Of a stretch of 64,000 nucleotides of DNA, positions 1-64,000 are shown in pieces. The position numbers were made by a program, and so were the translations under genes. The notes beneath the pieces are model-generated. The model had not been told where the DNA came from, made no database searches, and saw only the letters and a list, made by a program, of their open reading frames with translations. This DNA comes from Candidatus Saccharimonadales bacterium. GTDB lineage: Bacteria; Patescibacteriota; Saccharimonadia; Saccharimonadales; UBA10212. Where the stretch lies: contig DASTXL010000002.1 in NCBI GenBank assembly GCA_035758565.1, positions 275,118-339,117 on the forward strand, written 5' to 3'. Positions within the stretch are counted from its first letter, which is position 1, and the number at the start of each line of letters is the position of its first letter.

Positions 1-181
1 TTTGTTTTTCGGTCATTACTTTAATTATAGCTCTATTGAAGCTTAATGCTAACGGTAATAAAATAAGAGCAATGACAAAAGCTAAAAACCAAAACGGTTT
101 CTTTACACTGATCATTCTCGCAGCCCTGGTTATAGTCGCCGTAGTTTGGCTCAGCTACAAACATGTTTCCAGTGTTCAAAA

Positions 182-748
182 ATGAAAGTTCTCTTAATCA
201 ACAACCACACCGATTACCTCCACAATGTCGTTAATGCTCTTGCCGGCCATGAAGTTGAAGTTCAAAAATACGAACCTGGCTTAGATTTTCATTGGCAAGG
301 CAAAGACCTGATAGTTTTATCGGGGGGCGGCGGCGAAGGCTACGAACTTAAAGATAAGCGCGGTAACAAGTACTGGTACGAAGACGAGATGAACTTTGTG
401 CTTACTTGCAACAAACCACTGGTTGGCATTTGTATGGGTTTTGAAGTTATCAGCGCCGCTTTTGGTTCCAGGGTTACCGATCTTGGCAGCCGGGTAACCG
501 GATTTCACACTCACAGAGTGTCGCCGGTAGGCAAAAAACACCTTATTCACCCTAAGCTAAAACAGTACGAACATCACCAATTCGCCATTCCGGCGGTTTC
601 CGAAAAGCATTTCGAGGTTATGGCTTATTCTGACACGGGCATAGAGATGATCAAGCACAAGCAGCGAAAGCTAATCGCCAGCCAGTTTCATCCAGAAGTA
701 AAGGACGGTACCATAGGTTTAGATCATCTGATTGCGCGGGTGATCTAG
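182..748 (+). CDS. class I glutamine amidotransferase-like protein
   Basis: ORF 146..748; ATG at 182 (MKVLLINN). Nucleophile-elbow-like GICMGFE and QFHPE motifs typical of GATase1. Confidence 0.55.
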   Translation: MKVLLINNHTDYLHNVVNALAGHEVEVQKYEPGLDFHWQGKDLIVLSGGGGEGYELKDKRGNKYWYEDEMNFVLTCNKPLVGICMGFEVISAAFGSRVTDLGSRVTGFHTHRVSPVGKKHLIHPKLKQYEHHQFAIPAVSEKHFEVMAYSDTGIEMIKHKQRKLIASQFHPEVKDGTIGLDHLIARVI

Positions 749-789
749 ATATTGATTTTTTATCAAAAAAGTGTTATAGTCTGCGGGTT

Positions 790-1212
790 ATGGATAGCAA
801 AATCATAGGTGCTTTTGAGAAAGTTAGCTTCCCGGATTTCGGGCTGGTTGATCTTGTGGCCAAAATCGATACAGGCGCGCTCAGCGGCGCTTTGCACGCT
901 ACTGGTATTACCGAGGTAGATTTACCTACGGGCCAGAAAGCCGTTAGTTTTTTGCCATACGGCCGTGAGCCACGCGTTGAGGTAGCCGATTTTGAGAAAA
1001 AACTAGTCAAAAGCTCTAATGGCAAATCCGAAGAACGCTATGTTATCGCAACCACAGTTGTTATTCGGGGTGTGCAGTATCCCATTCACATCAGCCTGTC
1101 TGATCGCAGTAACATGATGAAAGGCGTGCTCGTTGGCCGCCGCTTTTTGAGACAGCATGGTTTTCTGGTTGACGCGAGTGGCGGAGCTGAGTATCGTTAC
1201 GAGGTAAAGTAA
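790..1212 (+). CDS. RimK-associated ATP-dependent zinc protease-like protein (DUF785/retropepsin-like)
   Basis: 140 aa with a KIDTGA motif, directly upstream of rimK as in many bacteria. Confidence 0.6.
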   Translation: MDSKIIGAFEKVSFPDFGLVDLVAKIDTGALSGALHATGITEVDLPTGQKAVSFLPYGREPRVEVADFEKKLVKSSNGKSEERYVIATTVVIRGVQYPIHISLSDRSNMMKGVLVGRRFLRQHGFLVDASGGAEYRYEVK

Positions 1213-1217
1213 AGCTT

Positions 1218-2129
1218 ATGAAAATCGCGATTTTATCTAAGGGTCCTGGAAATTATTCGACTAAGCGCTTAAAAGAAGAAGCCATCAAGCGCGGCCACGA
1301 GGTTGATGTTATTAACTATGTCCAATGTGAGGCCCAAATCGAAAAGAACAATCCGGTCGTCATGTATAACGGCGAAGAGTTAAGAGGCTACGATGCCATC
1401 ATTCCTCGCATTGCTTCCAGCTACACGCGTTACGGCTCGGCGATTGTGCGCCAGTTTGAGATGCAGGGCGTCTTTACTACGGCGAGCTCCATCGCTATTG
1501 TGCGTTCGCGCGATAAACTGCGCTCAATTCAGTTACTAGCCCGCGCCGGTATCGGTATTCCTAAAACTATCTTTTCTCGTGGTTTAGCCGACTCGGACAG
1601 CATTGTCGAAGAGATTGGCGGCCCGCCCGTAATTATCAAATTGGCTCGTGGCACGCATGGTCGCGGTGTAGTTTTGGCCGAGACCAAAAAGGCCGCCCGC
1701 TCAGTATTACAAGGCTTTTCTTTAATGGACGACGACGGTACAAACATTCTTTTGCAAGAATATATTGAAGAATCGGCTGGCACGGACATCCGCGCTTTTG
1801 TGGTTGGCGGCCAAGTAGTCGCTAGTATGAAGCGCCAAAGCCTAACAGATGATTTCCGCTCGAACTTGCACCAAGGCGGTGAAGGCACAATTGTTAAACT
1901 GACCGACGAAGAGAAAAAGGTTGCCGTAAAAGCCGCTCGCGCCATGGGCCTTTCGATCTGCGGTGTTGACATGATGCGCTCTAACCGTGGCCCGCTTGTA
2001 CTCGAAGTTAATTCTAGTCCTGGTTTTGGTATCGAAAAGTACACTAAGCGCAATGTTGCCGAAAAGATTATTGATTATGTTGAGCGCAACGCCAAAGGCC
2101 GGCACAAAAAAGACAGAGTAGGGGCCTAA
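1218..2129 (+). CDS. rimK: ribosomal protein S6 glutamate ligase RimK (ATP-grasp)
   Basis: 303 aa with ATP-grasp motifs (IIKLARGTHGRGV, LLQEYIEES, LEVNSSPG). Confidence 0.85.
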   Translation: MKIAILSKGPGNYSTKRLKEEAIKRGHEVDVINYVQCEAQIEKNNPVVMYNGEELRGYDAIIPRIASSYTRYGSAIVRQFEMQGVFTTASSIAIVRSRDKLRSIQLLARAGIGIPKTIFSRGLADSDSIVEEIGGPPVIIKLARGTHGRGVVLAETKKAARSVLQGFSLMDDDGTNILLQEYIEESAGTDIRAFVVGGQVVASMKRQSLTDDFRSNLHQGGEGTIVKLTDEEKKVAVKAARAMGLSICGVDMMRSNRGPLVLEVNSSPGFGIEKYTKRNVAEKIIDYVERNAKGRHKKDRVGA

Positions 2130-2134
2130 AAGCC

Positions 2135-2617
2135 ATGGAAGGGGCTCGCCGGTTGCCCATGAAAAACACGGTATTGATGGGTCTGATTTTTGTGCTCGTT
2201 GCCGGTTTGATAGTTGGGCTCTCGGTAAGCTTGGCTTCGCTAAATTGCAATCAGGGCTTTCGTACTGACGAGACTATCTCAATCAACGACCAAACCATGA
2301 ATCTTCAAATAGCCGATACCACTAAGGAGCAAGCCAAAGGTCTGGGTGGTCGCAGTTGTATTGGCGAAAATCAAGCTATGCTTTTTGAGTTTGGCAAGCC
2401 GGCAGACTATCGTTTTTGGATGAAGGGCATGAAGTTTCCAATTGATATCGTTTGGATGGATGCCGACCACCGGGTGGTACAGATTAACGCTAACGTTACT
2501 CCGGGTACCTACCCGGAAACTTTTAGTGCCGACGAGCCGGTGCAATATGTTCTAGAAATGAAGGTCGGCCGCGCCGTCCAGCTGGGTCTTCAAGACGGAC
2601 AGACAATCAATTTCTAA
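2135..2617 (+). CDS. DUF192 domain protein
   Basis: N-terminal TM segment, then MLFEF...FWMKGMKFPIDIVWMD typical of DUF192. Confidence 0.6.
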   Translation: MEGARRLPMKNTVLMGLIFVLVAGLIVGLSVSLASLNCNQGFRTDETISINDQTMNLQIADTTKEQAKGLGGRSCIGENQAMLFEFGKPADYRFWMKGMKFPIDIVWMDADHRVVQINANVTPGTYPETFSADEPVQYVLEMKVGRAVQLGLQDGQTINF

Positions 2618-2640
2618 AAAGCTCATGCTAAAATGGCGGT

Positions 2641-3105
2641 ATGCCGGATATTGCCTTGGCCGTCCTGATATTAGTTCCGGCGGCCATCACATTCTTTCTT
2701 AAAAGCAACGCTGCGCTAAGTTATCTGGCGTTGTGCGCCGGCTTTGTTTTGAGTACGTCTGTTATTGGCGACCTAAAACATCTTTTAAGCGAAACGAACT
2801 TGAGTGTCACCAGTGATACACTGGCGCTGGTGCTTTTAATTGCTCCGTATTTGTTGACGCTTTTAGTTACCCGTAAGGTTCACGAAAAAGGGCTATTTTT
2901 GTATTTAAATTTGATAATCGCCTTACTGGGCGGCGGACTACTGGCCCTAAGCGCCGGACCGCTTTTCGGTTCGTCTTCCAACTTTGATATTGTTGATTCA
3001 AAATTTTGGACACAACTTTCTAATTACCAAGCTGCTATTATCGGCGCCGGCGCCGGACTTAGCCTACTTATGATTTGGTCAGGCCGTCATCACAAAAAAC
3101 ATTAA
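2641..3105 (+). CDS. hypothetical multi-pass membrane protein
   Basis: 154 aa, several hydrophobic segments, no recognisable domain. Confidence 0.4.
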   Translation: MPDIALAVLILVPAAITFFLKSNAALSYLALCAGFVLSTSVIGDLKHLLSETNLSVTSDTLALVLLIAPYLLTLLVTRKVHEKGLFLYLNLIIALLGGGLLALSAGPLFGSSSNFDIVDSKFWTQLSNYQAAIIGAGAGLSLLMIWSGRHHKKH

Positions 3106-3296
3106 TTATCTAGAGTTTTTATGAGGGTGGGCGGCAGGAATTGCCGGGCGGAAACTAAAATAACAGGAATGCTTAGAATTCCTGTTAGGTACTGAGCGAC
3201 AGTTATGTTTTCTCCTGCTTTAAAGATGTCATGAAAGAATAAGAAATCTACTGCTAAAAATCCTAGTATGAGTGCAATTGCTAATGTCTTTTTCAT
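3102..3296 (-). CDS. small hypothetical membrane protein
   Basis: 64 aa with two hydrophobic segments. Confidence 0.3.
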   Translation of the reverse strand: MKKTLAIALILGFLAVDFLFFHDIFKAGENITVAQYLTGILSIPVILVSARQFLPPTLIKTLDN

Positions 3297-3362
3297 ATCA
3301 ATATTTTACCACTATGTTTATCTAATAAAAAACAGCCCACCTCTATAGGTGAGCGTATTTAT

Positions 3363-3439
3363 TGGAGGGCCCAGTGGGATTCGAACCCACGACACGTGGC
3401 TTAAAAGGCCACTGCTCTAACCAACTGAGCTATGGGCCC
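3363..3439 (-). tRNA. tRNA-Lys(UUU)
   Basis: Manual cloverleaf: GGGCCCA/TGGGCCC acceptor, anticodon loop CTTTTAA, TTCGAAT T-loop, encoded CCA; 77 nt. Confidence 0.9.
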
Positions 3440-3549
3440 TCGTCGAAGCTTGCGCCACTACCTCGTTTTGCCCGTGGGCAAAAGCTTCGGTTTATGGCTA
3501 CGCTTCTCCTCTCAAGATTTTAAACAGCTACACTTGGTTTAAAATCTTG
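3440..3549 (-). repeat. structured tRNA 5' leader element, copy 1 (abuts tRNA-Lys UUU)
   Basis: Hairpin, then AGAGGAG, GCC, CGAAGC-hairpin(TTTTGCC/GGCAAAA)-CGAGG, GGCGCAAGCTTCGACGA, then tRNA +1. Confidence 0.75.
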
Positions 3550-3655
3550 GGTTAGCTGCAGAGCCTGCAAAATAACACCTTACATTATCTGTTTTTTGGG
3601 CAAAAAGTCAACCGTCCGGCTTTTCAAAACGCTTAAGCCAACTTATGATTTATTC

Positions 3656-3895
3656 ATGCGCCTGAATAAATTTTTTCTTGCCTTACTACTTTCCGTACTG
3701 GCGGCTAGCAGTTCTTTTGCCTTACTTCGCCAGGATCACGCCGAAAGGTTCGGAAGCTGGGCAGAAGTTACTTCGATAGACAGAGTTTATATTGTTATCT
3801 GGTGGGTAGCCTTAGTCAATATGGTAGTTTGGCTTACGTTAAGCTGCATAAGTCTGGGTCATTTAATTAACAAAACCATTAACAAAGATAGCTAA
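3656..3895 (+). CDS. hypothetical membrane protein
   Basis: ORF 3596..3895; ATG at 3656 starts a hydrophobic segment. Confidence 0.3.
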   Translation: MRLNKFFLALLLSVLAASSSFALLRQDHAERFGSWAEVTSIDRVYIVIWWVALVNMVVWLTLSCISLGHLINKTINKDS

Positions 3896-4560
3896 AAAAT
3901 TGGCTCTTCTAGCTCGCTGTAACTTCGTTTTTTAAATTTATGCAAGCGGGCAGGGCGATGGCGCAAGCCTGTTAACTGCTGGGCGGTCGGCTCAATTATA
4001 TCCAAGGATAGAATTTTCTTTCTGAAGTTACGCTTGTCAACCGGGTGCCCTAAAATCACCTCGTAAACTTCTTGCAATTGGCTTAGTGTAAATAGTTTGG
4101 GTAAAAGCGAATAGGCCACATTGGAATAGCCAAGTTTGGCGCGCAACCTTTTGGTAGCGTAAGTCATAATAGAGTCGTGGTCAAAAGCAAGATCTTTGAC
4201 CCCTTTTTTTATACTCAGAATTTCAACTCCCGGCTGCAGGTGCTTTAACTTATCAATCGGAGCTAAAGCGAAATAGGCGACGCTTATAATATGTCCTCTT
4301 GGATCGCGCTTGGGATTGTCGAACGTGTATAGCTGTTCCATGAACAATCCACTAACACTGACCTTGTGTTTTAAAATTCGTTCTGCCGCTTCGGCGGTAG
4401 TTTCTTTTTGCCACAAAAAACCACCAGGCAAAGAAAGTTTGTCTTTGCCAGGAGACTGATCGCGTTTAACCAGCACAACTTTTAAGTTGCTGTCGTCGAT
4501 AGTAAAAACAGCCACATCGACAGTTATTTCTGGATTCGCTTTTGGCGGTCGTTGATCCAT
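3892..4560 (-). CDS. nrtR: Nudix-related transcriptional regulator (NrtR-like: Nudix domain plus C-terminal winged helix)
   Basis: Nudix-like fold (LPGGFLWQKETTAEAAERILKHKV), C-terminal wHTH-like region, divergent from pnuC-nadR. Start taken at MDQRPP. Confidence 0.65.
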   Translation of the reverse strand: MDQRPPKANPEITVDVAVFTIDDSNLKVVLVKRDQSPGKDKLSLPGGFLWQKETTAEAAERILKHKVSVSGLFMEQLYTFDNPKRDPRGHIISVAYFALAPIDKLKHLQPGVEILSIKKGVKDLAFDHDSIMTYATKRLRAKLGYSNVAYSLLPKLFTLSQLQEVYEVILGHPVDKRNFRKKILSLDIIEPTAQQLTGLRHRPARLHKFKKRSYSELEEPIF

Positions 4561-4690
4561 ATTAATTATCTTAACAAAAATGTACTTAATGTAAAATATA
4601 CAAAAACTAATTGACACTTAGTGTTATATACACAATAATGCATGTAGAGTTAGTGTAAAAAATATACTAACTAAGAAAAGGAGACATAAG

Positions 4691-5389
4691 ATGAAAACGT
4701 CAAAAAGGATAGAAGAATTTACCCACAATAGGGCCTTGCATATTTCCACTCTGGCAACCTTCGTTGCGGGGAATATTCTGGGATATTTATATCTCGGTGG
4801 CCTTAATTTTGTGCAAAGTTGGGGAGGGTCGTTCGCGGCGGTGATCGCCACCGCTTTCTTGGTTACCAAATCGCAGGGTTACTGGTTTTGGATGATTGTG
4901 AATGCCGGCCTTTGGATGACATTATTCTTGCACCAGGGTCTTCCAATGTTGGCCTGGCTGCAGCTAAGCATTCTATTACTGTCTATTTATGGCATGGCCC
5001 GCTGGGCGCTAGTTTCGCGTAAAATAATCGGCTACCTGGGAACCAACTTAGATAAATGGGGAGTTTTGTTTGCGACGGTTGTCTTTGTAGCTTCGATTGC
5101 GGCTTATTGGAATATGCCGGGTTATCGACTGACAAGTTGGTGGTGGGTGGAGTTTGGCAGCGTAGCTACCTCGATAGCCGCAATAGCTATGGACTCGTAT
5201 CGTTACAAACTTAACTGGTTAGCCTGGACGATTTCTAATGCTTTCTCTGCGCCGCTATTCCTGCATGGCAAAATGTGGGGACCGTTCGTAACATTGTTCA
5301 TGTATCAGGCAATAAACGTCTTGGGTTGGTTTGTCTGGCTCAACGAAGAAAAGAATATTTTGGCCGAGGAGGTAGCTGAAAATGCGTAG
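4691..5389 (+). CDS. pnuC: nicotinamide riboside transporter PnuC
   Basis: 232 aa multi-TM, W-rich PnuC-like sequence, followed by an overlapping nadR. Confidence 0.7.
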   Translation: MKTSKRIEEFTHNRALHISTLATFVAGNILGYLYLGGLNFVQSWGGSFAAVIATAFLVTKSQGYWFWMIVNAGLWMTLFLHQGLPMLAWLQLSILLLSIYGMARWALVSRKIIGYLGTNLDKWGVLFATVVFVASIAAYWNMPGYRLTSWWWVEFGSVATSIAAIAMDSYRYKLNWLAWTISNAFSAPLFLHGKMWGPFVTLFMYQAINVLGWFVWLNEEKNILAEEVAENA

Positions 5390-6353
5390 GGGATTAGTAT
5401 TCGGCAAGTTTATGCCGCTGCACCGCGGGCACGAACTATTAATCAATGCAGCGCTGTCTCAAGCAGACGATGTAACAATTGTGGTTTACGATTCTAAGCC
5501 TAAAGGCGACTATCCACCGATGCCAGTATCAAAGAGGTTGAAATGGCTGGGCGAACTCTATCCAGAAGCTAGCGCAATTGTTGCCGTGTATGATCCGCAT
5601 GGTGGCCAGCCGGACGCCGACGACGAAAAGTACGCTCAAGAATATGCCAACGGTCTGGCGTTCTTGGGTAAATTCGATCTGGTTTTTACCAGCGAACCCG
5701 GCTATGAAAAATTCGCTCAGGCGCTAGGCGCGCGGCATGTAATTGTTGATGCCGCGCGCGAGCTGGTGCCAATATCCGGTACAAAAATCCGCGAAGACGT
5801 TTATATGCACCGCGGCTGGATGGATCCTAGAGTATACGGCACTCTAATTCAAAAGGTTGTGTTCGTGGGCACCGAGTCAACAGGCAAATCAACGCTGGCC
5901 AAAAGAATGGCCGAAGAACTCGATACGGTCTGGACACACGAATACGGGCGCGAGCTCTGGACGGCGCAGGGAGGTGGAACTTTTCATGATCATTTGCCTA
6001 TGGCTCATCGCCAGTATGCCCGCGAACAGGCAGCTATGCATCAGGCCCACGGCTTTGTGTTTTGTGACACCAACGCCTGGACTACGCTGCAGTGGTCGCT
6101 GATGGCCTACAACGCGGCCGACGGCCGGCTAATAGATCTGGTAGAAAAAACCAAAGATGAATACGTTTGGATTCTTTGCGCGCCCGACTTTGGCTGGGTT
6201 GATGACGGCATCCGCGAACTGCATGGCAGAAAGGCCCTCGATTTTCACGAAGAACAAATAAAGGATCTCGATAAGCGAGGAATTAAATATTATCAAGTAT
6301 CTGGCTCGGTAGAAGAGCGGGTAGAGCAAGTTAAAAAAATCATCAAAGCTTAA
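5382..6353 (+). CDS. nadR: NadR-type NMN adenylyltransferase / ribosylnicotinamide kinase
   Basis: GKFMPLHRGHELLI (HxGH nucleotidyltransferase) plus a second domain with Walker A GTESTGKST. Confidence 0.8.
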   Translation: MRRGLVFGKFMPLHRGHELLINAALSQADDVTIVVYDSKPKGDYPPMPVSKRLKWLGELYPEASAIVAVYDPHGGQPDADDEKYAQEYANGLAFLGKFDLVFTSEPGYEKFAQALGARHVIVDAARELVPISGTKIREDVYMHRGWMDPRVYGTLIQKVVFVGTESTGKSTLAKRMAEELDTVWTHEYGRELWTAQGGGTFHDHLPMAHRQYAREQAAMHQAHGFVFCDTNAWTTLQWSLMAYNAADGRLIDLVEKTKDEYVWILCAPDFGWVDDGIRELHGRKALDFHEEQIKDLDKRGIKYYQVSGSVEERVEQVKKIIKA

Positions 6354-6396
6354 GCAGTTAATTTATAGTCCGCTTCGTGCCATGATTTAAAGCAAG

Positions 6397-7827
6397 ATGA
6401 GGCGGTACAAAAGAACCACCTTGATAACAGTTGGCTGCCTGGCGGCGCTAGCCGGGCTGGGTCTGGCGCGCAAGCTGCAATTCTTTCCGCCGGAGTGGAT
6501 TTTTATTTTTTGGCCGGCGCTACTCATTCTTCGGCGCCGTACAGCTCTCGGCCTGATTTTGGTAGTAATTTTAGGTTTAGGATTAGGACTCTGGCGCGGC
6601 GCGGCATATAGCCATAAGCTGGCCGAGCTAAAATCGCTAGCTACCCATCCGGTGACAATTGAAGCCACTGCGCTCACAGACTCTGTTTATGGCAACAATT
6701 CGCAGATACAATTTACCGCTAATCAAATTCAGCTAGTCGAACCCTATCAAAAACCACTGGCTGGCACATTTAAAATCAGCGGCTTTGGTGTGCATATGAT
6801 TTATCGAGGCGATCGCGTCGAAGTTTCTGGCAAACTATATCCAACTCGTGGCTCTAATCAAGCGACCATTGCTTATGCTCAGCTGGCCGAAATTTCTACC
6901 GGGCATAGTTTCTTTGCCGATATTTCTAGAAAGTTCACAACTGGCATGCAGAACGCTTTGCCGGAACCTTTAGCTAGTTTTGGGCTTGGTCTTTTGGTGG
7001 GATTGCGAACAATAATGCCGCAGGACATTCTGAATCAATTAACTGCTGTTAGTTTAGTTCACATAGTGGCGGTTAGCGGTTACAACCTAACGATTATTGT
7101 TCGTGGTATTGCCAGGTTAAAAATCCGCTCCAAATACCAAAGAACAATGTTGTCACTGGCTTTAATCGGCCTATTTGTGATGGTGACCGGTTTCAGCGCT
7201 TCAATTATTAGGGCAGCTTTGGTAAGTGCTCTAAGCTTGTGGGCGGCCTACTATGGGCGTCGGGTTAAACCGATGGTGCTTATCAGCTTTGCGGCCGCTC
7301 TGACCGGGCTTATGAACCCATTTTATGTATGGGGCGATTTGAGCTGGTACCTGTCTTTCTTAGCCTTCTTTGGAATTTTAATAATCGCGCCAACTATTCA
7401 GGCGCGGTTGTTTAGCCGGCAGCCAAAATTAATAACAGCTGTGTTGCTAGAAACATTGAGTGCCGAGCTCATGACTCTGCCGTTAATAATGATGAGCTTT
7501 AGTCAGTTGTCGATAATATCTCTGCTCGCTAATCTGTTAGTTGTGCCGCTTGTGCCACTGGCGATGTTACTCGCGGCGACGGCTGCCTTTGTGGGCGCGT
7601 TACTACCTCAACTAGCTGGTTGGTTTGCCTGGCCGGCCGTGGTGTTGCTAACTTATATGCTCGACGTGGTGCATATTCTTGCCAATATTCCATCGGTGCT
7701 ACTACATACATCTATCAGTGTGAATTTAATGCTGACATTCTACGTAATTCTTTTGCTTAGCGTATTGACTATGAGGCGTCGAGCCCGCATGAAATTATCC
7801 GAGATTGAAACTGTGCTAATAAGGTAG
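6397..7827 (+). CDS. comEC: ComEC/Rec2 family DNA uptake channel (no beta-lactamase domain)
   Basis: 476 aa polytopic membrane protein with an N-terminal DUF4131-like region and a competence domain (LVHIVAVSGYNLTI). Confidence 0.75.
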   Translation: MRRYKRTTLITVGCLAALAGLGLARKLQFFPPEWIFIFWPALLILRRRTALGLILVVILGLGLGLWRGAAYSHKLAELKSLATHPVTIEATALTDSVYGNNSQIQFTANQIQLVEPYQKPLAGTFKISGFGVHMIYRGDRVEVSGKLYPTRGSNQATIAYAQLAEISTGHSFFADISRKFTTGMQNALPEPLASFGLGLLVGLRTIMPQDILNQLTAVSLVHIVAVSGYNLTIIVRGIARLKIRSKYQRTMLSLALIGLFVMVTGFSASIIRAALVSALSLWAAYYGRRVKPMVLISFAAALTGLMNPFYVWGDLSWYLSFLAFFGILIIAPTIQARLFSRQPKLITAVLLETLSAELMTLPLIMMSFSQLSIISLLANLLVVPLVPLAMLLAATAAFVGALLPQLAGWFAWPAVVLLTYMLDVVHILANIPSVLLHTSISVNLMLTFYVILLLSVLTMRRRARMKLSEIETVLIR

Positions 7828-7861
7828 CCATAACACCTTAAAATATGTTAAAATAAGTGTA

Positions 7862-8593
7862 ATGTCTGGTCACAGCAAATGGTCTACAATCAAGCGCCAA
7901 AAAGAAGCCAACGACGCTAAACGCGGCGCTATGTTCACTAAGCTCGGCAATCAAATTGCCGTGGCTGCTCGCAGTGGCACAGATCCAGCCACGAATTCGG
8001 CTTTGGCGATGATTATTGATAAAGCTCGCAAATCCGGCATGCCAAATAGCAACATCGAACGTTCCATCCAGCGTGCCGGCGATAAATCAGCTGCCGCAGT
8101 CGAAGAAATTATGTACGAAGGTTACGGCCCGGGCGGCGTAGCCATCATGGTGGAGTGTGCTACTGATAATAAAAACCGCACCTACCCGGAAGTCCGCTTG
8201 GCGTTTAGCAAAAACGGCGGCAACATGGCCGAACCCGGCAGCGTGGCTTTTCAATTTAGCCGCAAGGGCGTGATTCGCGTAAAGGGAGTCGGCGATGATG
8301 TCGAACTAGCAGCTATTGAAGCCGGCGCCGACGATGTTTTCGCGGAAGAAGAAACCGGCGAGACGGTTGTTCAGACCGCTCCGACCGATCTTGCGAAAGT
8401 TCGTGACCAGCTGAAAGCAGACGGCCTGGAAGTAACCGATGCCGAACTAACTTTTGTACCGAACAACACTATCGAAGTTTCAGATAAGGAAGTTGCCCGT
8501 AAAGTCATGAATCTCATGAACGCTCTCGAGGATCTTGACGACGTGTCTAATACTCACACCAACTTCGACATCGCCGAAACAGTAGAGGTGTAA
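7862..8593 (+). CDS. yebC: YebC/PmpR family DNA-binding regulator
   Basis: MSGHSKWSTIKRQKEANDAKRG N-terminus is diagnostic. Confidence 0.9.
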   Translation: MSGHSKWSTIKRQKEANDAKRGAMFTKLGNQIAVAARSGTDPATNSALAMIIDKARKSGMPNSNIERSIQRAGDKSAAAVEEIMYEGYGPGGVAIMVECATDNKNRTYPEVRLAFSKNGGNMAEPGSVAFQFSRKGVIRVKGVGDDVELAAIEAGADDVFAEEETGETVVQTAPTDLAKVRDQLKADGLEVTDAELTFVPNNTIEVSDKEVARKVMNLMNALEDLDDVSNTHTNFDIAETVEV

Positions 8594-8595
8594 AT

Positions 8596-9069
8596 ATGAG
8601 AGTGCTTGGCATCGACCCCGGAACGGGAATCCTGGGTTTTGGCGTGATCGACTGCCAGAAAGGCAAGAATATTTTAGTTGACGCTGGCGTAATCCGTACG
8701 CCAGTCAAAGAAGACGATGCCGTGCGTCTGCAAACAATCTTCGAAGAACTAAACGATATTATTGCTGCCACTAAGCCAGACCAAATGTCGATAGAGAAGT
8801 TATATTTTTCTCAAAACGTGACTACGGCTATGACAGTCGCGCAGGCTCGCGGCGTCGCAATTCTCGCCGGCAAATTAGCAGGTCTAGAAATTGCTGAGTA
8901 TACGCCGCTGCAAATCAAGCAAGCGATAACCGGCTACGGCAAAGCCGACAAAAAACAAATGCAAGAAATGGTACGCGTCCAGCTTGGCTTAAAAGAGGTG
9001 CCCAAGCCGGATGACTGTGCCGACGCCCTGGCCGCCGCCATAACCCACGCCTCGTGTAGAATTAAATAA
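8596..9069 (+). CDS. ruvC: crossover junction endodeoxyribonuclease RuvC
   Basis: MRVLGIDPGT...; yebC-ruvC-ruvA order. Confidence 0.9.
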   Translation: MRVLGIDPGTGILGFGVIDCQKGKNILVDAGVIRTPVKEDDAVRLQTIFEELNDIIAATKPDQMSIEKLYFSQNVTTAMTVAQARGVAILAGKLAGLEIAEYTPLQIKQAITGYGKADKKQMQEMVRVQLGLKEVPKPDDCADALAAAITHASCRIK

Positions 9070-9070
9070 G

Positions 9071-9643
9071 ATGATTGCAGTATTAGACGGGAAAGTATCA
9101 GAAAAGCTCGGCGACCTAGTTATCGTGACTTGCGGTGGGGTAGGTTACGGCGCATTTGTGTCGTTCGAAGACTTCGGGTCTTTAAATGTTGGCGAGCCGG
9201 CCAAACTCTACATTTACGAGCACATCCGTGAAAATACCCATGACCTATTCGGTTTCCGCTCGCTAGAGACCAAGCAGTTGTTCGAGCAACTGCTGAGCGT
9301 GAATGGAGTTGGGCCAAAAATGGCGCTGGCGATCTTATCGATCGCCTCCAGCGCGCATGTCCGCACCGCCATCGCCGGTGGCGACACCAAGTTTATTAGC
9401 CAAGCTCCAGGCGTAGGCAAGCGAGTCGCCGAACGAGTAGTAGTTGATTTAAAAGATAAAGTCGGCCTAGCTGCTAGCGAGGGCGCCACAGAATTTTTGA
9501 CCACTAGCGCAAACCCTAACGATGAAGCTTTGCAGGGTTTGGTAGCCTTGGGCTACAGCGTTCAAGACGCTGCTGAAGCTCTAAAAAAAGTAGACAGTAA
9601 ATTGCCTCCAGAACAAAGGATCAAAGAAGCGTTGAAAGGATAA
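9071..9643 (+). CDS. ruvA: Holliday junction DNA helicase subunit RuvA
   Basis: HhH motifs (LLSVNGVGPKMALAIL, FISQAPGVGKRVAERV). Confidence 0.9.
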   Translation: MIAVLDGKVSEKLGDLVIVTCGGVGYGAFVSFEDFGSLNVGEPAKLYIYEHIRENTHDLFGFRSLETKQLFEQLLSVNGVGPKMALAILSIASSAHVRTAIAGGDTKFISQAPGVGKRVAERVVVDLKDKVGLAASEGATEFLTTSANPNDEALQGLVALGYSVQDAAEALKKVDSKLPPEQRIKEALKG

Positions 9644-9644
9644 T

Positions 9645-10022
9645 ATGGGAAGCCCTGAAACATCTGGCAGCGAACAATCGCCGGCACCACCCACAGAAGA
9701 AGAACTAGAGGCTATTCAAAGAGTCGTAGACCTAGGCCACTTTAACAGAGTGCAGGCCGAAATTGATGTGCTGGGTGCAGCCAGAGCGGCCGCCTGGCGC
9801 CTTGGTGTACCAGCAGATGAAGCGCCAAGCGAAACCACCACTGAACCTAGTCGTTCGTTAAGCTCGCGCCAAGAACAAAAAGAGTTCAACATGCGCGTAG
9901 CCAAACTGGCTAACGAAGCAATGCAATCAGAGCAGGGCACAGAAGAGTACTTGCGTGGCCTGCCGCCAAGCTCAGAACGCGACAAGTTACTGGAGGCTTT
10001 CGAAGACCCTAAAGCTGCCTAA
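9645..10022 (+). CDS. hypothetical acidic protein
   Basis: 125 aa, compositionally biased, translationally coupled to ruvA. Confidence 0.35.
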   Translation: MGSPETSGSEQSPAPPTEEELEAIQRVVDLGHFNRVQAEIDVLGAARAAAWRLGVPADEAPSETTTEPSRSLSSRQEQKEFNMRVAKLANEAMQSEQGTEEYLRGLPPSSERDKLLEAFEDPKAA

Positions 10023-10027
10023 AATCT

Positions 10028-10879
10028 ATGAACTTAACCAAACCATTTTTTATATTGGCGCCGATGGATGATGTCACCGACACGGTTTTTCGCCAGATCG
10101 TGGCTGATTGTGCCAAGCCGGATTTATTTTTTACAGAATTTGTTAATGTTGATGGTTTGCAAAGCCCCGGCCGTCCGCATTTACTGCCAAAGCTTTTATT
10201 AACAGACAAAGAAAAACCAGTTATCGCTCAGGTTTGGGGTTTGAAGCCGGATAACTACTATAAGACCACCCAAGAGTTAAAGAATATGGGTTTTGCCGGG
10301 GTAGACATCAACATGGGTTGTCCGGCAAAAACAGTCGTAAAGAATGGCGCGTGCAGCGCTTTGATTAATAACAAGCCATTAGCCGGTGAGATTATTGACG
10401 CGGTCAGGGAAGCTGCCGGCAGCGACTTCCCTGTCTCGGTTAAAACGCGTGTAGGTTTTACATCAGTAGACATGAGTTGGCCAGAATTTTTATTATCAAA
10501 AAAACTTAACATGTTAAGTATTCACGGCCGCACCCGGGCTGAAATGTCTAAAGTTCCAGCCAACTGGGAGCTAATTGGCGAGATCGTAAAAATGCGTGAT
10601 GCGCTCTGCCCTTCAACCTTAATTGTTGGTAACGGCGACGTGCGCAACCGCCAGCACGGTCTGGAATTAATAGAAAAATATAACTTAGACGGTGTAATGA
10701 TCGGTCGGGGAATATTTGACGACCCGTTTGTATTCGCCGAACGCAGTCCGTGGAGCGGGTGGACAAAAGACCAAAAGCTAAATCTTTTCAAAAAACATAT
10801 TGAGTTGCACGTAGAAACTTATAAAAACCGTGAGCGCCGATTTGAAACTCTGCGAAAATTCTGCAAAGTTTATAATTAA
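10028..10879 (+). CDS. dus: tRNA-dihydrouridine synthase
   Basis: LAPMDDVTDTVFR, GVDINMGCP and HGRT motifs. Confidence 0.8.
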   Translation: MNLTKPFFILAPMDDVTDTVFRQIVADCAKPDLFFTEFVNVDGLQSPGRPHLLPKLLLTDKEKPVIAQVWGLKPDNYYKTTQELKNMGFAGVDINMGCPAKTVVKNGACSALINNKPLAGEIIDAVREAAGSDFPVSVKTRVGFTSVDMSWPEFLLSKKLNMLSIHGRTRAEMSKVPANWELIGEIVKMRDALCPSTLIVGNGDVRNRQHGLELIEKYNLDGVMIGRGIFDDPFVFAERSPWSGWTKDQKLNLFKKHIELHVETYKNRERRFETLRKFCKVYN

Positions 10880-10882
10880 AAG

Positions 10883-12067
10883 ATGGGTGAATCAGATCAA
10901 AATCGGCGTCTCTATAGTATCGAGGGTGGCAAGCCCGATTCCATAAATGTGTCGAACACCTATGAAGAACTAGAAGACAGAAGCGTGCGCCTGGAATCGG
11001 TGGTGTTGGCGATCGAGCACCACCACGGCGAAGAGCAAATTGACAGGCTCGGGGTAACGACCAGGTTCTTACGGAACGGTTTTTTGATGATGCAAGAACT
11101 TGCTCATAGCGGCGGCCATAGATCCCTGTCTGATATATCGAATGAATTTGCGACTGCCTACGCCTTGGCAGCCCCGCAGCAAGATCAATCCGAGGCTTAT
11201 AACCGGCTAATGAAAAGCAACGCCGAAGCCTTGCACGAACTGCGAGAAGCGATGTTTGAACCTGAAGCCCAGTTTGTTGCTGACTATCCTCAAGGCGATT
11301 GGAGCGATCGAGAGCTAAAAGAAGCCGTGTTTGACGGCATCGGTCAGTCGGCGGCGATTTTAAGATTAATACTGCCCCAAAACGAAGGCGAAGAAACTTC
11401 GGCTTATTTAGCGCGCTGCAAAGATTTTATGCAGCGTTCGATTGATAGCATTCGCGAAGAGAGCGGCAAGGCAGACGAGGCGATATCGCTAATAAAAAAC
11501 GCCGATGAAATCATAGATGCGCTCGAGAGATTGGAGGTTAGGCCAGAAACTCGGTATGATCGAGGCTTAACTCTTTTAAGAATGGCAGTGTCAATGGTTG
11601 TTGGACTAGCCCGCGAGCCTAAGCAGAATCCTCTTACCTTTGCGCAGGCACAGATTCAGCAATTCGACAAACTTCCGGGCGAGCAGGGACGGCGAGCGGA
11701 GTCTATGCGCTTATTTGACTCTTTAGAATTCCTAGAAGAAACATACGATGAACTTGCCAGGTCAAACGACCCAGAAGCTGATGCTGTCCGCCACCGGGCA
11801 TTTTTAGAAAAGGAATTTTCAAGCGAAACTTTTGCTAACCCTGAAACCGAGAAAGACTTGCGTAAAATTCTCCACCATTCTTACGAAATACTAAAAATCT
11901 TAGCTGGCCCAGAAGCAGCAAATCACGACGACTTAATAGAGGTGATTAACAGGCTAAAGATAATTTTTTTACATCAAGGAGCAAGAATTACCAACCCTGA
12001 CGGGGTGGAAGCAGGCCACTTAAGATACTTGGCTTGGCAAGATTTTCCCGAGCCCGAATCTAAATAA
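10883..12067 (+). CDS. hypothetical protein (394 aa, acidic, helical)
   Basis: Long ORF in an operon-like position; no domain recognised. Confidence 0.4.
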   Translation: MGESDQNRRLYSIEGGKPDSINVSNTYEELEDRSVRLESVVLAIEHHHGEEQIDRLGVTTRFLRNGFLMMQELAHSGGHRSLSDISNEFATAYALAAPQQDQSEAYNRLMKSNAEALHELREAMFEPEAQFVADYPQGDWSDRELKEAVFDGIGQSAAILRLILPQNEGEETSAYLARCKDFMQRSIDSIREESGKADEAISLIKNADEIIDALERLEVRPETRYDRGLTLLRMAVSMVVGLAREPKQNPLTFAQAQIQQFDKLPGEQGRRAESMRLFDSLEFLEETYDELARSNDPEADAVRHRAFLEKEFSSETFANPETEKDLRKILHHSYEILKILAGPEAANHDDLIEVINRLKIIFLHQGARITNPDGVEAGHLRYLAWQDFPEPESK

Positions 12068-12092
12068 AAGAACTCCCAAAATAGAGTTCTTT

Positions 12093-12117
12093 TGGTGGGG
12101 CTGGTTGGATTTGAACC
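12093..12117 (-). repeat. duplicate of the 3' terminal 25 nt of tRNA-Ile2 (T-arm half, acceptor, CCA)
   Basis: tggtggggctggttggatttgaacc is identical at 12093-12117 and 12138-12162. Confidence 0.85.
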
Positions 12118-12137
12118 CGACTATGATAATGAAGTTT

Positions 12138-12213
12138 TGGTGGGGCTGGTTGGATTTGAACCAACGACCAATCAGTTATGAGCCGACTGCTCTAACCCCT
12201 GAGCTACAGCCCC
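12138..12213 (-). tRNA. tRNA with CAU anticodon, probably tRNA-Ile2 (lysidine)
   Basis: 76-nt cloverleaf, loop CTCATAA. Variable/T region TTGGTCGTTGGTTCAAATCC resembles E. coli ileX. tilS is present in the window. Confidence 0.7.
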
Positions 12214-12266
12214 TCGTCACAACGACAGAACTAGTATAACAGATAGCCTAAGGTATAATAATCCTT

Positions 12267-12716
12267 GTGCTTAGCAATTACACAAAATTTTTAAACAACC
12301 CCAAAATAAAGCAATTGGCGGATGTTAGGAATATCGCCCTTTACGTTTTTTGTTTAATTGTTCTAGCTATAACATGGAGCGGGGTTAAAACTCTTCAGAA
12401 TAATTACGAGCTGCAAAAGAAGATATCAACACTTAAGCAGCAAAATCAGGTTTTGCGCCTCCAGAATGAAAATACAGCACTGCAAAACCAATATTACCAA
12501 ACTAACGAATATTTAGATTTGGCGGCCAGGCAGGACCTGGGCTTAGCGGCTCCTGGCGAGAAGGTCTTATTAATTCCTAAGACTGTTGCCATGAAGTACG
12601 TTGATCAAACAGTCGCTGGTAGCACACAGTCAGCGAACCAAAGCGATCAGCAGTCGAAACATATTCAAAACCTGGAAGCCTGGCGGGATTTTTTACTGGG
12701 CCGCAAACCCCTATAA
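12267..12716 (+). CDS. FtsB/DivIC-like septum formation initiator
   Basis: N-terminal TM then a coiled coil (LQKKISTLKQQNQVLRLQNENTALQ); GTG start. Confidence 0.5.
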   Translation: MLSNYTKFLNNPKIKQLADVRNIALYVFCLIVLAITWSGVKTLQNNYELQKKISTLKQQNQVLRLQNENTALQNQYYQTNEYLDLAARQDLGLAAPGEKVLLIPKTVAMKYVDQTVAGSTQSANQSDQQSKHIQNLEAWRDFLLGRKPL

Positions 12717-12720
12717 CCAA

Positions 12721-12749
12721 TTGACAAAACCCCTCTAACAGATTAGAAT
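12721..12749 (+). promoter_or_regulatory. sigma70-like promoter upstream of the leader and tRNA-fMet
   Basis: TTGACA, 17 nt, TAGAAT. Confidence 0.5.
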
Positions 12750-12816
12750 TACTAATTGATTCTACTTTTAAGCAAGGGAAAGGTAGTAGCCACAATTTGC
12801 TAAAGCATTTTGGGGT

Positions 12817-12923
12817 CCCCACAAAATCAGCGAAGCGTATTTTGTGGGGTAGAGGAGCAGCCTAACCGTAAACCGAAGCTTTTGCTGAAAAGCAAAACGA
12901 GGTAACGGCGCAAGTTGCGACGA
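12817..12923 (+). repeat. structured tRNA 5' leader element, copy 2 (abuts tRNA-fMet)
   Basis: ccccacaaaat...attttgtgggg hairpin, AGAGGAGCA, CGAAGC-hairpin(GAAA loop)-CGAGG, GGCGCAAGTTGCGACGA. Confidence 0.75.
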
Positions 12924-12998
12924 CGCGGGGTGGAGCAGTGGCAGCTCGCGTGGCTCATAACCACGAGGTCGTAGGTTCGAATCCTACCCCCGCTACCA
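12924..12998 (+). tRNA. initiator tRNA-fMet(CAU)
   Basis: CGCGGGGTGGAGCAG... close to E. coli tRNA-fMet; 1:72 mismatch; encoded CCA. Confidence 0.9.
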
Positions 12999-13044
12999 AA
13001 TTTAGATAAATAAAAACTCTCGGGTACGGGAGTTATTTTTATAA

Positions 13045-13602
13045 ATGAGCAAGAACCAAGAGTCTAAGAACCCCTCTCGCGAGCGAGTCATACACGCCAT
13101 TGAAGCATCGGCCGCAGCCTACGGCTTGTATAAGGTTGCTAAGTATTGGGTGCGTCATCACCAAGATGCCGAAGACGTGGCTCAAAACGCCTATCTAAAA
13201 GCGCTTCGAGGCGCCGACCGGTTTCTTGGTGGCAGCGAGGTTGATACATGGCTTCATCGAATTGCTATCAATGCTTCTAAGGACGAGCTAGCCAAAAGAA
13301 AACACGATCCACTCACCGGACTTAATGAGGTAGACGAAGACTCTGTTTTATGTCTAGAAGACGAAGACGGCGCTCTGGACCCGGTATTTAGTTATTTACT
13401 CTCGGAGTCTAACGAGAGAGTTAAGGAACTGCTGGCAATTTTGCCGGAAGATCAAAAGAAAGCCGTTGGCCTGGAGCTGCTAGGCTTTAACGTCGAAGAA
13501 ACCTCAGATATGACCGGCATGCCGGCAGGAACAGTTAAGGCCTATAGACACCGTGGCCGCAAAACCATCGGGAAAAAACTCGAAGAAGAAAAAGGCCAAT
13601 AA
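13045..13602 (+). CDS. sigma-70 family (ECF-type) RNA polymerase sigma factor
   Basis: Region 2 (DVAQNAYLKALR...WLHRIAINASKD) and region 4 HTH (MTGMPAGTVKAYRHRGRK). Confidence 0.8.
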   Translation: MSKNQESKNPSRERVIHAIEASAAAYGLYKVAKYWVRHHQDAEDVAQNAYLKALRGADRFLGGSEVDTWLHRIAINASKDELAKRKHDPLTGLNEVDEDSVLCLEDEDGALDPVFSYLLSESNERVKELLAILPEDQKKAVGLELLGFNVEETSDMTGMPAGTVKAYRHRGRKTIGKKLEEEKGQ

Positions 13603-13651
13603 AAACTCCCGCGACAAAGAGTGGGAGTCTTTATTGGCTGGATTTAGACTC

Positions 13652-14338
<687 letters not shown>

Positions 14339-14587
14339 TTAACCTCCCGACCACATAGAAAAGACCTGTGCCGATAAAACGCATAGTTAAGATTTAACTA
14401 ATTTTCAGGAAATTTCGTTTGCAGTCTTAAAAATATTTTGTATCTTCCACCTCACAATTTGCGAAAGACACAATTTCCATCCTACAAAATCATAAAATTA
14501 TGTCAAACCCGTCCCTGTTGGCGCTGTTGTAAAGAATGAAAAACCCCGGACAAACCGGGGTTTTTCGTTTCGAAAATCGATTTAAAA

Positions 14588-14842
14588 TTAACGATTCTCT
14601 TTAGGGCGGGCCTGGTCGACAGAGATTGTGCGACCACCCAATTCGCTACCATTCATAGCGTCTTGGGCAGCTTTACCTTCGTCGTCGTTTTCGAATTCAA
14701 CGAAGCCAAAACCCTTGCTGCGGCCAGTTTCGCGGTCACGAACAACGGTAGCACTAGCTACGGTGCCGTGGGCAGCGAAAGCGTCGCGCAGTTCGTCGTC
14801 GGTAGTAGCAAAAGGCAAGCCACCTACAAACAATTTGTACAT
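14588..14842 (-). CDS. RRM-type RNA-binding protein
   Basis: RNP-2 LFVGGL and RNP-1 KGFGFVEF. Confidence 0.85.
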   Translation of the reverse strand: MYKLFVGGLPFATTDDELRDAFAAHGTVASATVVRDRETGRSKGFGFVEFENDDEGKAAQDAMNGSELGGRTISVDQARPKENR

Positions 14843-15007
14843 GTAGTTAAAACTTTCTAACTTATTTTTAGGAACGACCTCTTTTCAGTCTTTTTCGGTA
14901 AGGCCGCCCGTTAAGGACTGGAGCACTTCTCGAACAGAACAGATAAGATCCTGGCGTGATTTAAACATAAAAACAGACAATATACAATCATTTTATGACA
15001 GAAAATA

Positions 15008-15035
15008 TTGACTTTTTAAAATGTTTATGTATAAT
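15008..15035 (+). promoter_or_regulatory. near-consensus promoter for the small ORF unit
   Basis: TTGACT, 16 nt, TATAAT. Confidence 0.5.
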
Positions 15036-15089
15036 AAAAATCAGTTTTAGCCAAAAACAAAAAATTACAAAAATAAAAAGGGGAAGAAA

Positions 15090-15164
15090 ATGCCTGCACT
15101 GGCCTATGAGCTTTTGCCGTCAACAGACGAACGAATCGTAAAAATCGACAGTTTGTTGAACTAA
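15090..15164 (+). CDS. candidate 24-aa small protein (MPALAYELLPSTDERIVKIDSLLN)
   Basis: Purine-rich RBS (aaaaaggggaagaaa) ending at the ATG; intrinsic terminator at 15186-15212. Below the ORF-track cutoff. Confidence 0.3.
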   Translation: MPALAYELLPSTDERIVKIDSLLN

Positions 15165-15375
15165 AAGTTAAAGTTTTTGAGCACTAACCGGCTTTGCGAG
15201 AGCCGGTTTTTCTTTACTCGCCTAGTCTGCGAGCCTTGAGGTAGGGCGAGTGGGTAGAGTGATAAGCTTGAAAAGCCAAACAAAAAACGCGCCAACTTTA
15301 TTGCGCGATTTAATGCTCGGCTGAAAGGTAAACTTCTGCGCGCAGCTTTGAATATGAGTCCTCTTTTGTACTTTT

Positions 15376-15452
15376 TGGTAGCAGCGACTGGATTCGAACC
15401 AGTGACCGCAGGCTTATGAGTCCTGTGCTCTAACCAACTGAGCTACGCTGCC
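15376..15452 (-). tRNA. elongator tRNA-Met(CAU)
   Basis: 77-nt cloverleaf very similar to E. coli metT (GGC.. GTAGCTCAGTTGGTTAGAGCAC); encoded CCA. Confidence 0.85.
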
Positions 15453-15471
15453 ACAAAAAAGTACAAAACTT

Positions 15472-15497
15472 GTTCTAACCAACTGAGCTACCCTGGC
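15472..15497 (-). pseudogene. orphan tRNA 5' fragment (acceptor 5' strand plus D-arm) fused to leader copy 3
   Basis: GCCAGGGTAGCTCAGTTGGTTAGAAC follows the leader end GCGACGC and stops in the D-arm. Confidence 0.6.
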
Positions 15498-15610
15498 GCG
15501 TCGCAATTTACGCCTCTGCCTCGTTTTGCTATTCGCAAAAACTTCGGCTTGTGGCTAGATTGCTCCTTACAAATTTTACAAGCAAGACAATCACTTGTCT
15601 TGTAAAATTT
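15498..15610 (-). repeat. structured tRNA 5' leader element, copy 3
   Basis: Hairpin with agacaagtgattgtcttgct apex, AAGGAGCA, GCC, CGAAGT-hairpin-CGAGG, GGCGTAAATTGCGACGC. Confidence 0.7.
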
Positions 15611-15673
15611 AAAAATCAACAGGGGGAGTATAGCATTTTAAACTGTTAGTTGCCAGACTGCTAAAATAAGCTT

Positions 15674-16174
15674 ATGCAAACCACAGACCAGAAACAGGAT
15701 ATTGTCGATCGGGCTTTTAAAATCAGTCTGATTCTAAAAGGTCTGGACGGCTTGCTAGAAATTTTGAGCGGGCTTTTGCTTCTTGCCATAAGGCCGGAAC
15801 AAATTCAAAAGATCTCACACCACTTAACCGACTCGACGTTGGCGCGCAGTCCACACTCCTTCTGGGCCAGTCATGTTGCTACTTGGGCGTCTAACTTAGG
15901 TAAGGGGTCATTGATTTTCGGAGCAATTTATTTATTGAGTCACGGTATCGTAAAACTTTTTGTAGTCGTGCAGGTCTGGCGCAATAAATCCTGGGCCTAT
16001 CCGCTGCTATTGATTGTCATTGGGTTATTCGTTATATACCAGGTTTATTATTTGATTTTCAAAAAAGTCACGGCCGGCATGATTGCGCTAACTGTTTTCG
16101 ATCTAATAATTATTTATCTGACGTTTATCGAATATCGCCGGCACAAAGCTCGGCACAACTTTGCCGATAGCTAG
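15674..16174 (+). CDS. DUF2127-like membrane protein
   Basis: 166 aa, 4 TM. Confidence 0.45.
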   Translation: MQTTDQKQDIVDRAFKISLILKGLDGLLEILSGLLLLAIRPEQIQKISHHLTDSTLARSPHSFWASHVATWASNLGKGSLIFGAIYLLSHGIVKLFVVVQVWRNKSWAYPLLLIVIGLFVIYQVYYLIFKKVTAGMIALTVFDLIIIYLTFIEYRRHKARHNFADS

Positions 16175-16410
16175 TCACCTTTCCTGGGTGGAGAGTAGCC
16201 TAATATGCCGCGGTTGCCGGGGTCTTCGACTTCGTCGGCTCCAGAAATTCCTTCATCGTAATGCTCCATAGCATCAACATTTGTGTCGGCTTCCGGATGG
16301 GTGTCGTCGGTTGTGTCGTCGACGCCGTCCGGCGCCGAAAAAGGTGTTGAATAATCTTGAGGTAATTCCTCCTGGCGGTCTTCATCGTTGGTTACTCCTT
16401 GTGGTGGCAT
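16171..16410 (-). CDS. hypothetical acidic protein
   Basis: 79 aa, D/E-rich. Confidence 0.3.
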   Translation of the reverse strand: MPPQGVTNDEDRQEELPQDYSTPFSAPDGVDDTTDDTHPEADTNVDAMEHYDEGISGADEVEDPGNRGILGYSPPRKGD

Positions 16411-16534
16411 GGCAAATCCTCCCTTTTAGTATTTTTATTAAACTACCGCTTTAAAAATCCATAAGTTAAATAAGTTACAGCCCGTTGGTGCGACACGGAC
16501 TATCTTTAGTAAATAGTAACTTCAAGGAGGATTT

Positions 16535-17071
16535 ATGGCTGATTTATCTGGCAAAAAAGTGGCTGTTGTCGCAGCTGATTACTTTGAAGAAGCAGAACTA
16601 ACCGAGCCGGTCAAAGCCCTGCGCGAAGCCGGCGCAGAAGTTGAAGTAATTAGTGATAAAAAAGATAAGATTCAAGGTTTAAAGCACGTTGATCCCGGCC
16701 AAAAAGTTAAGGTCGACAAAAATCTCGATGAAGCTAATGCCGAAGACTACGATGCGCTAGTTCTTCCAGGCGGTGCGGTGAACGCCGATAACTTGCGCAT
16801 GAATCAGAAAGCTCGTGATTTTGTAACCAAGATTATGGATGAGGAAGGAAAACCTACAGCGGTGATATGCCATGCTCCGTGGATATTAGTTAGCGCGGGT
16901 TTGGCTCGCGGCAAGAAGCTGACAAGCTTTTTTACGATCCAAGACGATATGCGAAATGCCGGAGCCGAATGGGTTGATGAAGAAGTTGTGATTGACGACA
17001 ACTTAATTACTAGCCGCAACCCCGATGATTTGCCAGCATTTAACGATGCTCTAATTAACGCCCTGGCTTAG
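16535..17071 (+). CDS. DJ-1/PfpI family protein
   Basis: AVICHAPWIL nucleophile elbow, LPGG motif. Confidence 0.85.
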   Translation: MADLSGKKVAVVAADYFEEAELTEPVKALREAGAEVEVISDKKDKIQGLKHVDPGQKVKVDKNLDEANAEDYDALVLPGGAVNADNLRMNQKARDFVTKIMDEEGKPTAVICHAPWILVSAGLARGKKLTSFFTIQDDMRNAGAEWVDEEVVIDDNLITSRNPDDLPAFNDALINALA

Positions 17072-17331
17072 CTTGTTTTACGAGAAACCCAGCGCTTTTT
17101 AACGGCCGATACAGTTAGGGTCGAGACAAAGAAGCCGGCCACCGGCACCACGGCATTAACCCACGGATCGATATGGACGACAATTGAAAGGTAGCAGACA
17201 ACCGTAAGGTAGGTAAGAAGCATAATAATGAGCCGCCTGAGCCAGCTGGTTTCCCAGGCTTTATCAGCTTCAACCCGTTTGTTGCGGGCTTCCAACCTGT
17301 CGAGCCGTTTTAAGATTTCGGTATCTTTCAC
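17068..17331 (-). CDS. hypothetical 2-TM membrane protein
   Basis: 87 aa. Confidence 0.35.
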   Translation of the reverse strand: MKDTEILKRLDRLEARNKRVEADKAWETSWLRRLIIMLLTYLTVVCYLSIVVHIDPWVNAVVPVAGFFVSTLTVSAVKKRWVSRKTS

Positions 17332-17346
17332 TGCTAAGATAATAAA

Positions 17347-18237
17347 ATGGAATTGTCCGATTTGAAACCTGGTAAATACGTTGTGGCCGTAAGCGGGGGT
17401 GTGGACTCTATGGTTCTACTCGACATTTTGGCAAGCCAACTCGGCGCAAAGATTATCGTGGCGCACTTTAATCACGGAATTCGTTCGGATGCGCAGATCG
17501 ACGAAGAATTAGTTGTGCAGACTTCTAAAAAACATGGATTACCCATCGAGATTGGTAGGGCAAACTTAGGCCCCGAAGCCAGCGAAGCGGCTGCTCGCCA
17601 GGTTCGCTATAAATTTTTAGAAAACGTAAAAAAGAAATACGGCGCAAGTGCGATAATCACCGCTCATCATCAGGATGACTTGATTGAAACAGCCTTCATC
17701 AATATTTTGCGCGGCACAGGACCTAGAGGTCTAACGGCCATTAGCAATAACACTGGCGTACTCAGGCCGCTATTAAAAGTTGGTAAAAATGAAATTATCG
17801 AATATGCCAAGAAAAATAATATTAAATGGCACGAAGATTCCACCAACAGTGACGATAAATACTTGCGCAATTACTTACGTTTAAAAGTTATTCCGAATCT
17901 GAGCACTAGGCAGCGAGATAACCTGCTAGAAAACCTTAGCAATCTGGCCAGCAACACGCAGGTCAAAACCGAAGCGCTTCAAGACCTGAACGGCTACCTG
18001 GCAACCAAGGACGGGATCATCAGATCCAGGCTAAGCGTTCTTTCTAACGATGTTGCTTCGGAATTCATTGCGCACTGGCTAAGAATGTCCGGCTTTTTTG
18101 ACTACGATAAAAAATTAATTAACAGCTTGCTTGCTTTTGTCAAAACCGGCCAACCGTCGGCTCGGTTTAACCTGGGGAAAAATATAGACGTAGTTTTGTC
18201 TAAAACGACCGCCTTACTAGAGACTAATGACCGCTAA
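17347..18237 (+). CDS. tilS: tRNA(Ile)-lysidine synthetase
   Basis: PP-loop VAVSGGVDS and AHHQDD motifs. Confidence 0.85.
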   Translation: MELSDLKPGKYVVAVSGGVDSMVLLDILASQLGAKIIVAHFNHGIRSDAQIDEELVVQTSKKHGLPIEIGRANLGPEASEAAARQVRYKFLENVKKKYGASAIITAHHQDDLIETAFINILRGTGPRGLTAISNNTGVLRPLLKVGKNEIIEYAKKNNIKWHEDSTNSDDKYLRNYLRLKVIPNLSTRQRDNLLENLSNLASNTQVKTEALQDLNGYLATKDGIIRSRLSVLSNDVASEFIAHWLRMSGFFDYDKKLINSLLAFVKTGQPSARFNLGKNIDVVLSKTTALLETNDR

Positions 18238-18251
18238 AACTGATATAATGT

Positions 18252-20132
18252 ATGGATATGGACAGAAAGAAATTACGACTGAATAGTGGCCGAGGCGGCA
18301 AGAACAAGAACAACAATTTTAAAAATGTTGGTTTTATAGTGCTGGTTATTCTGTTTGGTTTGATTTTTTATGCGGCTTTCAAAACGCCCACTCAACTAAA
18401 AACAGTTCCTTTTTCTCAGGTTATTAGTCAGGCCAACGATGGTCAAATCAAGCAAATAACCGTCAACGGCGACGAGCTAGATATTATACCCAAAGGCAAA
18501 AGCGTAGTTACCGAAAAATCTTACAAAGAACCAGGTTCAAGCATTTACGAACAAGGTCTAAAGCAGGGCAAAGTTGAGCTGGTTAACAAGCCAACCAGCG
18601 ACAGCGGTACCAGCATTTGGGATCAACTGCTGGTTGGAGTTTTGCCGGTGGTGATAATCGCTTTGATTTTGATTTTCATGTTCAGGAGCGCGCAGGGTCA
18701 GGGCAATCAAGCACTAAGTTTCGGTAAAAGCCGCGCCCGTTTGTATGGTACCGAGAAAGACAAGATAAACTTTTCTAGTGTTGCCGGAAACGATGAGGCC
18801 AAACAGGATCTGCAAGAAGTGGTAGAGTTTTTGAAGTTTCCTAAAAAGTTTGAGGGCGTGGGCGCCAAAATTCCAAAAGGCGTTTTGCTGGTTGGTCCAC
18901 CCGGAACCGGTAAAACCATGCTGGCCCGGGCCGTAGCCGGCGAGGCCAACGCGCCATTCTTTTCAATCAGCGGTTCTGAATTCGTGGAGATGTTTGTGGG
19001 CGTTGGTGCTAGCCGAGTACGTGACTTATTTAATAAGGCCAAAAAGAATTCGCCGTGCATAATCTTTATCGACGAAATTGATGCTGTCGGTCGCCGTCGC
19101 GGATCCGGCATGGGTGGTGGGCACGATGAGCGCGAGCAAACTTTGAACCAGATTTTGGTAGAAATGGACGGCTTTGAACAAGGCCAGAACGTTATTGTTC
19201 TTGCCGCTACTAACCGCGCCGATGTACTCGATCCAGCGTTGCTTCGCCCAGGGCGCTTTGACCGCCGTGTCAACATTGACCTCCCGGACCGCCCAGCCCG
19301 CGAATCTATACTGAAGGTTCACTTTGCCGACAAGCCAGTCAGCAAAGATGTCGACCTCAACTCGTTGGCTGCCAAAACTGCCGGCAGCAGCGGTGCCGAC
19401 CTGGCCAATATTGCTAACGAAGCAGCAATTTTAGCCGCTCGCAATAATCGCAAAGTAATCGAGAACGAAGACGTAGTTAACGCTTTCGAAAAAGTCGCCA
19501 TTGGTCCGGAGCGCAAAAGCAAAGTAATGAGCGACAAAGAAAAAGAGCTCACCGCTTATCATGAGGCTGGCCATGCCGTGGTTGGCCATGTGCTGCCAGA
19601 CAGCGACATGGTTCACAAGGTTACCATCATCCCGCGTGGCCCAACCGGTGGCGTCACCTGGTTTATTCCACCGGAAGATAAGAGCTATCACAGCATCATT
19701 GAATATAAAGATGTACTAGCTCGAATGTTGGGTGGTCGTATCGCCGAGGAGCTCATCTACGGGTCGGAGCGTGTAACCACTGGCGCTGGCAACGATTTGC
19801 AAAAGGCCGCCGAACTAGCCCGCGAGATGGTAGTCAACCAGGGTATGGGCAAAAAATTGCGCGACCAAGTTTTTCATGTTGACGAAGGCGTGATGCTGGA
19901 TCGCCTGGTTCGCGAGCGCCAATATTCGGACGAAACTGCCAAGGTCATAGACGATGAAGTTGAGAACCTGATTACAGAGGCCGCCAACAGGGCCCGTACC
20001 GTTCTTAAATCTAATATGGATAAACTTGAGGTTCTTAAAAAAGCCCTAATAGAAAAAGAAACCGTCGAAGCCGACGATGTAATGAAATTGCTAAAAGGAT
20101 CGCACTTACCCAAAGCCGCCGCCTTGTACTAA
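18252..20132 (+). CDS. ftsH: ATP-dependent zinc metalloprotease FtsH
   Basis: Walker [18 protein letters not shown] zinc site. Confidence 0.95.
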
Positions 20133-20150
20133 TCAAATAGACCTTAAGAA

Positions 20151-20795
20151 ATGGAAGTTACCCTCACACACCGCCAGGAGACAAAATATGATTGTCCGCC
20201 GGGCTTTGTGGGACGATCAATTGTTCATTTCGATATGCATGACCCTAGGTGGGAGGAGGCTGAATACGCCTACGCCGATGGCGCTTTGCCGCCAGCAAAG
20301 TTAGGCGTGACCGGTTGCGTACCAACTACGCTAGCCGAGGTTGCTTCAACTTTTCATAATACTTTCATTTTTCCAAACCAAGTGGCCGAACTCTTGGAAT
20401 CGGCTCATACTAAAAATGGGACCGCGGTAGATAAAGCTCTCGATATTTTTTGTCGAGTCTATCAACTGCAAGTAGTGGATAAGATTCAAGTTTCGAGCTT
20501 GGTTGAAGTAGAAAAACTCAGAGATCATTTGGCGAACGGCCACATCGTAATTGCAAGTTTTAACAGTGAAAGTCCCTTCACTAACGCCGCTCACGTTATA
20601 GTTATCAGGGGTATTTCCGAAGATTTGCAGAGATTTATGGTTGTTGACAATAACGACACAGACCAATACCAAGAGGGAAAATTGCCGAACCGAAATCAAA
20701 CCGAGTTTAGTACCTTCGACCTGCCGCAGTGGCTGAAGAATGGCTGTTGGGTTATATCCAAACAACCCGAAGCTAGCAGTGAAATGCTAAACTAA
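20151..20795 (+). CDS. hypothetical protein, possibly a C39-like papain-fold peptidase
   Basis: [10 protein letters not shown] (Cys) and AHVIVIRG (His) spacing resembles the Peptidase_C39_2 family; weak. Confidence 0.35.
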
Positions 20796-20800
20796 AGGGT

Positions 20801-21832
20801 ATGGCTATCGAACGAATTGTGAACACTGCTGGTCCGACAGATGATCCAGCAGAGGAACAATTAGAAAACTCTTTGCGTCCACGTGATTTTGCTAATTATG
20901 TTGGCCAGGAACGCTTAAAGAAAAACTTAAAGCTAGCTATTGATGCTGCAAAGAAACGTGGCGAGGCAATCGACCATATTTTGCTCTATGGTCCGCCGGG
21001 TTTGGGCAAAACCACCATGGCAACTGTAATTGCCAACGAAATGGGCGCCCAAATTAGAATTACAAGCGGCCCGGCAATTGAACGGGCCGGTGATCTGGCT
21101 AGCTTGCTCACTAATTTGCAAGACGGCGATATTTTATTCATTGACGAAATTCACCGTCTGCACCGAACAGTCGAAGAAGTCCTGTACAGTGCCATGGAAG
21201 ATTTCAAGTTAGACATTATGCTTGGCAAAGGGCCAAGTGCTCGCAGCTTACGCTTGGACTTACCTAAGTTCACAATCATCGGCGCCACCACTCGCACCGG
21301 TTCGCTGGCCGCTCCTCTGCGAGACCGTTTTGGCTTAATTCATCGTCTAGAGTTTTATGCTCCGGATGAAATCGGTAGAATTATTAACCGCTCAGCCAAG
21401 ATTTTGAATGTTCCGGTTGATAAAAAGGCTGCTGGCCTACTAGCTGAACGCTCTCGTTTGACACCGCGCATAGCTAACCGTTTGCTAAAACGCGTGCGTG
21501 ACTATGCCGATATTAACGGTGACGGAATTATTGACGAAAAGGTCGCCGGGCAAGCTTTGAAGCTGCTCGAGATTGACGAGCTTGGCTTAGACCCATCAGA
21601 CCGCCAGCTTTTGACTGCGATAATCGAGCATTACGACGGCGGCCCGGTTGGTGTTGAGACCCTGGCAGCCTTAACTGCCGAAGAACGAACAACTATCGAA
21701 GACGTTAACGAACCATACCTGATGCAGATCGGCCTGTTAGAGCGTACGCCGCGGGGCCGCAAGGCAACATTGCGTGCTTGGAAACACTTAGGTAAAAATC
21801 CGAAAACCAAAGAGCAGGCTAGCTTGCTATAA
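20801..21832 (+). CDS. ruvB: Holliday junction DNA helicase RuvB
   Basis: [15 protein letters not shown]. Confidence 0.95.
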
Positions 21833-21843
21833 TCATAAGAAAT

Positions 21844-22440
21844 ATGGAACCAGACCAATCTAATCAGTCTTCGATTGAACCAGCCGCTAGCAAAATTGGT
21901 GCAATGGCAGTTAAAAACGCTGACTCTTCTTTGGTTGAGCCGGGCGAACAAGTTATGGACGTAATCCACCGTCATGCAGTGGGGATTATTGGAATCTACG
22001 CGCAAATGGTAATAGCTGTCGGCGCTATATTTGCGCTCGCTATTCTTGCCAACAACGATGTTTTCGGGCAGATACCATCCGGCTACAAGGGCCCAATCCT
22101 TGGTGGCGCCATCTTGCTTAGCGGCATCATCCTCGTACCGCTGCTTATCCAAAGGTTTGTCTATCGACAATGCCGAGTAATAGTCACAGATAAAAGTCTG
22201 GTTACTGTGGTTCAAAAATCGTTATTTAGCAAAAAGACCTCAAGGCTCAGTATGTCTAATGTCGAAGATGTAAGTGCCGAGCAAAACGGAATACTGCCCA
22301 GCATGTTTAATTACGGCACCCTAACCATTCAGACTGCCGGTGAAGAAGATAACTTTATTTTCCCGCTTTGCCCTAAGCCAAACGATATTGCTGATAAAAT
22401 TCTAGAAGCCCGACAGGCCTACGCTAGAGCTGTCAGATAA
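21844..22440 (+). CDS. membrane protein with a bacterial PH (YdbS/DUF304-like) domain
   Basis: Two TM segments followed by a bPH_2-like C-terminus. Confidence 0.5.
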   Translation: MEPDQSNQSSIEPAASKIGAMAVKNADSSLVEPGEQVMDVIHRHAVGIIGIYAQMVIAVGAIFALAILANNDVFGQIPSGYKGPILGGAILLSGIILVPLLIQRFVYRQCRVIVTDKSLVTVVQKSLFSKKTSRLSMSNVEDVSAEQNGILPSMFNYGTLTIQTAGEEDNFIFPLCPKPNDIADKILEARQAYARAVR

Positions 22441-22443
22441 TTT

Positions 22444-22932
22444 TTATTTTACAGAAGCTTTGATATAGCTTCCGCCGGTTTCTAAGTTGGCGGTTAGCAT
22501 GTAACTAGTACAGTCAGTGTGGTCGTTATCGCAGCCTGCTGGTGAAGGGTCGTAGCCATAGCAACCCTTGGATGGCGTAGCCGATGCTTGCAATTGGACC
22601 TGACCGCTAGAAGTGCAAGAGCTATTGCTAGACTTCCACAAAGGGTCAGTTAGACTGCTGACATCAAGTTCTTTCATATTTTGTGACCTAAAAGACGCAC
22701 TATCCATCTGCTTTACGCTTGGGTATTTATCGGTCTCGGCCTGATAGGTCTCTATTTGAGCCTCTAGCTTTACGATGTCGGATTTTCGTTCGGTGTCTCG
22801 GTTTCGCTCTTCGACGCCATTGTGGGTTACCAAAACTAACGAGCCCAAAATGACTATGAGAACGATGACGATCAAGAGTTCGATCGTTGTGAAGCCGGAT
22901 AACTTATCTTTTAGTTTTATGTGCATTCCCAC
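22444..22932 (-). CDS. type IV pilin-like protein (prepilin N-terminal methylation motif)
   Basis: G|FTTIELLIVIVLIVILGSL class III signal. Confidence 0.7.
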   Translation of the reverse strand: MGMHIKLKDKLSGFTTIELLIVIVLIVILGSLVLVTHNGVEERNRDTERKSDIVKLEAQIETYQAETDKYPSVKQMDSASFRSQNMKELDVSSLTDPLWKSSNSSCTSSGQVQLQASATPSKGCYGYDPSPAGCDNDHTDCTSYMLTANLETGGSYIKASVK

Positions 22933-23084
22933 AAAATTATTACCTCCAAATTATAGCATAAGCGTGTTATCAACTTCTCTACAAAAATAGCTAACGCTTA
23001 AATAGAAGTAAATGCAGCAACATTTTTCACGTACCGGCAAAAACCAGCTATACTATTTATACGTATTTGATGAGGAGGTATAAG

Positions 23085-24107
23085 GTGGCAGATAAGACAA
23101 AAGCACCAACGAGCGATAAGGCCGCTAGCGGCAAAGAGCAGGCGCTGAAATTAGCAGTTGACCAGATTGAAAAGCAATTCGGTAAGGGCAGCATTATGCG
23201 GTTGGGCGAAGCCCACGCGGCAAATGTCGAGACCATTCCAACCGGCAGCTTAAGTTTAGACTTGGCCCTGGGCGGCGGTATTCCAAAAGGCCGCATCATA
23301 GAAATTTATGGTCCGGAAAGTTCTGGTAAAACCACGGTTTGCCTGCACGCCGTGGCCGAAGTTCAAAAATCCGGTGGTACGGCTGCCTACGTTGATGCGG
23401 AGCACGCGCTCGATCCGGCTTACGCCAAGCGCTTGGGCGTTAATATTGATAATCTTTTGATAAGCCAGCCAGACAGCGGCGAGCAAGCACTAGAAGTTGT
23501 CGAGACTTTGGTGCGGTCTAACGCCGTTGACATTATTGTTGTCGACTCGGTAGCAGCACTTGTGCCACAAGCGGAAATCGAAGGCGATATGGGCGACGCC
23601 CACATGGGCTTGCAGGCCCGCTTGATGAGCCAAGCCTTGCGCAAACTAACCGGTATTATCAGTCGCACCAAGTGCACGGTTATATTCGTCAACCAGCTGC
23701 GCATGAAGATTGGTGTGATGTTTGGCAACCCAGAAACTACAACCGGTGGTAACGCGCTGAAATTTTATGCCAGCGTACGCATGGATATCCGCCGCATTAG
23801 CCAAATTAAGCAAGGCGATGCCGTAATCGGCAATCACTGCCGAGTAAAAGTAGTCAAAAACAAGATCGCTCCGCCGTTCCGCGAGGCCGAATTCGACATT
23901 ATGTACAATCAAGGTATTAGTCGCGAAGGTGACGTAATTGACCTGGCTGTAGCTCACAACGTAGTTGGTAAATCGGGTGCTTGGTTCGAATACGAAGGCC
24001 AAAAGATTGCCCAAGGCCGCGAAGCCGCCAAGAAGTATCTAGCCGACAATCCAAAAGTTTTCGAAAAAGTCGCCGAGCAAACCGTTGCCGCCGCCACCAA
24101 GGAATAA
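23085..24107 (+). CDS. recA: recombinase RecA
   Basis: GPESSGKTT and L1/L2 regions. GTG at 23085 sits 6 nt after the GAGGAGG RBS; the ORF track starts earlier at 23067. Confidence 0.95.
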
Positions 24108-24109
24108 CA

Positions 24110-24490
24110 ATGTCTGGTTTTGAAACCGAAGAAGAATGGCAGGCAGCTAGAGATAGAACCAGTGAGATTTTGGGAAGAATCCATGGTTCGATAGTTGGTA
24201 ACTTTGTAGTGAACAAAGCAACCTCAAACGGTGACCATCCTGAGGCGGTGAGTGCCTCTTGGCAGAGTGTTCTATTGCCTGTGAGAGAAAAATTCACTCC
24301 AACCGGTGAAGGCCCGATTAAAGTTGTGGCTATAGACGCATTTAATTCTCTGGTAGAGGTTAACACCGACGAGACAGTTCTGCAGTACTGGCTAGATATC
24401 CTGCAAAGAGGCGGTGGCAACGAATATACAACGTTTGGTTTTGACCGCCGAGACGGCGAGTATCTGCCGCTTTTGCCGCTTGGGGACTAA
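24110..24490 (+). CDS. hypothetical protein (126 aa)
   Basis: ATG 3 nt after the recA stop; the 23981 start in the ORF track overlaps recA. Confidence 0.4.
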   Translation: MSGFETEEEWQAARDRTSEILGRIHGSIVGNFVVNKATSNGDHPEAVSASWQSVLLPVREKFTPTGEGPIKVVAIDAFNSLVEVNTDETVLQYWLDILQRGGGNEYTTFGFDRRDGEYLPLLPLGD

Positions 24491-25101
24491 TGAAAATTAC
24501 GACCTTAAAACAGCAAGTCAAGAACCCGAAGCGGGTTAGTATTTTTGTTGATGGAAAGTACGAATTTTCATTGAGCCTTGACGAGGTTGTTAAGTACAAA
24601 ATTACCAACGGTCAAGAGTTAAACAAAGCAGACCTTAAAAAGTTTAAAAAAATATCAGAAGACGGCAAACTGCGAGCCAGGGCTCTGGAGTGGCTGTTGA
24701 ATCGCCCGCACAGCACCAAAGAGTTCAAAGATTATCTCTACCGCAAAAAAGCCGATCCGGAATTCGGCGAAACATTGAGGGAAGAATTTAGCGCCAAAGG
24801 CTATTTGGATGATATTAAGTTTGCTGCTTGGTTTATTGATCTTCAGACTCGCAAAAATAAAAGCCGCCGGGCTATTCGCATGGAGCTTATGAAGAAGGGG
24901 ATCAGTGGAGAGCAGTTGGATATTGTTATGGAAGGCCAAGAAATCAACGAAGAAGAAGCCATAAAGGCCATTATTGATAAAAAGAAAAATTTAACGCGCT
25001 ACAAAAACGACCCGGTAAAGCTTAAGCAGTATTTAGTGGTGCAGGGGTTTAGCTACGAATTAGTTGATAAAACTATAAAGAAAGTTTTGGGGACCCCATA
25101 A
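24490..25101 (+). CDS. recX: RecX family regulator
   Basis: Position after recA; three-repeat helical RecX-like sequence. Confidence 0.7.
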   Translation: MKITTLKQQVKNPKRVSIFVDGKYEFSLSLDEVVKYKITNGQELNKADLKKFKKISEDGKLRARALEWLLNRPHSTKEFKDYLYRKKADPEFGETLREEFSAKGYLDDIKFAAWFIDLQTRKNKSRRAIRMELMKKGISGEQLDIVMEGQEINEEEAIKAIIDKKKNLTRYKNDPVKLKQYLVVQGFSYELVDKTIKKVLGTP

Positions 25102-25192
25102 AATGCCAACGGAGTGCATTTTATGAGGCTTAGTACTTAACTAGTCAAGGAATTTCTAACGACAAGGTTCGGCAAGCGCTAAAAGAATCAGG

Positions 25193-25717
25193 CTAAGCGG
25201 TTACAGCCGCCGCCGAAACTTCTTCTGCCCCAGCCTTAATGTCGGTGTCCTGTACCAAAATGTAATTATCAGTGACTTCAATAATCTGAGTCCGGTCAAT
25301 TATGGCCGTAGCATTATTGGTCAAAACTTTCACCAGCGATTTGCCCACGTACAGTTTCTGCACAAACATTCCCTCGTTGTAGCTAAAATCTTCTACATGG
25401 CCAATCTTGGTGCGCTTGGTTCGGACCAGCTTGCCCATGAGTTTAAAATCAAGGTCTATAATTTCTCTGTGGCGAACTAAATCTTCTACCGATGACAAAG
25501 CCTCTTCGTTATTTACGGTTATAGCGTCAATTAATAAATCTCGGACATCGTCAGCTAGTAGAACTTGCAGTTCTTCCTCCCCGCCAACACGGCACCACCA
25601 GCCAATAATCTTTAGATTATGAGGGTTAATTATGGGCTCTGTGGCCGTAGCAATCTTGCCCCCTACACGTAGGCTGACTACTGGTTGATTAAATAAAGAT
25701 GCGCTTAATCGCAACAT
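25193..25717 (-). CDS. PRC-barrel domain protein
   Basis: Two PRC-barrel-like halves (NQPVVSL..G.KIATATEPIINPHNLKIIGW). Confidence 0.45.
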   Translation of the reverse strand: MLRLSASLFNQPVVSLRVGGKIATATEPIINPHNLKIIGWWCRVGGEEELQVLLADDVRDLLIDAITVNNEEALSSVEDLVRHREIIDLDFKLMGKLVRTKRTKIGHVEDFSYNEGMFVQKLYVGKSLVKVLTNNATAIIDRTQIIEVTDNYILVQDTDIKAGAEEVSAAAVTA

Positions 25718-25901
25718 GATTTAAGTATAGCGCTTTAAGAGGTTTTTGATAGTTAGCCAAACCGCTCATGCTATTGATATTTTAAGGTGATTATGTTAAA
25801 ATATAGTTGGTTTCAGGCAAGTGTTATTGTTTAAAGCAAGAGCAAGTCTGGGATAGAACCCTGATCACCTTAGCGGTGGTCGCGAATTCGAGGAGGAATC
25901 C

Positions 25902-26372
25902 GTGAGTTATTCGCACGAGCTGCTGACGGCCGTGTACCTGACCCTGTTGGTTGGGGCGGTTTGCAACACCTGTTACGTCGTCGAGAAGGTACGCGACACG
26001 CTGCTCAGCCACTGGAGCACGGGCCTGCAGAAGGCGGCCCGGCTGCTCGGCCAGCTGTCGTTCTGGTTCGTGCTCTCGCCCACCTGCGTGGCTGCCGGCC
26101 TGATGGCCGGCAAGGAGATCTCGCCGAACCAGTTCCCGAACACGACGTTCTGGAACAGCTACCCCACCTGGCACAGCCTGCGGGCCATGCTCGGTGGGTC
26201 GCTCCTGCTGGCCACGCTGGCGATGTGCATCGCGCTCATCTTGCGCGAGTACGTCAACTCGCCGCGCTACAACGCGCTCATGGCGGAGCGACGCCGGAAG
26301 CGCCAGCAGCGGGAGCGGTTCTCGTCCCGCGTCGAGCTGCCCGCCGACTTCATCCCCGGCTACCCGGCCTAG
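25902..26372 (+). CDS. hypothetical membrane protein encoded in a high-GC island
   Basis: GTG start 5 nt after AGGAGG. Nearly all codons end in G/C, 3-4 hydrophobic segments, GC-rich hairpin after the stop. Confidence 0.6.
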   Translation: MSYSHELLTAVYLTLLVGAVCNTCYVVEKVRDTLLSHWSTGLQKAARLLGQLSFWFVLSPTCVAAGLMAGKEISPNQFPNTTFWNSYPTWHSLRAMLGGSLLLATLAMCIALILREYVNSPRYNALMAERRRKRQQRERFSSRVELPADFIPGYPA

Positions 26373-26540
26373 GTCCTCCCCCGCACACGCCCAGCATGTC
26401 TCTGGCGAGACATGGTGCAGCGGCTCGTTCACTCGAGCCGTTCTGGGCCCTTCCCAAGGTTCATCAAGTTTTGGTGGCTCTTGGAAAGTAAACTGCTACT
26501 GCTTGCTCTTTATGGTTCGCTTAAATACAATCACTCACAA

Positions 26541-27866
26541 ATGAAGCGTCCGAGGATATTCTCTTGGGTGGTAGCGGTGGTTTTATTAAGTTCGGTGCTT
26601 ATACCTGGCAACGCATTTGCCACTGGATCGTCCCTATCAATACGAGAGATAAAGATAACCGACGATGAGTTTGTAATTATACAGAACACCGGTAACAACG
26701 ATATTGATCACCTAAGTGATTATTGGTTAGGGTACGTAGGCAGCGATACAAGCATGGCACCCCCTGTTCAGGATTTGCCGGACTACCGGCTACCATCAGG
26801 CGGGGTAGTTTTACTTAGCGGCGGCGGGACAGTTAATACCTGCGATGCCGACATAGTAAGCGACCTGTCGCCGTCACTCAGTGACAGCAAAGGCACACTC
26901 AACCTTTGGGAGCAAACGTCGAGCGGCTTTAGCCTACTATCGGGCAACCAAGCCCAAGTACGCTGGAATAAATCCACCTCCTCTGACGTTAACCTTAGTG
27001 AAGAGACCAGCCAATATGCTAACCCGGTGTGGTTTTACGATACTTCAAGCGGCTGGCTCTTGACTGATATGTCTGGTTGCACACTGACTACTTACAACGG
27101 CTCAACCAGTACGACTGCGGCAGTTTGGCCAGAGAACGATTCCAGCCCGCCGGCTATTATTGAAAGCGTTGCTGAAGGTCAGGGTTTGGTTGGCTTACCG
27201 GCTGCTGATATTGGCTTAAAAGCTCCGCAAATCAGTGAGCTTTTGCCCAACCCATCTGGCAGTGGCACAGATGATACGGATGAGTTTATAGAACTTTACA
27301 ATCCTAACGATACTGCCTTCGATCTTTCGGGTTTTGCCTTAGAGACTGGTTTGACCACCAAACATAAATATTCTTTTGAAGACAGCACGCTTTTGCCAGC
27401 TAAAAGCTTCACGGCGTTTTACTCAGCCGATACTGGGCTAACGTTGAGCAATACTTCAAGCCAGGCGATTTTGCTAGATCCTCTGGGCACTACGATTAGT
27501 CAATCCGACGCCTATAGCTCTGCTAAAGACGGCATGTCTTGGGCGCTGGCTAACGGCAAATGGTATTGGACTAACGCGCCAACGCCTGGTGCTACTAATG
27601 TAGTCAACCAAGCGTCGCCTGATTCATCTAAGGCTAACAAATCTTCGGCTCCAACTGTAAAAGGACTTTCCACGGGTAGTTCAAACTCAGCGCCTAATAG
27701 CTTTAGTAACACTACAATCGTGTCTACGCCCATACACGCTTGGACGCTTGCTGGGGTTGGTGCTGCCGCGTTACTATATGCTGGCTATGAGTACCGTAAT
27801 GACTTGGCAAACAACCTCTACCGCGTCCGACGATACATCGCGGCTCGGCGAGCTGCTAGGAAATAA
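26541..27866 (+). CDS. secreted, C-terminally membrane-anchored protein with a lamin-tail-domain (LTD) motif
   Basis: Signal peptide MKRPRIFSWVVAVVLLSSVLIPGNAFA; LTD motif ISELLPNPSGSGTDDTDEFIELYNPND; C-terminal TM plus basic tail. Confidence 0.6.
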   Translation: MKRPRIFSWVVAVVLLSSVLIPGNAFATGSSLSIREIKITDDEFVIIQNTGNNDIDHLSDYWLGYVGSDTSMAPPVQDLPDYRLPSGGVVLLSGGGTVNTCDADIVSDLSPSLSDSKGTLNLWEQTSSGFSLLSGNQAQVRWNKSTSSDVNLSEETSQYANPVWFYDTSSGWLLTDMSGCTLTTYNGSTSTTAAVWPENDSSPPAIIESVAEGQGLVGLPAADIGLKAPQISELLPNPSGSGTDDTDEFIELYNPNDTAFDLSGFALETGLTTKHKYSFEDSTLLPAKSFTAFYSADTGLTLSNTSSQAILLDPLGTTISQSDAYSSAKDGMSWALANGKWYWTNAPTPGATNVVNQASPDSSKANKSSAPTVKGLSTGSSNSAPNSFSNTTIVSTPIHAWTLAGVGAAALLYAGYEYRNDLANNLYRVRRYIAARRAARK

Positions 27867-28287
27867 ACTCGCCGGTGGCGAAGTTATCGAACTGGCGGCC
27901 GATCTTGGCGGCGGCAAGACTACATTTACCAAAGGTTTGGTTAAAGGTCTGGGTAGCCAGGACAATGCAACTAGCCCAACCTTTACGCTAAGCAAAATTT
28001 ATAAATGCCGCGGAGGGCTGGAGGTTCATCATTTTGACTTTTACCGCCTGGACGAGCCTGGCATTATCGCCGATCAATTAGCGGAATCAGTCAATGACGG
28101 CAAAGTGGTCACTGTTGTTGAATGGAGCGACATAGTAAATGATGTTTTGCCACAAAATCGCATTACTATTAGCTTCAGCTCGACGCCAAACGACCCGGAT
28201 GAGCGCCAGATAATTTTTTCCTATTCCGAAAATTTTGCTGGCTTGATCCGCGCTGTTGAAACCGAATGGGAAGAGGTAAAGCCGTGA
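27787..28287 (+). CDS. tsaE: tRNA t6A37 biosynthesis ATPase TsaE
   Basis: GDLGGGKTTFTKG P-loop, SPTFTL, HFDFYRL. Start uncertain; overlaps the upstream gene. Confidence 0.8.
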   Translation: MSTVMTWQTTSTASDDTSRLGELLGNKLAGGEVIELAADLGGGKTTFTKGLVKGLGSQDNATSPTFTLSKIYKCRGGLEVHHFDFYRLDEPGIIADQLAESVNDGKVVTVVEWSDIVNDVLPQNRITISFSSTPNDPDERQIIFSYSENFAGLIRAVETEWEEVKP

Positions 28288-28676
28288 TAATTTTGACAAT
28301 CAGAACAGACAAGCCAGAAGCCGAACTGGGTGTTTACGAAAACGAAAAGCAGTTGGCTTACGAAACATGGCATGCGCATAGGGAATTGGCGGAAACAATT
28401 CACCAGAAAATTGAAGAAATACTTAACAAGTCAAGCAAATCACCGCAAGATATCCAAGGAATAGTAGTGTTCAAGGGTCCGGGCAGTTTTACCGGCCTTA
28501 GGATTGGCTTGTCGGTCGCTAACGCTCTGGCTTATTCTTTATCGATCCCAATCACTGGCTCTGATTCCGGAGCTTGGATTGCTCAAGGTGTCTCCAGCCT
28601 AAAGGCAAACAACAATGACAAAATAGCTTTGCCCGAATACGGTGCGCCAGCTCACGTGACTGCGCCCAAGAAGTAG
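28284..28676 (+). CDS. tsaB: TsaB (YeaZ) N-terminal-domain protein
   Basis: GPGSFTGLRIGLSVANALA; GTGA start/stop overlap with tsaE. Confidence 0.7.
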   Translation: MIILTIRTDKPEAELGVYENEKQLAYETWHAHRELAETIHQKIEEILNKSSKSPQDIQGIVVFKGPGSFTGLRIGLSVANALAYSLSIPITGSDSGAWIAQGVSSLKANNNDKIALPEYGAPAHVTAPKK

Positions 28677-28756
28677 CTCCCCTTGACAAAAGCATAAGCT
28701 TCACCGCATATTTATAGGTGAAAGTTTATTAAAACTAAAACTTTAAAAAGTGGGTT

Positions 28757-29800
28757 ATGGACGGCACTAACATTTTTATGAACAATACCTCGATGGACGC
28801 TGATTTGCGTTCGCGCATGCGTGGTTTTGAGCGTCGCCCGATAGTCTACGAAAAACGTCCGCCTGCTATAAATCCTAAATCAATCTCAGACATTTCTTTG
28901 AGCTCGGCAAATAATCCTAAACCGGTTGAATCCGCCGACCGAGTGGATTTTGTCGCCTCGCTGGAAGCTCCACCCAACTCTCCGATAAACAGTTTTGAAG
29001 CTGACTCGTCAGCTTCCTACAAGTCACCACCTGTCGCTATAGAACCTGAGGTAATAGAAATAGCGCAGCAGCCTAATTTGATGATGCGAGCCGGCCAGAA
29101 TGTTAAGCTGGCTGGTGACTGGCTTTTAGATATCAAAGAAAGAGCGCTAGATTTCGCCGACAAATACTTAAGGTTTAGGCCTAGACCACGTACTTTAGTG
29201 ATAGTGGCTGTGATAACAGTAGCGGCGCTCGGTGCTTACAGATTTTATTTTTCGCATAGTAAAATTGCTAATCAGCCGAGTAATCTGCAAGTCGTTGAAG
29301 CAAATGCCGCCACCGCTCCGGTTAGTGCCCAGGCCGTCAAAGAATACTCTGTTGCCGCCGATCAGCCGAAAATAATCGACATAACTTACTTGGGCGTACA
29401 CGCCAGAGTTAAGGCCCTGGCCGAAAAGGCCGGCGTCGTGCAAACAGCCTTCAACGTGAATGATGTTGCATGGGATAGTTCATCTGAAAAACTTGGCGAA
29501 CCGGGAACTAGTGTTATGGCTGGTCAGATTTCAGACGGCAGTACAAAGGGCGCGTTCTACAATCTTGTTAATGTTCGTGTCGGCGATATCATTCAGATAA
29601 CACGGGGCGATAATCAAATCTTTAAGTACCAAGTTATGAAAACCGAAACATACAATTCGCAAAATGTCGATATGGCCATGGCGACCAAAGGTGTTGACCA
29701 GGCTCGCTCCTGCTTGAATTTAGTGGCTGTTGCTACAGAAAATTCCTCTGTGAATCCCGGTTTTAACCAAAGGGTAATTGTCTATACTGAGCAAATCTAA
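28757..29800 (+). CDS. membrane protein with a sortase-like C-terminal domain (catalytic His not evident)
   Basis: TM at ~150-170. C-terminus GTSVMAGQ...FYNLVNVRVGDIIQI...IFKYQV...SCLNLVAV resembles the sortase beta-barrel but has Q where AGH is expected. Confidence 0.4.
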   Translation: MDGTNIFMNNTSMDADLRSRMRGFERRPIVYEKRPPAINPKSISDISLSSANNPKPVESADRVDFVASLEAPPNSPINSFEADSSASYKSPPVAIEPEVIEIAQQPNLMMRAGQNVKLAGDWLLDIKERALDFADKYLRFRPRPRTLVIVAVITVAALGAYRFYFSHSKIANQPSNLQVVEANAATAPVSAQAVKEYSVAADQPKIIDITYLGVHARVKALAEKAGVVQTAFNVNDVAWDSSSEKLGEPGTSVMAGQISDGSTKGAFYNLVNVRVGDIIQITRGDNQIFKYQVMKTETYNSQNVDMAMATKGVDQARSCLNLVAVATENSSVNPGFNQRVIVYTEQI

Positions 29801-29982
29801 AGCAATCATTTTCATTGCTTAAGACCAAAAAAATACGTATAGTATTTTTAGGATTTCTATTTGTTTTGGGGATTTCCGAACTACACGATATTAATATTTG
29901 ATACCCGCGCCTTAAAGCTAACGAAGTGATAGTGATTGCTTATAAAGACTGCCGGGTTTCTGAAAAACAAGGAGACTAGACG

Positions 29983-31497
29983 ATGATTGTACTTGCTATT
30001 TTGCTAGGAATAGCTGGTCTTGCTATTGGTGGAGGTGGAGGCGTAGCCGTTACTCGCAGGCAACAAGGCAAAGCAGCCGAAGAGGCGGAAAAAGAACTTC
30101 GAAAAGCTAAAAAAGAGGCTGCTGAAACTATTCGCAAAGCCGAAGAAGATGCCGCTCGACGAGTGGAAGAGACTCGAAAAGACGAGCAAAGACGCCGCAA
30201 CGAACTAAAGGATATTGAGCAGCGTCTGCTCAACCGCGAAGAATCACTGGACAAAAAACTGGATGATCTTGATAAGCGTAGCGAGAACCTTCGTAAGGCG
30301 GAGTCTGAAGTCGAAGAACTCAAAAATGAGATTCGCGATATCCGCAGCAAGCAGCAGGATAAATTGGAGAAAATCGCTAAACTCACCAAGACGGAGGCTG
30401 CTGAAAAATTAATGACCATGACCGAACGCGATATTCGCGGTGATCTTTTGAATTTAGTTAATAAATTGCAAAACGAAGCTCGTGATAACGCCGAGGAATT
30501 ATCGGCCATGATTCTAGCGACCACTATGGAGCGTATGGCTAGCGAAGTAACAGCTGAGCGCACAGTTACATCTGTGAAGTTGGAAGACGAAGAAATGAAA
30601 GGCCGAATTATCGGTAAAGAAGGCCGCAATATTCAGGCTTTGCAGCGAGCAACCGGCGTCGACATTATGGTCGACGATACTCCTGGCTATATTGTGCTTT
30701 CTAGTTTTGACCCGGTTCGTCGTGAAGTTGCCCGCTTGAGTCTTGAGATGCTACTAAAGGACGGGCGAGTCCATCCGGGACGCATTGAGGAAGTAGTCGA
30801 AAAAGCTCAAAAGCAGGTCCAAAAAGAAGTAGTTCGCGCTGGCGAAGATGCTGCGCGCGAGGTGGGCTTGGTTGGTATTCCAAAAGAAGTTTTGCAGCTG
30901 GTTGGCGAACTTAAGTATCGTACCAGCTACGGCCAGAACGTACTCAAACACTCGGTTGAGATGGCCCAGCTGGCCGGCGTGTTGGCCGAAGAACTTGGCG
31001 CCAATGTTAAGGTGGCGAAGTATGCCGCGTTAACTCACGATATGGGCAAAGCCTTGAGTCACAAGGTAGAAGGCAAGCACCACCACATTACCGGCGAGAT
31101 GCTGCGTAAATATGGCGCTCCGGAAGAAGTTGCTTTGGCTGCCGAACAACACCACGACGACATGGAAGCAACCAGCGTAGAAGCATTGATTGTCCGGGTG
31201 GTTGACGCTATTAGCGGTGCTCGTCCGGGTGCGCGCAACGTCAGCGCCGAAAACTTCGCAGAGCGCATGAAAGACCTAGAAAACACCGCCCTCTCATTTG
31301 ACGGCATTGAAAAAGCCTACGCTATCAGCGCCGGTCGAGAAGTCCGCGTATTTGTTAGGCCGAAGCAAGTCGATGATCTGACAGCTATCAAGATGGCTCG
31401 TGACATAGCAAACAAGATTGAATCTACCATGCAATATCCTGGCACGATCAAGGTTAACGTTATTCGCGAAACGCGGGCAATCGAATTCGCTAAATAA
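29983..31497 (+). CDS. rny: ribonuclease Y
   Basis: N-terminal TM, coiled coil, KH (GRIIGKEGRNIQAL), HD domain (LTHDMGKA). Confidence 0.9.
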   Translation: MIVLAILLGIAGLAIGGGGGVAVTRRQQGKAAEEAEKELRKAKKEAAETIRKAEEDAARRVEETRKDEQRRRNELKDIEQRLLNREESLDKKLDDLDKRSENLRKAESEVEELKNEIRDIRSKQQDKLEKIAKLTKTEAAEKLMTMTERDIRGDLLNLVNKLQNEARDNAEELSAMILATTMERMASEVTAERTVTSVKLEDEEMKGRIIGKEGRNIQALQRATGVDIMVDDTPGYIVLSSFDPVRREVARLSLEMLLKDGRVHPGRIEEVVEKAQKQVQKEVVRAGEDAAREVGLVGIPKEVLQLVGELKYRTSYGQNVLKHSVEMAQLAGVLAEELGANVKVAKYAALTHDMGKALSHKVEGKHHHITGEMLRKYGAPEEVALAAEQHHDDMEATSVEALIVRVVDAISGARPGARNVSAENFAERMKDLENTALSFDGIEKAYAISAGREVRVFVRPKQVDDLTAIKMARDIANKIESTMQYPGTIKVNVIRETRAIEFAK

Positions 31498-31944
31498 ATG
31501 ATCAAAGCTATTCTGTTCGATAACGACGGGGTAATGTCTAAGTGGTTATTGCCCCGGTTTAGAATGCGGCGGCTGGCTAAGCAGCTTAGGCAAGATGGAA
31601 TCAAGGTTGGCATGCTGTCTAATGTCATCTGGGGGTTTGCGCAAGTTTATAAGTTAACGCGAGGCTATGACGGCTACGATTTAGTACTGCTGTCGTATAA
31701 AGAAAAAATGTCTAAACCCAATCCGGACTTTTATATGCTGGCGGTTAAAAAATTTGGCTTAAAACCTCACGAAATACTTTTTGTCGACAACCGAGAGGAT
31801 CTACTTGTTCCCGCTCAAAAGCTTGGTTTCAAAACCCTGCACTCCAAATCGGCCAGACAACTGCTTGTAGATATCAATCATTTGTTAAGCAAAGAAAATA
31901 AAAGACCGCCTAAAAGACACCCGCATCTAATTGGGCGAGGATAG
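31498..31944 (+). CDS. short HAD-superfamily hydrolase-like protein
   Basis: LFDNDGV motif I, SKPNPD, VDN. Confidence 0.5.
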   Translation: MIKAILFDNDGVMSKWLLPRFRMRRLAKQLRQDGIKVGMLSNVIWGFAQVYKLTRGYDGYDLVLLSYKEKMSKPNPDFYMLAVKKFGLKPHEILFVDNREDLLVPAQKLGFKTLHSKSARQLLVDINHLLSKENKRPPKRHPHLIGRG

Positions 31945-32066
31945 AGGACAACGCTTTCGCTTGCTCCACCGAACCTCCGACTATTGTCAGCTTCGCCGCC
32001 GAGTGGCAGACCGGGCCTTATCTCAAAGATAAAAATAAGCTCACCAAAAGGTGGGCGTATTTTTTA

Positions 32067-32143
32067 TGGTCGGGGATAGAGGACTCGAACCTCCGACCTC
32101 GCGGTCCCAAACCGCGCGCGCTAGCCAACTGCGCCAATCCCCG
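32067..32143 (-). tRNA. tRNA-Pro(UGG)
   Basis: 77-nt cloverleaf, loop TTTGGGA, encoded CCA. Confidence 0.9.
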
Positions 32144-32258
32144 TCGTCGGAATTTGCGGCTTTTCCTCGTTTTGCGGTTCCGCAAAAGCTTCGGTCTAAG
32201 CCTAGATTCCTCCTCTCAATTTAACAAAAATTGCTAAAGCGGATTTTTGTTAAATTGG
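32144..32258 (-). repeat. structured tRNA 5' leader element, copy 4
   Basis: Hairpin, AGAGGAGGA, GGC, CGAAGC-hairpin-CGAGG, GCCGCAAATTCCGACGA. Confidence 0.75.
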
Positions 32259-32300
32259 TTTAAGAACTTGGCAAATTATAGCAAAGAACAGAGGTAATAG

Positions 32301-33155
32301 CTAGTCTAGCAACTTGCCTTTTTTGCCGTCGTTAGTAATTACTCTCCAGTAAAGCGTGGCAGTGAATACAGCGCTTAAAACCTTGGTTACAATCAAGAAG
32401 CCTAAGAACACTACGATTGGCACCAGCCAGCTGGCAAGCCGGGCTCCACCGTTATTTTGAGAATGACTAAGAGCTTTGGGTAGTAAGCTGACGCCGGCTA
32501 AGATCAAAATCAAAAGATAGCTGCCAATTTTTAGAACTAATCCTTCACGCCACGCTTGACCCAACGTTGCTATAGTGTGGCGGACGGTTTCAAATAGATC
32601 CTCTTCGTCTTCGGAGAGAATTGCCGGCGCCAGCTGAGCCATGCTGAGTGAGTACGAACTGCCAACGACGGCCGCGGTGCTTTTAAAAATTTTGTGTTTT
32701 TGGGCCATAACGCCAACCGGTATAAAGACAAAAGGAATAGAAAATATCCCAAAGCGGCTGATCTTGCCTTTATTCTTATATATCAACTTTAGGCCTTGTA
32801 AAAATGGGGTTGGTTGGCCGTCGAGTTCGGCTAGCACAGCGGCGCTTATAAGGCAGGTGAAAAAGGAAATTATAAGTGCGGTGTAAAGAGCAGTAACCAA
32901 GACAGCAATATAGTAAAAGACACTTTTTGTGGCTTGCTCGTCAAATGAGAAGATTGAATGATGGGCTGCTCCGTTGAAGGCGGCTAAGATCAGTGCGTTA
33001 ATCGTCGGTACCGTAACCAGTACTACCAAAAAAACCATAACAGGATAGACGATTATGAAAATATCGCGGCGGAGCGATGACAGTCCCTGGCCACTTATCT
33101 CGCCGGCGTTGCGCACAACTCGAGTTACGTTGGTTCCATTTTTCTTTGAAAACAT
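32301..33155 (-). CDS. hypothetical polytopic membrane protein
   Basis: 284 aa, ~6 TM. Confidence 0.4.
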   Translation of the reverse strand: MFSKKNGTNVTRVVRNAGEISGQGLSSLRRDIFIIVYPVMVFLVVLVTVPTINALILAAFNGAAHHSIFSFDEQATKSVFYYIAVLVTALYTALIISFFTCLISAAVLAELDGQPTPFLQGLKLIYKNKGKISRFGIFSIPFVFIPVGVMAQKHKIFKSTAAVVGSSYSLSMAQLAPAILSEDEEDLFETVRHTIATLGQAWREGLVLKIGSYLLILILAGVSLLPKALSHSQNNGGARLASWLVPIVVFLGFLIVTKVLSAVFTATLYWRVITNDGKKGKLLD

Positions 33156-33213
33156 AGTGCTTAAGTTAGACTAATTCTACCAGCTTTTAGTAAGTTTAAA
33201 AAGAGAGTTCTGC

Positions 33214-33228
33214 TATAATTACCCCTGT
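33214..33228 (+). promoter_or_regulatory. stable-RNA promoter motif TATAATTACCCCTGT (tRNA-Pro CGG)
   Basis: 15-mer identical to 42147-42161; lies 44 nt upstream of the tRNA. Confidence 0.5.
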
Positions 33229-33271
33229 TAGGTCGCCGAAAGACAGCCTACGGTTTCTTTTAGGGCTATAG

Positions 33272-33348
33272 CGGGGTGTGGCGCAGTTGGCTAGCGCGCA
33301 GCGTTCGGGACGCTGAGGTCGGAGGTTCAAGTCCTCTCACCCCGACCA
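33272..33348 (+). tRNA. tRNA-Pro(CGG)
   Basis: 77-nt cloverleaf, loop TTCGGGA, encoded CCA. Confidence 0.9.
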
Positions 33349-33523
33349 ATAAAAGCTGACCAATAAAATTTGGTCAGTTTTTATTTATTGAGAGTACAAC
33401 TTAAACCGATAGGCATGAATAGCCAGTTGGCTGTTCATGTTTTCCTTGCTTGACCGCCTTGCGCAATTGCTTTAGCAATTTTGTCGCAGGCGCATGATAA
33501 CTCAAGTCCTCTCACCCCGACCA
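33349..33523 (+). repeat. tRNA-trailing module: terminator, ~150-nt insert, then 22-nt repeat of the tRNA-Pro(CGG) 3' end
   Basis: tcaagtcctctcaccccgacca at 33327-33348 and 33502-33523. Confidence 0.8.
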
Positions 33524-33569
33524 AATCGTATTCTATTTTTGTTTAGGCAATCGCGATACAATAACGTTA

Positions 33570-34208
33570 ATGCTAAACATTTTTCTTTGCCTTTTAATTC
33601 CTTTTTTAATCTTGGTTCTGGCAGAGTACTTGTGGCGCAAAAAGATCTTGCGTGGTGAACTGCAACGCAAACTAATTCACATAACGACCGGATGCTTTGT
33701 GGCTAGTTGGCCGTGGTTAATAAGTTGGCGCTCAATCTGGATTATTGGCTTGGCAATGGCTATTGTCGTGGCGTTGAACAGGGTGGTCACGGTGCTGCAC
33801 TTTTCAGATCGCATAAACAGAGATAGTTATGGCGATTTATTTTTCGCTTTGACTATTTTCTTCAGTGCTTTATTTATAACTAATAAAACTTATTTTGCGA
33901 TTGCTATTTTAATAATGTCGCTTTCGGACGGCTTAGCTGCCTTGGTGGGTAAAAAATATGGTAAGTCTAACAGCTACAAAATTTTTGATCAAACAAAGTC
34001 GATTGCTGGATCGGCTACCTTCTGGGCGGTGTCTTTAATTATCCTGGCAATTGGTTTATCTGGCCAACACTTAAAGCCGCATGAATATTGGTTGGTCGTG
34101 ATTTTGCTTCCACCGGCGCTAACATTAATAGAAAACACTGTAATACTGGGTCTTGATAATCTCGCAGTGCCGTTAATAGCTCTGCTGGCCTTAAGTTCTC
34201 TGAACTAA
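33570..34208 (+). CDS. polyprenol/dolichol kinase-like (CTP-transferase 1 family) membrane protein
   Basis: SLSDGLAALVGKKYGK motif, ~6 TM. Confidence 0.45.
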   Translation: MLNIFLCLLIPFLILVLAEYLWRKKILRGELQRKLIHITTGCFVASWPWLISWRSIWIIGLAMAIVVALNRVVTVLHFSDRINRDSYGDLFFALTIFFSALFITNKTYFAIAILIMSLSDGLAALVGKKYGKSNSYKIFDQTKSIAGSATFWAVSLIILAIGLSGQHLKPHEYWLVVILLPPALTLIENTVILGLDNLAVPLIALLALSSLN

Positions 34209-34684
34209 GAAGCGCCTATTAAAATGCCGGCTCCAAAGACAATAGCTCCGCCCAACATTACGATGGCAAGTGAACGCCAAAGCGGCGTTTCAAAAAACTT
34301 ATATCGAATGTAGCTAATTACCATCAGCTCTACACCCACGACAACGAAGGCCGTGATAATGGCGGCGTGGAAGTTGTGCAGTAAAAAGGGCAGAGTATGA
34401 AAAATACCTCCCAGGAAGGTCATCAAGCCAATAATAACTCCGCGTCTGAAAGGATGGCCGCGACCGGTTAAAGATCCGTCGTCGCTTAAAGCCTCGGCAA
34501 AAGCCATGCTTATTCCAGCGCCCACAGCAGCGGCTACACCGGTGACGAATGCATAGTGTGGTTTGTGGGTCGCAAAGGCCACGGCAAATATCGGCGCCAG
34601 CGTAGAAACGCTACCATCCATTAGACCGGCCAGGCCAGGCTGGACGGTTTGTAATACAAATTCGTCAGTATGTTTCTTGGCCAT
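34205..34684 (-). CDS. VIT1/CCC1 family iron/manganese transporter-like protein
   Basis: LMDGSVSTLAPIFAVA... Start at MAKKHT, because the longer ORF runs into tRNA-His. Confidence 0.6.
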   Translation of the reverse strand: MAKKHTDEFVLQTVQPGLAGLMDGSVSTLAPIFAVAFATHKPHYAFVTGVAAAVGAGISMAFAEALSDDGSLTGRGHPFRRGVIIGLMTFLGGIFHTLPFLLHNFHAAIITAFVVVGVELMVISYIRYKFFETPLWRSLAIVMLGGAIVFGAGILIGAS

Positions 34685-34695
34685 AATTATAAAAA

Positions 34696-34773
34696 TGGGG
34701 CGAAAGATGGGACTTGAACCCACGGCCTCCGGAGCCACAATCCAGCGCTCTAACCAACTGAGCTACTTCCGCC
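34696..34773 (-). tRNA. tRNA-His(GUG) with encoded G-1
   Basis: Loop TTGTGGC; extra 5' G opposite discriminator C; encoded CCA. Confidence 0.9.
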
Positions 34774-34890
34774 ACGTCCTCCCGTACGCCATTATCTCGT
34801 TTTGCCGCAGTAGCGTCAAAAACTTCGATTTATGGCTGCGGTCGTCCTCTCAATTTTGCAAAATCAGCGTAAGATGATTTTGCAAAATTG
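34774..34890 (-). repeat. structured tRNA 5' leader element, copy 5 (divergent 3' end)
   Basis: Hairpin, AGAGGACGA, GCC, CGAAGT-hairpin-CGAG, GGCGTACGGGAGGACGT. Confidence 0.7.
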
Positions 34891-34959
34891 TAAGAACAGC
34901 CGCTTCTTCTGGCTCCTGCAAAATTTATACCAGGATGATTATAACAGAGACGGGGGGAA

Positions 34960-35154
34960 TTATCGAGGGCGGTTTGAGTAGGCCACAAAATAATAAACAA
35001 TGGCGACGATTGGGTGAATGAACACCATGCCGATGCACCACAAAAACTTTTCGTTATAGGACAATCGAGGATTTCTAAACGCGTCAAAAAACATCCAAAC
35101 TTCAAAGGCGAGAATAAGGACCAGCGCAAAAATAATTAAGCCTAAAAATCTCAT
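34960..35154 (-). CDS. small membrane protein (PLD-nuclease N-terminal-domain-like)
   Basis: 64 aa, 2 TM, FDAF..P motif. Confidence 0.45.
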   Translation of the reverse strand: MRFLGLIIFALVLILAFEVWMFFDAFRNPRLSYNEKFLWCIGMVFIHPIVAIVYYFVAYSNRPR

Positions 35155-35176
35155 AAGCCGGCTATATCATAAGCTC

Positions 35177-35905
35177 TTAGGCTACGGGTACGACTTCGGC
35201 GACAAGCGCCAAGTGATCACTAATAGGAAGTCGGGGAGCTTCCACTCTCCGGAGCCGTAACCTATTTAGGGCAATGTGGTCAATCTGTCTGGTTGGAGCC
35301 CATGACGGATTTGTTGGCGGCCCCTCAATTACGTTAAGACCATGCTCGCTCATGCAGTCACGGGCTTCGGTGAGTTCAATATTGTAATCACCCATCAAAA
35401 TGTGAGGACCGCTACGCTGTAATAAAGCTGTTGCTGCGCGTCCAAGCATTTCGCGATTTTTTCTACCCCCAGTATGAGTTACGCCGACAGATAGCTCGCA
35501 GCCTCGAATTGCCGTCGTGGCCATAATCATATTTCGTGGCTCCGGCAAAAATTCGATGCATTGGCCCATAAGCTTGAATCTTTGCCAATCGCCTTTTAAT
35601 TTCAGTACCTCAACATTTCTAATATCGCCTCTTACCAATAGAGCATTGCCAACTCGACCTTTGCCGCGGTAGGTGCGCGTCTTAGCAAACACGTAGTTCA
35701 TTCCTGTGGCTTCTGCAGCAATTGCCGCCAGATCAATCTTTTTGGAGCGCGGTACGCCTACGTCTACTTCCTGCAGTCCAAGAATATCGGCGTCGAGCTC
35801 TTTACAGGCTGCGGCTACCAAGCCGGGATAACCGCGGCCGTAATCACCTTTTGCTCCATGCTGAATGTTAAAGGAAGCTACTCGGATTGAATCTGCCCCT
35901 GTCAT
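35177..35905 (-). CDS. endonuclease/exonuclease/phosphatase (EEP) family protein
   Basis: SFNIQHG, LGLQEV, SDHLAL motifs. Confidence 0.7.
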   Translation of the reverse strand: MTGADSIRVASFNIQHGAKGDYGRGYPGLVAAACKELDADILGLQEVDVGVPRSKKIDLAAIAAEATGMNYVFAKTRTYRGKGRVGNALLVRGDIRNVEVLKLKGDWQRFKLMGQCIEFLPEPRNMIMATTAIRGCELSVGVTHTGGRKNREMLGRAATALLQRSGPHILMGDYNIELTEARDCMSEHGLNVIEGPPTNPSWAPTRQIDHIALNRLRLRRVEAPRLPISDHLALVAEVVPVA

Positions 35906-35945
35906 GAGGCTATATTATCTAACTTATATGCAAATTAATCAACTG

Positions 35946-36122
35946 TGGTACCCCCCGGCAAGATAGCGCCACGCTTCTCCGCTCACAAATGCTCGGAATA
36001 AATTCCTGCGCGTTTGTTCGCTGCGCCGAACTTGCGACTTGCGTCAGCTGTCGCTGCCGCGTCGCAAAACCGAATCTGTCAGAAGACCATAAAAATAGCC
36101 CAGACAAGCTGGGATATTTTTA
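35946..36122 (-). repeat. tRNA-trailing module behind tRNA-Arg(UCU), ending in a repeat of its 3' end
   Basis: tggtaccccccggcaagat (35946-35964) versus tggtacccccggcaagat (36123-36140); internal gcaagttcg T-arm half at 36027-36035. Confidence 0.8.
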
Positions 36123-36199
36123 TGGTACCCCCGGCAAGATTCGAACTTGCGACCTTGAGCTTAGAAGTCTCCTGCTCTATCCAACTGAGCTACGGGGGC
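36123..36199 (-). tRNA. tRNA-Arg(UCU)
   Basis: 77-nt cloverleaf, loop CTTCTAA. The anticodon stem has only 3 Watson-Crick pairs (27:43 and 31:39 mismatched). Confidence 0.75.
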
Positions 36200-36313
36200 T
36201 CGTCGAAGCTTGCGGCCTTGTCTCGTTTTGCCTGCTCGGCAAAAGCTTCGACCTTGGCCTAGGCTTCTCCTCTAAAATTTGTGAGCAAGACAACTACTTG
36301 CCTCACAAATTTT
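36200..36313 (-). repeat. structured tRNA 5' leader element, copy 6
   Basis: Hairpin with aggcaagtagttgtcttgct apex, AGAGGAGAA, GGCC, CGAAGC-hairpin-CGAG, GGCCGCAAGCTTCGACGA. Confidence 0.75.
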
Positions 36314-36372
36314 GTTGCTACTGACTGGCCTAATGGCCACATCGTCTTCAGCTTATCGCTACTCCTCCTCTA

Positions 36373-36468
36373 CCCCACAAAATAAATTTTGCAGGGAAAC
36401 CCTAGCTCTATAGGAAAAAGAGCAGCGAGCTTGGTTTTGCTTAAGGCAAAACTCGGCTTTGCCGACGA
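36373..36468 (+). repeat. degenerate orphan copy of the leader element (no tRNA follows)
   Basis: ccccacaaaataaattttgcaggg hairpin ... AAGAGCA ... GGTTTTGcttaagGCAAAAC ... GCCGACGA. The opposite strand carries AGAGGAG next to the same hairpin. Confidence 0.4.
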
Positions 36469-36504
36469 GCGATGAGAAAAAACATAGGTTTTGTCTCATA
36501 TTGG

Positions 36505-36579
36505 TGGTGCGGGATGGGGTAGTCGAAACCCCGTCTCAAGTTTGGAAAACTTGCATATTAACCGTTATACGAATCCCGC
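36505..36579 (-). tRNA. tRNA-Gly(UCC)
   Basis: 75-nt cloverleaf, loop TTTCCAA, 4-nt variable loop, encoded CCA. Promoter TATAATCACCTCTGT lies upstream (36593-36607 on the + strand). Confidence 0.85.
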
Positions 36580-36668
36580 GCGTTAGGCGATAACAGAGGT
36601 GATTATAGCAGAATCCATCTGTCACTTAAACTTTTTAGGCGTACAATAAAACTAAAGGGGGATAAAAT

Positions 36669-37004
36669 ATGGATGAAATTTTGGTAGTCACAACAACTAC
36701 TAACGACGTGCCGGGCTATAAGGTAGTAGAGGTTTATGGTGAGGTTTTTGGTTTGATAGTTCGAAGCCGAAACATGTTCAGTAACATTGGTGCTAGCTTT
36801 AGAACAATTTTTGGGGGCGAGGTCAAAGGCTACACAACTTTATTGAGCGACAGCCGCGAGCAAGCCGTCGAGCGTATGCGCGCGAGCGCCGCCGAAAAGG
36901 GCGCTAACGCGGTTATTGGCATGAGCTTTGACACGGCCGATATAGGCGGTGTTATGAGCGAAGTCGCGGCTTACGGTACGGCCGTCAAAATCAAAAAGGT
37001 TTAG
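36669..37004 (+). CDS. YbjQ/UPF0145 family protein
   Basis: 111 aa, GANAVIGMSFD motif. Confidence 0.8.
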   Translation: MDEILVVTTTTNDVPGYKVVEVYGEVFGLIVRSRNMFSNIGASFRTIFGGEVKGYTTLLSDSREQAVERMRASAAEKGANAVIGMSFDTADIGGVMSEVAAYGTAVKIKKV

Positions 37005-38527
37005 GTTTCGTGAACGATGGTAATTTTAGCGCCTAGGCTGTTGAGTCGCTCGGCCAGATCTTCGTACCCTCTGTTTATCGTATAAATGTTGCGCAGCATT
37101 GAGGTACCGCTGGCGGCCATCATGCCAATCAGCACAATGACGGCCGGCCGCAAGCCGCTTGGGGCAACGATGTCTGCGGCGCGCCACCGGGTTGGTCCGT
37201 TGATAAAAATGCGATGCGGGTCGGCTAGTTCCATATCAACGCCAATCTTTTTCATCTCGGTGTACATTAGAGCTCGGTCTTCATAGACCCAGTCATGAAT
37301 CATGGTACGACCTTTAGCCACAGCTGCAATTGGCACAAAGTAAGGCAAGTTATCTATATTGATACCAACGCCGCCGGGCAGGGGATGTAGTTTTTCTTCT
37401 GGAGCGTGCAGTTCGCCATTGTGCTTATAAACTGTAATGTCGGCCAGGTCTGTTTGCCCGTTTTCGGCTTTATAAAATTTACTGACGTCGTACTTTAAGC
37501 CCATATGATGCAGCTTAAGAAGTTCGAGGTCTATGAATTCAATCGGCGCTCGCTTAATAGCTATTTGCGAATTTGTCGCAACCGCAGCTGAGATAAAGGT
37601 GATAGCTTCAACCGGATCCTCGCTCAAAGAATAAGTGACGTTCTTCTTGATGTTTTTAACACCGCGAATTTTCAAGGTAGGCGAACCTATGCCGTCTATT
37701 TTGACGCCCAACTTCTGCAGGTAAAAGCATAAGTCTTGAACCATATAATTGCCGCTGGCGTCTTTAATGATAGTTTCGCCTTCCATTCTAGCGGCCGCTA
37801 GAATAGCGTTCTCGGTTGCTACGTCACTCATTTCGTACATAACAACGGGATTGACAGGCTGTCTTCTATTCACTGTGATTTCGTAATGGCCACTATGAGC
37901 TTCAATGCGTGCGCCGAACTCTTCCAGAGCGTAAATGTGTGGGATTATTGTTCTGCGACCCAGTTCGCAGCCGCCGGCGTAAGGTATTTTAAACTCTTTA
38001 AAGTCATGCATCAGGGCGCCGGCCAGCATGATAACAATGCGTGTTTTGCGAGCGGCTTCTTTATTCATTTTGTCTAAGTTAAGACGCGCTGGTGGTTTTA
38101 TCTCGAGGTCGTTTCCAGGAAGCCATTTTATGTGGACGCCGATACTAGTTAAAACTTCTATAACGCGGTTAACTTCTTCAATCCTAGCCACGCGTTTTAG
38201 GCGAGTTGTGCCTTTGTTTAATAAGCTAGCGCACAATATAGCCACGGCCGCATTTTTTGAGGTTTTAACTTCTATTTCGCCGGAAAGCTCCTGGCCGCCC
38301 TCTATACGAAGGTTTACGGCTCCGCCACCCAAAGAGATTATTTGCTTGTTCAGAACATCGCTGATTCGGCCAACGGTCTCAATGCTCAAGTTTTGCTTGC
38401 CGTGCTCTATGCGGTTGACGGCCGATTGGCTGGTACCTAAACGCCGGGCAAATTCTGCTTGAGTCAGCCCGCGCTCTTGCCTTATTTGTGAAATTAATAA
38501 ACCAATTTGCTCGTTTGTCTGGTGCAT
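37001..38527 (-). CDS. murA: XRE-type HTH domain fused to a UDP-N-acetylglucosamine 1-carboxyvinyltransferase (MurA)-like enzyme
   Basis: N-terminal ~65 aa HTH (GLTQAEFARRLGTSQSAVNRIEHGK). MurA-like body with KTSKNAAV and catalytic-loop GGCELGRR. Confidence 0.8.
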   Translation of the reverse strand: MHQTNEQIGLLISQIRQERGLTQAEFARRLGTSQSAVNRIEHGKQNLSIETVGRISDVLNKQIISLGGGAVNLRIEGGQELSGEIEVKTSKNAAVAILCASLLNKGTTRLKRVARIEEVNRVIEVLTSIGVHIKWLPGNDLEIKPPARLNLDKMNKEAARKTRIVIMLAGALMHDFKEFKIPYAGGCELGRRTIIPHIYALEEFGARIEAHSGHYEITVNRRQPVNPVVMYEMSDVATENAILAAARMEGETIIKDASGNYMVQDLCFYLQKLGVKIDGIGSPTLKIRGVKNIKKNVTYSLSEDPVEAITFISAAVATNSQIAIKRAPIEFIDLELLKLHHMGLKYDVSKFYKAENGQTDLADITVYKHNGELHAPEEKLHPLPGGVGINIDNLPYFVPIAAVAKGRTMIHDWVYEDRALMYTEMKKIGVDMELADPHRIFINGPTRWRAADIVAPSGLRPAVIVLIGMMAASGTSMLRNIYTINRGYEDLAERLNSLGAKITIVHET

Positions 38528-38657
38528 TTCTATAAAATTATATCAAATATGATATCTATGGCAAAGTATTTTTTACTGCAATTTTTGATTTAAATAACTT
38601 GATACAATGGTGTCATGTTATAGCTTACTCTTAAACCCCGGCAAAGTAAAAGTAAGC

Positions 38658-39950
38658 ATGAGGATTTTAGAGATGGACGACAAGACGACCGCGCAGCTGA
38701 TTGCTGCCGAAGAAAACAGAGAGAGGGAAGGGCTAGAGTTAATACCTAGTGAAAACTATGTAAGCCGCGATGTTTTGACGGCTTTGGGCAGTGTTTTCAC
38801 AAACAAATACTCCGAGGGCTATCCGGGCAAACGTTATTACGGGGGGCAAGATTTTACCGACCCGCTAGAAACGCTAGCCATTGAGCGGGCTAAAAAATTG
38901 TTTAACGCCGATCATGCCAACGTTCAGCCACATTCTGGTGCCCCAGCTAACGTGGCTGTCTATTTTGCTTGGTTGGAACCTGGCGACACGGTTTTGGGCA
39001 TGAAGCTTGATCATGGCGGGCACCTAACCCATGGCCACCCGGTTACTACCATGGCCAAGCTTTACAACTTTGTGCGCTATGGAATCAAAGATGTTGAGAC
39101 GGGCGAAATAGACTATAACGAAATGCGCCAGGTTGCCCTGCGCGAAAAACCAAAGATTATCTTAGCCGGCTTCAGCGGCTACCCGCGCAACCTTGACTAT
39201 GCCAAGTTCGCCGAAATCGCCAATGAATGCGGCGCTATGCTCATGGCCGATATGGCCCATATTGCTGGGTTGATTGCTGGCAAAGTTCTACCGAACCCTT
39301 TTGATTACGGTTTCCATGTCATTACCACCACTACGCACAAAACTTTGCGCGGCCCGCGCGGGGGTATGATCTTAACTCGTGGCAAGGTTGGCAACCCGCT
39401 AAGAAAAGTCGAAAAAACTCTGGAGAACCTACCAACATTAATTGACCGCGAAGTCTTTCCTGGTTTTCAGGGGGGTCCGCATATGAACAATACTGCGGCT
39501 AAAGCCGTTGCTTTTGCCGAAGCGCTCAAACCGGAATTCCACAATTATGCCCAAGCCGTTTTAGATAATGCCAAAAAACTAGCCGACGAGATGATGAGCC
39601 GCGGATTCAAACTGGTTACCAACGGCACGGATAATCATTTGATTATGGCTGACGTTAACACCAGCTTTGGGGTCAATGGCCGTGAAGTGCAGGATATTTT
39701 GGACAAAGTTGGTCTAAGCGCTAATTGCAACTCTATTCCGGATGATCCATTGCCTCCATTTAGGCCTAGTGGTCTGCGTTTAGGTACGCCGGCCATGACC
39801 ACCCGCGGCCTTAAGCAAGAGCATATGGGCCAGGTGGCGGAGTGGATGAAGCAAGCAATTCTAAACCGCAGCGACGAAAAGAAACTATTGCAGCTAAAAA
39901 ACGAAGTTAAAGAGTTTAGTTTGCAATTTCCGCTGCCAAGCGACAACTAA
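38658..39950 (+). CDS. glyA: serine hydroxymethyltransferase
   Basis: LIPSENY, TTTTHKTLRGPRGG. Start uncertain (38607, 38658 or 38673). Confidence 0.9.
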   Translation: MRILEMDDKTTAQLIAAEENREREGLELIPSENYVSRDVLTALGSVFTNKYSEGYPGKRYYGGQDFTDPLETLAIERAKKLFNADHANVQPHSGAPANVAVYFAWLEPGDTVLGMKLDHGGHLTHGHPVTTMAKLYNFVRYGIKDVETGEIDYNEMRQVALREKPKIILAGFSGYPRNLDYAKFAEIANECGAMLMADMAHIAGLIAGKVLPNPFDYGFHVITTTTHKTLRGPRGGMILTRGKVGNPLRKVEKTLENLPTLIDREVFPGFQGGPHMNNTAAKAVAFAEALKPEFHNYAQAVLDNAKKLADEMMSRGFKLVTNGTDNHLIMADVNTSFGVNGREVQDILDKVGLSANCNSIPDDPLPPFRPSGLRLGTPAMTTRGLKQEHMGQVAEWMKQAILNRSDEKKLLQLKNEVKEFSLQFPLPSDN

Positions 39951-39953
39951 TTG

Positions 39954-40469
39954 TTAGCTGTCCGAAAATACAGATATATCAGGTTGCCTGAACAAGTAAG
40001 TTAGCCCTACTTTTCCTAAAACGTTATTGAAGTCTCTGGTGGATCCATTCTCGTAGCCTAAGTACAGAGCTTGGCCGATGGTTTGCCACTGTGCTGTGTC
40101 TAGCGAATCTACTACCGCTTCTAAATCTTCATCAAAGAGAGCGCGCTCCTTATTAAAACTAAGTACATCTTCAGCCAAAACGGAGTTGATAATATCTATT
40201 CTGGCTTTGATCTCTTCGGCATGAAAAACATCAAGCGTATCTGCTTTTGATGAGCCGGAAGCATCAAGCTCGCACACAAGCGAAATAAGATTAAAAAAAT
40301 CAATCGAAGATATCATTCTGGCAACGTCAAAACGCGCCAAATTAGCGGCCGATGGGTTTAGTACAAATTTTTCGACCTCAGCGGTCAGTCGATCGCGCGC
40401 TGAATCAAGAGTTTCGATTTGGCGGTCGATCATCGTTCCGCCCTGAAACTCGCCTTCGTTTATTGCCAT
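39954..40469 (-). CDS. hypothetical protein
   Basis: 171 aa, acidic, helical. Confidence 0.4.
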   Translation of the reverse strand: MAINEGEFQGGTMIDRQIETLDSARDRLTAEVEKFVLNPSAANLARFDVARMISSIDFFNLISLVCELDASGSSKADTLDVFHAEEIKARIDIINSVLAEDVLSFNKERALFDEDLEAVVDSLDTAQWQTIGQALYLGYENGSTRDFNNVLGKVGLTYLFRQPDISVFSDS

Positions 40470-40511
40470 TCAAAAAGAATAATTTTATAACAATGTTTTT
40501 GTCAAAGGTAA

Positions 40512-41540
40512 TTAAGGCAACAGTTCCGGCTCTTGCTCAAGAATAATGTCGAACATCTGCTCGACTTTATCAACAATTTTAGACTTAAATTTCAGCAGAT
40601 CAGCAGTTGATTTAGCGTGCTCATTTATTAGAACTAAAGCCTGTTTTTCGCTAGTAGCCATGCCCGTTTGCTCGTCGTGGTAACCACGGAAGCCAGCTCG
40701 TTCTACCAGCCAGCCAGCAGCTATTTTTACTCTGCCGTCGCTAGCTGGCCAGCCCTTAATTTCAGGATAATTTTCTTTGAGTCTTTCAAATTGATCAGCG
40801 CCAATTATGGGATTGGTGAAAAAAGAGCCGTTGTTGGCCACTATTGCCGGATCGGGCAACTTGGCTGAGCGAACGGCTATAACAGCATTGCGGATGATTT
40901 CTGGCGTGTAGTTTTGAACCCGATTTTGATCTAGGTAGGCTTGCAAGACTTCATAAAAGGGTGGGCGGGGGTTGGACTTTTTTAACTTCATGACTACGCT
41001 GGTAATAACAAAGCGACCGCGGTCGGTCGTCTTAAAACGACTTGTCCTGTAGCCAAAGCCGCAGTTCTTTCCAGAAATTGACCCAAAGCTACCTAATTTT
41101 TTATCGTACGCCGCCACCTCAACTAAAGTGTCTGCGATTTCGGCGCCGTAAGCACCAATGTTTTGTATCGGACCGGCACCAACACTGCCCGGAATTAAAG
41201 ACAAAAATTCAAGGCCCGACAGTTTTTGATCTACGGTCCAGGCGACTACTTCATCCCAGACCTCGCCGGCGCCCACGCGAACAGTTGCACTATTTTCATC
41301 CTCATGCAAAACTTCTTTACCCATGATTTTATTAACAATAATCAGCCCTGGGTAGCCTTCGTCACGCCAGACAATGTTGCTGCCGCCGCCAATCATAAGG
41401 CAGTCCAGACCTTGGGCCTGGGCCCAATTCACCATTTCGACCACTTCGCGCTGGGAAGCAGCCTCAGCCAAATAGCGTGCCTTGCCGCCAAGACGCATAG
41501 TGCTATAACTAGCCAAGCTTACGTTCTCAAGAATATTCAC
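40512..41540 (-). CDS. murB: UDP-N-acetylenolpyruvoylglucosamine reductase
   Basis: FAD-binding N-terminus (YSTMRLGG.A, GGGSN) and MurB C-terminus. Confidence 0.85.
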   Translation of the reverse strand: MNILENVSLASYSTMRLGGKARYLAEAASQREVVEMVNWAQAQGLDCLMIGGGSNIVWRDEGYPGLIIVNKIMGKEVLHEDENSATVRVGAGEVWDEVVAWTVDQKLSGLEFLSLIPGSVGAGPIQNIGAYGAEIADTLVEVAAYDKKLGSFGSISGKNCGFGYRTSRFKTTDRGRFVITSVVMKLKKSNPRPPFYEVLQAYLDQNRVQNYTPEIIRNAVIAVRSAKLPDPAIVANNGSFFTNPIIGADQFERLKENYPEIKGWPASDGRVKIAAGWLVERAGFRGYHDEQTGMATSEKQALVLINEHAKSTADLLKFKSKIVDKVEQMFDIILEQEPELLP

Positions 41541-41592
41541 TAATCTAATTATACTTCGCTATAGCAAATTGTGGGTGCTACAATGGTTCTAT

Positions 41593-42135
41593 ATGAGTAA
41601 TACCGACTCAAAGGGAGAATACAAGCTGTTAGGTCAGCAGCTAAAGGCCTTGCGTTCACGAGTTAACGAAAGCTTGGCCGAAGCCAGTGGCGCCGTAGAA
41701 ATTGACGCCCGAGAACTTGCCAGTTTTGAGCTGGGCGAGAAATGCCCGAGTGAAGATGTTTTGCTGCTTTTGATAAGTCACTTTGGCGCTCAAGATGACG
41801 AGGCTGTTAAGTTGTGGGAGATGGCCGGTTACGGATCAAGTAAGGTGCCTGTAGTCCAGATGCGAAACGAGCCCACTATCCAGCCGGTTCAAAACCAAGA
41901 AAACCGTGTATTATTTACCGATGTAGTTGATGTGGTAGTTAATAACTACGGCGTGGTTATGAATTTCCTGCAAGGCGGGAATCCTAATAGCGGACCGGTA
42001 ACTGTAGCTAGAGTTGGCATGAGTCGTGAACACGCCAAAAGTGTTTTAGAAGTGTTATCTGCGACTTTATCGCAAGTAGAGAAACAAAATCAGCTGCATA
42101 AAAAACAAATAACCGATCAGAATAAGACAGTTTAG
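41593..42135 (+). CDS. HTH (XRE-like) protein with a DUF3467-like C-terminus
   Basis: ATG at 41593. N-terminal HTH-like region; C-terminal VARVGMSREHAKSVLEVL. Confidence 0.5.
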   Translation: MSNTDSKGEYKLLGQQLKALRSRVNESLAEASGAVEIDARELASFELGEKCPSEDVLLLLISHFGAQDDEAVKLWEMAGYGSSKVPVVQMRNEPTIQPVQNQENRVLFTDVVDVVVNNYGVVMNFLQGGNPNSGPVTVARVGMSREHAKSVLEVLSATLSQVEKQNQLHKKQITDQNKTV

Positions 42136-42146
42136 CGTACACTTGG

Positions 42147-42161
42147 TATAATTACCCCTGT
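42147..42161 (+). promoter_or_regulatory. stable-RNA promoter motif TATAATTACCCCTGT (tRNA-Arg UCG)
   Basis: Identical to 33214-33228; lies 16 nt upstream of the tRNA. Confidence 0.5.
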
Positions 42162-42176
42162 CCCTGCCTGATTTCT

Positions 42177-42253
42177 GCCCGCGTAGCTCAGTGGATTAGA
42201 GCATCTGTCTTCGGAACAGAGGGTCGGCGGTTCGAATCCGTCCGCGGGTACCA
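42177..42253 (+). tRNA. tRNA-Arg(UCG)
   Basis: 77-nt cloverleaf, loop CTTCGGA, encoded CCA. Confidence 0.9.
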
Positions 42254-42432
42254 AAATAAAACCTCCAGCTTGTCTGGGTTTTTGTTTTGGTAATTCTGCC
42301 CGGCAGAATTGAACCGCCGAGGCGGTGCGGCGTAGTGAAAATCGCGCGCAAGAATTTATTCTGAGCACGATTGAACGAAGAAGTGCTTGCTCAGAGAGCA
42401 AGTGTGCGATATCCGTCCGCGGGTACCAAAAT
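42254..42432 (+). repeat. tRNA-trailing module behind tRNA-Arg(UCG), ending in a 22-nt repeat of its 3' end
   Basis: atccgtccgcgggtaccaaaat at 42236-42257 and 42411-42432; internal ggcggtgcg T-arm half at 42321-42329. Confidence 0.8.
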
Positions 42433-42437
42433 CACTT

Positions 42438-43004
42438 ATGAATATTGTAGACAGCGAAGATAAGATATCCCAACTTATTGAAGCCGACGATTGGATGATG
42501 AAGGTCTTAAACGCCGCATCCACACTTAATTTGCCGGACTGGTGGATTGGCGCGGGTTTTTTGCGGAACAAGATCTGGAATTTTATGGAAGGTAAAAGTC
42601 CAGAGCCATCGCGCGATGTAGACCTGGTTTATTTTGATAGCAAAAACAAAACAGAAGAGGCAGACTGGAATTATGATGCTAAAATGTCGCTTCTGTATCC
42701 CTTTGCGGAATGGGAGGTTCGCAACCAGGCCAGGATGCACTATGTGAATAATTTCGAGCCTTTTATGTCTACATCTGACGGAATTGCGCACTGGGTAGAA
42801 ACAGCGACTTGCATAGGGGTGCGTCTGACTGGTAAAAGACTTGAATACTTATTTTGCTATGGCACCGCCGATCTGTTCGGGCTAGTAGCCAGACCAACAC
42901 CTTACTTTAGTGCAGACAAAGAACTTCTCAAAAAATTCTTTTATCGCATAGACGAGAAAAATTGGAAAAACAAGTGGCCTCACCTGCGCATTGAGACTCA
43001 CTGA
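42438..43004 (+). CDS. nucleotidyltransferase family protein (PF06042-like)
   Basis: WWIGAGFLRNKIWN...RDVDLVYFD. ATG at 42438; the ORF-track start lies inside the repeat. Confidence 0.5.
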   Translation: MNIVDSEDKISQLIEADDWMMKVLNAASTLNLPDWWIGAGFLRNKIWNFMEGKSPEPSRDVDLVYFDSKNKTEEADWNYDAKMSLLYPFAEWEVRNQARMHYVNNFEPFMSTSDGIAHWVETATCIGVRLTGKRLEYLFCYGTADLFGLVARPTPYFSADKELLKKFFYRIDEKNWKNKWPHLRIETH

Positions 43005-43726
43005 GATTCGCCGCGAGCCTGTCCATCGCCTTTTAGCCAATCAAGACCAGAAAGCATTTTGCCGTAAATATCGTGCGTGAAGTCAAGGTTTAATAAAGAT
43101 AGTTCGTCAACCGATGGGTCATTGTCTACAAAATCAACAAATGGAATATCAGAAATTACGGCAATAGGAGTTTGTTCGGCGCCTTCTCCCATTACGACTA
43201 CCGCCGCAGCTGCCAACCCCTCAACCACACTAGCCCGTACATCGGTTTTGTTCTTTTTGGTGGCCAAAAAACCGCTATGGGCAATAGAAATTCCGCGCAC
43301 ACCGCGCATCAGCGGCGCGGTTGTGCTGTCGGTCAAAATAACTCCTATATTCTTGTGGCCACTTTTTTTACGGATAAATTCCCGGATTTCATTTGCTGTT
43401 TTTTGCGGATCCTTTGGCCACAAAATATAACTTTGGCTAAAGTCGGACTTATCGATACCGGCTTTTGGAATCAAAATGTTACGGGTGATTGTAAGTTTAT
43501 GGGCCGCAGTTTCAAAAGGCAGATAATAATCAGATTCTCTTTTGATCAATTCAGATAAAGAAGTATCTTTAAATGGCACGAGTCGGTTTTCGCAGATCGA
43601 TACTACCTTAGAAGTTATGGCGATTATCGAACGGTCGGTAACCTCCGGAAAAAATTTATCTAGAACCTCAAGAATGCTTAGGGTCTTAGGCCTGATGCGG
43701 TCGGTTTTGATAGCGGTAACTTTCAT
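42998..43726 (-). CDS. F420-0:gamma-glutamyl ligase (CofE)-like protein
   Basis: AITSKVVS, GIDKSD, ILTDS motifs. Confidence 0.55.
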   Translation of the reverse strand: MKVTAIKTDRIRPKTLSILEVLDKFFPEVTDRSIIAITSKVVSICENRLVPFKDTSLSELIKRESDYYLPFETAAHKLTITRNILIPKAGIDKSDFSQSYILWPKDPQKTANEIREFIRKKSGHKNIGVILTDSTTAPLMRGVRGISIAHSGFLATKKNKTDVRASVVEGLAAAAVVVMGEGAEQTPIAVISDIPFVDFVDNDPSVDELSLLNLDFTHDIYGKMLSGLDWLKGDGQARGESQ

Positions 43727-44202
43727 TTGCTACTCTCGGTTATTACTAGATCAAGCTTAATATCATGCGGCTCATTAGGAATTTTTGCAACTCTGCCGGC
43801 CTCGAAGGACAAGCCGACTTTTAGCGCCTCGTTCTGCTTTGCCAGAAACTGGTCGTAAAAGCCGCCGCCCCAACCTAGCCGAAAGCCACGGTTATCAAAA
43901 GCCAGTGTCGGTACGATTATTAGATCATATTGCCTCGAGTTTTGGTATGGTAATTTCCGAGACTTATTTTGAATAATCACGTCAACTTGAGGCCAACCTA
44001 TTTTTAAAAAATCAAGCAACGGCCGAGTGTCTACCTCGTTAAGGTGGTTGATTGGTTGATAGCAATGCAGGCTTTCAATATTGTTCCAATCGACCAGCTT
44101 AATTAATGAATCGATTATGATCTCGCTTTTCTTGAGCACTTCGGCCTCCGGCATCCGAAGGCGAATGCCGCGCATCCTCTGTCGCAAGCTTTCTTTATCC
44201 AC
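43723..44202 (-). CDS. 5-formyltetrahydrofolate cyclo-ligase
   Basis: GWGGGFYDQFL motif. Confidence 0.75.
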   Translation of the reverse strand: MDKESLRQRMRGIRLRMPEAEVLKKSEIIIDSLIKLVDWNNIESLHCYQPINHLNEVDTRPLLDFLKIGWPQVDVIIQNKSRKLPYQNSRQYDLIIVPTLAFDNRGFRLGWGGGFYDQFLAKQNEALKVGLSFEAGRVAKIPNEPHDIKLDLVITESSK

Positions 44203-44296
44203 TGTGAAATTATATGTTCTTTGCTCGTTAAATTCCTAACGGACAAAAATATTTAAGACGCAGATACTTAGCGAGGTAAGCCTTAAGGAGACGACA

Positions 44297-44665
44297 ATGC
44301 ACGATAGAGAAGAAGAGGCTCGCAGCTCGATTCAATCGATGGCGTTGGTAAACCTAGTGCTAGGAGTCTGGTTAGCTATTTCGCCTTGGATTCTAAATTA
44401 TTCAACAAGCGTTTGGAATCAGGTAATTTTTGGAATAGCGGTAGTAGTGCTTTCGCTAGTCCGACTGCTTGCTCCCGCTCGGCAGTGGTCTAGTTTCTTT
44501 AGTGGACTGTGCGGAGTTTGGTTGATAATTGCGCCATTTATTGTTGGCTATCACGAAGCGGCGGCTTACTGGAATGGAATTGTTGCCGGCATAATAGTGG
44601 CTTGGCTGGGTTTCATCAATAACACAATGTATGTCAGTCAAAGGCATCACCACGGTACAGCCTAA
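44297..44665 (+). CDS. SPW-repeat membrane protein
   Basis: AISPWILNY and IAPFIVGY repeats, 4 TM. Confidence 0.55.
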   Translation: MHDREEEARSSIQSMALVNLVLGVWLAISPWILNYSTSVWNQVIFGIAVVVLSLVRLLAPARQWSSFFSGLCGVWLIIAPFIVGYHEAAAYWNGIVAGIIVAWLGFINNTMYVSQRHHHGTA

Positions 44666-44706
44666 ATGCTGCAGCTAAATAAGGCTCATTAAAGAGCCTT
44701 ATTTTA

Positions 44707-44744
44707 TTTACAAAAACAGGGGTGCATGTTAATATTTCACCTGT
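44707..44744 (+). promoter_or_regulatory. promoter upstream of the leader and tRNA-Lys(CUU)
   Basis: TTTACA, 17 nt, TAATAT, then ttcaCCTGT. Confidence 0.5.
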
Positions 44745-44751
44745 CCTAAAT

Positions 44752-44866
44752 AAAAATTTGCGAGACAAGTAATTGTCTTGCTCGCAATTTTTAAGAGGAG
44801 CAACCTAGCCTAAAAACGAAGCTTTTGTCTATAGACAAAACGAGTTATAGGCGCAGGTTGCGACGA
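44752..44866 (+). repeat. structured tRNA 5' leader element, copy 7
   Basis: Hairpin with agacaagtaattgtcttgct apex, AGAGGAGCA, GCCT, CGAAGC-hairpin-CGAG, AGGCGCAGGTTGCGACGA. Confidence 0.75.
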
Positions 44867-44943
44867 GGGCCATTAGCTCAGTTGGTTAGAGCAGCGGCCT
44901 CTTAAGCCGCGTGTCCGGGGTTCGAGTCCCCGATGGCCCTCCA
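44867..44943 (+). tRNA. tRNA-Lys(CUU)
   Basis: 77-nt cloverleaf, loop CTCTTAA, encoded CCA. Confidence 0.9.
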
Positions 44944-45132
44944 AAAATAGAGCCGCACTTTAGGTGCGGTTTTGTTTTTGGAACGCTTAATCGAGCAAGC
45001 CAACTGCTTGGCTTGCGTGGGGCTCGAACAGGCGCAGCGATGTCGAACAATTCAGCGAGACCGCGAGCCGGGCCCGCGAGCGAAAAGCAAAGCTTTTCGA
45101 CTTGTGGGTCGAAGTCCCCGATGGCCCTCCAA
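44944..45132 (+). repeat. tRNA-trailing module behind tRNA-Lys(CUU), ending in a 20-nt repeat of its 3' end
   Basis: agtccccgatggccctccaa at 44925-44944 and 45113-45132; extra T-arm half GGGGCTCGAA at 45019-45028. Confidence 0.8.
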
Positions 45133-45280
45133 GCATAAGCGCTATAAAGGTGCTTAGAATTCCAGACCTTTCAAGTTAAGCCGAATACATTTGTTGCAAT
45201 AGCCTCCACTATGTCCCTCCAGCTTGGTTTATGCTGAAACTTCTCTACTGCGAGGAGTTTTTTATTGCTATTCTTTGACT

Positions 45281-45859
45281 ATGGAAACTTTTAAAGACTT
45301 ACCTGTTTTACATTTTGCTTCACAACAAGACTGGCGTGCGTGGCTTGAACACAACCACGGTCAACCGCAAGGCGTATGGCTCAAGCACGCTAAGAAATCA
45401 TCTGGCAAGGAATCTGTAAGCTACCAAGAAGCCCTTACTGAAGCGCTGTGCTACGGATGGATAGACAGTCAAAAGCAAGCGTACGATAAAGATTTCTTCT
45501 TGCAGAAATTTAGTCCCAGGAGACCAAAGAGTATATGGTCAAAGGTTAACGTAGCTAAAGCAAAAGAACTCATAAGTTCAGGCAGGATGCAGTCGGCTGG
45601 CTTGGCGGTGGTTGATGTTGCAAAACATGATGGCAGGTGGGACGGGGCCTATAATTCTCCTAGCGCGAGTTTGGTGCCGGAAGATTTTCAGGCTGCGTTA
45701 GACAAAAATCCTAAAGCCAAGCAATTTTTTGAAACGTTGAATAAAACGAATGTTTATGCATTCTGCTGGCGAGTCCAGACTGCCAAGAAGCCGGAAACCA
45801 GAATGGCAAGGATAGAAAAATTTATAGACATGCTGAATCGTGGCGAAAAACTTCACTAA
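45281..45859 (+). CDS. YdeI/OmpD-associated family protein
   Basis: ALCYGWIDS, RRPKSIWS motifs; start at METFKD. Confidence 0.7.
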   Translation: METFKDLPVLHFASQQDWRAWLEHNHGQPQGVWLKHAKKSSGKESVSYQEALTEALCYGWIDSQKQAYDKDFFLQKFSPRRPKSIWSKVNVAKAKELISSGRMQSAGLAVVDVAKHDGRWDGAYNSPSASLVPEDFQAALDKNPKAKQFFETLNKTNVYAFCWRVQTAKKPETRMARIEKFIDMLNRGEKLH

Positions 45860-45900
45860 CTAGCAAACGATAAGGTGCGATAAGGTGATAGTATAGAGGA

Positions 45901-46698
45901 GTGAAAATTCTAAATGGCTCCGAACTAGCCGGATTTATTAAAGAGCGACATGCTCACCAAGTCCGCTCTCTGCGGGCTAACAAAGTATTCCCAAAGCTAG
46001 CAATTGTTCAGGCCAAAGACGACCCGGTAATTAACACTTACGTTCGGCTAAAAAAACGCTACGGCGCCGATATCGGCATAGAGGTAGAAGACTTTAAGGT
46101 CGCCCAGGCCGAAGCGCCTGATCTGATCAGAAAACTGAATAACGATGAGAGCGTACACGGCATAATTGTTCAGTTGCCTTTAAGCGACCCCTCTCAAACC
46201 GATGAACTAGTCAACCTGGTAGCTCCCGGCAAGGACGTCGACGCTCTCGGCAAAAACTCGCATTTCGATCCAGCTACTCCCATGGCCATAATGTGGCTTT
46301 TGGCCGGATATAACATAGAACTTCGCGGCAAAAAGATTTTGCTCATTGGCCGCGGCAAACTAGTCGGTGCGCCACTTGAAGTCATGCTAAAGAAGTCCGG
46401 CTTTGATGTGAAAGTTATAGATCGAGAAGTCGCGAATCTCAAAGCCCGCACCACTGATGCCGATGTAATTATCACGGCCACCGGTAGTCCGGCCATTTTA
46501 TACCCCGACATGATTAAACACCGCGCTATAGTCGTTGATGCCGGCGTTGCCAGCGAAGACGGCAAAACGGTTGGCGATCTGGCACCCGAAGTTTATGAGA
46601 GGAATGATTTAACGGTGACGCCAACTAGGGGCGGCGTAGGTCCATTAACGGTTTGCGCGTTGTTTGAAAACGTTATCCGGGCTGCTTTAAAGAGGTAA
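45901..46698 (+). CDS. folD: bifunctional methylenetetrahydrofolate dehydrogenase/cyclohydrolase
   Basis: YVRLKKR, GIIVQLPL, TPTRGGVGPLT. Confidence 0.9.
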   Translation: MKILNGSELAGFIKERHAHQVRSLRANKVFPKLAIVQAKDDPVINTYVRLKKRYGADIGIEVEDFKVAQAEAPDLIRKLNNDESVHGIIVQLPLSDPSQTDELVNLVAPGKDVDALGKNSHFDPATPMAIMWLLAGYNIELRGKKILLIGRGKLVGAPLEVMLKKSGFDVKVIDREVANLKARTTDADVIITATGSPAILYPDMIKHRAIVVDAGVASEDGKTVGDLAPEVYERNDLTVTPTRGGVGPLTVCALFENVIRAALKR

Positions 46699-46700
46699 TC

Positions 46701-47345
46701 GTGAAAGTCGGAGTTTTTGATAGCGGAGCTGGCGGTCGCCACGTTGCCGATAGTATTAAAAAAGCCATGCCAGAGCTAGAGGTGGTATACAAGGAAGATC
46801 GCGACCACGTGCCCTACGGTGTCAGATCTATAGAAGAAATCCATGGCTTTGTAAAGCCTATCTTCCAAGAATTTGTCGGCGAAGGTTGCCGAGTGGTTGT
46901 AGTGGCCTGCAACACCGTTACCACCAACCTCATCCAAGAGCTAAGAGAAGAGTTCAAGGTGCCCCTGGTTGGCGTGGAACCGATGATTAAACCAGCTGCT
47001 ACCGCCACCAAAACAGGTGTTATTTGCGTTTGCGCTACGCCTCGCACGCTGCAAAGCGCGCGCTATCAGGAACTTAAGGTACTATACGCCCAAGGTATAG
47101 AAGTCCTGGAGCCTGATTGCGGCGACTGGGCTCTAATGGTCGAAACCAATCAGGTCGACAGAAACCACATTAAAACTATTATTGATGACGCTTGTGCTAA
47201 GGGAGCTGACCAGATAGTATTGGGTTGTACCCACTATCACTGGATAGAGGAGATGATTAATCAGCTGTCAGCCGGAAGGGCAGAGGTGATTCAGCCGGAA
47301 CCAGCGGTCATAAGGCAACTGGCGAGAGTTATTTCAACACTATGA
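46701..47345 (+). CDS. murI: glutamate racemase (short form)
   Basis: VFDSGAGG, VVACNT, LGCTHY. Confidence 0.8.
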   Translation: MKVGVFDSGAGGRHVADSIKKAMPELEVVYKEDRDHVPYGVRSIEEIHGFVKPIFQEFVGEGCRVVVVACNTVTTNLIQELREEFKVPLVGVEPMIKPAATATKTGVICVCATPRTLQSARYQELKVLYAQGIEVLEPDCGDWALMVETNQVDRNHIKTIIDDACAKGADQIVLGCTHYHWIEEMINQLSAGRAEVIQPEPAVIRQLARVISTL

Positions 47346-47489
47346 GAACCGATTTTAAATATAAAGACATAGGTCAGCATGGCCACTCCTATAAGCAAGA
47401 GGTAAGTGACACTAATTTTGCCCCAAAACTAAAGCTGCCCAAAACTAAACCAGCTAACAGATTCCATAAAAAACGTACTATAAAAAGCA

Positions 47490-48851
47490 CTACGCTGGTA
47501 AGGCCATAACGGCCTTTTTAAATTGATTACCTCGATCTTTATAATCTTTGAACAAGCCAAAACTCGAACAGCCAGTAGATAGCAGTACTATGTCACCGGC
47601 GTGAGCTCGGGCCTGGGCTTCGGCAACTATCTCAGGCATAGTGGTCAGTCCCTCGGTAATATTGGTGAAACCTCGATCGCGGAGGAGCTTGGCAATTTTT
47701 GGAGCTGTCATGCCGATAGCTATGACATGGCGGACGTTACTTTTAGTAACTGCTCGAGCCATTTCGTCGAACGAGGAGCCCTTATCATGGCCGCCCAAAA
47801 CCATGATTTTAGGTTCAGAAAAAGCCTGCATAGCCACAATAGCCGTATCTGGGGTGGTGCCAAAAGAATCATCATAATAGCGAACACCTTCGAGATCACG
47901 CACAAACTCTAGGCGGTGCTCTAAGCCAGTGAATGAAGCTAATATTCGCCGAACAGCATCTAGGTTATCGGTGACTTGCAAAACAGTGGTTACGGCCGCG
48001 CAAATATTCTGAAGATTGTGCGCACCCAATAACTTAACATCTTCTTTATTAATGATTTTGGTCTTGCCTCCGTCAGAAACAATATCGCTACCGCTATCTA
48101 CGAAAACGCCAGGCGGATGAAAATAAGGAATTTTATGCCCGGGCGAGTAGGCGGCAATCTTCGCGCTCAGCTTGTTATTGGGGAAGAATATAGCAATATC
48201 ATCGGATTTTTGATGACGGAAAATATTAGATTTGGCCTCTACGTAATCATCTATGTCGTGATGCCACTCCAGGTGCTCCGGTGTAATCATCAGGCATACG
48301 GCTATATGAGGGCTATAGGGGAATTTATACAGCTGGAAATTAGCCAGCTCCAGCACCACCCAGTCGTCTGATTTAACTTCTTTCACGAAGTCTAAAACAG
48401 GTCGGCCGACATTGCCGCCAAAATGAACCGATTTGCCGGCGGCTTCAAGCATTCGAGTAATTAAGGTAGAAGTCGTGCCTTTGCCCTTGGTGCCGGTAAC
48501 ACCTATAACATTTTTGGTGGCTACTGTTTCAAAGAAGATGTGCTGGTTGGTGGTGGCTTTTTGCCAAAACGAATGGTCATCTGGAAACAGCTTCTCTAAA
48601 TTCTTACGTGCTACAGGGGTGTATACGATTTTGTCGCAATTTTCTATATCATTTAAGTAACTTAAATCAGAGATATTGCCGGTGAGGCCCGGTGGCCTGC
48701 CCCCGCTCAGGTACTTAACCTTAATCTTGGCCGATTCTTCAGGAAAATCATCAAGAGGTGTCTCGTTAACAATCAAATACTCATGATTCGGGCCAAAATA
48801 ATTAAAGGCGCTTTTTCCCTCTAAGCCCCAACCGACAATACCGATCTTCAT
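47490..48851 (-). CDS. murD: UDP-N-acetylmuramoylalanine--D-glutamate ligase
   Basis: GVTGTKGKGTT P-loop, Mur ligase middle and C-terminal domains. Confidence 0.85.
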   Translation of the reverse strand: MKIGIVGWGLEGKSAFNYFGPNHEYLIVNETPLDDFPEESAKIKVKYLSGGRPPGLTGNISDLSYLNDIENCDKIVYTPVARKNLEKLFPDDHSFWQKATTNQHIFFETVATKNVIGVTGTKGKGTTSTLITRMLEAAGKSVHFGGNVGRPVLDFVKEVKSDDWVVLELANFQLYKFPYSPHIAVCLMITPEHLEWHHDIDDYVEAKSNIFRHQKSDDIAIFFPNNKLSAKIAAYSPGHKIPYFHPPGVFVDSGSDIVSDGGKTKIINKEDVKLLGAHNLQNICAAVTTVLQVTDNLDAVRRILASFTGLEHRLEFVRDLEGVRYYDDSFGTTPDTAIVAMQAFSEPKIMVLGGHDKGSSFDEMARAVTKSNVRHVIAIGMTAPKIAKLLRDRGFTNITEGLTTMPEIVAEAQARAHAGDIVLLSTGCSSFGLFKDYKDRGNQFKKAVMALPA

Positions 48852-48940
48852 ATGTATTCCAATGTTAACCCTAATATCTTAGCTTAGTCTAGTTAAGACT
48901 CTTATGCTTGCCAACAAATACTGGTTGCTATACTCTAATT

Positions 48941-49597
48941 CTTGGCAAAAAAGTCGTAGCTATGAAGCTCCTTAACGCCAGTTGAGCGCACGGAAACCCC
49001 GTTCGCAGCTCCTTAAGGAATCGGACTAAAAAATTCAGCGCGGGGGAGGTAGCTTTGCGGGCAGTTAAGAGCCGTGGAGCCTAACGTCGTAGACACCAAC
49101 CACACGCTGATGTAGCAGAGTAGGGCTCGCAACCCGGATCTCTGCTCCTCGGAGGGGCGACAGCTAACTTTCTGACTTTCTACGCCCGTCAGGGACAGGA
49201 GAATGATCAGTAGTGGGCTCGGTCGCCCCTCCAAAGGCTTAAAATTCCTTCCGGTAGGGGGTGAACTGACGGCATCAGTGACCCCCGAAAGACCCTGTCG
49301 GAGGGGATCTTCCTCGATGGGGCGGTTCTGTGGCGTTCCCTCCAGAGCTGCTGCTTGAAGGGACATCGAGGAAGCGCCGCGGTTCGTGGACGGGAGCTGA
49401 CGCCACTCTCGTCCGCGACCGCGGTCTATAATTCGAGCTAGAGCTCGAGCAAGACCGCAGGTCGGCTGTAGCGAAAGCGACAGGGGATCAGACCCCTCCA
49501 CCTGCTTCGTCAACGCTCGCCGGCCTGCGGCTCCAACCGTGAAACTAAAGTCCGATTCCTTTCTTCACACCACCCTATCAGGGTGGATCTTTGATTT
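48941..49597. ncRNA. candidate large structured noncoding RNA (or a long structured leader of murD); identity unknown
   Basis: GC-rich with no credible ORF and many local hairpins. 13-bp long-range helix (49015-49027 with 49549-49561). Extended -10 TGcTATACT at 48926-48934 and a + strand hairpin plus U-rich tract at 49570-49597. Confidence 0.35.
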
Positions 49598-49680
49598 ATA
49601 GACCGCTTAACGCTTGTGCTTCATACTTAAAAGTGGTGAAAACTATTGACATATTTTAGTGCTTGTGGTAAAGTATTGAC

Positions 49681-49866
49681 ATCCTCGCTTCTTAGGCGAT
49701 GAGGTGGAAATCTCTACGAGGCAATAAGGGCAACTTTAGAGCTTCGGAAGCCTTCGGCGGGTGAGGTGCAAGCTTAACAAATCGGATCATGAGAGTTCAG
49801 CTTGAACTCTGCCGCCAAGTTAATAAAAACGTTCAAGAGCTTATATATCGTAAGCTCCGTTTTTGT
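49681..49866 (+). ncRNA. candidate small RNA (promoter-to-terminator unit of ~185 nt)
   Basis: TTGACA-17-TAAAGT at 49646-49674; intrinsic terminator gagcttatatatcgtaagctc plus T-run at 49837-49865; no ORF. Confidence 0.3.
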
Positions 49867-50051
49867 ATTTGGCGGTTGTTTAGCTAGAGCTAACTTTTCG
49901 CATACATTTTAAGGGTCACCAAGTAGAGCTAGCGTTACAGACGATAAATAATTGTCGTTTGTAGCGCTAGCTCTCCACTCCGGAGCGCAAGCAAAAGAGT
50001 GCGGTGACCGGGCCCGGTCACCGCACTGTTCATTCGACCAGGAGGTGCACG

Positions 50052-51287
50052 ATGGGCCACAAGTTGCACAGCATCAAGAGGTCCGCGGCCATCACCCTGG
50101 CCGTCGCGATCCTCGCCGTTCTCGGAGCCGTCGTCGCCATCGAGGCGCCGACGTCGCACGCTGCGACGGCCTCGGCCGCCCCGGCGTCCGCTCAGCACGT
50201 GATGGACTCCACGTGTCCGGTGCAGTTCGCTGCGCCGATCTACACCTGCGAGATCCAGCCGGTCGGGGTCAAGACGAACAAGTCGTCGAGCTCGACCTCC
50301 CACGTGCACGTCACGACGAAGAAGAACACCACCGTGACTCTCACGATGGTGAAGCGGTACGAGAAGATCAAGCACGTCCGCGTCGCCATCAACGGCGGCG
50401 CTCCCGTCAAGACGGGCTGCGTCGACCCGACGAAGATCAAGTCGTGGAACTTCCACGACGGCGACTCCTTCTACAACGCCGACAAGTTCCACCGCGAGCT
50501 CCCGGACACCTGGGAGAGCGGCTGGGAGATCTGCGGCGCCCATCCCGTGCGCAACTGGCACGGGCACCCCGGCCTGTACGAGGTGGGCAAGAAGAAAAAC
50601 TGCCGCAACACGCCGATCGCCATTCCGATCCAGGAGCAGGAGATCGCCGTGCCGCAGAAGGTCGTCGAGATGACGAAGACGCAGTTCGTGTCGAACTTCG
50701 ACCGCGTCGTCAAGAAGTCATCGACCTCGACCAGCACGAAGGACGTCGAGTACTACTGCCGCACCGCCGGGTACAACCCCGGCGTGGTGAACGGTCGCGA
50801 GGTCTGCTACCACGTGGTGCAGATCCCGGTCGGCACCACGCCGACGACTCCGACGGGCACGATCGTGTGCAGCAACATCGGCAACAACAACGGTGGCAAC
50901 TGCAACACGAACACGACGACGACCGTGGTGACCACCACCACGACAACGCCGTCGCAGTCGCCGAGCTGCACGCTCAACCTGGCCGAGAGCAAGGGCAACC
51001 AGAACGCTCAGGCCTCGGTCAACACGACCGGCGGTTCGGCCACCTTCGTCCAGTTCACCTGGGGCGACGGGGCGACGGACCAGGGTTCGTTCGTGTCGGC
51101 GACGCACACCTACGCGACGCCGGCTCCGGCTCCCGCCGGGACGTACGTGACCTACACGATCACCGCTCGCGCGGTGATCGGCGGCAACTGGTTCGACTGC
51201 GGTCACCGCGACTACAAGGTCGCGGCACCGCCGACGAACCCGACGGGGACCAACCCCGACGGGCCTCCCGGTCTGCCGAACGGCTAG
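50052..51287 (+). CDS. secreted Cys-rich protein with a C-terminal PKD-like domain, encoded in a high-GC island
   Basis: AGGAGG RBS 6 nt upstream. Signal peptide ending SHA|AT; FTWGDGATD...HTYATP...GTYVTYTITAR PKD-like motif. About 9 in 10 codons end in G/C. Confidence 0.65.
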   Translation: MGHKLHSIKRSAAITLAVAILAVLGAVVAIEAPTSHAATASAAPASAQHVMDSTCPVQFAAPIYTCEIQPVGVKTNKSSSSTSHVHVTTKKNTTVTLTMVKRYEKIKHVRVAINGGAPVKTGCVDPTKIKSWNFHDGDSFYNADKFHRELPDTWESGWEICGAHPVRNWHGHPGLYEVGKKKNCRNTPIAIPIQEQEIAVPQKVVEMTKTQFVSNFDRVVKKSSTSTSTKDVEYYCRTAGYNPGVVNGREVCYHVVQIPVGTTPTTPTGTIVCSNIGNNNGGNCNTNTTTTVVTTTTTTPSQSPSCTLNLAESKGNQNAQASVNTTGGSATFVQFTWGDGATDQGSFVSATHTYATPAPAPAGTYVTYTITARAVIGGNWFDCGHRDYKVAAPPTNPTGTNPDGPPGLPNG

Positions 51288-51553
51288 TCAACCAGGCAAC
51301 GGCTGGGGCGGGCGTGAAGCCCGCCCCAGCTCGCGCCGATTGTGTGTGAAGGGTAATAAGCTCGCTGAACCAAAGCGAGTGGGGTGGAGCGCGGCTTTTT
51401 AAGTCCTGCGTTCACCCCTCTCTCAACCCAAAATGGATTCTCATGATCCGATTGTTTCTTAGGCTCGCCTCGGGCGAACATTAAAAATTTGAAGCGAACG
51501 GTTAGTCAAAAAATATTACAGATTTAATATGAAATTTAAGAAAGGATACAACT

Positions 51554-52603
51554 ATGCGCAAACTTAGTTTTAAGCGACTTGGTCTTTATGCCGCTATTCC
51601 TGCTGTTATTGTGGGTGTAGCTGCTATAGTTTCTGCCGCTGCTACGTTTGGCCCGAGCCGCCCAACTTTTACTTGGGCAGACCCAGCTAACTACATCACT
51701 TTCAACTCCATCACGGATAATCCGACATGGGGTGATGAACGTCAGCTTTTGAAAACTCGTGATTTAAACTCTAGCACCAGTGCATATTCGACCTCTACTC
51801 AGGTTACTGATGGTGAAGACGTTGTTTTGGCTGTTTACTTCCACAACAACGCCGCTACCTTTCTTGGCCTGAGCGCAACCAACACCCAAGTTAAAATAGT
51901 TCTTCCAAGCGGCTCTGCTTCCACCCAGACCGCCACGGCCTATATCTCTGCCGACAATGCTAATCCAGCTCAAGTTTGGGCCACAGCCGAGTTAACTAAC
52001 GCTCAGCCTTTCAGCCTTACCTATGAGCCTGGTACCGCCAAGCTTTACACTAACTACGTTAACGGCATCGCTTTGAGCGACAACGTTGTTAATGGTGGTA
52101 CTCTAGTGGGCAGCAACGGTCCCGACGGCAAGGTTCCTGGTTGTGCTCAGTTTAGTGGCTACGTAACTATTCGCGCTAAGGTCCATGTACAACCAGTGCA
52201 ACAAACCTTTAGCGCTACCGCCACCGCTAGCGCCACCGCCAGTGCTTCTGCCAAGGCTACTTGTCCGAACACCGGCGCAAGTGCCAGCGCTACAGCTAGC
52301 GCCTCAGCTTCTGCAACAGCCACAGCTACATCTAACGTATCTCAGGCCGACGCTCAGTCTAAGGCCCAGAACCAGGCCCAGCAACAGGCCAACGCCAACG
52401 CCCAGGCTAAAGCTAAAGCAGATGCCCAGGCCAAGGCCAACGCCTCTGTCAATTGTTCGACTCCGGTAACGACCACAACTTCTACACCTAAGCCAACGGC
52501 TTTGCCGAACACTGGTGCGGGTGACGTGGTTGGTCTGTTCAGCGGCATCAGCACTGTTGGCGCCGCCGGCCACTACATCGTTAATCGCCGTAACCGTCGC
52601 TAA
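51554..52603 (+). CDS. LPXTG-anchored surface protein
   Basis: Signal peptide, low-complexity Ala/Ser/Thr/Gln stalk, C-terminal LPNTG, hydrophobic stretch, then RRNRR. Confidence 0.75.
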   Translation: MRKLSFKRLGLYAAIPAVIVGVAAIVSAAATFGPSRPTFTWADPANYITFNSITDNPTWGDERQLLKTRDLNSSTSAYSTSTQVTDGEDVVLAVYFHNNAATFLGLSATNTQVKIVLPSGSASTQTATAYISADNANPAQVWATAELTNAQPFSLTYEPGTAKLYTNYVNGIALSDNVVNGGTLVGSNGPDGKVPGCAQFSGYVTIRAKVHVQPVQQTFSATATASATASASAKATCPNTGASASATASASASATATATSNVSQADAQSKAQNQAQQQANANAQAKAKADAQAKANASVNCSTPVTTTTSTPKPTALPNTGAGDVVGLFSGISTVGAAGHYIVNRRNRR

Positions 52604-52811
52604 GCCTTAAGTAGCTGATCTTGTGGATAAGCATTTGCGCTTTACGCAAGATTATGCTAGGGTGGGTTTAGTACGAAGAGTAATCGTGACTGACCGCTCT
52701 TAAAAACAAAATTTAGCCATTAATCCCTCGAACACGTGGTGAGGACGTGCCTCGGGGGATTTTTGGTGCCAGAGAGGAGTTAATGTGATAAAATCTCTCT
52801 GTTGTTTTAAT

Positions 52812-52918
52812 CAGAAACATAAGACAAGTAATTGTCTTGCTTGTGTTTCTGGAAGGAGCAATCTAGCGCTAGGCGAAATTTTATTTATAAAATAGAGCAA
52901 GCGTGTAAATTGCGACGT
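52812..52918 (+). repeat. structured tRNA 5' leader element, copy 8 (variant hairpin 2)
   Basis: Hairpin with agacaagtaattgtcttgct apex, GAAGGAGCA, GCGC, CGAAATTTTAT-tta-ATAAAAT, GCGTGTAAATTGCGACGT. Confidence 0.7.
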
Positions 52919-53133
52919 GGTCCCATCGTCTAGCGGTTAGGACACCGGGTACCTTCACCCCACAAAACAAGTTTTGCGGGGACCCCGATCATTCCGGCAA
53001 CAGGGTGAGAACTGCCATTTGGCAGTTCGCAAGGCCACAGGCGCGACGGCGCCGAGGAGGGCCCGACCGAATTTTCAGCAGAAAATTACGGGTGGGTCGA
53101 TTCCGAATCGAACGTATACAATTAGTCGACAAT
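52919..53133 (+). pseudogene. disrupted tRNA-Glu copy: intact 5' half, then degenerate pieces of the remainder separated by hairpin-containing inserts
   Basis: 52919-52950 is identical to 53134-53165. CATTCCGGCAACAGGGT and GGGTCGATTCC match later parts of tRNA-Glu. Confidence 0.55.
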
Positions 53134-53208
<75 letters not shown>

Positions 53209-53210
53209 CG

Positions 53211-53241
53211 AAAAAACCCGATTCTTGCAGTCGGGTTTTTT
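53211..53241. terminator. bidirectional intrinsic terminator
   Basis: aaaaaacccga-loop-tcgggtttttt between tRNA-Glu (+) and the KGG gene (-). Confidence 0.7.
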
Positions 53242-53258
53242 CGTTGGTCAAGCAGGAA

Positions 53259-53462
53259 TTATCTGGTGCGCCGGGATGCTTTGCCGCCTAGCCGCCCAGC
53301 ACGAGCGGCTTTTTCGCGATCGTTCTTGAAGTTGCCGCCGCTGGCCGAGCCGCCGCGGCTGGCAATTTCGCGCTGTTTCTTAGGGTCCATCGAAGCAAAG
53401 CCTCGATTACTCGTTCCGCTGCGCTGGCCAGCAGTGTCATCATCATCGTTGTTATTTGCCAT
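53259..53462 (-). CDS. KGG-repeat general stress protein
   Basis: GFASMDPKKQREIASRGG ... AGRLGGKAS. Confidence 0.65.
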   Translation of the reverse strand: MANNNDDDDTAGQRSGTSNRGFASMDPKKQREIASRGGSASGGNFKNDREKAARAGRLGGKASRRTR

Positions 53463-53617
53463 TTAGGTCCTCCTCTCTTAGTGAACTCTAATATAGTCCA
53501 AAGCCTTTTGGCCGACTATAAACTTTCTAACGGTACGTGCGTAATGTAGTTAACAGCTCGTATTTTGGTAGTGCTTAAGGTTTTGTATACTTATAGTTAA
53601 GAAATGGTGGGAAAAAC

Positions 53618-54922
53618 TTGAGTTTTAATAAAAAAACAATCCGTGATGTGGACTTAAAGGGCAAGCGGGTGTTGCTCAGAGCGGACTACAATGTTCCCTT
53701 AAAAGACGGGCTCATCCAGGATGATTACCGGTTGCGCCAGTCCTTGCCGACCATTAAATATATTCTTTCCAAAGAGCCGGCTGCCTTGATTATTATGTCC
53801 CACTTGGGGCGTCCAAAAGGCCAGCCGGATCTCAAATATAGCCTTCGACCAGTAGCCAGACGATTGGCCGTTTTACTTGGTCAGCATGTGGAATTTACCG
53901 GTGACTACCTGGGCCCGCCAGCATCAAACGGTCTCGCCAATCTAAAAAACGGCGGGGTGGCTTTGCTGGAAAACCTTCGCTTTCACCCAGAAGAGGAGGC
54001 AAATGATTCGGCGTTTGCTAAAGAAATTGTGGCTAGCACCGGCGCGGAAGTTTTCGTAGCCGATGGTTTTGGCGTAGTGCACAGAGCTCATGCCAGCACA
54101 GAGGCTATTACCAAGTTTTTGCCATCGGTGGCCGGTCTTTTGCTAGAAAAAGAAGTCGATACTATTACCGAAGTTATGGCTAATCCCAAACGGCCGTTAG
54201 TGGCCGTAGTTGGCGGCGCCAAAATCAGCGATAAAATCGATGTCCTCAACCGTTTAATAGAGATAGCCGACTGCGTAGCGGTTGGCGGCGCTTTGGCCAA
54301 TGACTTTCTGCGAGCCCAACGAATTGGTGTGGGTGCTAGTTTGTGCGATGACGCCTCGCTTGGAATCGCTAAAACCGTTCTACTGCAGGCAGCGCGCACC
54401 GAACGTAAACGTAACTTTAAATTCTTAGTTCCTGGTGATGCGGTTGTGGCCAAAAAGGCTGACGGCAGAGCAAAAACTCGTATAGTAGACCTATTTACGC
54501 ACAGCGTGGCCGACATAGAGAACTATCCTAAAACTCCCAATCAAAAGTCGCATACCATTCAAAAAGACGAAATGATTTTAGACGCCGGTCCGGTGAGTGC
54601 GGCGCGGATTGCCGGTGCTATAGACATGGCCCAAACCGTAATTTGGAGCGGAACGCTCGGAGTGACAGAAGTTAAGGGAATTGCCGGAGCTCGTGACCCG
54701 TTTGGCCACGGTACCCGAACTATAGTTGAAGCCATGATTGGCGATAGCAATACTCACGCCAACAAACCCTTTAGCGTGGTTGGCGGCGGCGACACGGTAG
54801 CTTACGTGGAGTCTCAGGGTTTGGTGAGCGACTTTAATCATGTTTCGACAGGCGGCAGTGCCAGCTTGGAGCTAATGGCTGGTCGCAAGCTGCCGGGCGT
54901 GGAAGCACTGGAGAATAAATAA
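53618..54922 (+). CDS. pgk: phosphoglycerate kinase
   Basis: RADYNVP, SHLGRPKG, GGGDT; TTG start. Confidence 0.9.
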   Translation: MSFNKKTIRDVDLKGKRVLLRADYNVPLKDGLIQDDYRLRQSLPTIKYILSKEPAALIIMSHLGRPKGQPDLKYSLRPVARRLAVLLGQHVEFTGDYLGPPASNGLANLKNGGVALLENLRFHPEEEANDSAFAKEIVASTGAEVFVADGFGVVHRAHASTEAITKFLPSVAGLLLEKEVDTITEVMANPKRPLVAVVGGAKISDKIDVLNRLIEIADCVAVGGALANDFLRAQRIGVGASLCDDASLGIAKTVLLQAARTERKRNFKFLVPGDAVVAKKADGRAKTRIVDLFTHSVADIENYPKTPNQKSHTIQKDEMILDAGPVSAARIAGAIDMAQTVIWSGTLGVTEVKGIAGARDPFGHGTRTIVEAMIGDSNTHANKPFSVVGGGDTVAYVESQGLVSDFNHVSTGGSASLELMAGRKLPGVEALENK

Positions 54923-55061
54923 CCATAATCGTGTACAATAGGCTTAAGAGCGCTTACGCTTATGAGACAAACCTATGGTTTTTCTCATCGCTCGTCGGCA
55001 AAGCCGACCCATACACGGGCAAGCTCGCCGCTCTTTTCCTTTTATTAAAAACGAGTGGGCA

Positions 55062-55844
55062 ATGAGGAAGATATTAATTGCTGGGAACTGGAAAATGCAC
55101 CTGAATACTCATCAGGCCAGTGTTTTGGTGCACCGGCTCACAGAGAATATTCCGGTTCATAAAAACGTGGAAGTGGTTTTGGCACCTAGCATGCTGAGTT
55201 TGCAGCCATTGAGCGTTCAACTAGACCGCCGGAAATTCCGCTTGGCTGCGCAGAACGCTTATTTTCGTGACGAGGGTGCGTTTACCGGCGAAGTTAGCTT
55301 CACGATGCTGCGAGATCTAGTCCACTACGTCATCGTTGGCCATAGCGAGCGGCGTCATATCTTTAACGAAGATTTGCCGATGATTCGCGACAAAGTCGCA
55401 GCTGCCGTACGCAATGAAATCACGCCTATTCTGTGTGTCGGCGAAACCAAACAAGAAAAAGACGACGGCGAAACCAAACAGGTGCTGCACGACCAACTCA
55501 TGACAGCTTTATCAAACCTGACAGCTGACGAAGTGGCGACCTCGGTTATTGCTTATGAGCCCGTTTGGGCTATCGGTACGGGCGATATTGCCAAAGCGGC
55601 CGAGATCCAACCAGTCGTTAACTATATCAGGGATTATGTTAAAGATATTTTTGGCGAACGGGCAGCTAGCGAGATACAAGTACTTTATGGCGGCAGCGTA
55701 GTGCCCGAAGTCATTCATGGATACTTAGACATAAAGGGAATAGATGGCTTTTTGGTAGGTGGTGCCAGCCTCAACTATCATGATTTTTCGAAGATTGTCG
55801 AAAATGCTTACCGATGGCAGAGAGACAAGGGCGGGGAGGATTAA
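55062..55844 (+). CDS. tpiA: triosephosphate isomerase
   Basis: AGNWKMH, GHSERR, AYEPVWAIGTG; ATG at 55062. Confidence 0.9.
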   Translation: MRKILIAGNWKMHLNTHQASVLVHRLTENIPVHKNVEVVLAPSMLSLQPLSVQLDRRKFRLAAQNAYFRDEGAFTGEVSFTMLRDLVHYVIVGHSERRHIFNEDLPMIRDKVAAAVRNEITPILCVGETKQEKDDGETKQVLHDQLMTALSNLTADEVATSVIAYEPVWAIGTGDIAKAAEIQPVVNYIRDYVKDIFGERAASEIQVLYGGSVVPEVIHGYLDIKGIDGFLVGGASLNYHDFSKIVENAYRWQRDKGGED

Positions 55845-57059
55845 ATGGACGAACCTAAAGTTTTTGATATCTCTAAACCAAAGCCAAGTGCTGGAACCAG
55901 GCCGGTAATTACACCGGTTCCGACTCCAGACCCAATGGTTAAAACGAAAACACCAGCCCCCGCAAAAGTAGTGTCTAATGACGAACCGGCCGGTGAAAGC
56001 ATAAAAGTTAACGTCACGCCGCCGGCGCCAGCTACTATACCTTCATCACCTGTTTCTGTTGATCCTGTACCCGAACCGGTGCCGCCAGCCGAGCCGATTG
56101 TTCCGACTACGCCTGAACCCGAGATAACCGATATTCCGGTGAGTCAGGCTCCAGCCCCAACGCCGGCTGCCCAAGCCAGCGTGCAACATATTGAGGCGCC
56201 GAGCACTGTTTCGCCGTCGCTGCCCGGAGTTAACGGAACTAGCTTTGATAACATTCCAAAGTTTGGTGAATTGCAGCCAAAAATTGATGCTCACCCGCTA
56301 TTTTCTGGCAGCAAAGACCACCGTGTTAAAGTTCGTAGAACACCTAGATTTGCCTGGCCGCTAGCCACTCTGCTAGTTTTGATTGTTGTTGGCTATTTAG
56401 CGGTTGATGCTGGTGTGGTTCGCGGCTACTCTCACTTGCCCTTCCATTTCTTTAAAGAAAAGCAGGTTGCCGATACCCCGGCTATTACGCCGCCGGCAAC
56501 AACGGCCTCGGCTTCGCAAACCCAAGCTTCTACCGATCCTTATGCTGACTGGTTGAGCTACCATTCAACAGCCTTTGGCTACAGCTTTAAGTTTCCTAAA
56601 GAGTTTGTATCATTTACTGCCCAAAAAACTGCCGATGCAAATATTACCAGCACCTTTGTGAGCACCAGTCCCTCCTCGGCTGTGGATGGTGCACAGGGCC
56701 CAATTACTCTTACTGATTACAAAACGGCTACAGTAGCCATCGCCACCTACAAAAATGGTCCTTCGATTGCTCTGCAAAACGGCAACTGGATAGTAACGAC
56801 CGCGAATTCTCTCGATCCAAATAAGTACAAAGTTGGCGATACTTTCAAAGATATCAGTAGCGTTACTAACAATCAGCAGGCTGTTTACACATTCCAAACC
56901 AAAGACGAGTCTTCTCTAAGCTATAACATAGTCTTTGTTGCTAAGAACTCGCTGCACGAAATAAGTTTGCCGGGCTTTGTTACTTCTTCGTCCACAGATC
57001 AAAGTACCTACGACGCAATGTACAGACAACTTCGCGACAGCCTTGAGCTCACGCCTTAG
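55845..57059 (+). CDS. hypothetical Pro-rich membrane protein
   Basis: 404 aa: Pro-rich N-terminus, one TM, globular C-terminus. Confidence 0.4.
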   Translation: MDEPKVFDISKPKPSAGTRPVITPVPTPDPMVKTKTPAPAKVVSNDEPAGESIKVNVTPPAPATIPSSPVSVDPVPEPVPPAEPIVPTTPEPEITDIPVSQAPAPTPAAQASVQHIEAPSTVSPSLPGVNGTSFDNIPKFGELQPKIDAHPLFSGSKDHRVKVRRTPRFAWPLATLLVLIVVGYLAVDAGVVRGYSHLPFHFFKEKQVADTPAITPPATTASASQTQASTDPYADWLSYHSTAFGYSFKFPKEFVSFTAQKTADANITSTFVSTSPSSAVDGAQGPITLTDYKTATVAIATYKNGPSIALQNGNWIVTTANSLDPNKYKVGDTFKDISSVTNNQQAVYTFQTKDESSLSYNIVFVAKNSLHEISLPGFVTSSSTDQSTYDAMYRQLRDSLELTP

Positions 57060-57077
57060 CTTGGTAGAATAAGTTAA

Positions 57078-59261
57078 GTGCAAGATTTACTAGCTGAGCT
57101 TAATGATGAGCAGCGGCGGGCGGTCGAGGTAACCGAGGGCCCGCTTTTAATTCTGGCTGGTGCGGGTAGCGGCAAAACCAAGACCCTGACCCACAGGATT
57201 GCTTACATATTGGAGCAGCATAAAGCTACGCCTTTTAATATTTTGGCCGTGACATTTACAAATAAGGCTGCCGGCGAAATGCGCGAGCGCATCTGGAAGC
57301 TTACACAAGGTGGTAATGCCGGCGATGACATTCCGCGCGGCTTCATGCCTTTTATGGGTACTTTCCACAGCATTTGCGTGCGGTTGCTGCGTCAGGACGG
57401 CGAGGCCTTTGGCGTTCCGCGTAACTTCGTAATTTGGGATGAGGCCGACCGCCAAGCGGCCGTTAAACAAGCCGCTCGGGCGCTAAGTCTTGATGAAAAG
57501 CAGTTTCCAGCGCGCATGTTGAGCTCGTTGATTTCCAGCGCCAAAAACGAAATGGTTAGCCCGGCCGAGTTTGCAGCAACCGCCGGTAATACCCCAGCCG
57601 CCCAAGCGGTTGCCAAGGTTTATCCGGCGTACGAACGACTGTTGCGCGAGGGCGCCGCATTAGACTTTGACGATTTAATTAGCCGTACAGTACAGATGCT
57701 GAAAGATCACAAACAAATCCGCGACAAATGGCAACAGCAATTCAAGTACGTAATGGTTGACGAGTATCAAGATACCAACGCCGCTCAGTACCGCCTGGTG
57801 AAACTTTTAACCGGACCGCATAAAAATATTGCCGTGGTTGGCGACGACTGGCAAAGTATTTATTCTTGGCGCGGCGCCGACTTTAGAAATATTCTTAATT
57901 TTGAAAAAGATTATCCAGGTTGTGTGGTTATCAAGCTTGAGCAAAACTACCGTAGTACCAAGAATATCTTGGAGGCCGCCCATAAAGTTATAAGTCAAAA
58001 CCGCCAGCGCAGTGATAAAAAACTGTGGACGGCCAGCGCCGCCGGATCTCCGGTACAGGTTTTGCCGGTTGCCAGTGAGCGGTCCGAGGCCGAAACTATT
58101 GCCCGCCGTATAAAAAACGCCGTTGATATGCGCGCTCGCAATTATCACGATTTTGCTGTTCTTTACCGCACCAACGCTCAGGGCCGCGCTATTGAAGAAG
58201 TTCTGCTCCACTACGGTTTGCCGTACAGAATTGTTGGCGGGGTGCGTTTTTACGACCGCAAAGAGATCAAAGATATTGTTGCCTATTTACGCTTAATTTA
58301 TCAGCCGGACGATACGGCGGCCTTTGAGCGAGTAGTAAACGTGCCGACTCGGGGCATTGGTCCACGCTCTATAGAAGTTTTTAACGAGTGGCGGCAAACT
58401 AATAACTATTCCTTAAGCCAAGGCTTAGCTATGGTTGAGCAATGCGCTGAACTGACACCCAAAGCTCGGCTTGGCCTAGTTCAACTTGCTGATATTGTTG
58501 CGAGTTTTCGTGAGCAGATGAGCGAACAAATCCCATCGGTCTTGATTGACAGTTTAGTCAAAAGGTTGAACTATCTTAATTATTTGCAAGACGGTTCGCC
58601 GCAAGGGGATGCCCGCGCCGAAAACGTCCGTGAGCTTTTGAGCGTGGCTGCCGAGTACCAAGACGTGGGTCTTGATGATTTTTTGGAAGAGGTTTCGCTA
58701 ATTACTGACCTAGAACGCGCTAACCAAGAACCCGACTCAATCGTATTAATGACTCTGCACTCTGCTAAGGGTTTGGAATTTCCGGTTGTTTTTATGACTG
58801 GCCTTGAGGAATCCATTATGCCTCACAGCCGAGCACTTTATGATGCCAACGAAATGGAAGAAGAGCGCCGGTTAATGTACGTAGGAATGACCCGCGCTCG
58901 GGAGGAACTATTTTTGAGCTACGCCACTGAGCGAACTTTGTTTGGTGGTCGCCAGCATAATCCGCCGAGCCGGTTTATTTCCGATGCTGGAATAACTTCG
59001 GTAGCCGAGCCGGTTTATGCACAGTCTGGCTTTGGACAAAGAAAGTTTGAATCATCTTCTGCTAATGATTACTCACCGCTTGCTCCTTCAAGTGATGAGC
59101 CGCGCTATGTGCCAGAACTTGAAGAAGGCGATGGCGTGCGTCACCAAATATTTGGCGTTGGCACGGTGTTGGAATTAGATGGCGATACGGCTACGATTTA
59201 CTTCAAGGGCAAGGGTAGCAAGCGCCTAAACATATCTTTTGCCCCGATTGAAAAGTTATGA
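57078..59261 (+). CDS. pcrA: ATP-dependent DNA helicase PcrA/UvrD
   Basis: AGAGSGKT, DEYQDTN, TLHSAKGLEF, VGMTRA. Confidence 0.9.
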   Translation: MQDLLAELNDEQRRAVEVTEGPLLILAGAGSGKTKTLTHRIAYILEQHKATPFNILAVTFTNKAAGEMRERIWKLTQGGNAGDDIPRGFMPFMGTFHSICVRLLRQDGEAFGVPRNFVIWDEADRQAAVKQAARALSLDEKQFPARMLSSLISSAKNEMVSPAEFAATAGNTPAAQAVAKVYPAYERLLREGAALDFDDLISRTVQMLKDHKQIRDKWQQQFKYVMVDEYQDTNAAQYRLVKLLTGPHKNIAVVGDDWQSIYSWRGADFRNILNFEKDYPGCVVIKLEQNYRSTKNILEAAHKVISQNRQRSDKKLWTASAAGSPVQVLPVASERSEAETIARRIKNAVDMRARNYHDFAVLYRTNAQGRAIEEVLLHYGLPYRIVGGVRFYDRKEIKDIVAYLRLIYQPDDTAAFERVVNVPTRGIGPRSIEVFNEWRQTNNYSLSQGLAMVEQCAELTPKARLGLVQLADIVASFREQMSEQIPSVLIDSLVKRLNYLNYLQDGSPQGDARAENVRELLSVAAEYQDVGLDDFLEEVSLITDLERANQEPDSIVLMTLHSAKGLEFPVVFMTGLEESIMPHSRALYDANEMEEERRLMYVGMTRAREELFLSYATERTLFGGRQHNPPSRFISDAGITSVAEPVYAQSGFGQRKFESSSANDYSPLAPSSDEPRYVPELEEGDGVRHQIFGVGTVLELDGDTATIYFKGKGSKRLNISFAPIEKL

Positions 59262-59707
59262 AATTCTTGGGAAGACTATCTTTTATTTTGTCGCTGCCGC
59301 TACTTAGGGCGTATTTGCGACGAAGCAGGCGGGCTTACGGTCTGATAGTTTGCGGCAACGAAGTTGTTTTGGTCAAAGGCTGGCTCGGTCGCCAAAAATG
59401 GCAATTTCCCGGTGGCGGTACGAGGCACGGCGAAACCTCACCAGAAACCATAGTTCGCGAAATCAAGGAGGAGGTCGGGCTAGACATTGATTCAAAGAGC
59501 CTAAAATACATCGGGAGTGGCCGCTGGCAGACCGATGGCCTCGGTCACGACTACGACCTTTATTTATGCAAGTTCCCCAGTAAGAAATCACTAAAAACCA
59601 GAAGACCCGAGCTAATAGGGGCCGCTTGGGTAAAAGTTTCGGACCTAGACGCTACAAATTGTTCATCAGAAATCATCGAAGCGTTGCATAAGGTTAATTT
59701 GTTATAA
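59258..59707 (+). CDS. NUDIX hydrolase
   Basis: Nudix box GGGTRHGETSPETIVREIKEEVG. Confidence 0.7.
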   Translation: MKFLGRLSFILSLPLLRAYLRRSRRAYGLIVCGNEVVLVKGWLGRQKWQFPGGGTRHGETSPETIVREIKEEVGLDIDSKSLKYIGSGRWQTDGLGHDYDLYLCKFPSKKSLKTRRPELIGAAWVKVSDLDATNCSSEIIEALHKVNLL

Positions 59708-59770
59708 TAGGACTGCTTTTAAGGTGTCTGTCATTGACCTTGCGGTGGGCGCCCAAAGAGTTATTAGCTC

Positions 59771-61033
59771 ATGAGATTTATTCCAAGCTTAATTTCTAAT
59801 CCGTTAAGTACGGCGCGCAAGTTTGGCCGCCATCATGTGCACCAACGGCCTTACATTGTGCCCATATTAGGTATTCTTTTGGGGATCGCTATCGTTGGCG
59901 GTGTAATTTTAAGTCGCCCGACGCAAAGCTTGCGTCCTAGTGATTCGCACGTAGTTTATTTGTCTGATAACGGCCAGCGTGAAACGCTTGATACCAAAGC
60001 CGCTACTGTTGGCGAGCTAGTGGGCAAGCTGCCTCTGCATCTTATGCCGCAAGATGTAGTGGAACCTTCGCTTGACACTAAAATTGTGCAGGATAATTTT
60101 AGGATTAATGTTTATCGCGCCCGCCCGGTAACGGTCGAGGATAATGGCGTAAAGACCGTGACGATTACCGCTCAAAAAAGTCCGCGAGTGGTTGCCGAAA
60201 ACGCTGGTTTAACGGTTTACCCAGAGGACAATGTAAGCTTTGCACCCGGCAGTATTCAAGAGAATATTATCGGCGAGAAAGTAGTGGTTGATCCCGCCAC
60301 GCCAGTACAGTTCAGTCTGTATGGCACCCCTCTAACAATACGTACCCATGCTAAAACAGTCGCCGCCTTGCTTGAGGAAAAAAATGTAAAGCTATCCAAA
60401 GGCGACACTGTTCAGCCGGCTGGCGATACGCCAGTTACGCCGGGTATGCAAATCTTTGTTAATCGCAACGGCACTACAACTATTACCGCCCAAGAGCAAA
60501 TCCCAGCTCCGGTTCAAACAGTTCCGGACCCGAACCTAACTCTCGGCGCGACAGCGGTCCGCCAAGCTGGAACTCCGGGCGTTAAGGCTGTGACTTATCA
60601 AATCACTACTATCAATGGAGTCCAGACTAGCAAATCCATCATTCAGCAGGTTATTGTCAGCCAGCCAGTGGCGGAAATTCTGGCCCAGGGCACAAATGTT
60701 GATGTGGCGGGCAACAAAACTTCTTTGATGGCCGCCGCTGGTATTGGTCCTAGTGATTACGGCTACGTGGATTATATTGTCAGCCACGAATCCGGCTGGT
60801 GCCCGACTAAAGCCCAGGGCGAGGGTTACTGTCCGATTACTCCAGACAATTCCATGACGCCGAACGGCTATGGTCTTTGTCAGTCAACCCCGGGCTACAA
60901 GATGCAGAGCGCCGGCGCCGACTGGGCCACTAACCCAATTACCCAGCTGAGATGGTGTGACGGCTATGCTGCTGGCCGCTACGGCAGTTGGTATAGCGCC
61001 TATTTGCATTGGGCCGCTTATCATAATTGGTAA
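59771..61033 (+). CDS. DUF348/G5-domain protein with a C-terminal lysozyme-like (transglycosylase) domain (RpfB/YabE-type architecture)
   Basis: N-terminal TM, DUF348-like repeats, G5-like region (VRQAGTPGVKAVTYQ), C-terminal HESGW...YGLCQ motif. Confidence 0.65.
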   Translation: MRFIPSLISNPLSTARKFGRHHVHQRPYIVPILGILLGIAIVGGVILSRPTQSLRPSDSHVVYLSDNGQRETLDTKAATVGELVGKLPLHLMPQDVVEPSLDTKIVQDNFRINVYRARPVTVEDNGVKTVTITAQKSPRVVAENAGLTVYPEDNVSFAPGSIQENIIGEKVVVDPATPVQFSLYGTPLTIRTHAKTVAALLEEKNVKLSKGDTVQPAGDTPVTPGMQIFVNRNGTTTITAQEQIPAPVQTVPDPNLTLGATAVRQAGTPGVKAVTYQITTINGVQTSKSIIQQVIVSQPVAEILAQGTNVDVAGNKTSLMAAAGIGPSDYGYVDYIVSHESGWCPTKAQGEGYCPITPDNSMTPNGYGLCQSTPGYKMQSAGADWATNPITQLRWCDGYAAGRYGSWYSAYLHWAAYHNW

Positions 61034-61140
61034 ACCTTGAATGACAACCATCCGGTTTTCCTTCAACGCCGCTTTCGGAATGAATCCGAATCCGGCAATT
61101 GCCGGATCGCGGCTACTACCTTTCCCTTATAATTAATATA

Positions 61141-61971
61141 ATGAACGATATTCCTAAGAAGTCTTTAGGGCAACACTGGCTGCGTGACCCTCAGGTTTTG
61201 GAAGCCATTGTGGATTTAGCCATGATAGAACCCGCCGACACAGTGCTAGAAATTGGACCCGGCCTCGGCACCCTTACTCATTATTTGGCTAGGCAGGCTC
61301 GACACGTCGTTGCCGTGGAGTTCGATGAGGTATTGGCAGCCAAACTTCCGCAAAGAGTTCAGGCAGCAAACTTAAGCGTGGTTCAGGAAGATATTTTAAA
61401 GTTTGACCTACTGAGTCTACCCGACCGTTATAAGGTAGTCGCCAATATTCCATATTACCTAACGAGCAACTTGTTGCGTGTTTTAAGCGAGTCATTGAAT
61501 CCACCAAGACTTATGGTGCTTTTGGTTCAGAAAGAAGTCGCCGAACGGATTTGCGCCAAGCCAGGCCAAATGAGTTTGCTGTCGGTAGCGGTGCAGCTAG
61601 ATTACAGCTGCGAGCTCGGACCGGTCGTGCCTGCCGACATGTTCGAACCGCCGCCCAAAGTCGATTCACAAGTGGTGGTTTTGCGGCAACATTTTCAGCC
61701 GTTATTCAAACAGCTTGATAGGCAATTATTTTTTAGAGTGGTTAAAGCCGGTTTTTCGGAAAGGCGCAAAAAAGTACGCAGCAGTCTAGCCGCCGGCCTG
61801 CATCTAGAAAAGGGGCAGGTAGACCAGATCCTTTTAAGCGCCGAAGTCAACGGCGATCTTAGGGCTCAGAACCTGAGCCTAGCGCAGTGGCACCGTATTT
61901 ATATTGAGGTCGCCGCGATGCAAAGCCTTAGAAATTTTGTTACCTCCCCTGCTCCCCGCAAAAAAGCTTGA
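61141..61971 (+). CDS. rsmA: 16S rRNA (adenine1518/1519-N6)-dimethyltransferase
   Basis: KSLGQHWL, LEIGPGLG, NIPYY. Confidence 0.9.
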   Translation: MNDIPKKSLGQHWLRDPQVLEAIVDLAMIEPADTVLEIGPGLGTLTHYLARQARHVVAVEFDEVLAAKLPQRVQAANLSVVQEDILKFDLLSLPDRYKVVANIPYYLTSNLLRVLSESLNPPRLMVLLVQKEVAERICAKPGQMSLLSVAVQLDYSCELGPVVPADMFEPPPKVDSQVVVLRQHFQPLFKQLDRQLFFRVVKAGFSERRKKVRSSLAAGLHLEKGQVDQILLSAEVNGDLRAQNLSLAQWHRIYIEVAAMQSLRNFVTSPAPRKKA

Positions 61972-62021
61972 CGTGTTAAGTAATTGTCCTTAAGATTAGT
62001 TCATAAATAAGGATAAACACT

Positions 62022-62411
62022 ATGGCCAAAAGTAAGTTTCCTCCCCTGCTCCACTTGACGTACGTTTTACAACAAGCATCTGAAGAACTCCTACTTCGCG
62101 AAGCAGGGGTATCCTTAAGCCATGCCAGAATAATGAGCGGGCTAAGTCCTTCTATTGCTAAATCACAGCGCCAATTGGCGGTCGAGCTAAGACAAACCGA
62201 GGCGAATATTAGCCGCCAGCTGCAAGCAATGAAAAAATTGGGGCTGGTTAGCATTACCAAAAATAAAAAAGATGGCCGCCAGCGTGACGTCAAGCTAACG
62301 GCCAAAGGTTCGGGCAAATATCAAAAGGCCGAGGAACTGCTGGTTAAAGAACAAAGTAATCTGGTTCGGCTAGTCGACTTTGACGCCCAAAAACTACTTA
62401 CGAATCTCTAA
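62022..62411 (+). CDS. MarR family transcriptional regulator
   Basis: wHTH with QRQLAVELRQTEANISRQLQAMKKLGLV. Confidence 0.7.
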   Translation: MAKSKFPPLLHLTYVLQQASEELLLREAGVSLSHARIMSGLSPSIAKSQRQLAVELRQTEANISRQLQAMKKLGLVSITKNKKDGRQRDVKLTAKGSGKYQKAEELLVKEQSNLVRLVDFDAQKLLTNL

Positions 62412-62499
62412 ACGTACAGTTGGAAATTATTGACCTTTTGTGCTATAATAACAGTAGTCGAGGTGGTTAATTCATCCACTCGATGGAACTTGAGTTTTC

Positions 62500-62620
62500 A
62501 AATTTTCTAAGCCAGCGAGCGGCTTTGCCGACTCGAGCGCTTAGGAAATTTAGAGGAAGAACAAAGTCGTAAGTTGAAGTCTTGATATTCAAAACGAAAC
62601 AACGGCGCAAGTTCTGACGA
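62500..62620 (+). repeat. structured leader element, copy 9, abutting the tmRNA 5' end
   Basis: Long hairpin, AGAGGAAGA, GTCG, TGAAGTCTTGAtatTCAAAACGA, CGGCGCAAGTTCTGACGA, then GGGGCTGA. Promoter TTGGAA-18-TATAAT at 62420-62449. Confidence 0.7.
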
Positions 62621-63011
62621 GGGGCTGATTTAAGCTCGACGATCGGACATTAACAAATTTAGATGGCAGGTCGGTAAAGCACTGAACGTTATCCGGTGCA
62701 AGCCAATAACTGGCAACAAACTTACAGCTGCTATCGACAGCGTTCTCGCTAGTCGCCAGCCAGCTTACGCAGCCTAATTTAGGTTGCCATCGGCTATTTT
62801 GACGCCAGATAGAAGTATCAGCCGGTGTCATATCATCTGGACGCTCTGAAGCTTTCGGTAATCCGCCGAAGCTTTAGCTAAGATTTCCTGGATTGCCACC
62901 AAGGTTTTTTGACCGTTTCAAGCCTTGGTTTAAGTATCCAAACGGCCTAAGCCTGTAGTCATCAAATTTGTTACCAATCGGACGCGGGGGCAGTACCCGC
63001 CAGCTCCACCA
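62621..63011 (+). ncRNA. ssrA: tmRNA (SsrA)
   Basis: 5' GGGGCTGATTT, 3' GGACGCGGG..CCCGCCAGCTCCACCA, G3:U70. Internal reading frame ends ...ASRQPAYAA-TAA (stop 62775-62777); terminator at 63016-63045. Confidence 0.85.
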
Positions 63012-63145
63012 AAAACGCATCAGCTAGTTCGCTGGTGCTTTTTTGTTTGGTCTTATTTTCTATCTAGTGTTGCCGGCTGTCGTAAATTTATTTACTGCTT
63101 TTTGCTCGTAACCGGAGAATTATTGAACATTGAAGGGGGAAGTGT

Positions 63146-63511
63146 ATGACATTTAGGGAGATGGTTAAAAAGGTCCAGCACTATTCCGGATTTTCAGATT
63201 CCGAGAGCAAAGACGCTCTAGAAATGATGGTAGAAAGTTTAGCTGTGCACCTAACGGAAGGTGAGCGCAAAGATTTTGCCAGCCAACTGCCGCAAGAACT
63301 TAAAGATATGGCGCTGAGCGTCGACGCTACAGAAGAAAATTCGCGCGAAGACATGGTTAGGCAGTTTATGGAAATTGAAGATATTGATGAAAGCCGCGCC
63401 AAAAAGCAAATACTATCCGCTTGGCGGGTGCTCAAAGATGCTTTGAGTGAAGGCGAAATTAACCATATCCGTGATCAACTGCCTAATGCAACGGTGGCTT
63501 TTTTGCACTAA
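63146..63511 (+). CDS. DUF2267 domain protein
   Basis: 121 aa; pattern resembles DUF2267. Confidence 0.5.
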   Translation: MTFREMVKKVQHYSGFSDSESKDALEMMVESLAVHLTEGERKDFASQLPQELKDMALSVDATEENSREDMVRQFMEIEDIDESRAKKQILSAWRVLKDALSEGEINHIRDQLPNATVAFLH

Positions 63512-63520
63512 AATAGGTTT

Positions 63521-63934
63521 ATGAGTAAATATAAAATTGTTAATGCTAATGATGTTAAAGATGTTTACCAGGGCAGCAGCGTTCCTGGAGAATTTAGGAG
63601 TTTAACTAAAGACCTTGACTCCGACCAGCTAGCGGTAACCCTAATCCGGATCCCGCCTCACAGTGACTTTGAGCAAAGCACCGGCCACTACCACGATGAC
63701 ACTGAAGAGATCTACATCATAACCCGCGGCTTACTTACTATGCGTTTTGATGATGATATTCATCAAGTTGGTGCCGGTTCGGTGGTCAGGGTGGCGCCTG
63801 GCACCAAAAGATCACATCGTAACGAACACGAAGAAACAGTAGAAATGTGGGCGGTTTCACGCAAGGGTGGTCATGACGCCCACAAAATTACCGACTTTTG
63901 GAAAGCTTCCGACAAGGCCAAGCAAACGCGCTAA
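63521..63934 (+). CDS. cupin domain protein
   Basis: GHYHDDTEEIYIITRG ... VRVAPGTKRSHRN. Confidence 0.6.
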   Translation: MSKYKIVNANDVKDVYQGSSVPGEFRSLTKDLDSDQLAVTLIRIPPHSDFEQSTGHYHDDTEEIYIITRGLLTMRFDDDIHQVGAGSVVRVAPGTKRSHRNEHEETVEMWAVSRKGGHDAHKITDFWKASDKAKQTR

Positions 63935-64000
63935 CGCTTTTAGCCAACGGCGTGGTGGTGCCGGTGAACTTCGGCGATCTCTATGCCATCCCAAGTGGCC

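Follow-up and report, generated by a model that had tools for sequence, protein, structure and literature searches.

A conserved hairpin interrupts displaced copies of tRNA 3' ends in Saccharibacteria: possible footprint of a small insertion cassette

The two tRNA-Arg genes of the window (the whole stretch of 64,000 nt analysed here, from a Candidatus Saccharimonadales contig) are each followed by a module in which the 3' part of the same tRNA appears a second time, broken within the T-loop by an insert with a conserved hairpin. This layout was first noticed in a sequence-only reading and is real at both loci. Its framing as a tRNA-Arg feature proved too narrow, since tRNAs of 15 identities are concerned. 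The general rule is that the hairpin marks a break in a displaced duplicate of the end of the adjoining gene. We tentatively favour the explanation that a small insertion cassette (~150–190 bp), lacking an integrase, left the modules as its footprint at the T-loop position of tRNA genes. On much the same balance, the split pseudo-T-arm may be one junction of that cassette, a DNA-level footprint and no part of a working second tRNA.

The window is part of a Saccharibacteria (TM7) chromosome and contains a tmRNA and 12 tRNA genes; a protein adjoining the modules has a 100% identical counterpart in a Candidatus Saccharimonadales MAG. Listed in the orientation of each tRNA, the parts of the two Arg modules are:

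36123..36199 (−): intact tRNA-Arg(UCU) (ARAGORN; Rfam tRNA, 62.4 bits)
36090..36122 (−): terminator-like hairpin of the Arg(UCU) module (terminator scan; A-tract, CCCAG/CTGGG stem, T-tract)
36061..36089 (−): inverted (antisense), diverged copy of the tRNA-Arg(UCU) 3' half, 22/29 identical
36039..36060 (−): apex loop/hairpin between the inverted and direct copies
36027..36038 (−): direct copy of tRNA-Arg(UCU) nt 47–58 (GTCGCAAGTTCG), 12/12 exact, comprising the variable-loop end, T-stem 5' strand and TTCG
35965..36026 (−): insert at the T-loop position (covariance model, 68.5 bits, E 3.6e-18)
35946..35964 (−): direct copy of tRNA-Arg(UCU) nt 60–77, comprising the T-loop end, T-stem 3' strand, acceptor 3' strand and ACCA, with one extra G
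42177..42253 (+): intact tRNA-Arg(UCG) (ARAGORN; Rfam)
42254..42287 (+): terminator-like hairpin of the Arg(UCG) module
42288..42320 (+): inverted, diverged copy of the tRNA-Arg(UCG) 3' half, 23/30 identical
42321..42329 (+): direct copy of the T-stem 5' strand and loop start, GGCGGTGCG here versus GGCGGTTCG in the tRNA
42330..42410 (+): insert of 81 nt with the motif at 42346–42366 and a longer tail hairpin (covariance model, 55.4 bits, E 2.9e-14)
42411..42428 (+): exact direct copy of tRNA-Arg(UCG) nt 60–77, 18/18, ending at CCA

All of the second-copy pieces that had been assigned to the two Arg tRNAs are present, far beyond chance; for an exact 18-mer, about 1e-8 occurrences would be expected at random within 300 nt. 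The Arg(UCU) copy of nt 60–77 reads ATCTTGCC GGGGG, one extra G, then TACCA, its last base being the exact end of CCA, and 62–63 nt separate it from the other direct-copy piece. The insert between them holds the conserved hairpin stem (36017..35985), the motif GCGCAGGAATTTATTCCGAGC (36011..35991) and a tail with a small hairpin. The inverted copy reads TGGTCTTCTGACAGATTCGGTTTTGCGAC, where the perfect complement would be TGGTACCCCCGGCAAGATTCGAACTTGCGAC, and the adjoining apex is homologous to the apex of a tRNA-Arg module in another genome (L067). The terminator-like stem can be extended by pairing of the tRNA's ACCA with TGGT, and its hairpin core CCAGCTTGTCTGGG is common to the Arg(UCU) and Arg(UCG) hairpins. 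By alignment the two modules are homologous over their entire length; both contain CGCGCARGAATTTATTCYGAGCA, for which 100 shuffles gave 0 matches. The insert start had also been read correctly (GCGCAGCGA / GCGTAGTGA). The proposed likeness of the insert's end to the leader family was not borne out: it was based on the short GGAGAAGCGT in a single module, where the family varies (GGAAAAGG, GGCAAAGC, GGAAGAGT), and a covariance model that included this stretch matched no leader in the window at E<10.

Three further tRNA genes of the window are followed by related modules:

44944..45131 (+): module behind tRNA-Lys(CTT), with the same insert start (GGCGCAGCGA), a different inner hairpin and the 3' copy at 45106–45131
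31932..32066 (−): module behind tRNA-Pro(UGG), with nt 47–58 at 31981..31970, an insert of only 20 nt and the 3' copy at 31949..31932
33349..33523 (+): module behind tRNA-Pro(CGG), with a 22-nt exact 3' copy at 33502–33523

The Pro(UGG) module is a deletion derivative, full-insert versions with the same T-arm being found behind tRNA-Pro in two other genomes (L039 and L030). A 3' duplication of tRNA-Met at 12093–12117 is contiguous and lacks the hairpin. The covariance model of the hairpin has only two matches in the 64-kb window, and both are in the tRNA-Arg modules.

The core of the insert is a hairpin (P3) with a constant asymmetric internal loop, GCRCA/GAGC. Its covariance model was built from 30 copies. 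In these 30 sequences, 98.5% of cells are paired, and 25 cells carry double changes compared with 5.1 expected; the observed covariation was reached in 0 of 500 shuffles. Copies without the exact motif covary in the tip stem (GGAAU/AUUCC, GGAGU/ACUCC, GAAGC/GCUUC and CAAGC/GCUUG) around an unchanged internal loop. The outer stem and tail fall into several subtypes, so that the inner loop region is the most conserved part and the termini vary. The hairpin is under structural selection. Searches with the Rfam 15 covariance models, at gathering score and at E≤10, matched the tRNA itself and nothing else, and the hairpin, probably bound by a protein, is an undescribed motif whether the modules are read as insertions or as functional RNA. 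A kink-turn was considered for the internal loop and rejected on inspection, the loop having no 3-nt bulge followed by G·A/A·G pairs.

The T-loop insert recurs well beyond the window, which decisively removes the objection that no other locus might have it. The 21-nt insert core GCGCARGAATTTATTCYGAGC is found at 62 loci of one-per-species genomes, nearly all of them metagenome-assembled genomes (MAGs) of Saccharibacteria/Saccharimonadales, with up to six copies in some genomes. The covariance model detects 69 copies in the fetched loci which, with the 2 in the window, make 71 copies in about 50 Saccharibacteria genomes. Fifty-eight of the 71 lie 67–285 nt (median 92) behind a co-oriented tRNA, with 15 amino-acid identities represented, and none lies behind a tRNA in the opposite orientation (58:0).

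The arrangement around the hairpin is equally regular. In the parsed modules (n=37), the last 18 nt of the upstream tRNA are repeated 20–50 nt past the motif, and this 3' arm has 0 mismatches in 20 of the 37. A downstream 3' copy is present behind 36 of the 98 evaluable tRNAs in all sequences analysed, 9 of the 36 being without the exact motif. Some 45 pseudo-T-arms were found about 150 nt downstream of tRNAs, and essentially none is uninterrupted: in essentially all modules an insert of 20–86 nt splits the direct copy at the T-loop. Decay is also evident. About 40% of the 3' arms are truncated after the T-stem strand and have lost the CCA, and the homologous Arg module of L067 combines a variant hairpin with a truncated 3' arm. 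One relative (L063) has the tRNA-Arg(UCG), its terminator and the downstream gene (66% identical) and no module. The tRNA-Gln modules have perfect 3' arms though their other parts have diverged between species. At two loci (L038 and L016), 1.2–1.7 kb lie between the tRNA and the module; in L038 this interval contains two ORFs, judged by eye to be putative hydrolase-like proteins.

The same hairpin also splits duplicates of other gene parts. At one locus (L047) a 5' pseudo-copy of tRNA-Met with a leader attached is interrupted by it in the anticodon loop, and the intact tRNA-Met then follows. In two genomes (L025 and L056) it lies just behind smpB (confirmed by Pfam), within a second, diverged copy of the SmpB tail in which it breaks a Lys codon; the two tail types are swapped between these genomes, and the inverted copy is absent. 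The left junctions have T(T/A)CG in common, as TTCG in T-loops and TACG in smpB. Tandem arrays of modules are present at five loci (L008, L019, L030, L039 and L049). A second terminator-like hairpin directly follows the 3' arm in 17 of 39 modules, and the hairpins that follow module-bearing tRNAs are stereotyped, sharing 10-mers about 10 times as often as those of other tRNAs. The 5' leaders of module-bearing tRNAs also carry terminator-like hairpins. The inverted copy, the covarying hairpin, the tandem arrays and the non-tRNA contexts had escaped the earlier reading, and they point to an insertion element rather than a two-locus curiosity.

Pfam scans of 29 window ORFs revealed no recombinase, transposase or HUH nuclease, and none was found adjoining any module. 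Clustering of ORFs within 3 kb of the motif copies yielded no recurrent protein family; the largest cluster covers 5 of the 62 loci and is consistent with orthologous loci. A motif scan of viral contigs gave 0 matches, a metagenome scan with the neighbouring Exo_endo_phos protein recovered no relative, and an exact-protein lookup of the SHMT gene returned no match on record. Neither a free nor a cargo-bearing form of the cassette was seen, and literature searches found no description of it, the sole related study in Patescibacteria being about group I introns (PMC13011429).

An inverted arm is present in 27 of 27 well-parsed modules, with 70–85% identity to the perfect complement. Against the T-stem 5' strand plus UUC it is 93–100% pairable; against the acceptor strand the figure is 44–78% per position, where 37.5% is expected by chance. 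Minimum-free-energy (MFE) folds form the helix with the T-stem 5' piece in 14 of the 27 modules, the helix with the 3' arm (P1) in 7, and both together in 4, Arg(UCU) among them. Mimicry of an acceptor stem was consequently rejected as a general conserved feature, given the weak acceptor complement and the few MFE folds with that helix. The sense strand folds more stably than the antisense strand in 16 of 27 modules (p=0.08), with little between the two strands. C>T is the commonest substitution in the inverted arm; these counts are not normalised for base composition and are not taken as evidence.

In the favoured insertion model, the cassette, read from the T-loop, would begin with a replacement tRNA 3' end down to CCA, a terminator-like hairpin and an inverted copy of the tRNA 3' half, and would continue with a short loop, the direct T-stem 5' strand plus TTCG, and the conserved structured hairpin. 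The last ~18 nt of the tRNA-Arg(UCU) gene would then be supplied by the cassette, and the 18–19 nt past the insert (T-loop end to CCA) would be the displaced original tRNA 3' end, which at many loci would have kept its own terminator. We infer a single-strand fold, a strand exchange and an enzyme acting as follows. In a small circular single strand, two oppositely oriented copies of the target would pair as a hairpin resembling the T-arm duplex, with the conserved hairpin, or insert, as the enlarged central region of the folded strand. Opening of the circle immediately 3' of the insert would let it join the tRNA gene at T-loop position 58/59. A recombinase supplied in trans would exchange one strand there, much as XerCD acts on the folded attP(+) of phage CTX, and this enzyme would need the conserved hairpin as a cis site, either to recombine or to release the element from tandem copies by rolling circle.

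The order of parts in the modules, tRNA[1–58] / 59–76 / hairpin / inverted copy / loop / 47–56 / insert / 59–76, matches exactly what is predicted for an integrated single-strand att hairpin. The model would explain why the 3' copy ends exactly at CCA and often has its own terminator, as expected of a displaced real tRNA 3' end; it also accounts for the formation of arrays. The stereotyped post-tRNA hairpins fit a terminator carried by the cassette. The co-oriented placement of 58 of the 71 copies behind tRNAs, with none reversed, argues for insertion, as do the structural selection on the hairpin, the same hairpin in disrupted tRNA-Met and smpB duplicates beside an intact gene, and a patchy presence accompanied by decay (L063 without a module, the Pro(UGG) deletion derivative, truncated 3' arms). 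The use of both the T-loop and the anticodon loop is likewise explained by insertion, these being the places where elements that enter tRNA genes classically cross over, in the account cited by PMC9897764 (Williams 2002).

Several observations fit the model less well. No linked enzyme, viral-contig match, or free or cargo-bearing form accompanies the modules. The inverted arm has decayed far more than the hairpin, whereas even decay would be expected after irreversible integration; this difference suggests that the hairpin keeps a function after insertion. Complementarity to the acceptor is weak, the full two-arm fold appears in the MFE structure of 4 of 27 modules only, and the smpB case has no inverted copy. 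The perfect 3' arms of otherwise diverged modules would require recurrent insertion or homogenisation. We know of no precedent for a cargo-free element of ~170 nt.

The conservation of the hairpin, the fixed orientation and the perfect 3' arms keep another explanation alive, which we regard as possible though rather less than probable: that the modules encode a structured RNA with a function for the host, situated in the 3' trailer of the tRNA and made by read-through past the first hairpin. A tRNA-specific helix, formed by the inverted copy and the direct T-arm copy, would present a protein-binding hairpin, and the 3' end would mimic the cognate T-stem, acceptor and CCA. Such an RNA could take part in 3' processing, control termination, or serve as decoy or sensor towards tRNA-handling enzymes. 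The hairpin bears the marks of a selected RNA motif, since its asymmetric internal loop is constant, its stems covary and its tips resemble tetraloops, and it has been kept at low copy number in about 50 species-level genomes with its orientation to the upstream gene fixed at 58:0. The 3' arms, perfect in 20 of 37 parsed modules beside a diverged inverted arm, fit selection on the RNA as well, and the frequent second terminator after the module would define a transcript end. A terminator-like hairpin nearly always lies between tRNA and module, however, and no promoter was found inside the module; on the other side, the leaders also carry terminator-like hairpins, so such hairpins need not stop transcription. 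The near equality of sense and antisense folding (16/27, p=0.08) may count against a selected trailer RNA; the patchy presence with its clear decay and deletion derivatives and the poorly maintained acceptor-like helix do so, and tRNA mimicry leaves the hairpins in the smpB tail and the anticodon loop unexplained.

Local duplication, by slippage, fold-back or unequal recombination at the terminator hairpin, could also have produced dispensable copies into whose loop positions a REP/MITE-like hairpin then moved, with no site-specific integration. We consider this improbable, though parts of it have counterparts in the data: the contiguous tRNA-Met duplication without a hairpin, the near-contiguous T-arm copy of the Lys(CTT) module, and the smpB case, which resembles a tandem duplication whose second copy contains the hairpin. 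Fold-back copying at the terminator hairpin would yield an inverted arm, and the common T(T/A)CG left junctions recall the target choice of IS200/IS605-type elements. Yet the near absence of uninterrupted pseudo-T-arms among the ~45 makes duplication and insertion look coupled, and slippage would not be expected to place a boundary exactly at CCA. Dispersed REP/MITE families also differ from this hairpin, which has 2 copies in 64 kb, both behind tRNAs, and whose conservation peaks at the inner loop region and not at the termini. As for splicing, archaeal non-canonical tRNA introns occur at T-loop position 56/57–58/59, where the insert lies, and the insert might be read as the T-loop intron of an alternative 3' exon that is spliced or trans-joined into a second version of the tRNA. 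Abundant tRNA introns are recorded for Patescibacteria (PMC13011429). The copy lacks nt 1–46, the 5' two-thirds of the tRNA, however, and an intact tRNA lies directly upstream. The insert of 62–81 nt is far below the size of a group I intron, no Intron_gpI or other ribozyme model matched at gathering score or at E≤10, and the 3' arms are often truncated. To our knowledge no splicing endonuclease exists in bacteria, and the intron explanation is close to exclusion.

Among known systems, the closest kind is the attR-type tRNA gene fragment of integrative elements, and the closest mechanism is CTX/IMEX folded-hairpin integration or the integron attC. In integrative elements, an intact tRNA precedes a direct repeat of its 3' part that starts in the T- or anticodon loop and reaches as far as the tRNA 3' end (Reiter 1989; Williams 2002; van der Gulik 2023, PMC9897764), and the modules contain such a repeat in the 18-nt copy ending at CCA. 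The inserted DNA of those elements supplies the functional tRNA 3' end and the terminator, as it would here, and tandem arrays are seen in both. The repeats of integrative elements, however, bracket islands of 9–23 kb, compared with about 150 nt here, and an island brings an integrase and cargo, neither of which appears in the 3-kb neighbourhoods or among the 29 window ORFs scanned. Whereas the att core copy of an island is contiguous, the repeat here is split at the crossover position by the conserved hairpin. The cassette differs further in its extra inverted copy and in the presence of the same small unit behind 15 tRNA identities.

In the attP(+) site of CTX, two att copies face in opposite directions at a distance of 90 nt, and one of them has an enlarged central region; a host recombinase acts on the site, with arrays as the typical outcome (Val 2005; Das 2014, PMC4246890). 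The modules show the same close pairing of inverse target copies with a central enlargement in one, the same integrated order, the same lack of a recombinase of their own and the same tandem arrays. The target of CTX/IMEX is dif, whereas that of the cassette would be the tRNA T-arm, and the enlargement amounts to 5 extra nt in CTX compared with a structured hairpin of 55–80 nt in the cassette. At about 170 nt and with no genes, the cassette is also unlike these phages and elements, and the likeness is one of sequence architecture. Integron cassettes share with the modules a promoter- and recombinase-less unit, tandem placement at one site and a terminal imperfect hairpin in which structure is kept over sequence. 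The GTTRRRY core of attC is absent here, however, the T-loop reading GTTCGAA, and no intI or attI was seen. In addition, the conserved residues of attC are at the base of its hairpin, as opposed to the inner loop of the cassette hairpin.

Short palindromic repeats offer a looser parallel. The REP/BIME, Correia and RPE elements are, like the insert, non-coding imperfect palindromes of ~55 nt, found here too in a reduced genome, and RPE elements in Rickettsia sit inside genes or RNA genes. The cassette hairpin departs from REP and MITE families in its very low copy number, its nearly constant tie to tRNAs and its position, always within a duplicated gene fragment; those families have many dispersed copies with conserved termini, whereas here the termini vary and the inner loop is conserved. 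A 3' arm with NCCA paired upstream would resemble the acceptor/T minihelix of tRNA-like structures (the tmRNA domain, mascRNA, viral TLS) or of RNase P external guide sequences, but acceptor complementarity is weak and the CCA is missing from many copies. Group I tRNA introns have a core of 200 nt or more within a complete tRNA, in contrast to the 62–81-nt insert and partial tRNA of the modules, and those of Patescibacteria occupy anticodon position 35/36 (PMC13011429).

The wider implications depend on which explanation holds. It is rather unlikely, though conceivable, that the modules represent a new class of stable tRNA-cognate RNAs (regulatory, processing or decoy, with the hairpin on a helix that copies the T-arm and 3' end), or else elements without genes that are still active and, guided by the hairpin, rewrite the 3' ends of tRNAs. 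A partial tRNA copy is commonly taken for the scar of a kilobase-sized island with an integrase. Here the same scar logic appears in miniature and in series, as a gene-less unit of ~170 bp made of its target's own sequence in both orientations plus one hairpin, and it occurs at tRNA genes of every identity across a phylum whose genomes measure ~1 Mb. Such fragments can mislead tRNA annotation in genomes of the candidate phyla radiation (CPR). If the modules are insertions, the cassette would be the smallest known site-specific element and a second, independent case of integration via a folded attachment hairpin. If they function as RNA, ultra-small episymbiotic bacteria would possess a hitherto unrecognised family of RNAs, each cognate to one tRNA.

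Seven tRNAs and the tmRNA of the window are immediately adjoined at position +1 by a copy of the leader family, a recurrent sequence of ~75 nt with the conserved parts AGAGGAG...CGAAGCTTTTGC-N4-GCAAAACGAG...GGCGCAAGYTNCGACGA. Because promoter-like -10 boxes lie ~100 nt further upstream of these copies, they look like long structured 5' leaders; a comparison with Rfam gave no family match. Just 5' of the AGAGGAG leader stands a long conserved hairpin, AAAATTTGYGAGRCAAG-TART-TGTCTTGCTCRCAAATTTT, with A- and T-rich flanks. This hairpin has the look of a terminator that lies within the 5' leader of the tRNA, where it may serve as an attenuator. A further hairpin, TCGGCAAAGCCGA, is included in an inverted repeat of 39 nt (97% complementary).

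3440-3520, 12851-12923, 15453-15575, 32144-32222, 34773-34860, 36200-36280, 44790-44866, 62545-62620: leader family copies
36273-36313, 44753-44793, 15578-15601, 52821-52844: long hairpin with its A- and T-rich flanks
36453-36491: inverted repeat, copy 1, between tRNA-Gly and the tRNA-Arg(UCU) leader
54969-55007: inverted repeat, copy 2, just 5' of the TIM gene

In the stretch 52919-53133 the leader adjoins a 5' pseudo-copy of tRNA-Glu, which is split by an insert at the anticodon loop, mirroring the 3' modules, the cassettes behind tRNAs in which a direct copy of the tRNA 3' half is split in the T-loop. Intact tRNA-Glu begins at 53134, ~130 nt past the end of the pseudo-copy. Another displaced 5' fragment is the 18-nt copy of tRNA-Met nt 7-24 that lies between a leader and the intact gene. 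Behind a tRNA-Met at 12138-12213, the T-arm, acceptor strand and CCA are copied exactly and contiguously (25 nt) after a gap of only 20 nt, and the terminator stands after this copy, not after the gene.

52919-52950: tRNA-Glu pseudo-copy, nt 1-32
43 nt between the two pieces: insert at the anticodon loop
52994-53005: tRNA-Glu pseudo-copy, nt 40-51
15474-15491: copy of tRNA-Met nt 7-24
15376-15452 (-): intact tRNA-Met
12138-12213 (-): tRNA-Met with contiguous 3' copy
12093-12117: the 3' copy

The conserved hairpin that forms the core of the module inserts is also found in a duplicated 3' end of smpB. Two loci from other genomes, L025 and L056, carry the smpB 3' end in tandem duplicate, and the second copy contains the hairpin within a Lys codon (motif at 414-434 in L025 and at 1109-1129 in L056). 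The two SmpB tail variants are in swapped positions, functional versus displaced, between these genomes. A further motif-bearing contig, DATLEQ010000052.1, is labelled Candidatus Limnocylindrales (Chloroflexota), and its tRNA-Gln module is similar to those of Saccharibacteria; the label is probably a binning error, with a transfer being less likely.

The window stretch 35177-42253 was compared with L063, which comes from a relative. In the window the tRNA-Arg(UCU) and tRNA-Arg(UCG) genes are in inverted orientation, ~6 kb apart. In the relative, tRNA-Arg(UCG) immediately precedes the Exo_endo_phos gene and HTH-MurB follows; Exo_endo_phos in the window comes after tRNA-Arg(UCU). The two orders point to an inversion, either between the Arg loci themselves or between the homologous modules behind them.

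Follow-up and report, generated by a model that had tools for sequence, protein, structure and literature searches.

Structured modules behind tRNA genes of Saccharibacteria end in a copy of the adjacent tRNA 3′ end

CIMEs (cis-mobilizable elements) are attL-attR units that lack recombination genes and derive from streptococcal ICEs; they are kilobase-sized, have a known integrase and use a single target. Integron attC sites, CALIN arrays and the CTX-phage attP(+) are recombination sites active as folded single strands; attC has R″/L″-L′/R′ boxes and extrahelical bases and is recombined by IntI. IS200/IS605 PATEs insert 3′ of a fixed tetra- or pentanucleotide and carry subterminal hairpins, with TnpA or TnpB encoded in the genome. 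The omega-RNAs of TnpB and IscB and the bridge or seek RNAs of IS110 and IS1111 are guide-bearing transposon RNAs, and the retroviral primer-binding site comprises 18 nt of a tRNA 3′ end, copied up to m1A58. Islands and prophages that tyrosine integrases have placed in tRNA or tmRNA genes carry the signature used by Islander, and their crossovers include T-loop and T/acceptor-junction classes (PMC4383910; Williams 2002 as cited there). For CIMEs, see also PMC5704250.

The window analyzed here is a 64,000-nt stretch of a Candidatus Saccharimonadales genome. Its tRNA-Arg(UCG) gene, with encoded CCA, lies at 42177–42253 on the plus strand, as do all parts of the module behind it (ARAGORN, as TCG; Rfam tRNA, 67.9 bits). 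Within the 8.5 kb examined, ATCCGTCCGCGGGTACCAAAAT (22/22 nt) is the exact direct repeat of greatest length; it occurs at 42236–42257, where it consists of the last 18 nt of the tRNA (nt 59–76) and AAAT, and again at 42411–42432 as a displaced copy of the same nucleotides, the tail. A terminator-like palindrome, T1 (42250–42291; A-tract, stem TCCAG/CTGGG at 42264–42278, T-tract), takes in the ACCA of the tRNA with its outer arms. It is followed by hairpin X (42292–42310; aattctgcc cgg cagaatt) and by A′ (42306–42320; gaattgaaccgccga), an inverted copy of the T-arm 5′ strand and T-loop that is 87% complementary to 42224–42238. A′ pairs with A″ (42321–42329; ggcggtgcg), which repeats the T-stem 5′ strand directly and adds T(G)CG. 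The conserved structured insert I (42330–42410), delimited by covariance model and covariation, comprises helix P3, an apical hairpin in the core at 42347–42367 and hairpin S4; the model match spans 42324–42417 (58.7 bits, E=1.9e-11). An NTP_transf_6 gene (Pfam) starts at 42438, after the tail, and an exact look-up of its protein returned no record.

The tRNA-Arg(UCU) gene and its module lie on the minus strand (gene 36123–36199; ARAGORN, as TCT, and Rfam). Here T1 (36086–36126) has 18-nt arms that are 94% complementary, X and A′ occupy 36061–36085, and A′ (...gattcggttttgcgac) aligns, in degenerate form and inverted, with the 3′ part of the tRNA. Hairpin H (36039–36060) forms the tip of the A′:A″ stem, and A″ (36027–36038; gtcgcaagttcg) is an exact 12-nt copy of tRNA nt 46–57. 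Insert I occupies 35965–36026 (core 35990–36010), with a covariance model match at 35958–36032 (76.8 bits, E=9.7e-16). The repeat atcttgccggggg (35952–35964 and 36128–36140) runs on to ...gtacca with one extra G, so that the tail, a copy of nt 59–76 (18 nt) plus that G, spans 35946–35964. An Exo_endo_phos gene (Pfam; 35177–35905) comes after it.

The order tRNA-Arg, terminator, module of approximately 150 nt and copy of the tRNA's own 3′ end, reported by the sequence-only reading, is thus real at both genes. Its view that the two modules are homologous was borne out: both belong to one family. The terminator core CCAGCTTGTCTGGG is likewise present at both (42265–42278 and 36099–36112; the end had been given as 36113, one base too far), and two matches at ≤2 mismatches occurred in only 2/100 shuffles. 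The insert core GCA[A/G]GAATTTATTC[T/C]GAGCA is common to 42348–42367 and 35990–36009 (0.03 matches expected by chance; two matches in 0/100 shuffles), and the A..T versus G..C difference between the two is a compensatory change in the hairpin. Outside the core the modules are 40% identical, which is less than the family average, and they are not recent copies of each other. Within each Arg module, two further parts had escaped the earlier reading: the T-stem 5′ strand repeated directly with TTCG, and the inverted copy of the T-arm. It had also missed the 3′-end copies behind the four other tRNA genes described next.

Besides the two Arg genes, a scan for tRNA 3′-end copies detected four more among the 12 tRNA genes of the window that have a downstream copy of their own 3′ end (6/12). 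Behind tRNA-Pro(UGG) (32067–32143) lies a decayed family-A module (31932–32066, minus strand). It retains a terminator, A″ (gtcggaggttcg), an insert cut to 20 nt with P3 and the core gone, and a tail with two mismatches. The module in L101 is its ortholog; P3 and the core were lost in one of the pair and the end of the tail in the other. The family-B module behind tRNA-Pro(CGG) (33272–33348; module 33349–33523, plus strand) ends in a 22-nt exact copy of tRNA nt 55–76 (33502–33523) and has a homolog behind tRNA-Arg(CCG) in L104. A third module type follows tRNA-Lys(CUU) (44867–44943; module 44944–45131, plus strand), with a terminator, an inverted T-arm (tggggctcgaac), approximately 70 nt of structured sequence and then an unbroken copy of T-arm and 3′ end, the last 19 nt of which are exact (45113–45131). 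Behind tRNA-Met (12138–12213) there is a simple 25-nt copy of nt 52–76 with no structured insert, only 20 nt behind the gene (12093–12137, minus strand). A trailing copy of its own 3′ end was sought for the window tmRNA (62621–63011), and none was found.

One exact-pattern scan located the module core at 62 loci in approximately 50 assemblies, nearly all Saccharibacteria, and the covariance model gave 75 matches. The phenomenon is not peculiar to tRNA-Arg: the family adjoins tRNAs of at least 15 amino acids as well as smpB. The general order is restored tRNA end, T1, hairpin X, A′ (inverted copy of tRNA nt ~44–57), hairpin H, A″ (direct copy of nt ~44–56, ending TTCG), insert I and displaced tRNA end, the last reproducing the neighboring tRNA from nt 58/59 through CCA. 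CCA is encoded in every tRNA gene seen. The distance from tRNA end to copy end was 153–209 nt in 33/41 copies, with a module of approximately 175 nt.

Of 50 modules, 28 had exact copies of 12–19 nt or more, and in the window the copy reaches 22 nt. That the end repeat follows the adjacent tRNA was confirmed across the family: a module's own tail was at least 14/16 identical in 28/50 cases, compared with 1% of non-cognate pairs. Among the 28 modules with matching tails, the repeat measured 18 nt in 15 and 19 nt in five, started at nt 58/59 in 20 and ended at CCA with no extension in 14. Tails were shortened or decayed in nearly half of the modules although the insert was intact. A terminator-like hairpin was often found 3′ of the tail, and it bears no sequence relation to T1. 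Comparison of an Asp locus (L050) with a Met locus (L057) showed inserts 93% identical and X and H alike, with matched segments fully different. Insert identity was 0.43 within genomes versus 0.47 between genomes, which led us to reject a recent intragenomic burst or concerted evolution, and there was no clustering by tRNA either (0.44 versus 0.46). The absence of clustering by genome or tRNA is as compatible with sequence constraint as with dispersal of a master copy. A single 5′-fragment case, split in the anticodon loop, was seen (L047). The literature search found no account of these modules, and the family is apparently undescribed so far; the tRNA group I introns of Patescibacteria (PMC13011429) are a separate phenomenon.

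Insert I folds into three helices in which 89% of cells are paired, compared with 26–52% in slid controls. Double-change cells numbered 125 versus 30 in shuffles (observed value reached in 0/500 shuffles), and 15 of the 18 pairs showed compensatory changes. The apical hairpin, flanked by invariant CGCA and GAGCA, covaries as GGAAT/ATTCC, GAAGC/GCTTC, GGAGT/ACTCC and CAAGC/GCTTG. Counts of G:U and A:C mismatches, 19 and 33 for insert I and 10 and 11 for the A′:A″ stem, revealed no strand asymmetry and did not tell RNA from DNA. Insert I lies 3′ of TTCG or TACG, with hairpins close to its two ends, and its 5′ flanks before P3 and before S4 are alike (GCGGAGCGAGGAC versus GCGGAGAAGGAC). At the gathering threshold, Rfam 15 recognized only tRNAs and the tmRNA in the window, and at permissive thresholds nothing above chance for the modules. 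Pairing of the tail with X as a tRNA-like minihelix was considered and dropped; the 5-bp match occurs only in the UCG module of the window and is not conserved.

Orthologous sites are not all occupied, as ancient and immobile modules would require: those in the close relatives L098, L099/L100 and L103 are empty, with glyA proteins 88–92% identical. In L098 (90% for glyA), a gene starts 4 nt past an identical tRNA-Arg(UCG) and there is no terminator. The Arg sites of L099/L100 and L103 are empty, the UCU module is present in L104, and of 35 metagenomic loci that share this tRNA 3′ half, most are empty. Because the empty orthologous sites lack a terminator, T1 probably came in with the module. 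An assembly artefact is excluded in practice by the same architecture in approximately 50 independent assemblies, including the complete chromosomes CP064992 and OY970356. A UCU-type module behind a UCG tRNA (L081) was considered as a transposition between tRNAs and is read instead as a probable rearrangement involving the pair of tRNA-Arg loci that stand in inverted orientation 6 kb from each other in the window.

Modules also occur in series and with cargo. L059 has tRNA-Met, module, tail, a Fic gene, a second insert and a shortened tail; L005 has module, tail, 2.6 kb of ORFs, a second cassette and its tail. Tandem arrays were present in L042, L018, L009 and L049, and the nested inserts of L018 each lie 3′ of a TTCG. 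At smpB (L024 and L056) the insert stands just past the stop codon, at a T-loop-like TACGA site, and the sequence coding for the SmpB C terminus then appears a second time in diverged form. On its left the insert is bordered by TACGAT, where tRNA type-3 modules have TTCGAT, and no tRNA mimicry is involved.

The module itself contains no ORF. Among approximately 60 ORFs of the window, a Pfam scan detected no integrase, transposase, HUH enzyme or reverse transcriptase, in agreement with the earlier statement on integrases, and the same enzymes were not found in the cargo of L005, L029 and L059. When 636 ORFs from the 62 loci were clustered, the recurrent families were all housekeeping, with no recombinase; Y1/HUH transposases, TnpA and TnpB were absent both from the window and from the gene families recurrent near these loci. 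Three module patterns had 0 matches in IMG/VR, and blastn against GenBank phage and PLSDB plasmids gave no match. An integrase-bearing relative was found neither among 104 loci (97 in one count) nor in the IMG/VR, phage and plasmid collections. The window does encode ComEC, RecA and RuvABC, and homology-facilitated recombination after DNA uptake, another option raised by the sequence-only reading, is a possible route.

The reading that we prefer, to which we give about an even chance of being right, is that the modules are miniature non-autonomous integrative elements that entered the T-loop and restored the gene, leaving an attL/attR-type duplication. An intact tRNA with a same-orientation cognate 3′ fragment starting in the T-loop is the signature of tDNA integration (PMC4383910). 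The breadth of the family, its tight size class, empty orthologous sites, decayed old copies, tandem and cargo-bearing versions, the smpB insert and the conserved structure also speak for this reading. The element, approximately the size of an attP and gene-free, would enter between nt 56/57 and 58/59 and bring a matching nt 58/59–76 and its own terminator, so that the tRNA stays intact, and the original 3′ end would be pushed downstream and survive as the tail. The repeat would then track its tRNA because one copy is the working tRNA end and the other its displaced original. A conserved scaffold (T1, X, H and insert I) would bear the target-matched segments A′, A″ and tail; in a folded single strand A′ could pair with A″, with insert I branching exactly at the break point before the tail. 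Insertion would proceed by site- or structure-specific recombination with an enzyme probably encoded elsewhere, given that none was found in the modules, the cargo examined or the window, and loss may occur by deletion between the 18-nt to 22-nt repeats. The CIME-like miniature element of the sequence-only reading is thus still the best reading, but the end repeat on which it was built misses the structured cassette with its three tRNA-matched segments. The gene conversion also proposed there is unlikely for the tail, because no homology to the tRNA gene flanks the tail on either side.

Several observations run against an integrated element, among them the fruitless searches for an enzyme in the window, the cargo and the recurrent neighbor families and for copies on viral contigs, phage records or plasmids, and the lack of clustering of inserts by genome or tRNA. 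A classical integrase has one target, whereas near-identical scaffolds stand here behind different tRNAs; matched segments on such scaffolds need a copying step that the integrated-element model does not supply. A simple Campbell product would keep A″ and tail contiguous, whereas here insert I stands in between; nor does the classical scheme assign any part to the inverted copy A′. A bolder proposal, which we consider unlikely though serious, is that the modules are the cis-acting half of an insertion system with no integrase of its own, whose scaffold (single-stranded DNA, perhaps imported by competence, or RNA) recognizes the universal T-loop (TTCGA) and copies three target segments on entry. 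The segments copied would be the left half twice, once inverted and once direct, and the right half up to the gene 3′ end.

Alternatively, the modules could be functional noncoding RNAs that trail the tRNA, made by read-through of T1 or from an unrecognized promoter. The scaffold would then hold out a single-stranded tail mimicking the 3′ strands of acceptor and T-stem with CCA, and selection would keep the matched segments for a role such as decoy, sponge or partner of tRNA 5′ fragments. This is doubtful but deserves weight: strong covariation in three helices, invariant internal-loop bases, a terminator-like hairpin often past the tail, and exact tails far commoner than for non-cognate pairs all fit it, as do near-consensus inserts whatever the genome or tRNA, as expected under sequence constraint. 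However, the module begins right behind a canonical terminator with no evident promoter, and the missing G:U versus A:C asymmetry allows for a structure in DNA. Nearly half of the tails are shortened or decayed with the insert intact, orthologous copies decay, close relatives lack the module, the smpB case is free of tRNA mimicry, and Rfam has no match. A quite improbable origin is template switching (tandem inversion duplication) at the T-arm and terminator palindromes, followed by a small, hairpin-ended mobile insert I, perhaps an IS200/IS605-like PATE, that entered the spare T-loop 3′ of TTCG. The order tRNA nt 44–76, inverted copy and direct copy, with turns at hairpins, is what such switching would leave, and the window Lys(CUU) module has the direct-inverted-direct layout without insert I. 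The constant position of insert I 3′ of TTCG/TACG, its hairpins near the ends and like 5′ flanks, and the nested inserts of L018 suit a mobile insert. Against this, the same complex result would be needed independently at more than 20 tRNAs, and T1 and the post-tail hairpin are unrelated in sequence. Empty orthologous sites without a terminator indicate that T1 arrived with the module. The conservation of X and H between modules at different tRNAs indicates import rather than local origin, and pure local duplication was rejected for T1, X and H on these two grounds. Consistent joint inheritance of all three with insert I at different tRNAs, which would count against template switching, has been observed in part. 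No Y1/HUH transposase or TnpB was seen in the window or among the gene families recurrent near the loci.

Retro-insertion, in which mature tRNA serves a reverse transcriptase as primer or template and the resulting cDNA enters the tRNA gene by recombination, would make the tail a copy up to m1A58. It would explain the automatic retargeting of the tail, the repeat of exactly 18 nt in 15/28 modules and the end at CCA with no extension in 14/28. We nevertheless hold it to be very improbable: neither window nor cargo has a reverse transcriptase, the UCG repeat of the window extends 4 nt past CCA and others 1–5 nt, 19-nt tails include A58, A′ and A″ are left unexplained, and the smpB duplication cannot derive from a tRNA. 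We give similarly little credence to gene-stripped scars of integrase-bearing prophages or islands (true CIMEs), one lineage per tRNA. The tDNA-plus-fragment signature and the tandem arrays are typical of islands (PMC4383910), and the cargo of Fic and orphan ORFs resembles islet content, but random deletion would not yield a fixed 153–209 nt. A conserved structured scaffold across more than 20 tRNA targets is equally unexpected from such scars, and no integrase-bearing relative appeared in 97 loci or the viral, phage and plasmid collections.

Such sub-200-bp insertions, carried by half of the window's tRNA genes, are discarded by island finders (2-kb minimum) and may be called fragments by tRNA annotators. 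In the very small genomes of Saccharibacteria, otherwise poor in mobile elements, the modules point to sites that vary and take up cargo, and therefore may be a main route of gene flux in these uncultivated, host-dependent bacteria. If they are integrated elements, a scaffold with three segments that match both sides of a universal tRNA feature, with the target kept intact, would be a new logic of site-specific insertion, and its enzyme, if found, a potential tool. Were the cis-acting system correct, it would amount to a self-programming, gene-restoring, site-specific insertion cassette, cargo-bearing like an integron cassette. If the modules are RNA instead, they would represent a new class of tRNA-linked structured RNA.

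Compared with Islander islands, the modules share an intact tDNA with a displaced same-orientation cognate 3′ fragment that starts in the T-loop, a recognized crossover sublocation, a restored gene and tandem accretion. Islands may also hit a protein gene at its 3′ end and replace that end with one of their own, as at smpB here. The modules differ in size (approximately 175 bp, 153–209 nt, versus 2–200 kb; Islander rejects <2 kb) and have no integrase gene inside or nearby. One scaffold serves more than 20 tRNAs, and they add a structured insert at the attR-like break point and an extra inverted target copy. Like CIMEs, they are att-bounded DNA with attL/attR flanks, free of recombination or transfer genes, and presumably served by an enzyme in trans; unlike CIMEs, they are attP-sized and structurally conserved, and neither parent element nor enzyme was found in the loci and collections searched.

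The resemblance to retroviral and LTR primer-binding sites lies in the 18 nt equal to tRNA nt 59–76 including CCA, which track the tRNA used. The span fits, but the tail has the same sense as the tRNA, reverse transcriptase (window, cargo) and LTRs are absent, the repeat sometimes runs past CCA, and smpB is a misfit. MITE or IS derivation, which calls for terminal inverted repeats, a short target duplication of fixed length and a related autonomous IS, is contradicted by A′ and A″, which are internal and target-derived, and by an 18-nt to 22-nt duplication that equals the gene 3′ end; no transposase was seen in the window or among the recurrent families near the loci. The modules resemble guide-bearing transposon RNAs in having a conserved scaffold of approximately 80–150 nt ahead of a variable segment that corresponds to the DNA beside the element, and the matched segments cover both insertion sides and both strands. 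No TnpB, IscB or DEDD recombinase gene adjoins them, however, and no omega-RNA of Rfam matches; their matched segments are long (10–19 nt) and pair with each other, and their RNA nature is putative. Unlike attC and attP(+) sites, module arrays are anchored at tRNA genes rather than attI or dif, and each site ends in a copy of a tRNA 3′ end. Like attC sites, CALIN arrays and attP(+), elements of 60–150 nt, the modules conserve structure over sequence and have imperfect inverted repeats ending ...GAAC / GTTC... that pair in the folded strand, a resemblance only. They form arrays with promoter-less cargo between sites (L005, L059), contain a GAACC...GGTTC stem and, as attC and attP(+) do, may be used as single-stranded DNA in a naturally competent host.

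The tRNA-Arg(TCG) gene (42177-42253, + strand) and the tRNA-Arg(TCT) gene (36123-36199, − strand), both located with ARAGORN, are each followed by a module. At the UCG locus, the 22-nt repeat ATCCGTCCGCGGGTACCAAAAT was found at 42236-42257 and 42411-42432 without mismatch, and the tail of the UCU gene, atcttgccgggg(g)ggtacca (35946-35964), has one G more than the tRNA end. Both modules contain the terminator core CCAGCTTGTCTGGG and the block CGCGCA[A/G]GAATTTATTC[T/C]GAGCA, for which 0.03 matches were expected by chance. The sequence-only reading had reported both Arg genes, the exact repeat and the two shared segments; all were borne out, with coordinates 1 base off at one point, and its observation is confirmed and greatly extended here. 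Outside the core, the two modules were only 40% identical; thus, neither has recently seeded the other.

Both modules follow the same order. The first part 3′ of the tRNA is T1, a terminator-like palindrome whose arms take in the ACCA of the tRNA; hairpin X follows in each module. The T-arm and variable-loop region of the tRNA then recurs twice, inverted in A′ and, past a small hairpin (H), in direct orientation in A″, which ends in TTCG (an exact 12-mer in the UCU module). Insert I (60-80 nt), which holds the core, lies between A″ and the tail, a displaced copy of the tRNA that starts at nt 58/59. The module looks like the 3′ third of a tRNA (nt ~44-76) that is split in the T-loop by insert I, with an inverted copy of the left half ahead.

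A single scan of species-representative genomes with the exact pattern CGCANGAATTTATTCNGAGCA matched 62 loci, nearly all in Saccharibacteria MAGs and several per genome. Among loci with a detected tRNA, the core was 86-126 nt 3′ of the tRNA gene in all but one. The tRNAs ahead of modules were Asp, Gln, Asn, Leu, Arg, Glu, Ser, Trp, Met, Ala, Tyr, Phe, Lys, and Val, and Pro was added on tail sequence. The last 16 nt of the adjacent tRNA recurred at an identity of at least 14/16 in 28 of 50 modules, compared with 1% of non-cognate pairs. In these 28 modules, the repeat up to CCA was most often 18 nt long (15 cases), followed by 19 nt (5 cases), and it ended at CCA without continuation in 14. The T-stem 5′ strand of A″ was the tRNA's own in at least 16 of 48 modules (controls, 1.9%). 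Distances from tRNA end to copy end clustered at 153-209 nt across all fetched sequence. Six of the 12 tRNA genes of the window had a downstream copy of their own 3′ end: two core modules, one decayed core module (Pro-UGG), and three others. The Pro-CGG module represents a second family, common to the window and L104 (handles with L denote loci fetched from other assemblies or metagenomes); the Lys-CUU module is a third type and the Met copy is a bare 25-nt duplicate.

Tails of tRNA-Ser, which has a long variable arm, stopped after 7-13 nt far more often (L013, L028, L031, L040, L044, L045, L058) than tails of other tRNAs. In L067 (~3050-3310, − strand), the module behind tRNA-Arg(UCG) has a different insert and ends in atccctcagggggtacca, the tail of another tRNA-Arg-like acceptor stem; tail and adjacent tRNA can thus be mismatched.

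Orthologous sites were compared in relatives whose glyA protein was 88-92% identical to that of the window. Both Arg sites were empty in L099 and L100, where F420_ligase is directly 3′ of tRNA-Arg(UCG); compared with L099, the window carries, between tRNA and F420_ligase, an insertion of the module and an NTP_transf_6 gene. In L098, with the same tRNA-Arg(UCG) as the window, a gene begins 4 nt 3′ without a terminator, and the cargo differs. Since empty sites are without T1, T1 arrives with the module. The UCU site was empty in L103, and L104 has the UCU module with a degenerate core. Metagenomic loci sharing the tRNA-Arg 3′ half exactly numbered 35; most were empty, and a few had variant modules (L083/L093, L067, L075, L081). 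The Pro(UGG) module, common to the window and L101 with similar X-A′, has lost P3 and core and has 2 tail mismatches in the window, and has lost the tail end in L101.

A tRNA-Arg(CCG) gene lies between the HTH_31 gene and tRNA-Arg(UCG) in L098, L103, L104, and L075, but not in the window (41569-42253). In L081 (1-260), tRNA-Arg(UCG) is followed by an ortholog of the window UCU module (A″, gtcgcaagttcg) that has no tail matching the tRNA; an inversion between the two tRNA-Arg loci, which are 6 kb apart and in opposite orientation in the window, may account for this arrangement.

Other motifs were observed beside tRNA genes. Some are immediately preceded by a conserved, structured leader of ~130 nt, at 36200-36335 (−) and 3440-3575 (−) in the window and also in L101 (before tRNA-Arg-tct and tRNA-His), L023, and L047. 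It consists of an AT-rich hairpin, GAGAGGAG, GAAGCTTTTGCC-loop-GGCAAAACGA, and AAGCTTCGACGA, the last adjoining tRNA nt 1; its GAAGCTT and AAGCTTC could pair. The leader had no Rfam match at gathering threshold, and relatives with tRNA-Gly and tRNA-Arg 8 nt apart (L099) are without it. The palindromic motif AGCATAAGC / GCTTATGCT was found a few bases 3′ of many Saccharibacteria tRNA genes (L063, L070, L085, L087, L090-L092, L097) and after the Lys(CUU) tail of the window (45132-45142); it may signal processing, termination or recombination.

In every array, cargo, smpB and L047 case, insert I abuts a displaced fragment of a gene that is restored alongside. In L059 (complete genome CP064992), a Fic-family gene comes after the tail of a tRNA-Met module, with another insert I and a truncated tail behind it. 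In L005, tRNA-Asn, module and tail are followed by 2.6 kb of orphan ORFs, then by a T1-X-A′-A″-I cassette with an internal deletion, and then by a tail. Units were tandem or nested in L042, L018, L009, and L049, some with other insert families. In L024 (392-455, −) and L056 (1069-1150, −), the stop codon of smpB is directly followed by a variant of insert I and then by a second, diverged copy coding for the SmpB C-terminal tail; these lineages have apparently had their SmpB tail replaced. The left flank there, TACGAT, resembles the TTCGAT of tRNA modules with the same variant. In L047, the fragment ahead of the insert is a displaced 5′ half of tRNA-Met, broken within the anticodon loop, and the intact gene lies 3′ of both.

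In L049 (−), the intact tRNA-Val gene has, ~115 nt upstream, a copy of its first 20 nt (gggcgattagctcatttggc) whose D-loop is broken by an unrelated insert; this copy is a 5′-side counterpart of the 3′ modules. L029 (4148-6172, −) has two tRNA-Pro-tailed modules 1.9 kb apart with a Mur-ligase-family ORF between them; ARAGORN found no intact tRNA in this 8-kb locus, and the upstream "tRNA" positions are 3′ fragments only.

The proposed helices of insert I were paired in 83% of cells in 31 hand-chosen sequences, with 40 double-change cells; shuffling gave 12, and none of 500 shuffles reached 40. In 54 sequences aligned by the model, and thus fitted to it, 89% of cells were paired (slid controls, 26-52%), double-change cells numbered 125 compared with 30 in shuffles, and 15 of 18 pairs showed compensatory changes. 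Among matches that do not contain the search pattern, the apical hairpin covaried between invariant CGCA and GAGCA (GGAAT/ATTCC, GAAGC/GCTTC, GGAGT/ACTCC, CAAGC/GCTTG, GGAGC/GCTCC). No asymmetry between G:U and A:C mismatches was found; thus, this test does not separate RNA from single-stranded DNA action of the structure. No Rfam family matches the module and literature searches returned no published description, so the family appears to be undescribed so far.

The ~60 ORFs of the window, compared with Pfam (a dozen had no match), the cargo of L005, L029, and L059, and the gene families recurring near the 62 loci yielded no integrase, transposase, HUH enzyme or reverse transcriptase. Likewise, IMG/VR, GenBank phages and PLSDB plasmids yielded no module copies. 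The window encodes ComEC, RuvC, RuvA, RuvB, RecA, and UvrD/PcrA (6397-7827, 8596-9643, 20801-21832, 23067-24107, 57078-59261), a set that would suit a naturally competent organism with active homologous recombination.

Covariation and exact tails would suit a functional tRNA-trailing RNA, but the terminator lies upstream, modules decay, tails are truncated and sites are empty, and we consider this reading improbable. Duplication by template switching, combined with a mini-insert that seeks TTCG, is more doubtful still, because T1, X and H are imported. tRNA-primed retro-insertion would agree with the 18-nt span ending at CCA; however, the smpB case does not fit, the window repeat overruns by 4 nt, and reverse transcriptase was missing from all three gene sets searched, which makes it very unlikely. 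The fixed module size and the shared scaffold leave ordinary island scars a similarly slight chance.

Site-specific integrative elements combine a tDNA with a displaced fragment, T-loop breaks, gene restoration, accretion and targets at protein-gene 3′ ends, and their attP measures ~250 bp (PMC4383910). Because the modules show the same signature, including the smpB case, and at ~175 bp are close to attP in size, we read them as miniature, non-autonomous integrated elements, an interpretation to which we give about even weight. The direct repeat would be an attL/attR-type duplication, and modules would be lost by deletion between repeats. The CIME-like origin suggested by the sequence-only reading is the best available frame but is incomplete. 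Unlike in classical integration, insert I sits between A″ and tail, an inverted copy (A′) is present, and near-identical scaffolds carry wholly unlike matched segments behind different tRNAs. For instance, inserts of L050 (Asp) and L057 (Met) were 93% identical, with similar X and H. Insert identity did not group by genome (0.43 within genomes, 0.47 between them) or by tRNA (0.44 and 0.46). Therefore, either a templated step must write target sequence into the scaffold, or strong constraint must hold old copies near one consensus. There is a modest but real chance that the modules reflect a new, structure-guided, self-matching insertion mechanism. In a folded single strand, A′ would pair with A″ and insert I would branch at the break point ahead of the tail; as a lead only, this fold recalls integron attC and CTX attP, which act as folded single strands.

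Follow-up and report, generated by a model that had tools for sequence, protein, structure and literature searches.

Why is the tRNA-Lys(CUU) gene at 44867-44943 (+) followed, less than 200 nt downstream, by a second exact copy of its own 3′ end, and where does the sequence between the two copies come from? The gene lies in the 64,000-nt stretch of a Saccharibacteria (TM7) genome that was analysed here as a whole (the window). A sequence-only reading had described behind this tRNA a terminator, GC-rich sequence, a 20-nt repeat of the tRNA end extending degenerately into a whole T arm, a second T-arm half followed by a 10-mer shared with the tRNA-Arg(UCU) module, and a leader-like stretch, and had concluded that pieces of leader and tRNA are joined in a non-canonical order.

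To address this, we first re-examined the sequence, and the observation itself was confirmed. The tRNA is called by ARAGORN and scores 69.3 bits with the Rfam tRNA model. The 20-mer AGTCCCCGATGGCCCTCCAA occurs exactly twice in the window, at 44925-44944 and 45113-45132, where dinucleotide shuffles give 0 expected; it starts at A58 of the T loop and runs one base past CCA. GGGGCTCGAA is present at 45019-45028 and the 10-mer GGCGCAGCGA at 45031-40. The latter also follows GTCGCAAGTTCG in the tRNA-Arg(UCU) module at 36018-36027 on the minus strand, with 3 copies in the window against 0.15 expected, of which the third, at 50227, lies in a 65% GC gene and is probably a chance occurrence. The parts of the locus and its sister modules are as follows.

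44867..44943 (+): functional tRNA-Lys(CUU), whose last 19 nt (44925-44943, A58 to CCA) are read here as supplied by the insert.
44925..44944 (+): proximal copy of the 20-nt repeat, read as the new 3′ end (T-loop A58, T-stem 3′ strand, acceptor 3′ strand, CCA and one further A); by analogy with the loci L141 and L147 described below, it is the incoming allele.
44945..44979 (+): proximal trailer and terminator (AAAATAGAGCCGCAC…), stem-loop at 44953-44969 and T run at 44970-44979, the apex of an imperfect palindrome that continues into TCCA…TGGA; the terminator scan reports the minus-strand version, so it can act in both directions.
44979..44994 (+): first part of an antisense copy, TGGAACGCTTAATCGA, a degenerate reverse complement of CCA, discriminator and acceptor 3′ strand (compare TGGAGGGCCATCG).
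44995..45016 (+): conserved hairpin H1, GCAAGCCAA-CTGC-TTGGCTTGC, inserted inside the antisense copy and predicted in the computed fold.
45017..45029 (+): second part of the antisense copy, GTGGGGCTCGAAC, the reverse complement of T loop plus T-stem 3′ strand, which had been taken for a second T-arm half.
45030..45108 (+): cargo of family B, AGGCGCAGCGA…GCGAGCCGGGCCCGCGAG-hairpin-ACTTGTGGG, in which helix P1 pairs 45031-33 with 45067-69, helix P2 pairs 45072-80 with 45101-09 and has three G·U pairs, and a variable capping hairpin lies at 45081-45099.
45109..45132 (+): distal copy, TCGA plus the exact 20-mer at 45113-45132, read as the displaced original 3′ end of the tRNA gene.
45133..45151 (+): likely native tRNA trailer, AGCATAAGCGCTATAAAGG, with a possible old terminator at 45236-45270.
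35946..36122 (-): sister module behind tRNA-Arg(UCU) with family-A cargo, holding the T-stem 5′ half GTCGCAAGTTCG (36038-36027), GGCGCAGCGA (36027-36018) and the distal copy (35964-35946).
42254..42428 (+): sister module behind tRNA-Arg(UCG) with family-A cargo, distal copy at 42411-42428.
33349..33523 (+): sister module behind tRNA-Pro(CGG) with family-D cargo, distal copy at 33502-33523.
31932..32066 (-): sister module behind tRNA-Pro(UGG) with a truncated family-A cargo, the T loop being split by about 20 nt.

The interpretation given by the sequence-only reading was only partly supported. In line with it, tRNA pieces are indeed joined in a non-canonical order, and the shared 10-mer is a real, conserved feature: it is the 5′ end of the inserted cargo and is invariant in four family-B copies, while a related G-G-Y-G-N-A-G-C-G-A starts family-A cargos. 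Three points, however, required correction. First, GGGGCTCGAAC is better read as the reverse complement of the T arm (GGGGACTCGAAC); in the near-identical strain L154 (L numbers denote the related loci and strains examined) it reads GGGACTCGAAC, an exact 11-nt antisense match. The middle tRNA piece is hence inverted, which had been missed, and the order is sense, terminator, antisense, cargo, sense. Second, the GGG of the supposed degenerate whole T arm GGGTCGAAGTCCCC belongs to the conserved right end of the cargo, which reads CTTGTGGG, CTTGTGAG or CTTATGGG in the four family-B copies. Third, GCAAAGCTTTTCGAC, which had been compared to the 3′ end of the leader, is one arm of a hairpin that has a different sequence in each family member, and its likeness to the leader is at chance level (best local score 20 against 19.1 ± 2.8 in shuffles, with 194 of 500 shuffles at least as good). 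Loss of similarity under a control for composition had been named beforehand as a refuting outcome; it was seen only for the leader likeness, not for the repeats or the 10-mer, and inclusion of leader sequence in the module is thus not supported. Also missed were the reading of the arrangement as an insertion relative to an empty site and the membership of the module in a large family spread over many tRNAs and genomes.

To evaluate how common this arrangement is, we sampled 154 tRNAs, 142 from 120 related loci and 12 from the window. Of these, 36 have a significant distal copy, usually 150-190 nt downstream and starting 16-22 nt from the 3′ end, and the same build: the tRNA and a terminator, a degenerate antisense copy of the tRNA's 3′ third at an offset of about 35-70, a structured cargo of 60-110 nt, and a sense copy running from the T loop to CCA. 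The antisense copy just after the terminator is significant across the family (Mann-Whitney p = 2e-8 and 1e-3). Within the window, 6 of 12 tRNA genes carry such a module. Tandem arrays occur in L064, L054 and L147, L107 has an orphan module, and L081 has the same left end with a 1-kb gene as cargo.

To find out whether the arrangement is an insertion, we compared tRNA-Lys(CUU) loci. In L098, a leaderless and module-free locus, the tRNA is followed directly by AGCATAAGCGTAATG… and a terminator. The same AGCATAAGC trailer follows the distal copy in the window and in L073, whereas what follows the proximal copy differs between these two loci. The distal copy is therefore most likely the displaced original 3′ end, and about 188 bp was inserted. 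L098 is, however, not a close strain and differs in the T stem, so that a model in which the element lands after the native terminator and carries its own copy of 3′ end plus trailer is disfavoured only by the coding-target data presented below and is not excluded for this locus. At the same tRNA the cargo is family B in the window, family D in L073 and A-like in L010, while L032, L047 and L098 have none. The strains closest to the window (L153, L154) both carry the module, so that no recent gain or loss was seen, and look-ups beside other modules gave contigs that were too short, or nothing.

Conversely, one cargo sits at several targets. Family B occurs behind tRNA-Lys, tRNA-Ser(GCU) (L028, L085), rplL (L141) and fusA (L147). 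L141 and L147 were recovered by a metagenome scan with the family-B pattern, in which the remaining 27 of 29 loci were chance hits in high-GC genes. Hairpin H1 occurs likewise in L085 (GCAAGCCAACTGTTTGGCTTGC) and, with two compensatory pair changes, in L028 (GCGAGTCAACTGCTTGACTCGC), and the Ser modules carry the Ser version of the antisense copy, GGGATTCGAAC. At the coding targets the displaced copies keep their reading frame. In rplL both copies encode KVTLK*, with two synonymous differences; in fusA three copies encode KDVEEED*, QDIEEED* and KDVEEED*, where all differences but one are synonymous or conservative (one K→Q). The antisense copy matches the proximal copy at 15 of 15 positions in the young L141 module. 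Each copy was therefore once a working gene end, and the newest is next to the gene.

The cargo shows conserved structure. In family A, 10 of 11 predicted pairs show compensatory changes. In family B, the consensus fold contains compensatory hairpins and three G·U pairs, present in 3-4 of the 4 copies, which form only on the + strand. A covariance model hits the window at 45030-45110 with 86.6 bits, and the predicted + strand fold is unusually stable (-70.8 kcal/mol, z = -3.98, 0 of 200 shuffles) compared to the minus strand (z = -2.72). Rfam searches at gathering and permissive thresholds with this module (E ≤ 10), three other window modules and a family-C module (E ≤ 1) returned only tRNA and noise out of 4227 families (Rfam 15), and only tRNA and tmRNA were found in the window. 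The only ORF of the insert (33 codons, 45040-45138) is not conserved in L028 or L141.

Taken together, we consider it more likely than not (probability roughly 0.6) that positions 44925-45112 are an insertion of about 188 bp in the T loop of the tRNA-Lys(CUU) gene, belonging to a family of small, gene-less integrative cassettes common in Saccharibacteria. In this view the cassette carries its own copy of the target's 3′ end, which completes the tRNA, an intrinsic terminator, which ends the transcript, an inverted copy of the same 3′ end, so that these three form one long imperfect hairpin with the terminator at its tip, and a structured cargo consisting of H1 and the family-B core; the resident 3′ end and its trailer would be left intact but unused just downstream, which is why the 20-mer appears twice. 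The anatomy, its recurrence across tRNAs and genomes, the exchange of cargo families at one target, the presence of one cargo family at several targets and the conservation of + strand structure are established by the data. That this is an insertion and not vertical decay rests on one empty-site comparison plus the coding-target data and is strongly supported but not fully settled. The mechanism, in contrast, is inferred from topology alone: the cassette would be non-autonomous and would enter by recombination at the conserved gene end, either through a trans-acting site-specific recombinase using the sense/antisense hairpin as a folded, double-strand-like copy of the target, as CTX phage and integron attC sites do, or through RecA-mediated recombination of imported single-stranded DNA with the conserved gene as left and the short distal copy as right anchor. 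Repeated events would stack modules with the newest next to the gene.

Both routes meet difficulties. One protein is unlikely to recognise core sites as different as tRNA T arms, the rplL end and the fusA end, RecA-type recombination on a 20-nt right-hand anchor would be inefficient, and neither route explains how a cargo first acquires the sense and antisense copies of a new target. The antisense copy is strongly degenerate in its acceptor part and may be a relic with no present function. A Pfam search of roughly 50 ORFs scanned across the 64-kb window found no integrase, transposase or other recombinase, while ComEC, RecA, RecX, RuvB and UvrD are present; no circular form was found either. 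In searches confined to the 120 loci, viral contigs, phages and plasmids, without whole genomes, no autonomous element with the same ends was found: viral contigs scanned for the distal copy, the family-A core and the family-B pattern gave nothing or chance hits in high-GC coding DNA, and BLAST of the module against phages and plasmids gave no match. The 281-aa ORF of L081 and the proteins in the larger cargo of L022 have no Pfam or PDB match.

Saccharibacteria have tiny genomes, mostly single-copy tRNA genes and few recognised mobile elements, yet roughly a quarter of the tRNA genes sampled carry one of these cassettes, and literature searches returned no description of such modules. If mobile, they would be a major and overlooked source of genome change and horizontal transfer in a large uncultivated lineage, an example of an element that heals the essential gene it interrupts, and possibly a natural, compact way to address insertions to chosen conserved sites. 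In practical terms, the modules create tRNA fragments and repeats that break assemblies and confuse tRNA annotation, while the distal copies record earlier alleles of the target gene, which can be used to trace past transfers. A more far-reaching possibility, which remains doubtful on present evidence, is that they are a new class of self-repairing, retargetable mini mobile elements of Patescibacteria, each of which would carry a hairpin made of a sense and an antisense copy of the 3′ end of a highly conserved gene (tRNA, rplL, fusA); the folded single strand, or its antisense arm acting as a built-in guide or splint, would direct insertion into that gene. No element-encoded enzyme would then be needed, possibly because the element rides on competence-imported single-stranded DNA, and the structured cargo (families A-D) would be the part that moves between targets. 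The conserved tRNA leader, which is itself present or absent between near-identical strains, may be a sister element for the 5′ side.

Compared to known systems, the modules share with tRNA-gene integrative elements with a T-loop crossover (tyrosine integrases, e.g. mycobacteriophage Ms6, PMC1762012) an insertion point in the T loop, where many tRNA-targeting elements cross over, a replacement 3′ end that keeps the tRNA intact, an old 3′ end left as a direct repeat, tandem arrays from repeated use of one site, and a core that can be changed to reach other tRNAs (PMC1762012); such elements form the class reportedly termed T-loop sublocation by Williams (2002). They differ in being only about 190 bp long without an integrase or any other gene, in an extra inverted copy of the core next to a terminator, and in cargo found with unrelated cores including protein-gene ends. 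CIMEs, the cis-mobilisable elements of Streptococcus, and other non-autonomous mini-elements are likewise flanked by att-like direct repeats, lack recombination genes and are presumed to be mobilised in trans, but CIMEs are kilobases long and derive from known ICEs, whereas here no parent element is known and the hairpin, antisense copy and structured cargo are specific to this family. In the CTX-phage attP used by XerCD and in integron attC, two inverted copies of the site separated by a short spacer can fold into a hairpin imitating the double-stranded target; the integrated order of new half-site, spacer, whole inverted site, cargo and old half-site is the CTX prophage topology, and hairpins are imperfect and structure is strand-specific. 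The proximal copy, terminator and antisense copy here form one such palindrome. However, there is no 28-bp dif site and no conserved core box (attC R″ RYYYAAC / R′ GTTRRRY), as the T loop GTTCGAG / CTCGAAC fits only 5 of 7 positions and the rplL and fusA cores have no such box, the targets are many different gene ends, and any use of Xer or IntI would be purely inferred.

In 3′-end or C-terminal displacement arrays, such as orphan toxin tips in rhs and cdi loci or the islands stacked at ssrA in Dehalococcoides (PMC3146451), incoming DNA with a new version of a conserved gene end also displaces the resident end, which stays downstream as an orphan with the newest copy next to the gene; those systems swap functional payloads of hundreds to thousands of bp, whereas here the swapped ends are equivalent and the payload is a 60-110-nt structured non-coding piece. 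IS200/IS605 miniature derivatives (PATEs) with TnpB guide RNAs are similarly small, hairpin-rich and strand-specific, with a structured scaffold of about 100 nt immediately followed by about 20 nt of target-identical sequence, as in a scaffold-plus-guide RNA. A guide-RNA (TnpB-like) reading was nevertheless rejected, since there is no constant target-adjacent motif at the junctions (GAAC, TTAG and GACG in four copies) and since the guide would also match the occupied site. There is also no Rfam IS605-orfB or HEARO match and no TnpA or TnpB nearby, and those elements do not rebuild their target.

Of the alternatives, the one that survives best, though unlikely, is the worn-down remnant of an integrase-borne prophage or genomic island at a T-loop att site, with attL and attR left after deletion of the interior and the cargo representing old att arms. 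Direct repeats from the T loop to CCA are the classic signature of tRNA-targeting integrases (PMC1762012), larger islands do sit at these tRNAs (1.3 kb with two ORFs and a 60-nt tRNA-Ser 3′ half in L022, 1 kb with one ORF in L081), and MITE-like internal deletion is a known route to miniature elements. However, dozens of independent deletions would have to stop at the same 150-190 bp, an inverted copy of the core is not part of classical attP arms, one cargo family serves four unrelated core sequences, no integrase-bearing relative was found in the 120 loci, in viral contigs, or in phage and plasmid collections, and covarying hairpins point to selection on folded structure and not on linear protein-binding sites.

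Slightly less likely is a host-beneficial structured RNA, a trailer-encoded small RNA or tRNA-like minihelix made by read-through of the tRNA terminator and processed at the second CCA end, which need not exclude mobility. The stable + strand fold, the G·U pairs and compensatory hairpins that work only on the tRNA-sense strand, the module end …CCA paired to 5′ TGGA and the native terminator that often persists after the distal copy are in line with this notion. Against it, the module lies behind a canonical terminator with no promoter found on either strand, cargo families differ between orthologous tRNAs and many orthologues have none, distal copies and antisense acceptor parts decay, no Rfam family matches, and strand-specific wobble pairs would equally fit a folded single DNA strand. 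A tRNA-like reading, with the antisense acceptor part pairing with the distal acceptor strand, was rejected because the acceptor part is the least conserved piece and ARAGORN calls nothing there, and a minus-strand antisense RNA starting at the distal copy was rejected because no promoter was found and the cargo helices need + strand G·U pairs.

Still less likely is an in-situ replication accident without any mobile element, in which template switching at short inverted repeats (the terminator hairpin and the palindromic TTCGAA of the T loop) produced an inverted triplication, as in ODIRA or DUP-TRP/INV-DUP. The order sense, hairpin, antisense, sense with both turn-rounds at inverted repeats is what that mechanism yields, and a paper on template-switch amplification was returned by a literature search; in L052 the distal copy is followed by a terminator homologous to the proximal one, and in L078, L020 and L054 the repeat extends past CCA. 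At this locus, however, the proximal and distal trailers are unrelated (AAAATAGAGCC… against AGCATAAGCGC…), the cargo is foreign sequence shared with other genes and genomes, and at rplL and fusA the mostly synonymous or conservative differences indicate that the copies diverged as working genes in different lineages. In the cases examined here, proximal and distal copies with their flanks are never identical in young modules and every module contains non-target sequence, although template switching may still be the ultimate origin of the hairpin in some donor. Finally, an assembly artefact is refuted, short of read-level inspection, since, although short exact repeats and many similar leader and tRNA sequences could confuse short-read assemblers and Logan contigs do break near these tRNAs, the same architecture appears in more than 30 loci from unrelated MAGs and complete genomes and the whole module is colinear in two other, independent assemblies from different sequencing runs, one of which carries three private SNPs.

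We found 12 tRNA genes and a tmRNA in the window. The latter lies at 62621-63011 and scores 88.2 bits in Rfam, although the tRNA/tmRNA scan of ARAGORN did not report it. The tRNA-Lys(CUU) gene lies at 44867-44943 and is followed by an intrinsic terminator (stem at 44953-44969, T run to 44979), about 130 nt of GC-rich sequence and a second copy of the last bases of the tRNA. Hereby, the 20-mer AGTCCCCGATGGCCCTCCAA, which begins at A58 in the T loop, is exact at 44925-44944 and 45113-45132, while no such repeat is expected by chance. The sequence-only reading of this locus had reported this repeat together with a second T-arm half, GGGGCTCGAA (45019-28), and the motif GGCGCAGCGA (45031-40), and its observation is confirmed, with both elements found at these positions. 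The 10-mer GGCGCAGCGA recurs in the module behind tRNA-Arg(UCU) at 36018-27 on the minus strand. Overall, it has three copies in the window compared to 0.15 expected, of which the third sits in a 65% GC gene.

To evaluate whether this arrangement is unique, we mapped every tRNA against its flanks, which showed the same pattern in the window behind tRNA-Pro(UGG), Pro(CGG), Arg(UCU) and Arg(UCG), and in reduced form behind Met. Since a conserved 5′ leader stands before 7 of the 12 tRNAs, we used it to probe species-representative genomes. The exact-pattern scan gave more than 120 hits, almost all in Saccharibacteria, and the 120 loci returned (denoted L in the following, as are loci from other searches) are nearly all Candidatus Saccharibacteria or Saccharimonadales, so that the window comes from that lineage. 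Using these data we scored 154 tRNAs, 142 from those loci and 12 from the window. Of these, 36 have a significant sense copy of their own 3′ end downstream, which usually lies 150-190 nt away and usually starts 16-22 nt from the 3′ end, that is, in the T loop. The tRNAs involved include Leu, Val, Phe, Asp, His, Ser, Pro, Arg, Lys, Gly, Glu, Ile, Met and Ala. Control searches, in which the 5′ end was searched downstream or the 3′ end upstream, gave far fewer long matches.

The leader core CGAAGYTTTTG-loop-CAAAACGAG itself occurs 7 times in the window (3462-3489, 12874-12901, 15520-15546, 32166-32193, 34796-34827, 36222-36250 and 44817-44844) against 0 expected, is covered by no Rfam family, and several copies are preceded by a hairpin of the form GACAAGTRATTGTCTTGC followed by a T run. 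At tRNA-Lys(CUU) the conserved 69-nt leader (AAGAGGAG…CGAAGCTTTTG…CAAAACGAG…GGCGCAGGTTGC) occupies 44793-44861. It is missing in the near-identical strain L154 (compared over L154:1-855), where the sequence reads …CAATTTTT/GATGA/GGGCC while the rest of the locus, including the 3′ module, is colinear, and it is also absent from the tRNA-Lys(CUU) locus L098. The leader therefore looks like a separate small insertion placed exactly at the tRNA 5′ end.

Every full module reads, in order, as the tRNA and a terminator, an antisense copy of the tRNA 3′ third beginning TGGN (the complement of NCCA), a short loop or hairpin, in some families a sense copy of the T-stem 5′ half, a family-specific cargo of 60-110 nt, and a sense copy running from the T loop to CCA. 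The antisense piece just after the terminator is significant, with a median alignment score of 20 in module-bearing tRNAs compared to 12 in the others (p = 2e-8), and compared to a median of 15 against the antisense of a random other tRNA (p = 1e-3). Some antisense copies are long and exact, such as the 15 nt found in L107, an orphan module. In the module behind tRNA-Lys(CUU) these parts are arranged as follows.

Parts of the module behind tRNA-Lys(CUU)
44979-44994, antisense copy, part a, TGGAACGCTTAATCGA
44995-45016, hairpin H1, a conserved hairpin
45017-45029, antisense copy, part b, GTGGGGCTCGAAC
45030-45108, cargo of family B
45109-45132, distal copy, TCGA plus the exact 20-mer

The supposed second T-arm half is therefore the inverted T arm, and the near-identical strain L154 has GGGACTCGAAC at this position, an exact antisense 11-mer.

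The locus L098, which has neither leader nor module, is followed directly by AGCATAAGCGTAATG… and a terminator. In the window and in L073, another tRNA-Lys(CUU) locus, that same trailer follows the distal copy, whereas the sequence after the proximal copy differs in each. The distal copy plus trailer is thus most simply the original gene end, and the insert would then comprise the new 3′ end, terminator, antisense copy and cargo, about 188 bp (44925-45112). L098 is not a close strain, so that this comparison alone is not conclusive, but the data on protein-coding targets presented below point the same way. Moreover, occupancy varies across tRNA-Lys(CUU) loci.

Cargo found at tRNA-Lys(CUU) loci
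Window, family B
L073, family D
L010, A-like
L032, L047 and L098, none

Other arrangements also occur. Modules stack in tandem, each with its own terminator, in L064 and L054, or can be orphaned with no tRNA adjacent, as in L107. They can also carry a gene in the cargo slot. Hereby, L081 (6774-7939) has the same left end, with a terminator and the antisense piece TGGTCTGAGGCGGGCTCTAAC, followed by a 281-aa ORF without Pfam or PDB match and a distal tRNA-Gly end 1.07 kb away. A further large insert at the same kind of site, in L022 (4001-5579), consists of a family-C module and then 1.3 kb with two unknown ORFs, bounded by a 60-nt 3′ half of tRNA-Ser that starts in the anticodon loop.

The cargo is not tied to tRNAs. 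A metagenome scan with the family-B pattern gave mostly chance hits, but two were true copies, one behind rplL (L141) and one behind fusA (L147). Both have the same layout, namely gene end, palindromic hairpin, antisense gene end, cargo B, second gene end and second terminator. In rplL the proximal and distal ends both encode KVTLK* and differ at two synonymous sites, while the antisense copy matches the proximal end at 15 of 15 positions. In fusA, three successive ends encode KDVEEED*, QDIEEED* and KDVEEED*, and all differences but one, a K→Q exchange, are synonymous or conservative. Here, two B-family modules lie in tandem (L147:1327-1800), and in the gene-proximal one the palindrome turns directly at the stop codon (…GAGGATTAGTATCCTC…) with no separate terminator hairpin. 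Copies that keep their coding sense must have diverged while they were working gene ends in different lineages. So each event brings a donor version of the end and displaces the resident one, which argues against a purely local duplication and also against a target-site duplication made at insertion. For the module behind tRNA-Lys(CUU), an assembly artefact is ruled out, as two independent assemblies carry the identical module, one with three SNPs.

Cargo family A occurs behind the Arg(UCU), Arg(UCG) and Pro(UGG) tRNAs of the window and in many loci, and folds into a long hairpin in which 10 of 11 predicted pairs show compensatory changes. Family B has five clear members (window, the tRNA-Ser loci L028 and L085, L141 and L147). 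It shows an invariant 5′ end, AGGCGCAGCG, an invariant GCGAGCCGGGCCCGCGA, a helix P2 (GCCCGCGAG with CUUGUGGGU) with three G·U pairs present in 3-4 of the 4 aligned copies, and a capping hairpin whose sequence differs in each copy while the pairing is kept. Hairpin H1 shows two compensatory changes between the window and L028. The G·U pairs would be A·C mismatches on the other strand, and the selected structure therefore belongs to the tRNA-sense strand, as RNA or as folded single-stranded DNA. The whole module folds well on that strand (z = -3.98, compared to -2.72 for the complement). The shared GGCGCAGCGA is thus the common 5′ end of the cargos. In contrast, the resemblance of GCAAAGCTTTTCGAC to the tRNA leader, proposed in the sequence-only reading, is chance, and that stretch is simply this copy's version of the variable hairpin. 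The interpretation given there is thus only partly supported, in that the joined tRNA pieces and the shared motif hold up, while the leader pieces do not.

No Rfam family matches any module, and nothing similar was found in viral contigs, phages or plasmids. No promoter was found inside the module on either strand. Among the roughly 50 window ORFs scanned there is no integrase or transposase, but ComEC, RuvB, RecA, RecX and a UvrD/PcrA helicase are encoded (6397-7827, 20801-21832, 23067-24107, 24490-25101 and 57078-59261).

[quoted passage not shown] That the module is an insertion is strongly supported, while its non-autonomous nature and its entry by recombination at the conserved gene end are inferred. 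The order of new half-site, spacer, whole inverted site, cargo and old half-site is the topology left by elements that integrate as a folded single strand whose hairpin imitates the double-stranded target, as is the case for CTX phage with XerCD and for integron attC sites. Imported single-stranded DNA is what ComEC delivers. Alternatively, the module could enter by RecA-mediated exchange, in which the conserved gene would be the long left anchor and the distal copy the short right anchor, which also explains why the newest module lies next to the gene. Neither route, however, explains how a cargo first gains the sense and antisense copies of a new target, and it is at this step that a built-in guide or splint role of the antisense arm would matter.

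Compared to known systems, the closest match is the T-loop class of tRNA-targeting integrative elements, with which the module shares the crossover position, restoration of the tRNA, the direct repeat and tandem arrays (PMC1762012). The module lacks the integrase gene that defines this family and adds an inverted core copy and a retargetable cargo. It resembles only in part mini att-flanked elements (CIMEs), CTX or attC-type folded sites, 3′-end displacement arrays at rhs/cdi or ssrA loci, and template-switch inverted triplications. The feature is a member of a widespread family of gene-end replacement cassettes, which we could not find described and which varies an established theme. That its mechanism is of a new type is a real but tentative possibility.

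Further rearrangements are seen at other tRNA genes of the window. At 52800-53133 an older leader-bearing copy of tRNA-Glu(UUC) lies upstream of the working tRNA-Glu (53134-53208). Hereby, positions 1-32 are exact (52919-52950), a 43-nt hairpin insert sits in the anticodon loop, and a cargo with a B-like core sits in the T arm (53025-53098, a weak covariance-model hit), followed by TCGATTCC/GAATCGA, a sense/antisense turn. The working gene has its own TACAAT box, and the arrangement looks like a mirror-image, 5′-side version of the same replacement process. On the minus strand at 15353-15546, tRNA-Met (15376-15452) is nested inside an older tRNA, in the order leader, a 30-nt 5′ tRNA fragment (match at 15491-15474), TTTTGTACTTTTTTGT, the intact tRNA, AAAAGTACAAAAG, then AGGACTCATA (old anticodon arm) and a decayed family-A-like piece (GCGCGCAGAAGTT…CCGAGCAT), the flanking 12-mers being inverted repeats. 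At 12093-12137 on the minus strand, another tRNA-Met (12138-12213) is followed after 16 nt by a contiguous copy of its last 29 nt (25 exact) and then the terminator. This is a bare tandem duplication with no terminator, antisense copy or cargo between, which may be a scar or a minimal product of the same process. Finally, a 65% GC gene in a 47% GC genome lies at 50053-51287. It encodes a signal-peptide protein with no Pfam match, is bracketed by perfect GC-rich hairpins (49998-50030 and about 51303-51330), and looks like a recent acquisition from a high-GC organism such as an actinobacterial host.
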